Below, piece by piece: positions 1 to 7,428 of a stretch of 7,428 nucleotides of DNA. How positions within the stretch are numbered: the first letter of the stretch is position 1; the number at the start of each line of letters is the position of its first letter. The stretch comes from Tubiluchus corallicola (lineage: Eukaryota; Animalia; Priapulida), in contig JAQGDQ010000270.1 of NCBI GenBank assembly GCA_030141605.1, positions 194,284 through 201,711 of the forward strand, read 5' to 3'. The translations under genes and the position numbers were made by a program. Below the pieces are notes generated by a model. The model saw only the letters and a list, made by a program, of their open reading frames with translations. It was not told the origin of the DNA and did no database searches.

Positions 1-1057
1 CCACCATTTATACTCAAAGTTCCTTTTTTCGAATAAAACTTTAAATTGTTTATTGTAAATATTCTTCTTTTATCAGTTGATACGTTTCCGTTGTATGTAA
101 ATTGCTCATTGTAACCATTAAATTGCTCATTAATAAAATAATTGTAAGAATTAAATTCAACTTTTTTACCAATTTTTGTATAAAAATTGAATCCTGCATC
201 TTTTGTGTAGAAGTTTTTAATATCTGGCAGTTTTTCTTTTTGAATATCAACAAAAGCATCGGAAAATTGGTAGTTTCCATAAACCTGAATAAATGAAATA
301 TCCTTTTTAATTTTTTGAGAGATAAAGAAACCTGCACTTGCCAAACTTGCGGAAAGTTGTACTTGATTTGATTCCAAATTTTTTATGGTTTGTATTTCTA
401 CTAATCCGGCACTTGTATTTCCATAAGTTAAAGGCGGATTGCTTGCATAAACATATTGTTTGTTGATTATTTCCGTATTAAACAGACTAAAAAAGCCCTG
501 ATTAGTTAGATTACTTGCTCTTATAGGCTTATAAATTGGGACACCATTTAATATAACTCTTGTCCTGTCAGGTGACTTCCCCTTAAAGATACATTTGCAG
601 TTTCGTCTGTGGTTGTTGATGCAGGTAAAATGGTAATCGCTTTTAAAGGGTCGCCTTGTGATACAGGGTTAAGATAAACATCCATTTTCTTCATTTTTAC
701 CACGGAAAATTGTTCAGAAATGGGGTCTTGTGCTGTAATAATAACTTCTTCTAATGTTTGAGCATTTTCTTTTAAGATAACACTTACTGGCTTAGTAATA
801 TCAATATCTGAGATAAGAACTTCCTTTGTATGATACCCAATAAACGATACAATTAATGTGTCTTTTAAATCAGTAATATTTAAACTGAAATTTCCGTCAA
901 AGTCAGATGTTACACCATTTTGAGGAACAGACTTTAAATACACATTTGCAGCAAAGATTGGTTCTCCTTTTCTATCTTTGACGATACCTTTTATTTTTGA
1001 CTGTGCAAAAGAGACCAGAGAAAACAACAATAAAACTATTGAAAGATTAAATTTCAT
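1..1057 (-). pseudogene. TonB-dependent receptor (signal peptide, CarboxypepD_reg-like N-terminal domain, plug, start of barrel), frameshifted near 574-575, runs off the left edge
   Basis: ORF 548..1057: signal peptide MKFNLSIVLLLFSLVSFA-Q, then IKGIVKD..GEPIFAANV..GVTSDFDGNF..VSFIGY..LEEVII (typical N-terminus of Bacteroidota TBDRs) up to ANVSLRGS. My manual translation of another frame from 572 continues PDRTRVILNGVPIYKP..GFFSLFNTEII..YGNTSAGLVEIQT (plug motif) and stays open to base 1. Real mutation versus sequencing error cannot be decided. Confidence 0.85.
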
Positions 1058-1855
1058 TTATTTCCCTACTAATTTTGATGCCAATTGATTGATTGTATAG
1101 CTCGCGGGAAACTCGTTAATTCCTTTCTGAAAGTACTTTTTTGCTAAATTCCAGTTCTCATTTTTGATGTATAATTTGATAAGCATTTCATAAGATTCTT
1201 CCTTGCCCCAAGATGGCAAATACTCATTTTTTACTTTCTGAGCGGGTAAAGAAATTGCTTTTACCAAATATTTTTCGACTTCTTTTCCTCCTCCATATTT
1301 TTCGGGAGTGTGAAAATCGTTACTTGCATAAACATAATACGCCCTGAGATTTGTTGTGTCAATTGCAATGGCTTGTTTTACATTTTTCTTTATATTTCCT
1401 GAAATAAACATCGCTTTCATTCCTTTAAATTGAATACCAATACCTTGTAGCCATGCGAGAAGTGCGTAATCTTCAGAATTTTTATTTTTCATTTCTTCTA
1501 ACCAATTAATTCCTTTGTCTATTTCTTGCTCAGCGATTTCTCTATCTCCATTTTCTAGATAATATATAGATGAATAGAATTGTAAATATGAACGCCAGTA
1601 AAGAATAAGGTTTTGTTTCTTTTCTTTATTCAACTCTTCTAATTCTTTACTTATTTTTAAAAGTGGTTTATTGTCTTTTGACATTAAACTTTGTACAAAA
1701 GCATTGTAAATTTTACTTTGAATTCCAACAAGTAAAGAATCCGTTTTTACTTGTTCTAATTGCACTTGGTAACTTACTGCCTCTGTATTCGCCATTTGAG
1801 TTGCATTTCCCTTGCAGGATACAAATAATAATGAAATAAATAATAATCGTATCAT
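1058..1855 (-). CDS. Putative lipoprotein with TPR-like helical repeats, partner of the TonB-dependent receptor
   Basis: 265 aa; N-terminus MIRLLFISLLFVS-C resembles a lipobox (Cys14); TPR-like segments (VKQAIAIDTTNLRAYYVYA, NWNLAKKYFQKGINEFP); its stop abuts the receptor ATG (TAAATG at 1060-1055). Confidence 0.75.
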   Translation of the reverse strand: MIRLLFISLLFVSCKGNATQMANTEAVSYQVQLEQVKTDSLLVGIQSKIYNAFVQSLMSKDNKPLLKISKELEELNKEKKQNLILYWRSYLQFYSSIYYLENGDREIAEQEIDKGINWLEEMKNKNSEDYALLAWLQGIGIQFKGMKAMFISGNIKKNVKQAIAIDTTNLRAYYVYASNDFHTPEKYGGGKEVEKYLVKAISLPAQKVKNEYLPSWGKEESYEMLIKLYIKNENWNLAKKYFQKGINEFPASYTINQLASKLVGK

Positions 1856-1873
1856 AATATTGAATTTTATAAA

Positions 1874-1894
1874 TTAGTTTACTAAATAAACTAA
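1874..1894. promoter_or_regulatory. Palindromic operator candidate TTAGTTTA-N5-TAAACTAA
   Basis: Perfect 8-bp inverted repeat with a 5-nt spacer in the gap between regulator and lipoprotein genes; near-identical motif at 2805-2823. Confidence 0.55.
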
Positions 1895-1908
1895 ATGATT
1901 AAATTTTT

Positions 1909-2190
1909 TTATTTTATATATTGTTTAATTACTTTTACATATTCTTCAAAAGCATCAATTCCTGTACTTGTAATCTCAACTGATGTATGCTGATAGTTGT
2001 TTAAAAATCCCTTAGTTATTCTTATGTATTTTTCTTTTTCTAATTTTTTAAGTTGTACACTAATATTACCCGATGTTGCATTTGTAATTTCTTTCAATTC
2101 ATTAAAATCAGATTTGCCATTACTCACTAAATAAGAAATAATGGCTAAGCGAAGCTGAGAATGTAATAATGGATTAAGATTTTTATACAT
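1909..2190 (-). CDS. Winged helix-turn-helix transcriptional regulator (ArsR/MarR-like, HTH_34 type)
   Basis: 93 aa: LNPLLHSQLRLAIISYL..DFNELKEITNATSGNISVQLKKLEKEKYI..K....T..ITSTGIDAFEEYV is the typical pattern of this small wHTH family; overlaps the upstream gene by 8 nt. Confidence 0.9.
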   Translation of the reverse strand: MYKNLNPLLHSQLRLAIISYLVSNGKSDFNELKEITNATSGNISVQLKKLEKEKYIRITKGFLNNYQHTSVEITSTGIDAFEEYVKVIKQYIK

Positions 2191-2767
2191 TTTCTTTTCT
2201 CTTATGTTGAAGCATTAGTATGATGCCAGGAATTAAAATGGCAACTATTGAAACTACTCCCATTAATAGCGGGTGGTATATCCATTCGAGATTAAAGCAA
2301 ATAAAAGCAGAAAGGTTAATAAAAATACCGGAAATGATTATCAGCTTACTTTTTATTGAAATACCGGAAATAATTGTGCCGATAGATAACAAAATTAGAA
2401 TAACAGGAATTAGGTTTTCTTTTAGAGCAGGAGCAAATAGAAATCCCAAAATCATAATATTAACCGAAATAGCAATCCAATTAAAAGAGACGATTCTACT
2501 TATTTGATTTTGTTTATTCTTTCCTTTCTTTTTCGAAAAATAATAACCTGAATATATTGCCCCAATTGGCATTAACAGGTAAGGATACCAGTTAATATCA
2601 TAATATTCTTTTTTTAGAAGTATAAATTGACTTATTGATGTAATTGCAATTAATATTCCCCAAAACATATAAATAAATCCATTTTCTTCAAATTTATTTC
2701 TGGCTTGGGTAATTATTTGAGTAATTAACTCAAAGCTTTTCTCAGGTGATAATTTATCTGTTTCCAT
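2183..2767 (-). CDS. Integral membrane protein (about 6 TM helices), unknown function
   Basis: About six hydrophobic segments; N-terminal LSPEKSFELITQII pattern; ATG at 2767 preferred over TTG at 2776; translationally coupled to the wHTH gene. Confidence 0.8.
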   Translation of the reverse strand: METDKLSPEKSFELITQIITQARNKFEENGFIYMFWGILIAITSISQFILLKKEYYDINWYPYLLMPIGAIYSGYYFSKKKGKNKQNQISRIVSFNWIAISVNIMILGFLFAPALKENLIPVILILLSIGTIISGISIKSKLIIISGIFINLSAFICFNLEWIYHPLLMGVVSIVAILIPGIILMLQHKRKENV

Positions 2768-2793
2768 AAATGACAAGTTTTAAAACTATTATG

Positions 2794-2824
2794 CAAATAT
2801 AAAGTAGTTTATTCTATAAACAAA
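2794..2824 (-). promoter_or_regulatory. Bacteroidota primary-sigma promoter (-33 TTTG / -7 TAnnTTTG)
   Basis: Minus strand: TTTG (2824-2821), 19-nt spacer, TATATTTG (2801-2794), ending 26 nt before the ATG at 2767; matches the established Bacteroides/Flavobacterium consensus. Confidence 0.8.
2805..2823. promoter_or_regulatory. Operator candidate TAGTTTA-N5-TAAACAA within the promoter spacer and -33 box
   Basis: Same half-sites and spacing as 1874-1894; position would occlude RNA polymerase. Confidence 0.55.
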
Positions 2825-2860
2825 ACAGAATTCATTTTTTAATGAGGATAAAGTAAATGT

Positions 2861-2904
2861 GTTGTGAATTTTTGTTTGGATTGTGTGTTGGCAAAATTCA
2901 CAAC
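2861..2904. repeat. 12-bp perfect inverted repeat (hairpin), possible terminator or insulator
   Basis: GTTGTGAATTTT (2861-2872) / AAAATTCACAAC (2893-2904), 20-nt loop, followed by TCTTTT on the plus strand. Confidence 0.55.
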
Positions 2905-2932
2905 TCTTTTGCTGTGCGTGGGACTACCTTGT

Positions 2933-3110
2933 GGCTAACGGCTAATGTATGAGTAGTAGCGGACTTAAAAGCGGTTTCGTTTCAAGTAGCTAGGTAGCCA
3001 AAGCTGCACCTTATCCAAATAGTCAAATCGACAGATTTGGCGGGGATGAATAGAGCTACTACCACCCGAATACCCACAGAAACCGCTATTACTCATACAT
3101 ATTGTTAGGG
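2933..3110 (-). repeat. attC-like recombination site A
   Basis: Plus strand: GGCTAAC, 5 nt, 18-bp arm ATGTATGAGTAGTAGCGG (2945-2962) ... CCGCTATTACTCATACAT (3083-3100), ATT, GTTAGGG; 17/18 paired plus one G:T; lies 4 nt from the sulfatase stop codon. Confidence 0.8.
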
Positions 3111-3114
3111 GGCG

Positions 3115-4500
3115 TTATTCTTGAACCGATTTTCTCAACTGAATAGCATAACTATTCATATAATTCCTGCCTGTGGCCGTCACCATAGTTTTTGCAATTT
3201 CCATTAAAGCATCGGCTTTTAAGAGGACTATTTCCTTGTCGTTTTTGTCTAGGGCAAGCAGATAATCTGTCAGTTGGACAGCCCATTGATAATCACCTTT
3301 TTTAATGGCCGCAAAAGAATTTTTTCGCAATTTATCTCTTCCGCCTGCCATTTTTGCCATTCTTTCGGCTTCCTCTTTTGGGGCAAGTTTGTTAAGGTTA
3401 ACAGGATTGCCGTCAAACCAACCTAGGTAACCCTCAAAAATAGCACGGACACCCCAGTCCACACGGCCGTAATATTCTTTCAAATAAGGTTGTGATGCCA
3501 AATGTTCGGGCAACTGTACATATTCCACCAGCTCATCGGGTGTCAGACCCTTGTTTATGCCCTCAATGGTTTTATCAAACACAAATTTTATAGCATCGTG
3601 GTAGTTGCCCAATGTTTCTTTCACCTCTTCTTTCCCTACAACGGGGCGGGTGTGCCCGGGCAGTAAATATTCCGCCCCTTCGTCCCGCATTTTACCGATG
3701 CTTTTATACCAATTTCGCACATCGCGATACTGCGAACCTCTGATTGTATAGAGATTGGGAAAGGATTTGTAATAGCTGTCGCCACAAAAAAGAACTTTTT
3801 GTTCGGGCAGCCAAACATACATATTATCATAGGTTTCACCTGTGGCAGCCACAAACTCAAATTTAACGCCGTCTATTTCTATTTGTTGACGCTCTTGGGT
3901 GAAAAAATGCGTGGGTTTAAGCGGTGTGTTTTTTCTCTTTTTATTGAAGATGGTATTTTTCTTATCTGGTTTTGGGGCAATCCCGTTATTGATGTGCAAC
4001 GAGTCGGGCAAAATAACTCCGGCTTGACGGCTGCCACGAACATTTGCGTAAGTCAACCCCGCCATTTTTCCTGCATTACTTTCTATTCCAAAACCTTTAT
4101 TCTCACCAAGCTCCGAACTTCTAACCCAAATCTGAGGATTGCTTCCTTCGTCAAGGAAAGGCTTAATGCCCGCAAAATGGTCGCCGTGTCCGTGCGTTAT
4201 GATGATTGCCTTTATGGGCTTGTCAGTAATTTCGCGAAACTTTAACCTCAACGCCTCCATACGTATCGGCGACATTCCTGCATCAATCAATATTATTCCG
4301 GTTTCGCCCTCAAGCATACCTATGTTACTGACTTCATAACCTACGGCAAACCATACATTTTTATCGAACTTGAATATTTTAGGGACAAACTCCTTGTTCT
4401 GTTCGTGCAAAAGTTGAGTTGCTTCGGTTTGTTGTTGTGCTTTCGTAGTTGTGGAAAAAGCTGCTATCAGCATTAATAATGTGAAGATTTTTGTTTTCAT
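3115..4500 (-). CDS. Secreted alkyl/aryl-sulfatase family protein (metallo-beta-lactamase fold, SdsA1/BDS1-like, with dimerization domain)
   Basis: THGHGDH (HxHxDH), GETYD, PNLYTIRG, LLPGH, YYGRVDW, YLGWFDGNPVNL motifs. Signal peptide MKTKIFTLLMLIAAFSTTTKA-Q supports the ATG at 4500 rather than 4551. Appears to lack the C-terminal SCP2-like domain. Confidence 0.9.
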   Translation of the reverse strand: MKTKIFTLLMLIAAFSTTTKAQQQTEATQLLHEQNKEFVPKIFKFDKNVWFAVGYEVSNIGMLEGETGIILIDAGMSPIRMEALRLKFREITDKPIKAIIITHGHGDHFAGIKPFLDEGSNPQIWVRSSELGENKGFGIESNAGKMAGLTYANVRGSRQAGVILPDSLHINNGIAPKPDKKNTIFNKKRKNTPLKPTHFFTQERQQIEIDGVKFEFVAATGETYDNMYVWLPEQKVLFCGDSYYKSFPNLYTIRGSQYRDVRNWYKSIGKMRDEGAEYLLPGHTRPVVGKEEVKETLGNYHDAIKFVFDKTIEGINKGLTPDELVEYVQLPEHLASQPYLKEYYGRVDWGVRAIFEGYLGWFDGNPVNLNKLAPKEEAERMAKMAGGRDKLRKNSFAAIKKGDYQWAVQLTDYLLALDKNDKEIVLLKADALMEIAKTMVTATGRNYMNSYAIQLRKSVQE

Positions 4501-4558
4501 CTTTGTTAATATATTTTTTGTTAAGACTTTCTTTGGCTGGTAGCATCTCATTTATGCC

Positions 4559-4679
4559 CCCTAACGTTGAGTATATGCAAAGTAGGCGATTGCGGGCTTC
4601 AAACTTATCAAACCGTTACAATTTTTAAGCGGGCTACAGTCCCTGAATTTACTACTATTTCGTATATACATTGTTACAG
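4559..4679 (-). repeat. attC-like recombination site B
   Basis: Plus strand: CCCTAAC, 5 nt, GTATATGCAAAGTAG (4571-4585) ... CTATTTCGTATATAC (4655-4669), ATT, GTTACAG; 12/15 paired, two G:T, one A:C. Confidence 0.7.
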
Positions 4680-4689
4680 GCTGGCGTTT

Positions 4690-5994
4690 TTAAAATGTCT
4701 TTATCTCTCCATTTTCTAACCAATCGGGAATTTCAAATCCATTAGCTTTTGGATGTTGTTGAAAAATTGTCCTTAAGGCACGAATTGATGAATAAGACTT
4801 ATTTATTAATTCTTTTTGTTTGTCTATATATTTTAAATCATAATCATTTTCACTAATCCGATGCGCTGGGTTTTGCCTTTCTCTACGAACCTTTTTTAAT
4901 GGTTTAAAAATATCATCTTTATCAGGGTGATTGTAAGTTAATAAAAGCCATTCCTCTAGCAGTCTTAGCGTTCCTTTTGGCTTTCTTTCAACCATATTGT
5001 CATCTATTTTCTCCAGGTCATATAGCTCAACCTTATCTTTGAAGAAGTCTTTATTTAGGTTGTCAGAAATCATTTTATCCAACAACATCACAAATTCATT
5101 ATAATTTTTCAATGTCGGTGTAAAGAAAAACGTGAAAGATTTTGGTCGATTTTCTTTATCAAAAGTCTTGTTAAAAAGGTTTATGTCAAAAATTAATTTC
5201 GATAAATCGTTCAAACAATTTAGCTCTCCAAGAAACGCAGAAAAAATAGAGTGAGAGAAAGTCCAATTTCCATTGATTATATTTTCGTGATACTCTTTTA
5301 GCATTTTGCAGTCTTCTGAAACTTCTTTACCTTGCCAATAAGATTGATGTTCAGGAGTTAGGTCTTTTAAATATCTCAAATAAACAACAGCAAGCCTATT
5401 ACCTTTAGAATCAAATCCTAATCCGAATGATTTAAGAAATACTTGGTCTTCCTCTCTCACACTGGGCTTATCATTATCATCGTATTTACAAGATATCCTT
5501 CCAGAATAATCCTCAAATTGAAAATCAAATCTTGGGTCATTAGCGTATCGTTCAAGAACCTCAATTTCAAAAAATCTTGGAGTCAAATGAGGATGTGCTA
5601 ATGCTAAGAGTTTAGTGTATTCCGCTGCCCCATATACACCAGTGTCTCTATTGGAATTTAAATAATCCTGCGATGGGTAAAGGCAGATTGGAAATTCTGT
5701 ATTTTCACTCGAAATAGTAATTTCTCCAAACTTTTCCTCTGTCACTGTTATTTTTTTGGCGTCTTCAAGTATTTTTAATTGGCTTTCAGTGGGATAGTGT
5801 TTAAATACAATTATGTGAGGATTTGTACTGGATTGAATGGAAATCGAATTCTCCTTAACTAATTCTTTGATAATATCAATTGAATCTTTATAGTCAATCT
5901 GGAATTCTTCAGATATATTCCGCAATGGAACACCATTAAAATCAGTCGATTTTACAAAAAAATCATAAACTCTATTTCTTATCTTTTCTTTCAA
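4690..5994 (-). CDS. Hypothetical protein, 434 aa, with C-terminal RxxxxH (HEPN-like) motif
   Basis: Long ORF filling the cassette, TTG start; no signal peptide, TM segment or Walker A seen; C-terminal helical region has KKVRRE-RQNPAH. Confidence 0.8.
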   Translation of the reverse strand: MKEKIRNRVYDFFVKSTDFNGVPLRNISEEFQIDYKDSIDIIKELVKENSISIQSSTNPHIIVFKHYPTESQLKILEDAKKITVTEEKFGEITISSENTEFPICLYPSQDYLNSNRDTGVYGAAEYTKLLALAHPHLTPRFFEIEVLERYANDPRFDFQFEDYSGRISCKYDDNDKPSVREEDQVFLKSFGLGFDSKGNRLAVVYLRYLKDLTPEHQSYWQGKEVSEDCKMLKEYHENIINGNWTFSHSIFSAFLGELNCLNDLSKLIFDINLFNKTFDKENRPKSFTFFFTPTLKNYNEFVMLLDKMISDNLNKDFFKDKVELYDLEKIDDNMVERKPKGTLRLLEEWLLLTYNHPDKDDIFKPLKKVRRERQNPAHRISENDYDLKYIDKQKELINKSYSSIRALRTIFQQHPKANGFEIPDWLENGEIKTF

Positions 5995-6029
5995 TCGTTT
6001 CTATTTTGCAGTTGGTTTCTTACGCTTGC

Positions 6030-6108
6030 CTGTAACGGTGAAGCTATGCGTAGTGTTTTTTGTGTTGCGCCTACGGCAAAAAACATTACGTATGAGCTAT
6101 TGTTGTGC
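6030..6108 (-). repeat. attC-like recombination site C (short)
   Basis: Plus strand: CTGTAAC, 5 nt, AGCTATGCGTAGTGTTTTTTG (6042-6062) ... CAAAAAACATTACGTAT-G-AGCT (6077-6098), ATT, GTTGTGC; 21-bp stem with two G:T and one extrahelical G (6094). Confidence 0.85.
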
Positions 6109-6120
6109 TTTCGTGCTTTT

Positions 6121-6957
6121 CTAACTCATTACTGTTACAAATTCTAAAAGTCTCAATCCAATTTCTTCTTCACCATTAATTTTAATAATTGATTTATATT
6201 TCTCCTTCTCTCGGTCAGTGTTTGTAAATATCTTCCAAGCAATATTATCAGGAAGTTCAACTGAAGTGTTTATCTGATTTTCTGAATTCCCAAGTAATAT
6301 CCACTTATCAGTTTGTCTTTCAATTATCCAGCTTTTATTAAGAATTCCTGTCAATCTAACTTGAACTCTATAACCGTTTTCATAGTCAGAAAAGTCTTTG
6401 TACAAGTGCGGAAGCCCACGCATAAAGGTATCATATAGTGGTTTCGAGAATTTAGGTTCCATTAAAATTGGTTTTCCTAAAGCTAATCTGATTTGCATTT
6501 GATGATGCCAAACTTCCGTATATTCTCTAGCAGTATCAAACCAGTTTAGCGACTCAGTTTCGCCAGCCCAATTAACTGGAAATATTGCTATTTCATTCGG
6601 GTCTAAAGTTCCTATAAACTCATTGAATTGATTCTCCGAATATTCCAATAAATCAATTAATATTTCAGGACTTAATCGACGGCTAATATTCATCCAATCA
6701 CTATTCAAAGTTTGAATATGATTTACTAAATCACCGTATGATTGAATATTGGGTGTATTAGTTTTATCTGCAAAATGGTCTCTCTGAATTGACAATTTTC
6801 TTAGTGAACCATCAATTATGTGCGAAACTAAATCTTTTACTGTTCTTCCTTCTATTGGCGATGGCTTTAACCAATCAGATTCATTCAAGCTACGTAAAAG
6901 CTTTAATAATTCATCTGTCAACTGTGGGAATAAGTGTATTGTTTCTATCTGTTTCAT
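6121..6957 (-). CDS. Maleylpyruvate isomerase N-terminal domain (MDMPI_N, DinB superfamily) protein
   Basis: LLRSLNESDW.KPS...RTVKDLVSHI and REYTEVWHHQMQIR metal-binding motifs of the DinB/MDMPI fold; 278 aa. Confidence 0.85.
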   Translation of the reverse strand: MKQIETIHLFPQLTDELLKLLRSLNESDWLKPSPIEGRTVKDLVSHIIDGSLRKLSIQRDHFADKTNTPNIQSYGDLVNHIQTLNSDWMNISRRLSPEILIDLLEYSENQFNEFIGTLDPNEIAIFPVNWAGETESLNWFDTAREYTEVWHHQMQIRLALGKPILMEPKFSKPLYDTFMRGLPHLYKDFSDYENGYRVQVRLTGILNKSWIIERQTDKWILLGNSENQINTSVELPDNIAWKIFTNTDREKEKYKSIIKINGEEEIGLRLLEFVTVMS

Positions 6958-6996
6958 TATTCTTTATTTGTTCTGACTGGACTCTTCTTGCATGAA

Positions 6997-7185
6997 GCAC
7001 AACGGTTTATGTAAGTGGAGTGCGGGATTGAAAGTGATGACCTTTCAATTACGCATGGAGCCAATTCGTTTATTCATATTCTCTTTTTATAGCCAAATCG
7101 TCAAAGACGAATTGGCGGTGTTGCAACGGAGAACTGCGGTTGGATTACCCGCTGAAACCCGCATTACATTTACATTTTGTTAGCA
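6997..7185 (-). repeat. attC-like recombination site D
   Basis: Plus strand: GCACAAC, 5 nt, ATGTAAGTGGAGTGCGGG (7009-7026) ... CCCGCATTACATTTACAT (7158-7175), TTT, GTTAGCA; 15/18 paired, two G:T, one mismatch. Confidence 0.8.
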
Positions 7186-7192
7186 GTTGTTT

Positions 7193-7428
7193 TTATTTTT
7201 GATTTTCAACATTCTTGATAAATTCTTGTAGTTCATATTTTAAGGTTTTAATTTTATTTTCAAAGCTATATACTTTTCTATCAAATTTTGGCCATAACTT
7301 ATCAATTTGCTTAGAAATATCCCCCTCAAGTTCTTGTAATCTATTATCAAAAGCATATGCAGTTGAATTAAAGCTTTCAATTATTTTTTCATCATTTATA
7401 GAGTTCCACCATTTATAGAACTCATATT
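7193..7428 (-). CDS. 3' end of a hypothetical protein (partial, start beyond right edge)
   Basis: Not in the ORF track. Manual translation is open from the edge to TAA at 7195-7193: ...YEFYKWWNSINDEKIIESFNSTAYAFDNRLQELEGDISKQIDKLWPKFDRKVYSFENKIKTLKYELQEFIKNVENQK*; stops just before site D like the other cassette genes. Confidence 0.75.
   Translation of the reverse strand, partial: YEFYKWWNSINDEKIIESFNSTAYAFDNRLQELEGDISKQIDKLWPKFDRKVYSFENKIKTLKYELQEFIKNVENQK

Follow-up and report, generated by a model that had tools for sequence, protein, structure and literature searches.

Which system, if any, moves a row of unrelated, co-oriented genes that are separated by inverted repeats and accompanied by no integrase? 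The stretch of DNA analyzed here (the window, 7,428 nucleotides at full length) raises this question, as the original prediction read its part from 2933 onward as a gene-capture cassette array that might be served by a divergent tyrosine recombinase. We consider it very probable that the window is part of a cassette array in which a tyrosine recombinase of Bacteroidota, related to IntI yet lacking its specific insertion, excises and inserts the units at G|TT, the enzyme likely being encoded elsewhere in the genome.

Hairpin sites in the window

A stem detector (AAC, 3 nt, and an arm, followed by the second arm, 5 to 6 nt, and GTT) finds exactly four sites in the 7.4-kb window, all on the minus strand, which is that of the genes, with zero sites at a score of >=10 on the opposite strand; 60 block-shuffles of the window give a mean of 0.08 and a maximum of 1. 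The predicted AAC...GTT inverted repeats behind stop codons are thereby recovered, measuring 71 to 181 nt and starting 8 to 16 nt after the stop codon. The motif YAACA...CGTTR is common to all four, and neither the A after AAC nor the C before GTT is demanded by the detector, while in length and interior the sites are unlike one another. The leaders between GTT and the start codon, taken from the sequence and the list of open reading frames, are 43, 39, and 62 nt, in keeping with the expected 40 to 65 nt or so, except in the last unit (169 nt).

The bottom strand forms the better hairpin in four of four sites, by 0.7 to 4.3 kcal/mol. E1 reaches folding z-scores of -4 to -5 and E3 of -2.2 to -4.1, and free folding of E2 is not significant (z of +1.2/+1.5). 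Three of the four sites have no bulge; E3 is the sole exception, with its bulge at position 8, whereas classical attC sites of the analyzed IntI arrays carry theirs at position 9. The proposed likeness to classical attC/VCR sites therefore holds for the R-box cores and fails for the arms. We also scored the sites with R1, a 130-position site model from whose building the window sequence was left out (Table 1). E2, about 9 nt shorter than its length class, is 76% identical over 122 nt to a site of a recombinase-headed array (L059), and the ends of E1 resemble sites at two other loci (L161 and L155). No Rfam family matches the hairpins, the terminator scan leaves them unmarked, and E1 has no match among plasmids. 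As had been stated, there is no integrase in the window, nor an attI or a promoter; with the array head outside the contig, promoter scans return chance level only. The array-bearing contig is 7,486 nt long and ends inside genes.

Table 1. Cassettes, genes, and hairpin sites of the window
Feature	Position	Strand	Content	Ends or R1 match
Cassette A (partial)	7003..7428	(-)	3' end of gene 7193-7426, without family match, and E4	
E4	7001..7181	(-)	attC-like hairpin, 181 nt, long class, TAACA...CGTT	R1 weak, E 0.047
Cassette B	6036..7002	(-)	DinB/MDMPI_N-family protein 6121-6957 and E3	GTTGTGCT / AGCACAAC
E3	6034..6104	(-)	attC-like hairpin, 71 nt, one extrahelical C (G on bottom strand)	R1 32 bits, E 3.2e-7
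Cassette C	4565..6035	(-)	434-aa protein 4690-5994 and E2	GTTACAGGC / GCCTGTAAC
E2	4563..4675	(-)	attC-like hairpin, 113 nt, ~122-nt class	R1 70.6 bits, E 3.8e-17
Cassette D	2939..4564	(-)	alkyl-sulfatase-like metallo-beta-lactamase-fold protein 3115-4500, 42% GC, and E1	GTTAGGGGGC / GCCCCCTAAC
E1	2937..3106	(-)	attC-like hairpin, 170 nt, long class	R1 weak, E 0.15
Cassette E (cut by contig end)	1..2938	(-)	four genes	start GTTAGCCAC
Cassette E, membrane protein	2183-2767	(-)		
Cassette E, winged-helix regulator	1909-2190	(-)		
Cassette E, 265-aa protein	1058-1855	(-)		
Cassette E, TonB-receptor-like gene	from 1057	(-)	frameshift near 575-587	

Cassette boundaries, content, and polarity

Across each gene, the bases following GTT pair with those ahead of the next AAC at 6, 7, and 8 of 9 positions, compared with 1 to 3 of 9 within one window site. 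The ends of all three complete cassettes are complementary at 6/6 positions, their cores are intact, and at other loci such ends occur in 95 of 115 consecutive site pairs versus 20 of 164 comparisons within one site. Each unit is laid out as GTT-x, gene(s), x'-AAC, hairpin. At least five gene cassettes, linked through hairpin sites and likely swappable, make up the whole window. Window cassettes also turn up in different surroundings, the break lying at GTT, which supports the gene-capture reading.

For cassette B, one of nine homologs sits as a cassette elsewhere (L181). The 434-aa protein of cassette C matches no known family, and its Atlas result, unnamed clusters, is weak because the recognition value of 2271 lies below 2300. 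A cassette C homolog at one locus (L001) has identical ends with different neighbors and hairpins, another (L002) is without sites, and the homolog with a different downstream hairpin shares 76% protein identity. The closest homologs of the cassette D gene (67 to 70%) are ordinary chromosomal genes without sites. PADLOC reports nothing convincing among the cassette genes.

The array had been thought to start at 2933 and to hold single genes. Most units do hold one gene; the four genes left of 2930, however, form one cassette of about 4 kb, which moves the proposed start. At L126, L130, L132, L135, and L148, a block of about 4.0 kb spans GTT-x through x'-AAC, and its ends covary. Upstream DNA differs among the 28 relatives that have cassette E, and both complementary ends are kept in five, so the array fills the contig; recognizable sites are often missing beside it in relatives. 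Its 265-aa protein has distant matches only among 301 genomes. Among the matching sequencing runs listed, none is of RNA, and the best DNA runs may stem from the source sample. One other run matches 2135-2929 and then stops, which is a weak hint only, and no joint that skips a cassette occurs in the contigs of four sequencing runs, an assembly form that drops rare variants.

Placement of the site after its gene, with crossover at G|TT, is found in related arrays and in relatives of cassettes C and E. In genome G245, a 24-copy empty cassette keeps its 67-nt downstream site in 24 of 24 copies while the upstream sites vary, and four cassette copies at another locus (L120) likewise keep the downstream site. 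Among pairs sharing post-GTT DNA, which are not independent, upstream sites are unlike in 14 of 15; one pair with common downstream DNA also has a common site (0.93). The pair L130/L138 is left out of these counts, having a false site inside homologous genes. The hairpin thus stays behind its own gene, which is classical integron polarity.

The site family in Bacteroidota

Sites of this family keep integron R boxes and classical polarity, mostly lack extrahelical bases, and have conserved bottom-strand G·T pairs. Covariation is seen at 15 of 21 stem pairs, and G·T occupies three positions in 44/44, 42/44, and 29/44 sites; site selection required pairing, so the percentage paired is inflated. 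The bottom strand is more stable, and a bulge absent, each in 52 of 63 sites (L077+129 nt and L108 left out, 67-nt copies collapsed). Length classes lie at about 45, 67, 122, and 187 nt. The largest array spans 76 kb in G245, and its 83 strict sites are all on one strand and start behind the recombinase; in some genomes, sites are scattered over many contigs. Two sites carry antisense group II introns at TA|AC, and IIC-attC introns are known to target the attC bottom strand (PMC3001079).

Of 50 genomes with the short recombinase, 44 have family sites, versus 42 of 101 in which it is not detected; among genomes with neither this enzyme nor IntI detected, the count is 26 of 70. The genomes in these counts are not phylogenetically independent.

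A short recombinase lacking the IntI insertion

The suggested divergent tyrosine recombinase is found in other Bacteroidota genomes, where arrays headed by the window's site family lie next to a non-IntI enzyme. Of 301 Bacteroidota genomes, 111 have homologs of this short recombinase. Its catalytic residues are invariant in 24/24 members, and the spacing from the catalytic Arg to His is 89 to 90 residues versus 131 in IntI. The enzyme heading the window's site family scores 193.6 bits with TIGR02249, below the cut-off of 265, with positions 180-240 unmatched; the L004 enzyme exceeds the NF040815 cut-off and was not found in viral contigs. In a quick tree that leaves out L062, a fragment (as is L066), the short recombinase groups with IntI apart from Xer, whose rows form a separate branch (SH-aLRT of 100).

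At 40 recombinase loci, 61 strict sites are downstream co-oriented, 7 upstream divergent, and 0 in the other two geometries, and at 19 further loci the count is 39 downstream co-oriented versus 0 in other geometry; at 22 of the 40, a strict downstream site is absent. Arrays of the family point away from the enzyme in two layouts, either behind a long enzyme of 345 to 405 aa with an extra N-terminal domain or divergent from an enzyme of about 280 aa, and they start in related loci with a short hairpin and GTT site without an AAC box (attI-like). Pfam HARP matches 1 of 24 members (E of 0.00078), a nonmatch being uninformative, and the model of the N-terminal domain of the long enzyme has a pLDDT of 63 and a best Z of 5.5 in a fold search. 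In a genus-level search, the enzyme is present in 10 of 19 genomes, mostly at contig ends. As the window has no recombinase, its link to the enzyme is through the site family only.

We propose that an IntI-related tyrosine recombinase without the IntI-specific insertion would excise and insert cassettes at G|TT. The strand opposite the genes would fold into a 16- to 18-bp stem and be recombined as single-stranded DNA, as by IntI. What sets the choice of strand may be the conserved G·T pairs, which read as A·C mismatches on the gene strand, together with the unequal spacers of 3 versus 5 to 6 nt; the insertion would not be needed because strand choice would not use extrahelical bases. The system seems to work like an integron, yet it is no classical IntI/attC member; recombination is what we infer from the sequences.

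Alternative explanations

Canonical IntI exceeds the TIGR02249 cut-off in 50 of the 151 genomes of the phylum sample, which rules out its near-absence and shows canonical integrons to be not rare in that sample. The window could then be a CALIN or a stretch of an integron of the classical type, with ordinary cassettes moved by the host's IntI. Its R boxes are classical, one base of E3 is extrahelical, four window-type sites lie 4 to 6.5 kb upstream at one IntI locus (L189), and some attC sites without extrahelical bases still recombine on the bottom strand (PMC5027507). We nevertheless regard this as very unlikely. Seven walked IntI-headed arrays carry a different, classical bulged attC family, with a 5'-arm bulge in 42 of 51 sites, as traced by chain walk (a strict classical-attC detector is insensitive, with 5 hits in 20 loci), and R1 matches strongly in just 1 of 20 IntI loci. 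Site presence is not associated with IntI (31 of 50 genomes with it and 55 of 101 without, p of 0.39), two genomes with 17 and 19 sites (G001 and G002) have no IntI over the cut-off, and the only family member with a published test, P12002L_attC1, was not integrated by IntI1 (PMC9892861). More probable, if still somewhat doubtful, and compatible with the origin that we favor, is an orphan relic with its recombinase lost and its cassettes fixed. To this would fit the lack of an enzyme on the contig, the frameshifted TonB-receptor gene, the short E2, the cassette E relatives without recognizable sites, and the sites in genomes with neither enzyme; the intact cores and ends of the three complete cassettes speak against it, and in incomplete assemblies the break often falls at the recombinase.

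A reading of the hairpins as dispersed MITE/REP-like repeats or as terminators that inserted between genes, without any exchange of cassettes, is largely refuted, for all that sites are scattered in some genomes and fall into discrete length classes. Flanks are complementary across each gene, the target duplication that would have marked such copies is absent around the hairpins, the ends of the cassettes change together with the gene block (GGCAC/GTGCC versus GCTAC/GTAGC), the G245 sites share one strand behind a recombinase, and the Rfam and terminator scans are silent. Equally improbable is the mirror polarity, with crossover at the AAC box and the hairpin traveling in front of its gene: the spacer asymmetry (3 nt after AAC, 5 to 6 before GTT) and the genes of phage P12002L, which run opposite to the sites, would suit it, but in chromosomal and plasmid arrays the site downstream of identical cassettes is constant and the one upstream varies, and a site without an AAC box stands before the first cassette. 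Some observations do count against movement by the insertion-less recombinase, namely, sites in genomes where it is not detected, the scatter of many sites, loci without a strict downstream site, the E3 bulge, the poor E2 fold, the weak R1 scores of E1 and E4, the window-type sites of L189, the pair sharing a site, and the differing hairpin of the cassette C homolog.

Significance and comparison with known systems

The IntI insertion and the extrahelical bases of attC are taken as a matched pair that defines integrons, and surveys call integrases by the insertion (PMC4889954, PMC9024848); insertion-less recombinases near attC have been judged not to be IntI (PMC4889954). We think it reasonably probable that Bacteroidota possess another type of integron alongside the canonical one, with an insertion-less recombinase and bulge-free, G·T-marked hairpins, in about one-third of genomes and in arrays of at least 80 cassettes, sharing no sites with coexisting canonical integrons, likely missed by IntI-profile surveys, feeding phages, and forming the source platform of tet(X3). 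If so, neither insertion nor extrahelical bases would be needed for cassette shuffling, and the system may resemble the integron ancestor. A widespread system of this kind would alter the integron counts of a major phylum, open large cassette pools to gene discovery, and provide a direct test of strand choice in single-strand recombination and of an integron origin from Xer-like enzymes. The window contributes one 4-kb cassette with four genes and another built on an ordinary metabolic gene.

An "integron-like" subgroup of simple tyrosine recombinases, in which the insertion is not fully conserved, is described in the accessible part of PMC8138268, and the tet(X3)-linked "xerD/tnpF" gene (PMC8635130) is 56% identical to the L004 enzyme, which offers a likely origin for that unit. 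In the accessible parts of both papers, insertion-less members are not linked with cassette arrays or attC-like sites, and we found no description of an insertion-less recombinase paired with bulge-free sites in the accessible parts of the literature searched, including PMC5637372, PMC13700133, 10.1101/2025.09.30.679653, 10.1101/2024.05.13.594038, and 10.1101/2024.07.02.601686.

Unlike MITE/REP elements, the sites are not near-identical copies, and, unlike in Xer/dif modules, the recombinase falls outside the XerC/XerD clade in the quick tree. The window resembles CALINs such as the Polaribacter phage P12002L cluster (PMC9892861) in having a cluster of sites with no integrase in view, and differs in that its genes do not run opposite to the sites. 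P12002L yields seven R1 matches (E of <=1.5e-4), one of which is the attC1 of that study (27.8 bits), where these sites were handled as classical attC; attC2, the one that worked there, is not matched. As in class 1 and Vibrio sedentary integrons, the cores are GTTRRRY/RYYYAAC, the site lies behind the gene with the crossover at GTT, the bottom strand folds better, and genes are co-oriented and unrelated; empty and multigene cassettes, arrays of tens of kilobases, and antisense group II introns in sites are likewise common to both. Unlike in those integrons, the recombinase is short and lacks the IntI insertion of about 41 aa, the attI-like site of its arrays is itself a hairpin, and in the window's site family the stem measures 16 to 18 bp, extrahelical bases are mostly missing, G·T pairs are fixed, and there is a spacer of 3 nt.

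Hairpin sites and cassettes in the window

All ORFs of the window lie on the minus strand, which also carries four attC-like hairpin sites (see the table), and no hairpin site scoring 10 or more was found on the opposite strand of the window. The four sites compare with a chance expectation of 0.08 sites per shuffle (mean of 60 shuffles of the window), bearing out the predicted hairpins after stop codons between co-oriented genes. All four read YAACA...CGTTR, with the A of AACA behind AAC and the C of CGTT ahead of GTT playing no part in site selection.

Hairpin sites of the window
Site	Position	Strand	Description
E4	7001-7181	-	hairpin site after stop codon
E3	6034-6104	-	hairpin site after stop codon
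E2	4563-4675	-	hairpin site after stop codon
E1	2937-3106	-	hairpin site after stop codon

Across the same gene, the bases after GTT are complementary to those before AAC at 6, 7, and 8 of 9 positions, a complementarity absent from the flanks within any single site; judged from sequence, it appears to be the scar of an inserted circle. The cargo comprises a DinB/MDMPI-like protein, a 434-aa protein of unknown function, an alkyl-sulfatase-like protein, for which the closest homologs (67-70%) are encoded by ordinary genes of the chromosome, and a partial unknown. GC content varies from 25 to 42% between segments, and homologs in one Bacteroidales and one Flavobacteriales MAG point to a Bacteroidota origin. 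The gene for the 434-aa protein (4690-5994) starts with TTG; Pfam, NCBIfam, and PADLOC assign it to none of their families, and it is a candidate accessory or defense gene. It occurs at another locus (L001) with the same complementary ends among different neighbors and hairpins, and at a further locus (L002) without sites. Units of the window thus appear to move, which, together with the complementary ends, upholds the proposed gene-cassette array.

The array had been predicted to start at 2933 and to consist of single co-oriented genes. Co-orientation holds; however, the four genes left of 2930 form one cassette (cassette E), and therefore the array spans the whole contig of 7,486 nt. Among 28 relatives of this block the upstream DNA differs widely. 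By pattern, six relatives have a GTT leader before it, with a variant of the leader in L126, and in five (L126, L130, L132, L135, and L148) its far end, with the complementary x'-AAC, lies ~3.9-4.0 kb on. The ends covary among relatives (GGCAC/GTGCC versus GCTAC/GTAGC). A promoter-like TAnnTTTG motif, conserved in relatives, is found with a 21-bp inverted repeat in the leader (2790-2820 and 2852-2913); cassette E likely has its own promoter. Its TonB-receptor-like gene shows a frame change (548-590) relative to an intact 717-aa relative in L132, and two sequencing runs from one sample show identical letters there.

A polar, mostly bulge-free site family

R1, a site model built from 44 sites, none from the window, recovers E2 (E value, 3.8e-17) and E3 (3.2e-7), and matches E4 and E1 weakly because both are longer. 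With only 22 candidates scored per genome, it matched in 86 of 151 Bacteroidota genomes and, outside them, in 1 of 101, in the phylum of a Clostridia MAG. Covariation is seen in 15 of 21 pairs. A bulge is lacking in 52 of 63 sites, and the bottom strand folds better in 52 of 63. Counts of pairing are inflated by the selection of sites for it; outside that selection lies a G·T bias at three positions (44/44, 42/44, and 29/44 sequences).

Identical cassettes keep their downstream site while the upstream site changes, and therefore polarity is classical in the arrays examined. In phage P12002L, seven window-type sites lie among methyltransferase and small genes (L188:30006-39247), the genes running opposite to the site direction; P12002L_attC1, matched by R1, was not integrated by IntI1 according to PMC9892861. 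On plasmids of Chryseobacterium (L120:16680-18560) and Chondrinema (L122:8620-10470), an antisense group II intron splits the R'' box of a window-type site between TA and AC. The attC bottom strand is the target of IIC-attC introns, as PMC3001079 describes, and the TA|AC insertions at these two sites would support bottom-strand recombination.

An insertion-less recombinase heads related arrays

When both host MAGs were searched with TIGR02249, IntI was not found; the search returned a 382-aa tyrosine recombinase with a hairpin and GTT behind it, where the contig ends. This recombinase has homologs in 111 of 301 genomes. At 40 recombinase loci, strict sites were downstream and co-oriented (61) or upstream and divergent (7), with 0 in other geometries; downstream sites occurred at 18 of these loci, two or more at 9. 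Nineteen further loci gave 39 upstream-divergent sites versus 0. Two layouts emerge: in one the array follows a long enzyme, and in the other it diverges from a ~280-aa enzyme. In both, a short hairpin and GTT without an AAC box stand at the head of the array. In genome G245, 83 strict sites occupy 76 kb on a single strand; this array (L085, L099-L102) consists mostly of one 67-nt site type, and in it a ~315-nt cassette without a long ORF recurs in at least 24 copies. Two Chryseobacterium plasmids (L120, L121) share backbone genes and recombinase and differ in the genes after it.

Catalytic residues of the insertion-less enzymes are invariant (24/24), with an Arg-to-His spacing of 89-90 versus 131 in two IntI. 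The fold is that of a tyrosine recombinase, the long form having an extra N-terminal domain. In a quick tree, Xer stands apart, and these enzymes share a group with IntI and the IS91-linked recombinases, within which the tree does not resolve the order. The predicted divergent tyrosine recombinase thus heads arrays of the same site family in other genomes, but none lies in the window. We demonstrate here the architecture, the mobility of units, their polarity, and, for other genomes, the association of the arrays with the insertion-less enzyme. Beyond this, the host of the window would possess such an enzyme, the single-stranded bottom strand would be recombined at G|TT, and G·T pairs and the spacer may set strand choice.

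The truncated "xerD/tnpF" before tet(X3), a context treated in PMC8635130, belongs to the insertion-less family and is found in L119:4043-6150 (NZ_CP041297.1) and, among the matches listed, about 25 more Acinetobacter plasmids. A hairpin and GTT separate it from tet(X3), and TAAC and a half hairpin follow; the two ends are complementary in part only. By sequence, the tet(X3) unit looks like a captured first cassette.

Canonical IntI and comparison with known integrons

Our first assumption, that canonical IntI is nearly absent from the phylum, was rejected: 50 of 151 genomes exceeded the TIGR02249 cut-off in a phylum-wide sample in which classes were not told apart. The phylum sampled includes non-Bacteroidia classes. 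This count is far above what published complete-genome surveys suggest; PMC9024848 gives one complete integron for Bacteroidetes proper, and PMC8618304 lists Bacteroidota among phyla with integrons. We took 20 IntI loci (L189-L208) from the 50 genomes and walked seven arrays, which carry classical bulged attC (5'-arm bulge in 42 of 51 sites). R1 matched strongly at one of the 20, L189, and the short enzyme is present in that genome as well. Window-type sites occur in 44 of 50 genomes with the short enzyme versus 42 of 101 without, and in 31 of 50 with IntI versus 55 of 101 without. They thus track the short enzyme, not IntI, and with a separate site type for each enzyme there are therefore two coexisting systems.

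No description of the window-type system was found in listings and abstract openings of the PMC and bioRxiv literature, a coverage mostly outside subscription papers. In published work, recombinases near attC without the insertion are not counted as IntI (PMC4889954), an integron-like subgroup conserves the insertion incompletely (PMC8138268), and the role of extrahelical attC bases is treated (PMC5027507). We consider it very probable that the cassette array of the window is genuine and operates as integrons do, but lacks two of the features by which classical integrons are defined.

Follow-up and report, generated by a model that had tools for sequence, protein, structure and literature searches.

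A probable integron-like gene cassette array in a Tubiluchus corallicola contig, with cassette ends that match across each gene

The window analysed here, a 7,428-nt stretch of Tubiluchus corallicola DNA (JAQGDQ010000270.1:194284-201711) that makes up nearly all of a 7486-nt contig, is probably part of an integron-like cassette array of Bacteroidota. Its units are likely to have entered as circles, through the action of a tyrosine recombinase without the integron-specific insertion that holds the I2 helix. Unit boundaries, pairing of the cassette ends across each gene and the geometry of the intervening hairpins were read directly from the DNA, and recombinase genes were seen beside related arrays. 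In other Bacteroidota, sites of this type delimit genes for antibiotic resistance, tet(X) among them.

Cassette ends and hairpin sites

The minus strand carries all genes of the window, and the four spacers are each delimited by an AAC and a GTT (Table 1). Neither a recombinase gene nor a primary site was found within the window; the contig ends there. A preliminary description had proposed that complementary sequences link the two ends of each gene rather than the two ends of each spacer, and this was borne out: the arms flanking cassettes 1, 2 and 3 were exact reverse complements over 10, 9 and 9 nt, respectively (13 of 15 when the second was extended), whereas ends inside one spacer matched over only 5, 4, 3 and 3 contiguous nt, which is AAC/GTT plus 0-2 bases. 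Viewed on the gene strand, GTT and 6-7 further bases precede each gene and their reverse complement follows it, while the best of the wrong pairings in the 4 x 4 matrix of ends reached 6 nt. Chance had been considered unlikely, in agreement with a joint probability of 1e-13 calculated from base composition; empirically, 9-nt matches were present in 5 of 3360 pairs of a GTTR with a YAAC on the gene strand, with the three cassette pairs among those five. The observation that cassette starts conserve GTTR (4/4) and not GTTRRRY (0/4) was also confirmed for the window.

Table 1. Features of the window, numbered from its first nucleotide
Feature	Positions	Strand	Remarks
Left unit from G|TT, four-gene operon	1..2938	-	End beyond window; leader with TAnnTTTG motif
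TonB-type receptor gene, left operon		-	Frameshifted
265-aa protein gene, left operon	1058..1855	-	
HTH_34 gene, left operon	1909..2190	-	
197-aa membrane protein gene, left operon	2183..2776	-	
Site S0, attC-like hairpin body AAC...GTT, 170 nt	2937..3106	-	Predicted crossover point between 2939 and 2938; folding z -5.2 plus, -4.4 minus
Cassette 1, 1626 nt: outer arm 4556-4565, gene, outer arm 3104-3113, hairpin S0	2939..4564	-	End matching
Alkyl-sulfatase-type metallo-hydrolase gene, cassette 1	3115..4551	-	Lactamase_B and Alkyl_sulf_dimr domains
Site S1, 113 nt	4563..4675	-	Relative of 122-nt site from recombinase-headed array; 9-nt deletion in left arm; folds poorly
Cassette 2, 1471 nt: outer arm 6028-6036, gene, outer arm 4673-4681, hairpin S1	4565..6035	-	Same ends with other neighbours in L001
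434-aa protein gene, cassette 2	4690..5994	-	No known family; patchy across Bacteroidota
Site S2, 71 nt, short hairpin	6034..6104	-	One extra C in left arm; folding z -4.3
Cassette 3, 967 nt: outer arm 6995-7003, gene, outer arm 6102-6110, hairpin S2	6036..7002	-	End matching
278-aa MDMPI_N/DinB-fold protein gene, cassette 3	6121..6957	-	Domain match
Site S3, 181 nt	7001..7181	-	149/187 identical to site in G011 array; folding z -3.4
Cassette 4, 3' part: partial 77-aa ORF 7193-7426, outer arm 7179-7186	7003..7428	-	Start beyond window

To establish how general the pattern is, a site detector (AACA...CGTT with pairing arms, giving 1.5 matches per 100 kb of shuffled DNA) was applied to other Bacteroidota, yielding 94 adjacent pairs, 82 of them distinct, from 17 sources. 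A match of at least 9 nt was found across the gene in 59 of the 82 distinct pairs, compared with 3 within the site and 1.75 for random pairing, and in 44 of 58 pairs when the G011 array was left out. Multi-kilobase units also matched at their ends (a 5.3-kb unit in G009), and the 23 pairs without a 9-nt match included missed sites, IS insertions and three blaOXA units. Cassette starts elsewhere were GTTR in 82 of 82 cases and GTTRRRY in 6.

On the gene strand a site reads AAC, 5 nt, arm ... arm, 7 nt, GTT. The spacers of 5 and 7 nt seen in the window recurred as 5/7, 5/8 and 5/9 in 40, 10 and 28 of 78 sites, counts that are affected by the detector having the left spacer set at 5 and the right allowed to vary from 6 to 9. 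S0, S2 and S3 fold far better than shuffled sequences (Table 1; the plus strand is the bottom strand in integron terms); S1, which is 104/122 identical to a site of the G011 array, folds no better than shuffles (z +1.4). The bottom strand gave the better hairpin in all four window sites and in 66 of 78 sites elsewhere. No real match to S0 was found among plasmids; relatives of S1 were found in Riemerella and Myroides plasmids, and one lies on the same strand 54 kb from an array of at least 29 kb. An Rfam search of the window returned one chance miRNA match and no relevant family.

Position 11 of the cassette was A in all 82 starts and in all four of the window. This A faces C in 46 of 65 compliant pairs, with pairing resuming at positions 12-15, and in the inner stem A18 lies opposite C in 74 of 78 sites, a feature shared by S0 and S3. 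Both A11 and A18 lie 8 nt after a conserved T (T-N7-A). On the bottom strand these A/C mismatches turn into T.G, and the mismatches were almost all of this bottom-strand-pairing kind (position 18, 74 against 0; position 11, 46 against 0). The outer stem is 9-10 bp long and cassette-specific, sites reach about 190 nt, and in lnu(H)/lnu(I) and a short G011 family both outer arms change together. Ten extra bases were counted in the left arms of 78 sites, none of them at position 12, the place equivalent to G16; S2 alone has its extra C near that place. We infer that the site core consists of two symmetric, putatively binding elements that become complete only once the cassette ends pair, which would explain why the cross-gene match is kept and co-varies.

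Turning to the genes, the true start of the metallo-hydrolase gene is probably the ATG at 4500; its product scored under every beta-lactamase family cut-off, and no match to this sulfatase gene was found in 301 genomes at 1e-60. The 434-aa protein had no match in Pfam, NCBIfam or PADLOC. Its Atlas name, 'AAA ATPase', is an automatic label with recognition below the 2300 mark and was not adopted. When metagenomes were scanned with the 278-aa protein, a single match (39%) turned up, in whose flanks no site was seen, and the 77-aa ORF fragment had no homolog among longer proteins. Homologs of the left operon were at most 40% identical, and a site was present in only one of the loci scanned (30 loci and 4 longer stretches); it was therefore concluded that this operon is not generally a cassette.

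Breakpoints and context switching

The same cassettes were expected to occur elsewhere with different neighbours and with breakpoints at the GTT, and such cases were found. The breakpoint sample comprised 39 sites from six resistance-plasmid loci, the pairs of which are not independent events. Upstream gene and hairpin were common and the downstream sequence different in 31 site pairs; identity stopped 3-8 nt from the G of GTT in 30 of these, and after a common 15-nt leader in one. A further 21 pairs had the downstream unit in common from GTT onward, preceded by different hairpins, and 23 pairs had a common hairpin with different upstream sequence, in several cases because an IS end abuts AAC. 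The exact cut inside GTT is not readable from sequence. For cassette pairs at least 90% identical, all 28 listed kept the downstream hairpin at 0.85 or above; pairs at 74-77% identity across genomes (the 434-aa gene and lnu genes) did not keep it. By these comparisons the hairpin travels with the gene upstream of it, as in integrons, and is occasionally replaced. A mirror model, with the hairpin moving ahead of its gene, was ruled out for these arrays by the breakpoint and cassette-pair comparisons.

Cassette 2 illustrates such replacement. In a Bacteroidales MAG locus (L001), the 434-aa gene was found at 77% nucleotide identity between different neighbours, with both of its ends preserved; homology covers 4672-6041, which is the predicted unit minus its hairpin, and the hairpin differs. 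A third, partial homolog has the same 3' arm and a third hairpin. As the hairpin bodies thus differ in three homologs while the outer arm stays constant, bodies are replaceable at the AAC side. One further locus (L002) carries the gene (83% amino acid identity) without a site. A contig from another study (X4) contains a left-operon homolog up to the GTT at 2939, followed by primary-site-like sequence, with one 31-nt loose end.

It had also been proposed that each gene once existed as a circle with a fully paired site and was inserted by crossover at G|TT. The part of this proposal concerning boundaries held, as breakpoints lie at GTT and units switch context there; no free circle or excision joint was seen in the contigs, and contigs from four sequencing runs showed no joints at the sites. 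The circle-plus-crossover reading is supported by the sequence comparisons.

Recombinase, proposed mechanism and alternatives

A PF13495 search of the family of G001 was carried out and the flanks of 12 matches were examined, arrays being found behind 4 of them; one of these, the array of G011, spans at least 29 kb and holds more than 30 detected sites. From the matches listed for a wider sample of Bacteroidia genomes, 20 recombinase loci were picked by size of contig, and 13 of these had same-strand sites downstream of the recombinase. In all, 35 sites lay downstream on the same strand, as against 2 upstream on the same strand, 5 upstream on the opposite strand and 0 downstream on the opposite strand. 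In those 13 loci the start of the first cassette lies 45-133 nt beyond the recombinase match, with its partner matching at 10/10 positions in 12 and 9/10 in one; in G010-G012 it starts 71 nt past the recombinase stop. The primary site is usually preceded by a short palindrome before GTT. The other seven loci had no downstream site, three of them despite 9.5 kb of sequence and with no array on the other side either. Another locus carries an array that diverges from the recombinase, its first match again being 10/10. Divergent arrays include those of L163 and the viral locus L180; because some arrays diverge from the recombinase, array orientation is not fixed. No site was detected in 10 of 13 viral loci with the recombinase, and the MAG G001 has sites and no recombinase match at 1e-50.

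Alignment of the recombinase to IntI4 (2A3V) fell into two pieces, with the recombinase spanning 17 residues where IntI4 has 59, and the array-heading enzymes scored 167-226 bits against TIGR02249 (cut-off 265). By alignment, the recombinase lacks the IntI-specific insertion. No IntI over the TIGR02249 cut-off was found in 5 genomes with such sites, all of them other than the window's own. The consensus TAnnTTTG, a promoter motif, was present in 5 of the 17 intervals that separate a recombinase from its first cassette and absent from the leaders of three window cassettes. The window array would be tied to this recombinase only by kinship of sites, S1 and S3 being related to sites of the G011 array.

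In the proposed mechanism, a cassette would begin with the TT of one GTT and end with the G of the following one, with the hairpin site downstream of the gene. In a circle, its ends would pair into a 9-15-bp outer stem, and outer and inner stems together would form a binding core of two-fold symmetry, in which T-N7-A leaves the spacer on both sides and the A is mispaired on the gene strand and forms a T.G wobble on the other. The enzyme, putatively this recombinase, may then exchange one strand of the folded bottom strand at G|TT with the primary site beside its own gene, the junction being resolved by replication; the window array may have been built in the same way by such an enzyme. Each insertion would split the outer stem between neighbouring sites, which would produce the cross-gene pattern of matches. 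The model predicts plus-strand CTGCTAAC beyond the right partial ORF, as partner of 7179-7186, and plus-strand GTTAGCCAC beyond the left operon.

The same cassettes and enzyme could instead recombine on double-stranded DNA at a simple right-hand site, with the palindromes serving another purpose. The enzyme resembles double-strand recombinases in having no I2 (PMC7790495), and the conserved T-N7-A would also make sense as a sequence box of duplex DNA; both sides of GTT are cassette-specific, however, so that partners would have only 3-4 nt in common, and neither the co-varying, cassette-specific pairing of outer arms nor the restriction of mismatches to the bottom-strand-pairing kind at positions 18 and 11 fits a duplex substrate, making this reading fairly improbable. 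Alternatively, no free circle need form if the cassette ends pair across the gene on a single strand, joining the two GTT points for direct excision or transfer. Sites in an array retain only 3-5 paired outer-stem bases and would be poor substrates unless paired across the gene, and linear PCR DNA was integrated with cassette-length boundaries in Riemerella (PMC13148043). Units as long as the 5.3-kb one in G009 nevertheless still match, and a circular intermediate, established for integrons (PMC3053210, PMC8876359), explains the same data; direct transfer was accordingly judged improbable.

An ordinary CALIN, in which classical attC sites are served by a true IntI elsewhere, would have the same unit logic, AAC/GTT triplet and bottom-strand bias, and rare complete integrons do exist in Bacteroidota (Salinibacter; bioRxiv 2022.02.28.482270). 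This explanation is disfavoured as quite improbable, given the scarcity of GTTRRRY starts (6/82), right spacers of 7-9 rather than 5-6 nt, left arms with no extrahelical base at the classical places and no IntI over cut-off in the five genomes searched. Most improbable of all is that the palindromes are independent MITE- or REP-like repeats, with matches arising by chance or target duplication: the matches are inverted, gene-specific and far above chance, gene and downstream body move as one unit, and empty-site alleles (the gene without its downstream body, neighbours unchanged) were not seen as a pattern, even though site families recur beside unrelated genes and singly around genomes, and bodies differ behind homologous genes at 74-77% identity.

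Relation to known systems and resistance cassettes

A match shifted by one unit is what integron cassette insertion leads one to expect (core and inverse core; PMC3053210, PMC5027507), and the cross-gene match is thus the expected footprint of cassette insertion; the unusual part is a non-canonical system with a likely I2-less enzyme and resistance cargo. As in integrons and CALINs, a palindromic site lies 3' of the gene, units are bounded by GTT with breakpoints there, the bottom strand folds better, new cassettes lie beside a tyrosine recombinase gene, and arrays can be long. Unlike in integrons, the recombinase has no counterpart of the stretch of about 42 residues that holds I2 and is mostly co-oriented with its array, a short palindrome usually precedes the GTT of the primary site, and the core is GTTR rather than RYYYAAC/GTTRRRY, with a 9-10-bp cassette-specific stem resuming at 12-15. 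The attC site has an unpaired central spacer of 5-6 nt per arm (PMC5027507), whereas the right spacer here is 7-9 nt in sites of up to about 190 nt, and a conserved A/C mismatch in both stems takes the place of an extrahelical G16 and T23/24 on the L'' arm. Of the features defining an integron, G|TT-bounded cassettes were found in the window, and relatives (13 of 20 loci and G010-G012) have a primary site next to their recombinase gene; an IntI with I2, the core consensus, the 5-6-nt spacer and extrahelical bases were not found. In its predicted activity the array resembles an integron, yet neither integrase, core consensus, spacer nor extrahelical bases place it among them.

Integration of CTXphi-type IMEX by XerC uses a hairpin substrate. 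That system likewise employs an I2-less tyrosine recombinase, one strand exchange and a single-stranded substrate (PMC7790495); the present system differs in having a dedicated recombinase and promoterless genes in serial arrays, and in lacking a dif site. No published description of the cassette system was found in the literature searched, which did not extend to subscription journals.

Integrons are rare in Bacteroidota, with few complete ones (e.g., Salinibacter; bioRxiv 2022.02.28.482270), and surveys report almost none, yet the recombinase family was present in 128 of 251 sampled Bacteroidia genomes (a tally including the unpublished G107), and many copies head arrays. On balance, we lean slightly towards a phylum-wide, integron-parallel system of gene capture in Bacteroidota, in which an I2-less recombinase recognises a hairpin of two-fold symmetry, the marks being T.G wobbles rather than flipped-out bases. 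Such a system might be a surviving pre-I2 stage or a sister of integrons, and may have assembled the arrays of tet(X), estT, aadS, lnu(I), blaOXA and aph that are now spreading to Proteobacteria. If this is true, it challenges the need for extrahelical bases and for the I2 helix, which is held necessary for cassette capture by IntI (PMC7790495). The homology-free gene uptake of Riemerella, so far unexplained, and the 'xerD' beside tet(X) would both gain a testable mechanism, and a simple rule (a GTTR-N6-A start and its own inverted partner after the gene) would allow mobile resistance and accessory cassettes to be detected in Bacteroidota.

Plasmid units with their own matching ends carry tet(X), estT, aadS, lnu(I), two aph genes, ermF, ereD, catB and a RelE-type pair. 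The first cassette of G186 is lnu(I), 99.8% identical to a Riemerella plasmid copy. In Riemerella anatipestifer, uptake of aph(3')-IVb is reported to be homology-free and site-specific, the integrated fragment taking in 27 bp ahead of the gene and 140 bp behind it; the authors observe that the downstream 140 bp can adopt an attC-like fold (PMC13148043). On pRCAD0416RA-1, a 789-bp aph gene, which from size and strain we take to be that aph(3')-IVb, has 28 + 139 = 167 nt of flank in its G|TT unit; this equals the reported 27 + 140, offset by one within GTT, so that the length of the integrated fragment is that of the G|TT-to-G unit (PMC13148043). The main text of that paper does not contain the word 'recombinase', and arrays, primary sites and pairing across genes are absent from its section 11.

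An xerD gene has been reported beside tet(X) variants, in a paper that left open whether it mobilises tet(X); unlike here, that paper reports no integron and, for tet(X14), the opposite orientation (PMC7473080). No tet(X) was found in 87 genomes of a small order. On an Acinetobacter plasmid, tet(X3) is preceded by a truncated 'xerD' of the recombinase family described here (62-70% to the members compared), and after this 'xerD' come a palindrome and then the tet(X) cassette start.

Possible reuse of cassette frames

An identical leader and trailer, the sequences that precede and follow the gene within a cassette, were found to be common to different genes in the compared locus L028 (at 11661, 17386 and 18608) and in the Myroides plasmid L030 (at 22999). 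This was seen for the estT, MarR and GNAT units, and for the leaders of tet(X) and dfr. The occurrence of a common leader and trailer around different genes hints that frames may be reused when cassettes are created. The ermF, ereD and catB genes were reversed within cassettes that were otherwise regular (L028, 12767-15346 and 10638-11476).

The blaOXA units with one start had unmatched ends, whereas the ends of OXA-347 were matched. The units of L028 and L029 resemble chimeras in which two cassettes are combined. No site was detected between estT and tet(X4) in tet(X4) plasmids of E. coli (L066, 2659-4651), where the two genes directly adjoined each other.

blaOXA units compared, by locus
Locus	Coordinates
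L028	16376-17262
L029	11942-12828
L030	22342-21462
L033	8126-9001

IS91-like elements and other arrays

In plasmid L030, an IS91-like element encoding its own tyrosine recombinase ended exactly at the AAC of a site on four occasions (10347, 13783, 17125 and 23184), and is possibly a site-targeting IS. A junction similar to these was observed after floR in L033 (11419), and a truncated site adjoined an element of the same kind in genome G009 (C1, about 956100).

A cassette family of about 260 nt was present in many copies in one array of genome G011 (L074 and L115), with its two ends co-varying. On the viral contigs L180, L181 and L182 (L182, 203-4956), the sites were short and their arrays ran divergently from the recombinase. 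The same GTTCCCC start, an exception to the GTTR rule, followed each of five sites in L182.

The left operon of the window

The TonB-type receptor gene was present as two pieces (window 548-1057 and 3-668) with a frameshift near 575-668, and the alignment of a 717-aa homolog ran through two frames. Contigs X1 and X2, which were compared with the window, showed no gap at this frameshift. The operon leader contained a 21-bp inverted repeat (window 2852-2913), possibly an operator or terminator.

Follow-up and report, generated by a model that had tools for sequence, protein, structure and literature searches.

The 7,428-nt stretch of DNA analysed here (hereafter the window) carries four long hairpins, each bounded by AAC and GTT and each lying between co-oriented minus-strand genes, which raises the question of what these hairpins are and which enzyme acts on them. 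Because the genes on either side of each hairpin are co-oriented on the minus strand, the plus strand of the window is the bottom strand. The first-pass annotation had described four sites (A to D) with 5 nt between AAC and the stem and 3 nt between the stem and GTT, and its positions, lengths and spacer sequences were confirmed (Table 1). A geometry-free scan, in which 0-8 unpaired nt were permitted on either side, returned this 5/3 spacing for 4/4 sites; an ungapped first scan was too strict and recovered site A alone. Arm alignments bore out two further details, namely that G6094 in site C is the sole bulge among the four sites and that seven of the eight core-stem mismatches form G:T pairs on the plus strand, the eighth being A:C, a bias that is weak by itself (two-sided binomial ~0.07). 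Folding of both strands, which the annotation had proposed, gave plus-strand structures better than shuffled sequences for sites A (z -5.2), C (z -4.0) and D (z -3.1), but not for site B, where neither strand outdid its shuffled versions (z +1.3 and +2.0). Sites A and D are predicted to close their loop by one further pair, between the initial G of the 5-mer and the final T of the 3-mer, so that 4/2 nt stay open. An Rfam search of the window gave no match approaching the gathering score.

Table 1. Sites, cassettes and genes of the window. Site entries give the AAC..GTT span, its length, the two spacers and the score with the family covariance model.
Feature	Position	Strand	Description
Leader hairpin	2852..2913	-	begins ~43 nt after site A R'
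Site A, cassette 1 site	2933..3110	+	AAC..GTT 2937-3106, 170 nt; GGCTA/ATT; 52 bits
Site A boxes	R' CTAAC left, R'' GTTAGGG right	+ = bottom, folding strand	5/3, bulge-free
Cassette 1	2939..4564	-	1626 bp; start GTTAGGG matches end CCCTAAC
Cassette 1 gene	3115-4500	-	alkyl-sulfatase / metallo-beta-lactamase-fold; PF14863 144 bits, PF00753 92 bits
Site B, cassette 2 site	4559..4679	+	AAC..GTT 4563-4675, 113 nt; GTTGA/ATT; 48 bits; worn, weak fold
Cassette 2	4565..6035	-	1471 bp; start GTTACAG matches end CTGTAAC
Cassette 2 gene	4690-5985	-	431 aa; matches no Pfam or NCBIfam family
Site C, short, cassette 3 site	6030..6108	+	AAC..GTT 6034-6104, 71 nt; GGTGA/ATT; 37.2 bits
Cassette 3	6036..7002	-	967 bp; start GTTGTGC matches end GCACAAC
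Cassette 3 gene	6121-6957	-	MDMPI_N / TIGR03083-like protein
Site D, site of partial cassette 4	6997..7185	+	AAC..GTT 7001-7181, 181 nt; GGTTT/TTT; 46.5 bits
Partial cassette 4	7003..7428	-	ORF 3' end 7193-7426, continues past window edge

Two covariance models were employed to place these sites. The first, a family model of 41 sites from other genomes with the window's four left out, found exactly sites A-D in the window at 37.2-52 bits, the next match scoring 8.8 bits; since the model came from other genomes, the window sites are not chance hairpins. The second, a surrogate IntI-type attC model, was made from 26 IntI-linked sites, poorly aligned and only 4 of them class 1, and differs from the IntegronFinder model. 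It recovered held-out IntI arrays, and its scores on the window sites were all below 10 bits, the best being 5.3 bits for site C. An identity as ordinary attC was rejected on this score together with the lack of a canonical L box. The annotation's suggestion of a distinct class that attC models may miss was upheld, although on grounds other than its 5/3 geometry. With the family model, in turn, some IntI-type sites score 15-24 bits.

The geometry was then followed across Bacteroidota in two collections of sites. Set 1 comprised 142 distinct ORF-anchored hairpins chosen with neither a geometry nor a flank filter (1/99 control ORF ends scored); 33 had 5/3 spacing, and the R' side was longer by 1-5 nt in 118. 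Set 2 comprised 132 family sites taken with the flank filter YAAC[A/C]..CGTT[A/G] and a lower threshold, under which 0/51 control ORF ends were returned. Here 5/3 occurred in 36/132 and the R' side was longer in 130/132, with 6/3, 5/1, 5/2, 6/4, 6/2, 5/4 and 7/3 among the other spacings in the family and a commonest spacer offset per locus of 3, 2 or 4 in set 2. Spacer polarity is thus conserved family-wide and the exact spacer numbers are not, so that the invariant 5/3 geometry of the annotation describes the four window sites, and only its polarity is retained in larger collections.

The same lopsidedness proved unsuitable as a mark of a class. In a comparison set of 20 Bacteroidota IntI loci and 4 class 1 integrons, IntI-side attC were longer on the same side in 114/124 cases, with an L'-R' spacer of mostly 8-9 nt versus 5, although exact 5/3 spacing occurred in 0/124 (locus L119 counted apart). 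The roughly symmetric ~5-nt spacer that the annotation had ascribed to classical attC fits the five class 1 controls, which have spacers of 5 and 5-6 nt and all fall in the bulged register, but not the IntI-linked sites of Bacteroidota. What distinguishes the family is the absent L-box extrahelical G, on which the annotation had touched only briefly and which is present in its canonical form in 1/132 family sites versus 91/124 IntI-side sites, L119 again being kept out of the comparison; the aligner penalises gaps, so the threshold was lowered, and the result was the same at both thresholds. The IntI-linked sites of Bacteroidota, which occur in the same phylum and sometimes the same genome and share the longer spacer on the R' side, have two bulges, one of them a top-strand C at 9 nt beyond AAC. 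Among the window sites, A, B and D have no L''-box extrahelical base and C has one a base early, 8 nt rather than 9 from AAC as counted along the top strand.

Pairing in the family also favours one strand. G:T pairs numbered 221 on the bottom strand versus 23 on the top under a score that treats both strands alike, and the bottom strand was the more stable in 96/118 sites, by a mean of -2.02 kcal/mol. Such a bias favours a folded DNA strand over terminators acting at the RNA level. The strand bias noted by the annotation therefore extends to the whole family, but it does not set the family apart, as the available text of PMC5027507 gives a bottom-strand G:T and energy bias of -2.12 kcal/mol for classical attC. 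Stem sequence is free to vary with pairing retained, 222 cells having changed on both sides, a covariation that was partly built in because the sites had been selected for complementarity. The two arms of family sites lie ~45-240 nt apart.

If the hairpins delimit mobile units, the ends of those units should be recognizable. Cassette ends were set at AA|C, the cut assumed on the model of attC, and in 3/3 complete window cassettes the start is the reverse complement of the cassette's own end box over 7/7 positions; compared with R' of the same site, the end box showed no match in sites B or A. In the family, agreement between the four bases lying outside R'' and the start of the same cassette was seen in 37/40 single-gene cassettes, versus 3/40 for agreement with R' of the same site and a shuffled mean of 1.45 of 4. 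Moreover, among 62 alignments of shared cassettes (124 ends, tolerance 8 nt, in a sample to which three plasmids and a single Persicobacter array contributed most), both partners stopped at R' for 60 ends and both at R'' for 5, with 28 inside a site and 19 elsewhere. As for the primary site, the 7-mer predicted from the end box of the first cassette was present behind the recombinase in 11/12 testable loci (27 looked at), indicating that the first cassette starts immediately behind the recombinase gene, and a palindrome ending 3-7 nt before GTT was found at 11/32 loci versus 0-1 in 10 shuffles. Judged from these sequence comparisons, each of the four hairpins marks the boundary of a single-gene cassette, and together they belong to an integron-like array of a type common in Bacteroidota.

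The contents of the window are in keeping with an ordinary headless piece of such an integron-like cassette array, which we conclude that it is: no recombinase lies within the window, and the array head is off the contig. GC content is ~29-36% in cassettes 2 and 3 and ~41-46% in cassette 1, and Bacteroidales is the group indicated by the homologs of one cargo gene. A copy of cassette 2, ~93% identical and with different neighbours, is present in an independent metagenome; the match ends at R'' as well as at R', indicating that the copy has a site other than B. At none of 6 loci with a homolog of the cassette 3 gene did a site adjoin that homolog, the nearest family sites at two of them (L001 and L003) being ~10 kb off, and homologs of the cassette 2 protein, found in 3/401 genomes, had no flanking sites, from which it follows that such genes exist outside cassettes too. 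The leader hairpin motif was also found 47-51 nt after a GTT box in three other genomes; given this placement, the genes left of site A may begin a further cassette. In contigs of 4 sequencing runs, three of them from what may be the source sample, neither a cassette circle nor a clean excision joint was seen, and the short-sided joints in run X4 probably derive from other cassettes.

We next considered the enzyme. One genome of the phylum (G003) has an array of family sites headed by a recombinase of 282 aa and, on a different contig, bulged attC sites headed by a true IntI. Relatives of the 282-aa enzyme occur in 114/301 sampled genomes of the phylum and true IntI in 90/301. Among 40 loci drawn from the matches listed and picked by score and long contigs, the sites were mostly downstream of the recombinase gene and co-oriented with it, one subfamily having them upstream and divergent. 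Forty proteins were aligned (the ORFs of 37 fetched loci together with L025, L096 and L097), and the distance from the K box to the RHS motif was 77-83 aa in 40/40, versus 119-120 in 22 IntI. The difference corresponds to the ~40-residue I2 region, absent from 40/40 family recombinases and present in the 22 IntI. The G003 enzyme falls under the TIGR02249 cut-off (215 vs 265 bits), and the best solved relatives of the family enzyme are archaeal XerA proteins, followed by IntI4. A quick tree (3 changes) gave no demonstrated single clade of I2-less proteins; nested within the family in this tree is the recombinase of a Bacteroides ovatus immunity array (L096, taken as rAID on the strength of its annotation), which is 52% identical to the G003 enzyme. 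The link between the window array and the I2-less recombinase runs through family membership.

The two absences may be related. As set out in the available text of PMC7790495, the I2 helix docks the extrahelical bases and prevents a second exchange, and in the model published there I2 enables safe single-strand recombination, a view that weighs against such recombination by an I2-less enzyme. Since I2 docks the very bases that the family sites lack, the joint absence of I2 and of bulged bases fits a single enzyme-site pair. We consider it probable that the window hairpins are recombined as folded bottom strands by an I2-less, IntI-related tyrosine recombinase of the rAID type located elsewhere. 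Specifically, the enzyme would contact the first stem together with the AAC/GTT duplex of the R boxes and, like IntI, cleave within the AAC of R' on the bottom strand, whereupon gene and site would leave as a circle that inserts at the GTT lying behind the recombinase. Selection of the strand would depend on the spacer being one-sided, with 1-5 nt more on the arm that is cut, and on bottom-strand G:T pairs in place of bulged bases. The mismatched, lopsided spacer is a candidate block to the second strand exchange, and resolution would then fall to replication. A precedent for a single exchange without I2 is the CTX phage, where XerC, which has no I2, recombines a folded single strand with one exchange only (PMC7790495, in the portion available); that system uses the host XerCD and a dif mimic, in contrast to the recombinase of its own and the cassette array envisaged here. 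The general form of the proposal, in which an I2-less recombinase recombines bulge-free folded strands, chosen by lopsided spacer and G:T pairs, as a second, phylum-wide cassette system of Bacteroidota, has in our estimation about an even chance of being right.

The I2-less recombinase could instead act on double-stranded sites through two exchanges, with the hairpin as a by-product of inverted binding boxes. We regard this as improbable, because pairing is kept while the stem sequence varies freely and because duplex recognition would not select G:T pairs on one strand (221 vs 23), even though an enzyme without I2, a palindrome at the primary site and archaeal XerA proteins as closest solved relatives, above IntI4, would all suit a duplex mechanism. 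The ~45-240 nt between the arms speaks against it as well, as such a distance exceeds one Xer-type core. Use of the sites as atypical attC by a true IntI elsewhere in the genome is quite unlikely: IntI loci have their own G-bulged class (91/124) and exact 5/3 in none of 124 sites, and in G003 the two site classes adjoin different enzymes on different contigs. These observations weigh against the frequency of true IntI in the sampled genomes (90/301), the attC-like AAC/GTT boxes and strand bias, the near-canonical bulge in site C and the family sites near an IntI at L119, which lie in the opposite orientation to it. Terminators or REP-like repeats between genes assembled otherwise would account for good folds after stop codons but are hardly credible, as the wobble pairs favour the non-transcribed strand, the cassette-specific R''/R' matches and the homology ends at R' need a site-specific recombinase, and control ORF ends had no such site (0/51).

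Recombination of folded bottom strands by an I2-less enzyme would resemble the classical attC/IntI system in many respects. Both have RYYYAAC..GTTRRRY boxes, one gene per cassette followed by a hairpin, R''/R' pairing once the cassette is circular (read here from the box matches), a crossover at R', the bottom-strand G:T and energy bias, and a primary site beside the recombinase gene. Unlike the classical integron, the family has an enzyme without I2, a recombinase gene that is usually co-oriented with the array and a primary site that is often palindromic; IntI-linked attC of Bacteroidota, by contrast, lie divergent from a true IntI. The array works like an integron cassette array, yet it is not classical attC/IntI, and its kin are the rAID clusters, the cargo criterion apart. 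The rAID-1 clusters of Bacteroidales are described, in the parts of the reports available (bioRxiv 10.1101/471110; PMC12247911), as an XerD-like recombinase with co-oriented genes behind it, between which lie repeated motifs 'reminiscent of integrons'. Their criteria, in the same sources, are a 5' XerD-like recombinase >44% identical to BF9343_RS08045, at least 2 co-directional genes, cargo GC <=41%, orphan immunity genes and a conserved intergenic motif. The window likewise has two or more co-directional genes, but its cargo is sulfatase-like, MDMPI-like and unknown, with no immunity genes. Motifs at the B. ovatus locus fold with the same polarity as family sites (top 2/5, 3/5, 3/6); they differ in being mostly 43-46 nt long and in ending in ATT rather than GTT, and the family model gave no cross-match with these short sites.

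No fold, cut site or excision test was found in the available portions of the rAID-1 reports, whose motif-logo figure lay outside the comparison. The accessible text on IntegronFinder 2.0 reports few integrons for Bacteroidetes, and the portions seen of PMC8618304 and PMC13616975 held nothing further on family sites. Within the mostly open-access literature, much of it available in part, no account was found of how the sites fold, of their lack of a bulge or of a primary site, the nearest being the 'integron-like repeats' of rAID. The family stands out by its lack of the bulge, coupled with an I2-less enzyme; the strand bias is not new, and the spacer asymmetry is not peculiar to the family. 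As I2 and the bulged bases are absent together and the other cassette signatures are kept, the I2-requirement model (PMC7790495, as given in its available text) becomes testable with natural enzymes and sites, and a concrete mechanism is offered for gene acquisition by rAID. If the proposal is true, the family would be a living model of a pre-I2 integron, would provide the mechanism that gene capture by rAID has lacked and would be the platform that supplied the tet(X), estT and lnu(I) cassettes.

The link to resistance genes came from searches with single sites. Site A had no genuine match among plasmids, and a pattern derived from site C found 3 metagenome loci, none scored by the family model. 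With site B, matches were obtained on plasmids from Riemerella, Myroides and Persicobacter, on which such sites flank estT, tet(X), blaOXA, blaMYO-1, aadS or lnu(I), or make up a long array. Those six genes of Riemerella, Myroides and Acinetobacter plasmids are thereby placed in cassettes that IntI-type models appear to miss. In the case of lnu(I), copies of the cassette from a Riemerella plasmid, 99.7% and 97.5% identical, stand directly behind the recombinase in two other genomes and end at R'.

For cassette 2, the window cassette between sites B and C that encodes a 431-aa protein without an assigned family, we compared window positions 4674-6039 with an independent metagenome run (X4), which contained a copy approximately 93% identical. 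Similarity stopped at both outer boxes of the site, R'' and R', and the same gene therefore bears a different site in that metagenome. The site body may be exchangeable.

Left of site A, the window carries a leader hairpin and a run of co-oriented genes (table below). The 265-aa protein encoded there gave only a weak Pfam match. The gene for the CarboxypepD_reg-domain protein ends at position 548 and is followed by an unannotated ORF at 3-377; together these may be a frameshifted outer-membrane receptor.

Features of the window left of site A
Feature	Window positions	Description
Leader hairpin	2852-2913	Also present in three other genomes, where it follows a GTT box at a constant spacing
Co-oriented genes	3-2764	Membrane protein, winged-helix regulator, 265-aa protein, CarboxypepD_reg-domain protein

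Resistance genes were also found as cassettes of this family on plasmids. The lnu(I) cassette of a Riemerella plasmid (L021:24363-25420) recurred at 99.7% and 97.5% identity in two other genomes (L061 and L077), in both of which it was the first cassette behind the recombinase. A Myroides plasmid (L022:9010-24190) carried four copies of an element composed of a tyrosine recombinase and an IS91, and every copy had its start at the GTT in box R'' of such a cassette site; in the cases of aadS and catB, the element lay between the gene and its site. Such elements are comparable to the IS elements that target attC sites.

On an Acinetobacter plasmid (L097:2967-5117), the 'xerD/tpnF' gene adjoining tet(X3) encodes a family recombinase in truncated form. 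Its product was 60% identical to the 282-aa G003 family enzyme by protein comparison, and the gene was followed by a palindrome and by the same cassette start as that of tet(X) in Riemerella and Myroides, with a partial family site after tet(X3) itself. The region looks like a captured array head. The available portion of the description of this tet(X3) structure mentions no mobiliser other than ISCR2 (10.1101/2021.08.02.454847).

True IntI, the integron integrase with the I2 insert, was present in 90 of the 301 Bacteroidota genomes sampled (loci L102-L121 and L024 among them), which contrasts with the few Bacteroidetes integrons given in the accessible part of the IntegronFinder 2.0 report. 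Many of these loci had attC arrays, with spacers of 5 and 8-9 nt.

Recombinases of approximately 280 aa (L085, L086, L089, L090, L092 and L094) formed one well-supported branch, a subfamily in which the array lies upstream and is divergent, as in classical integrons. On the Persicobacter plasmid pPP2 (L023), a 40-kb stretch contained over 25 sites of the family, a super-integron-like array in which many of the cassettes were related to one another.
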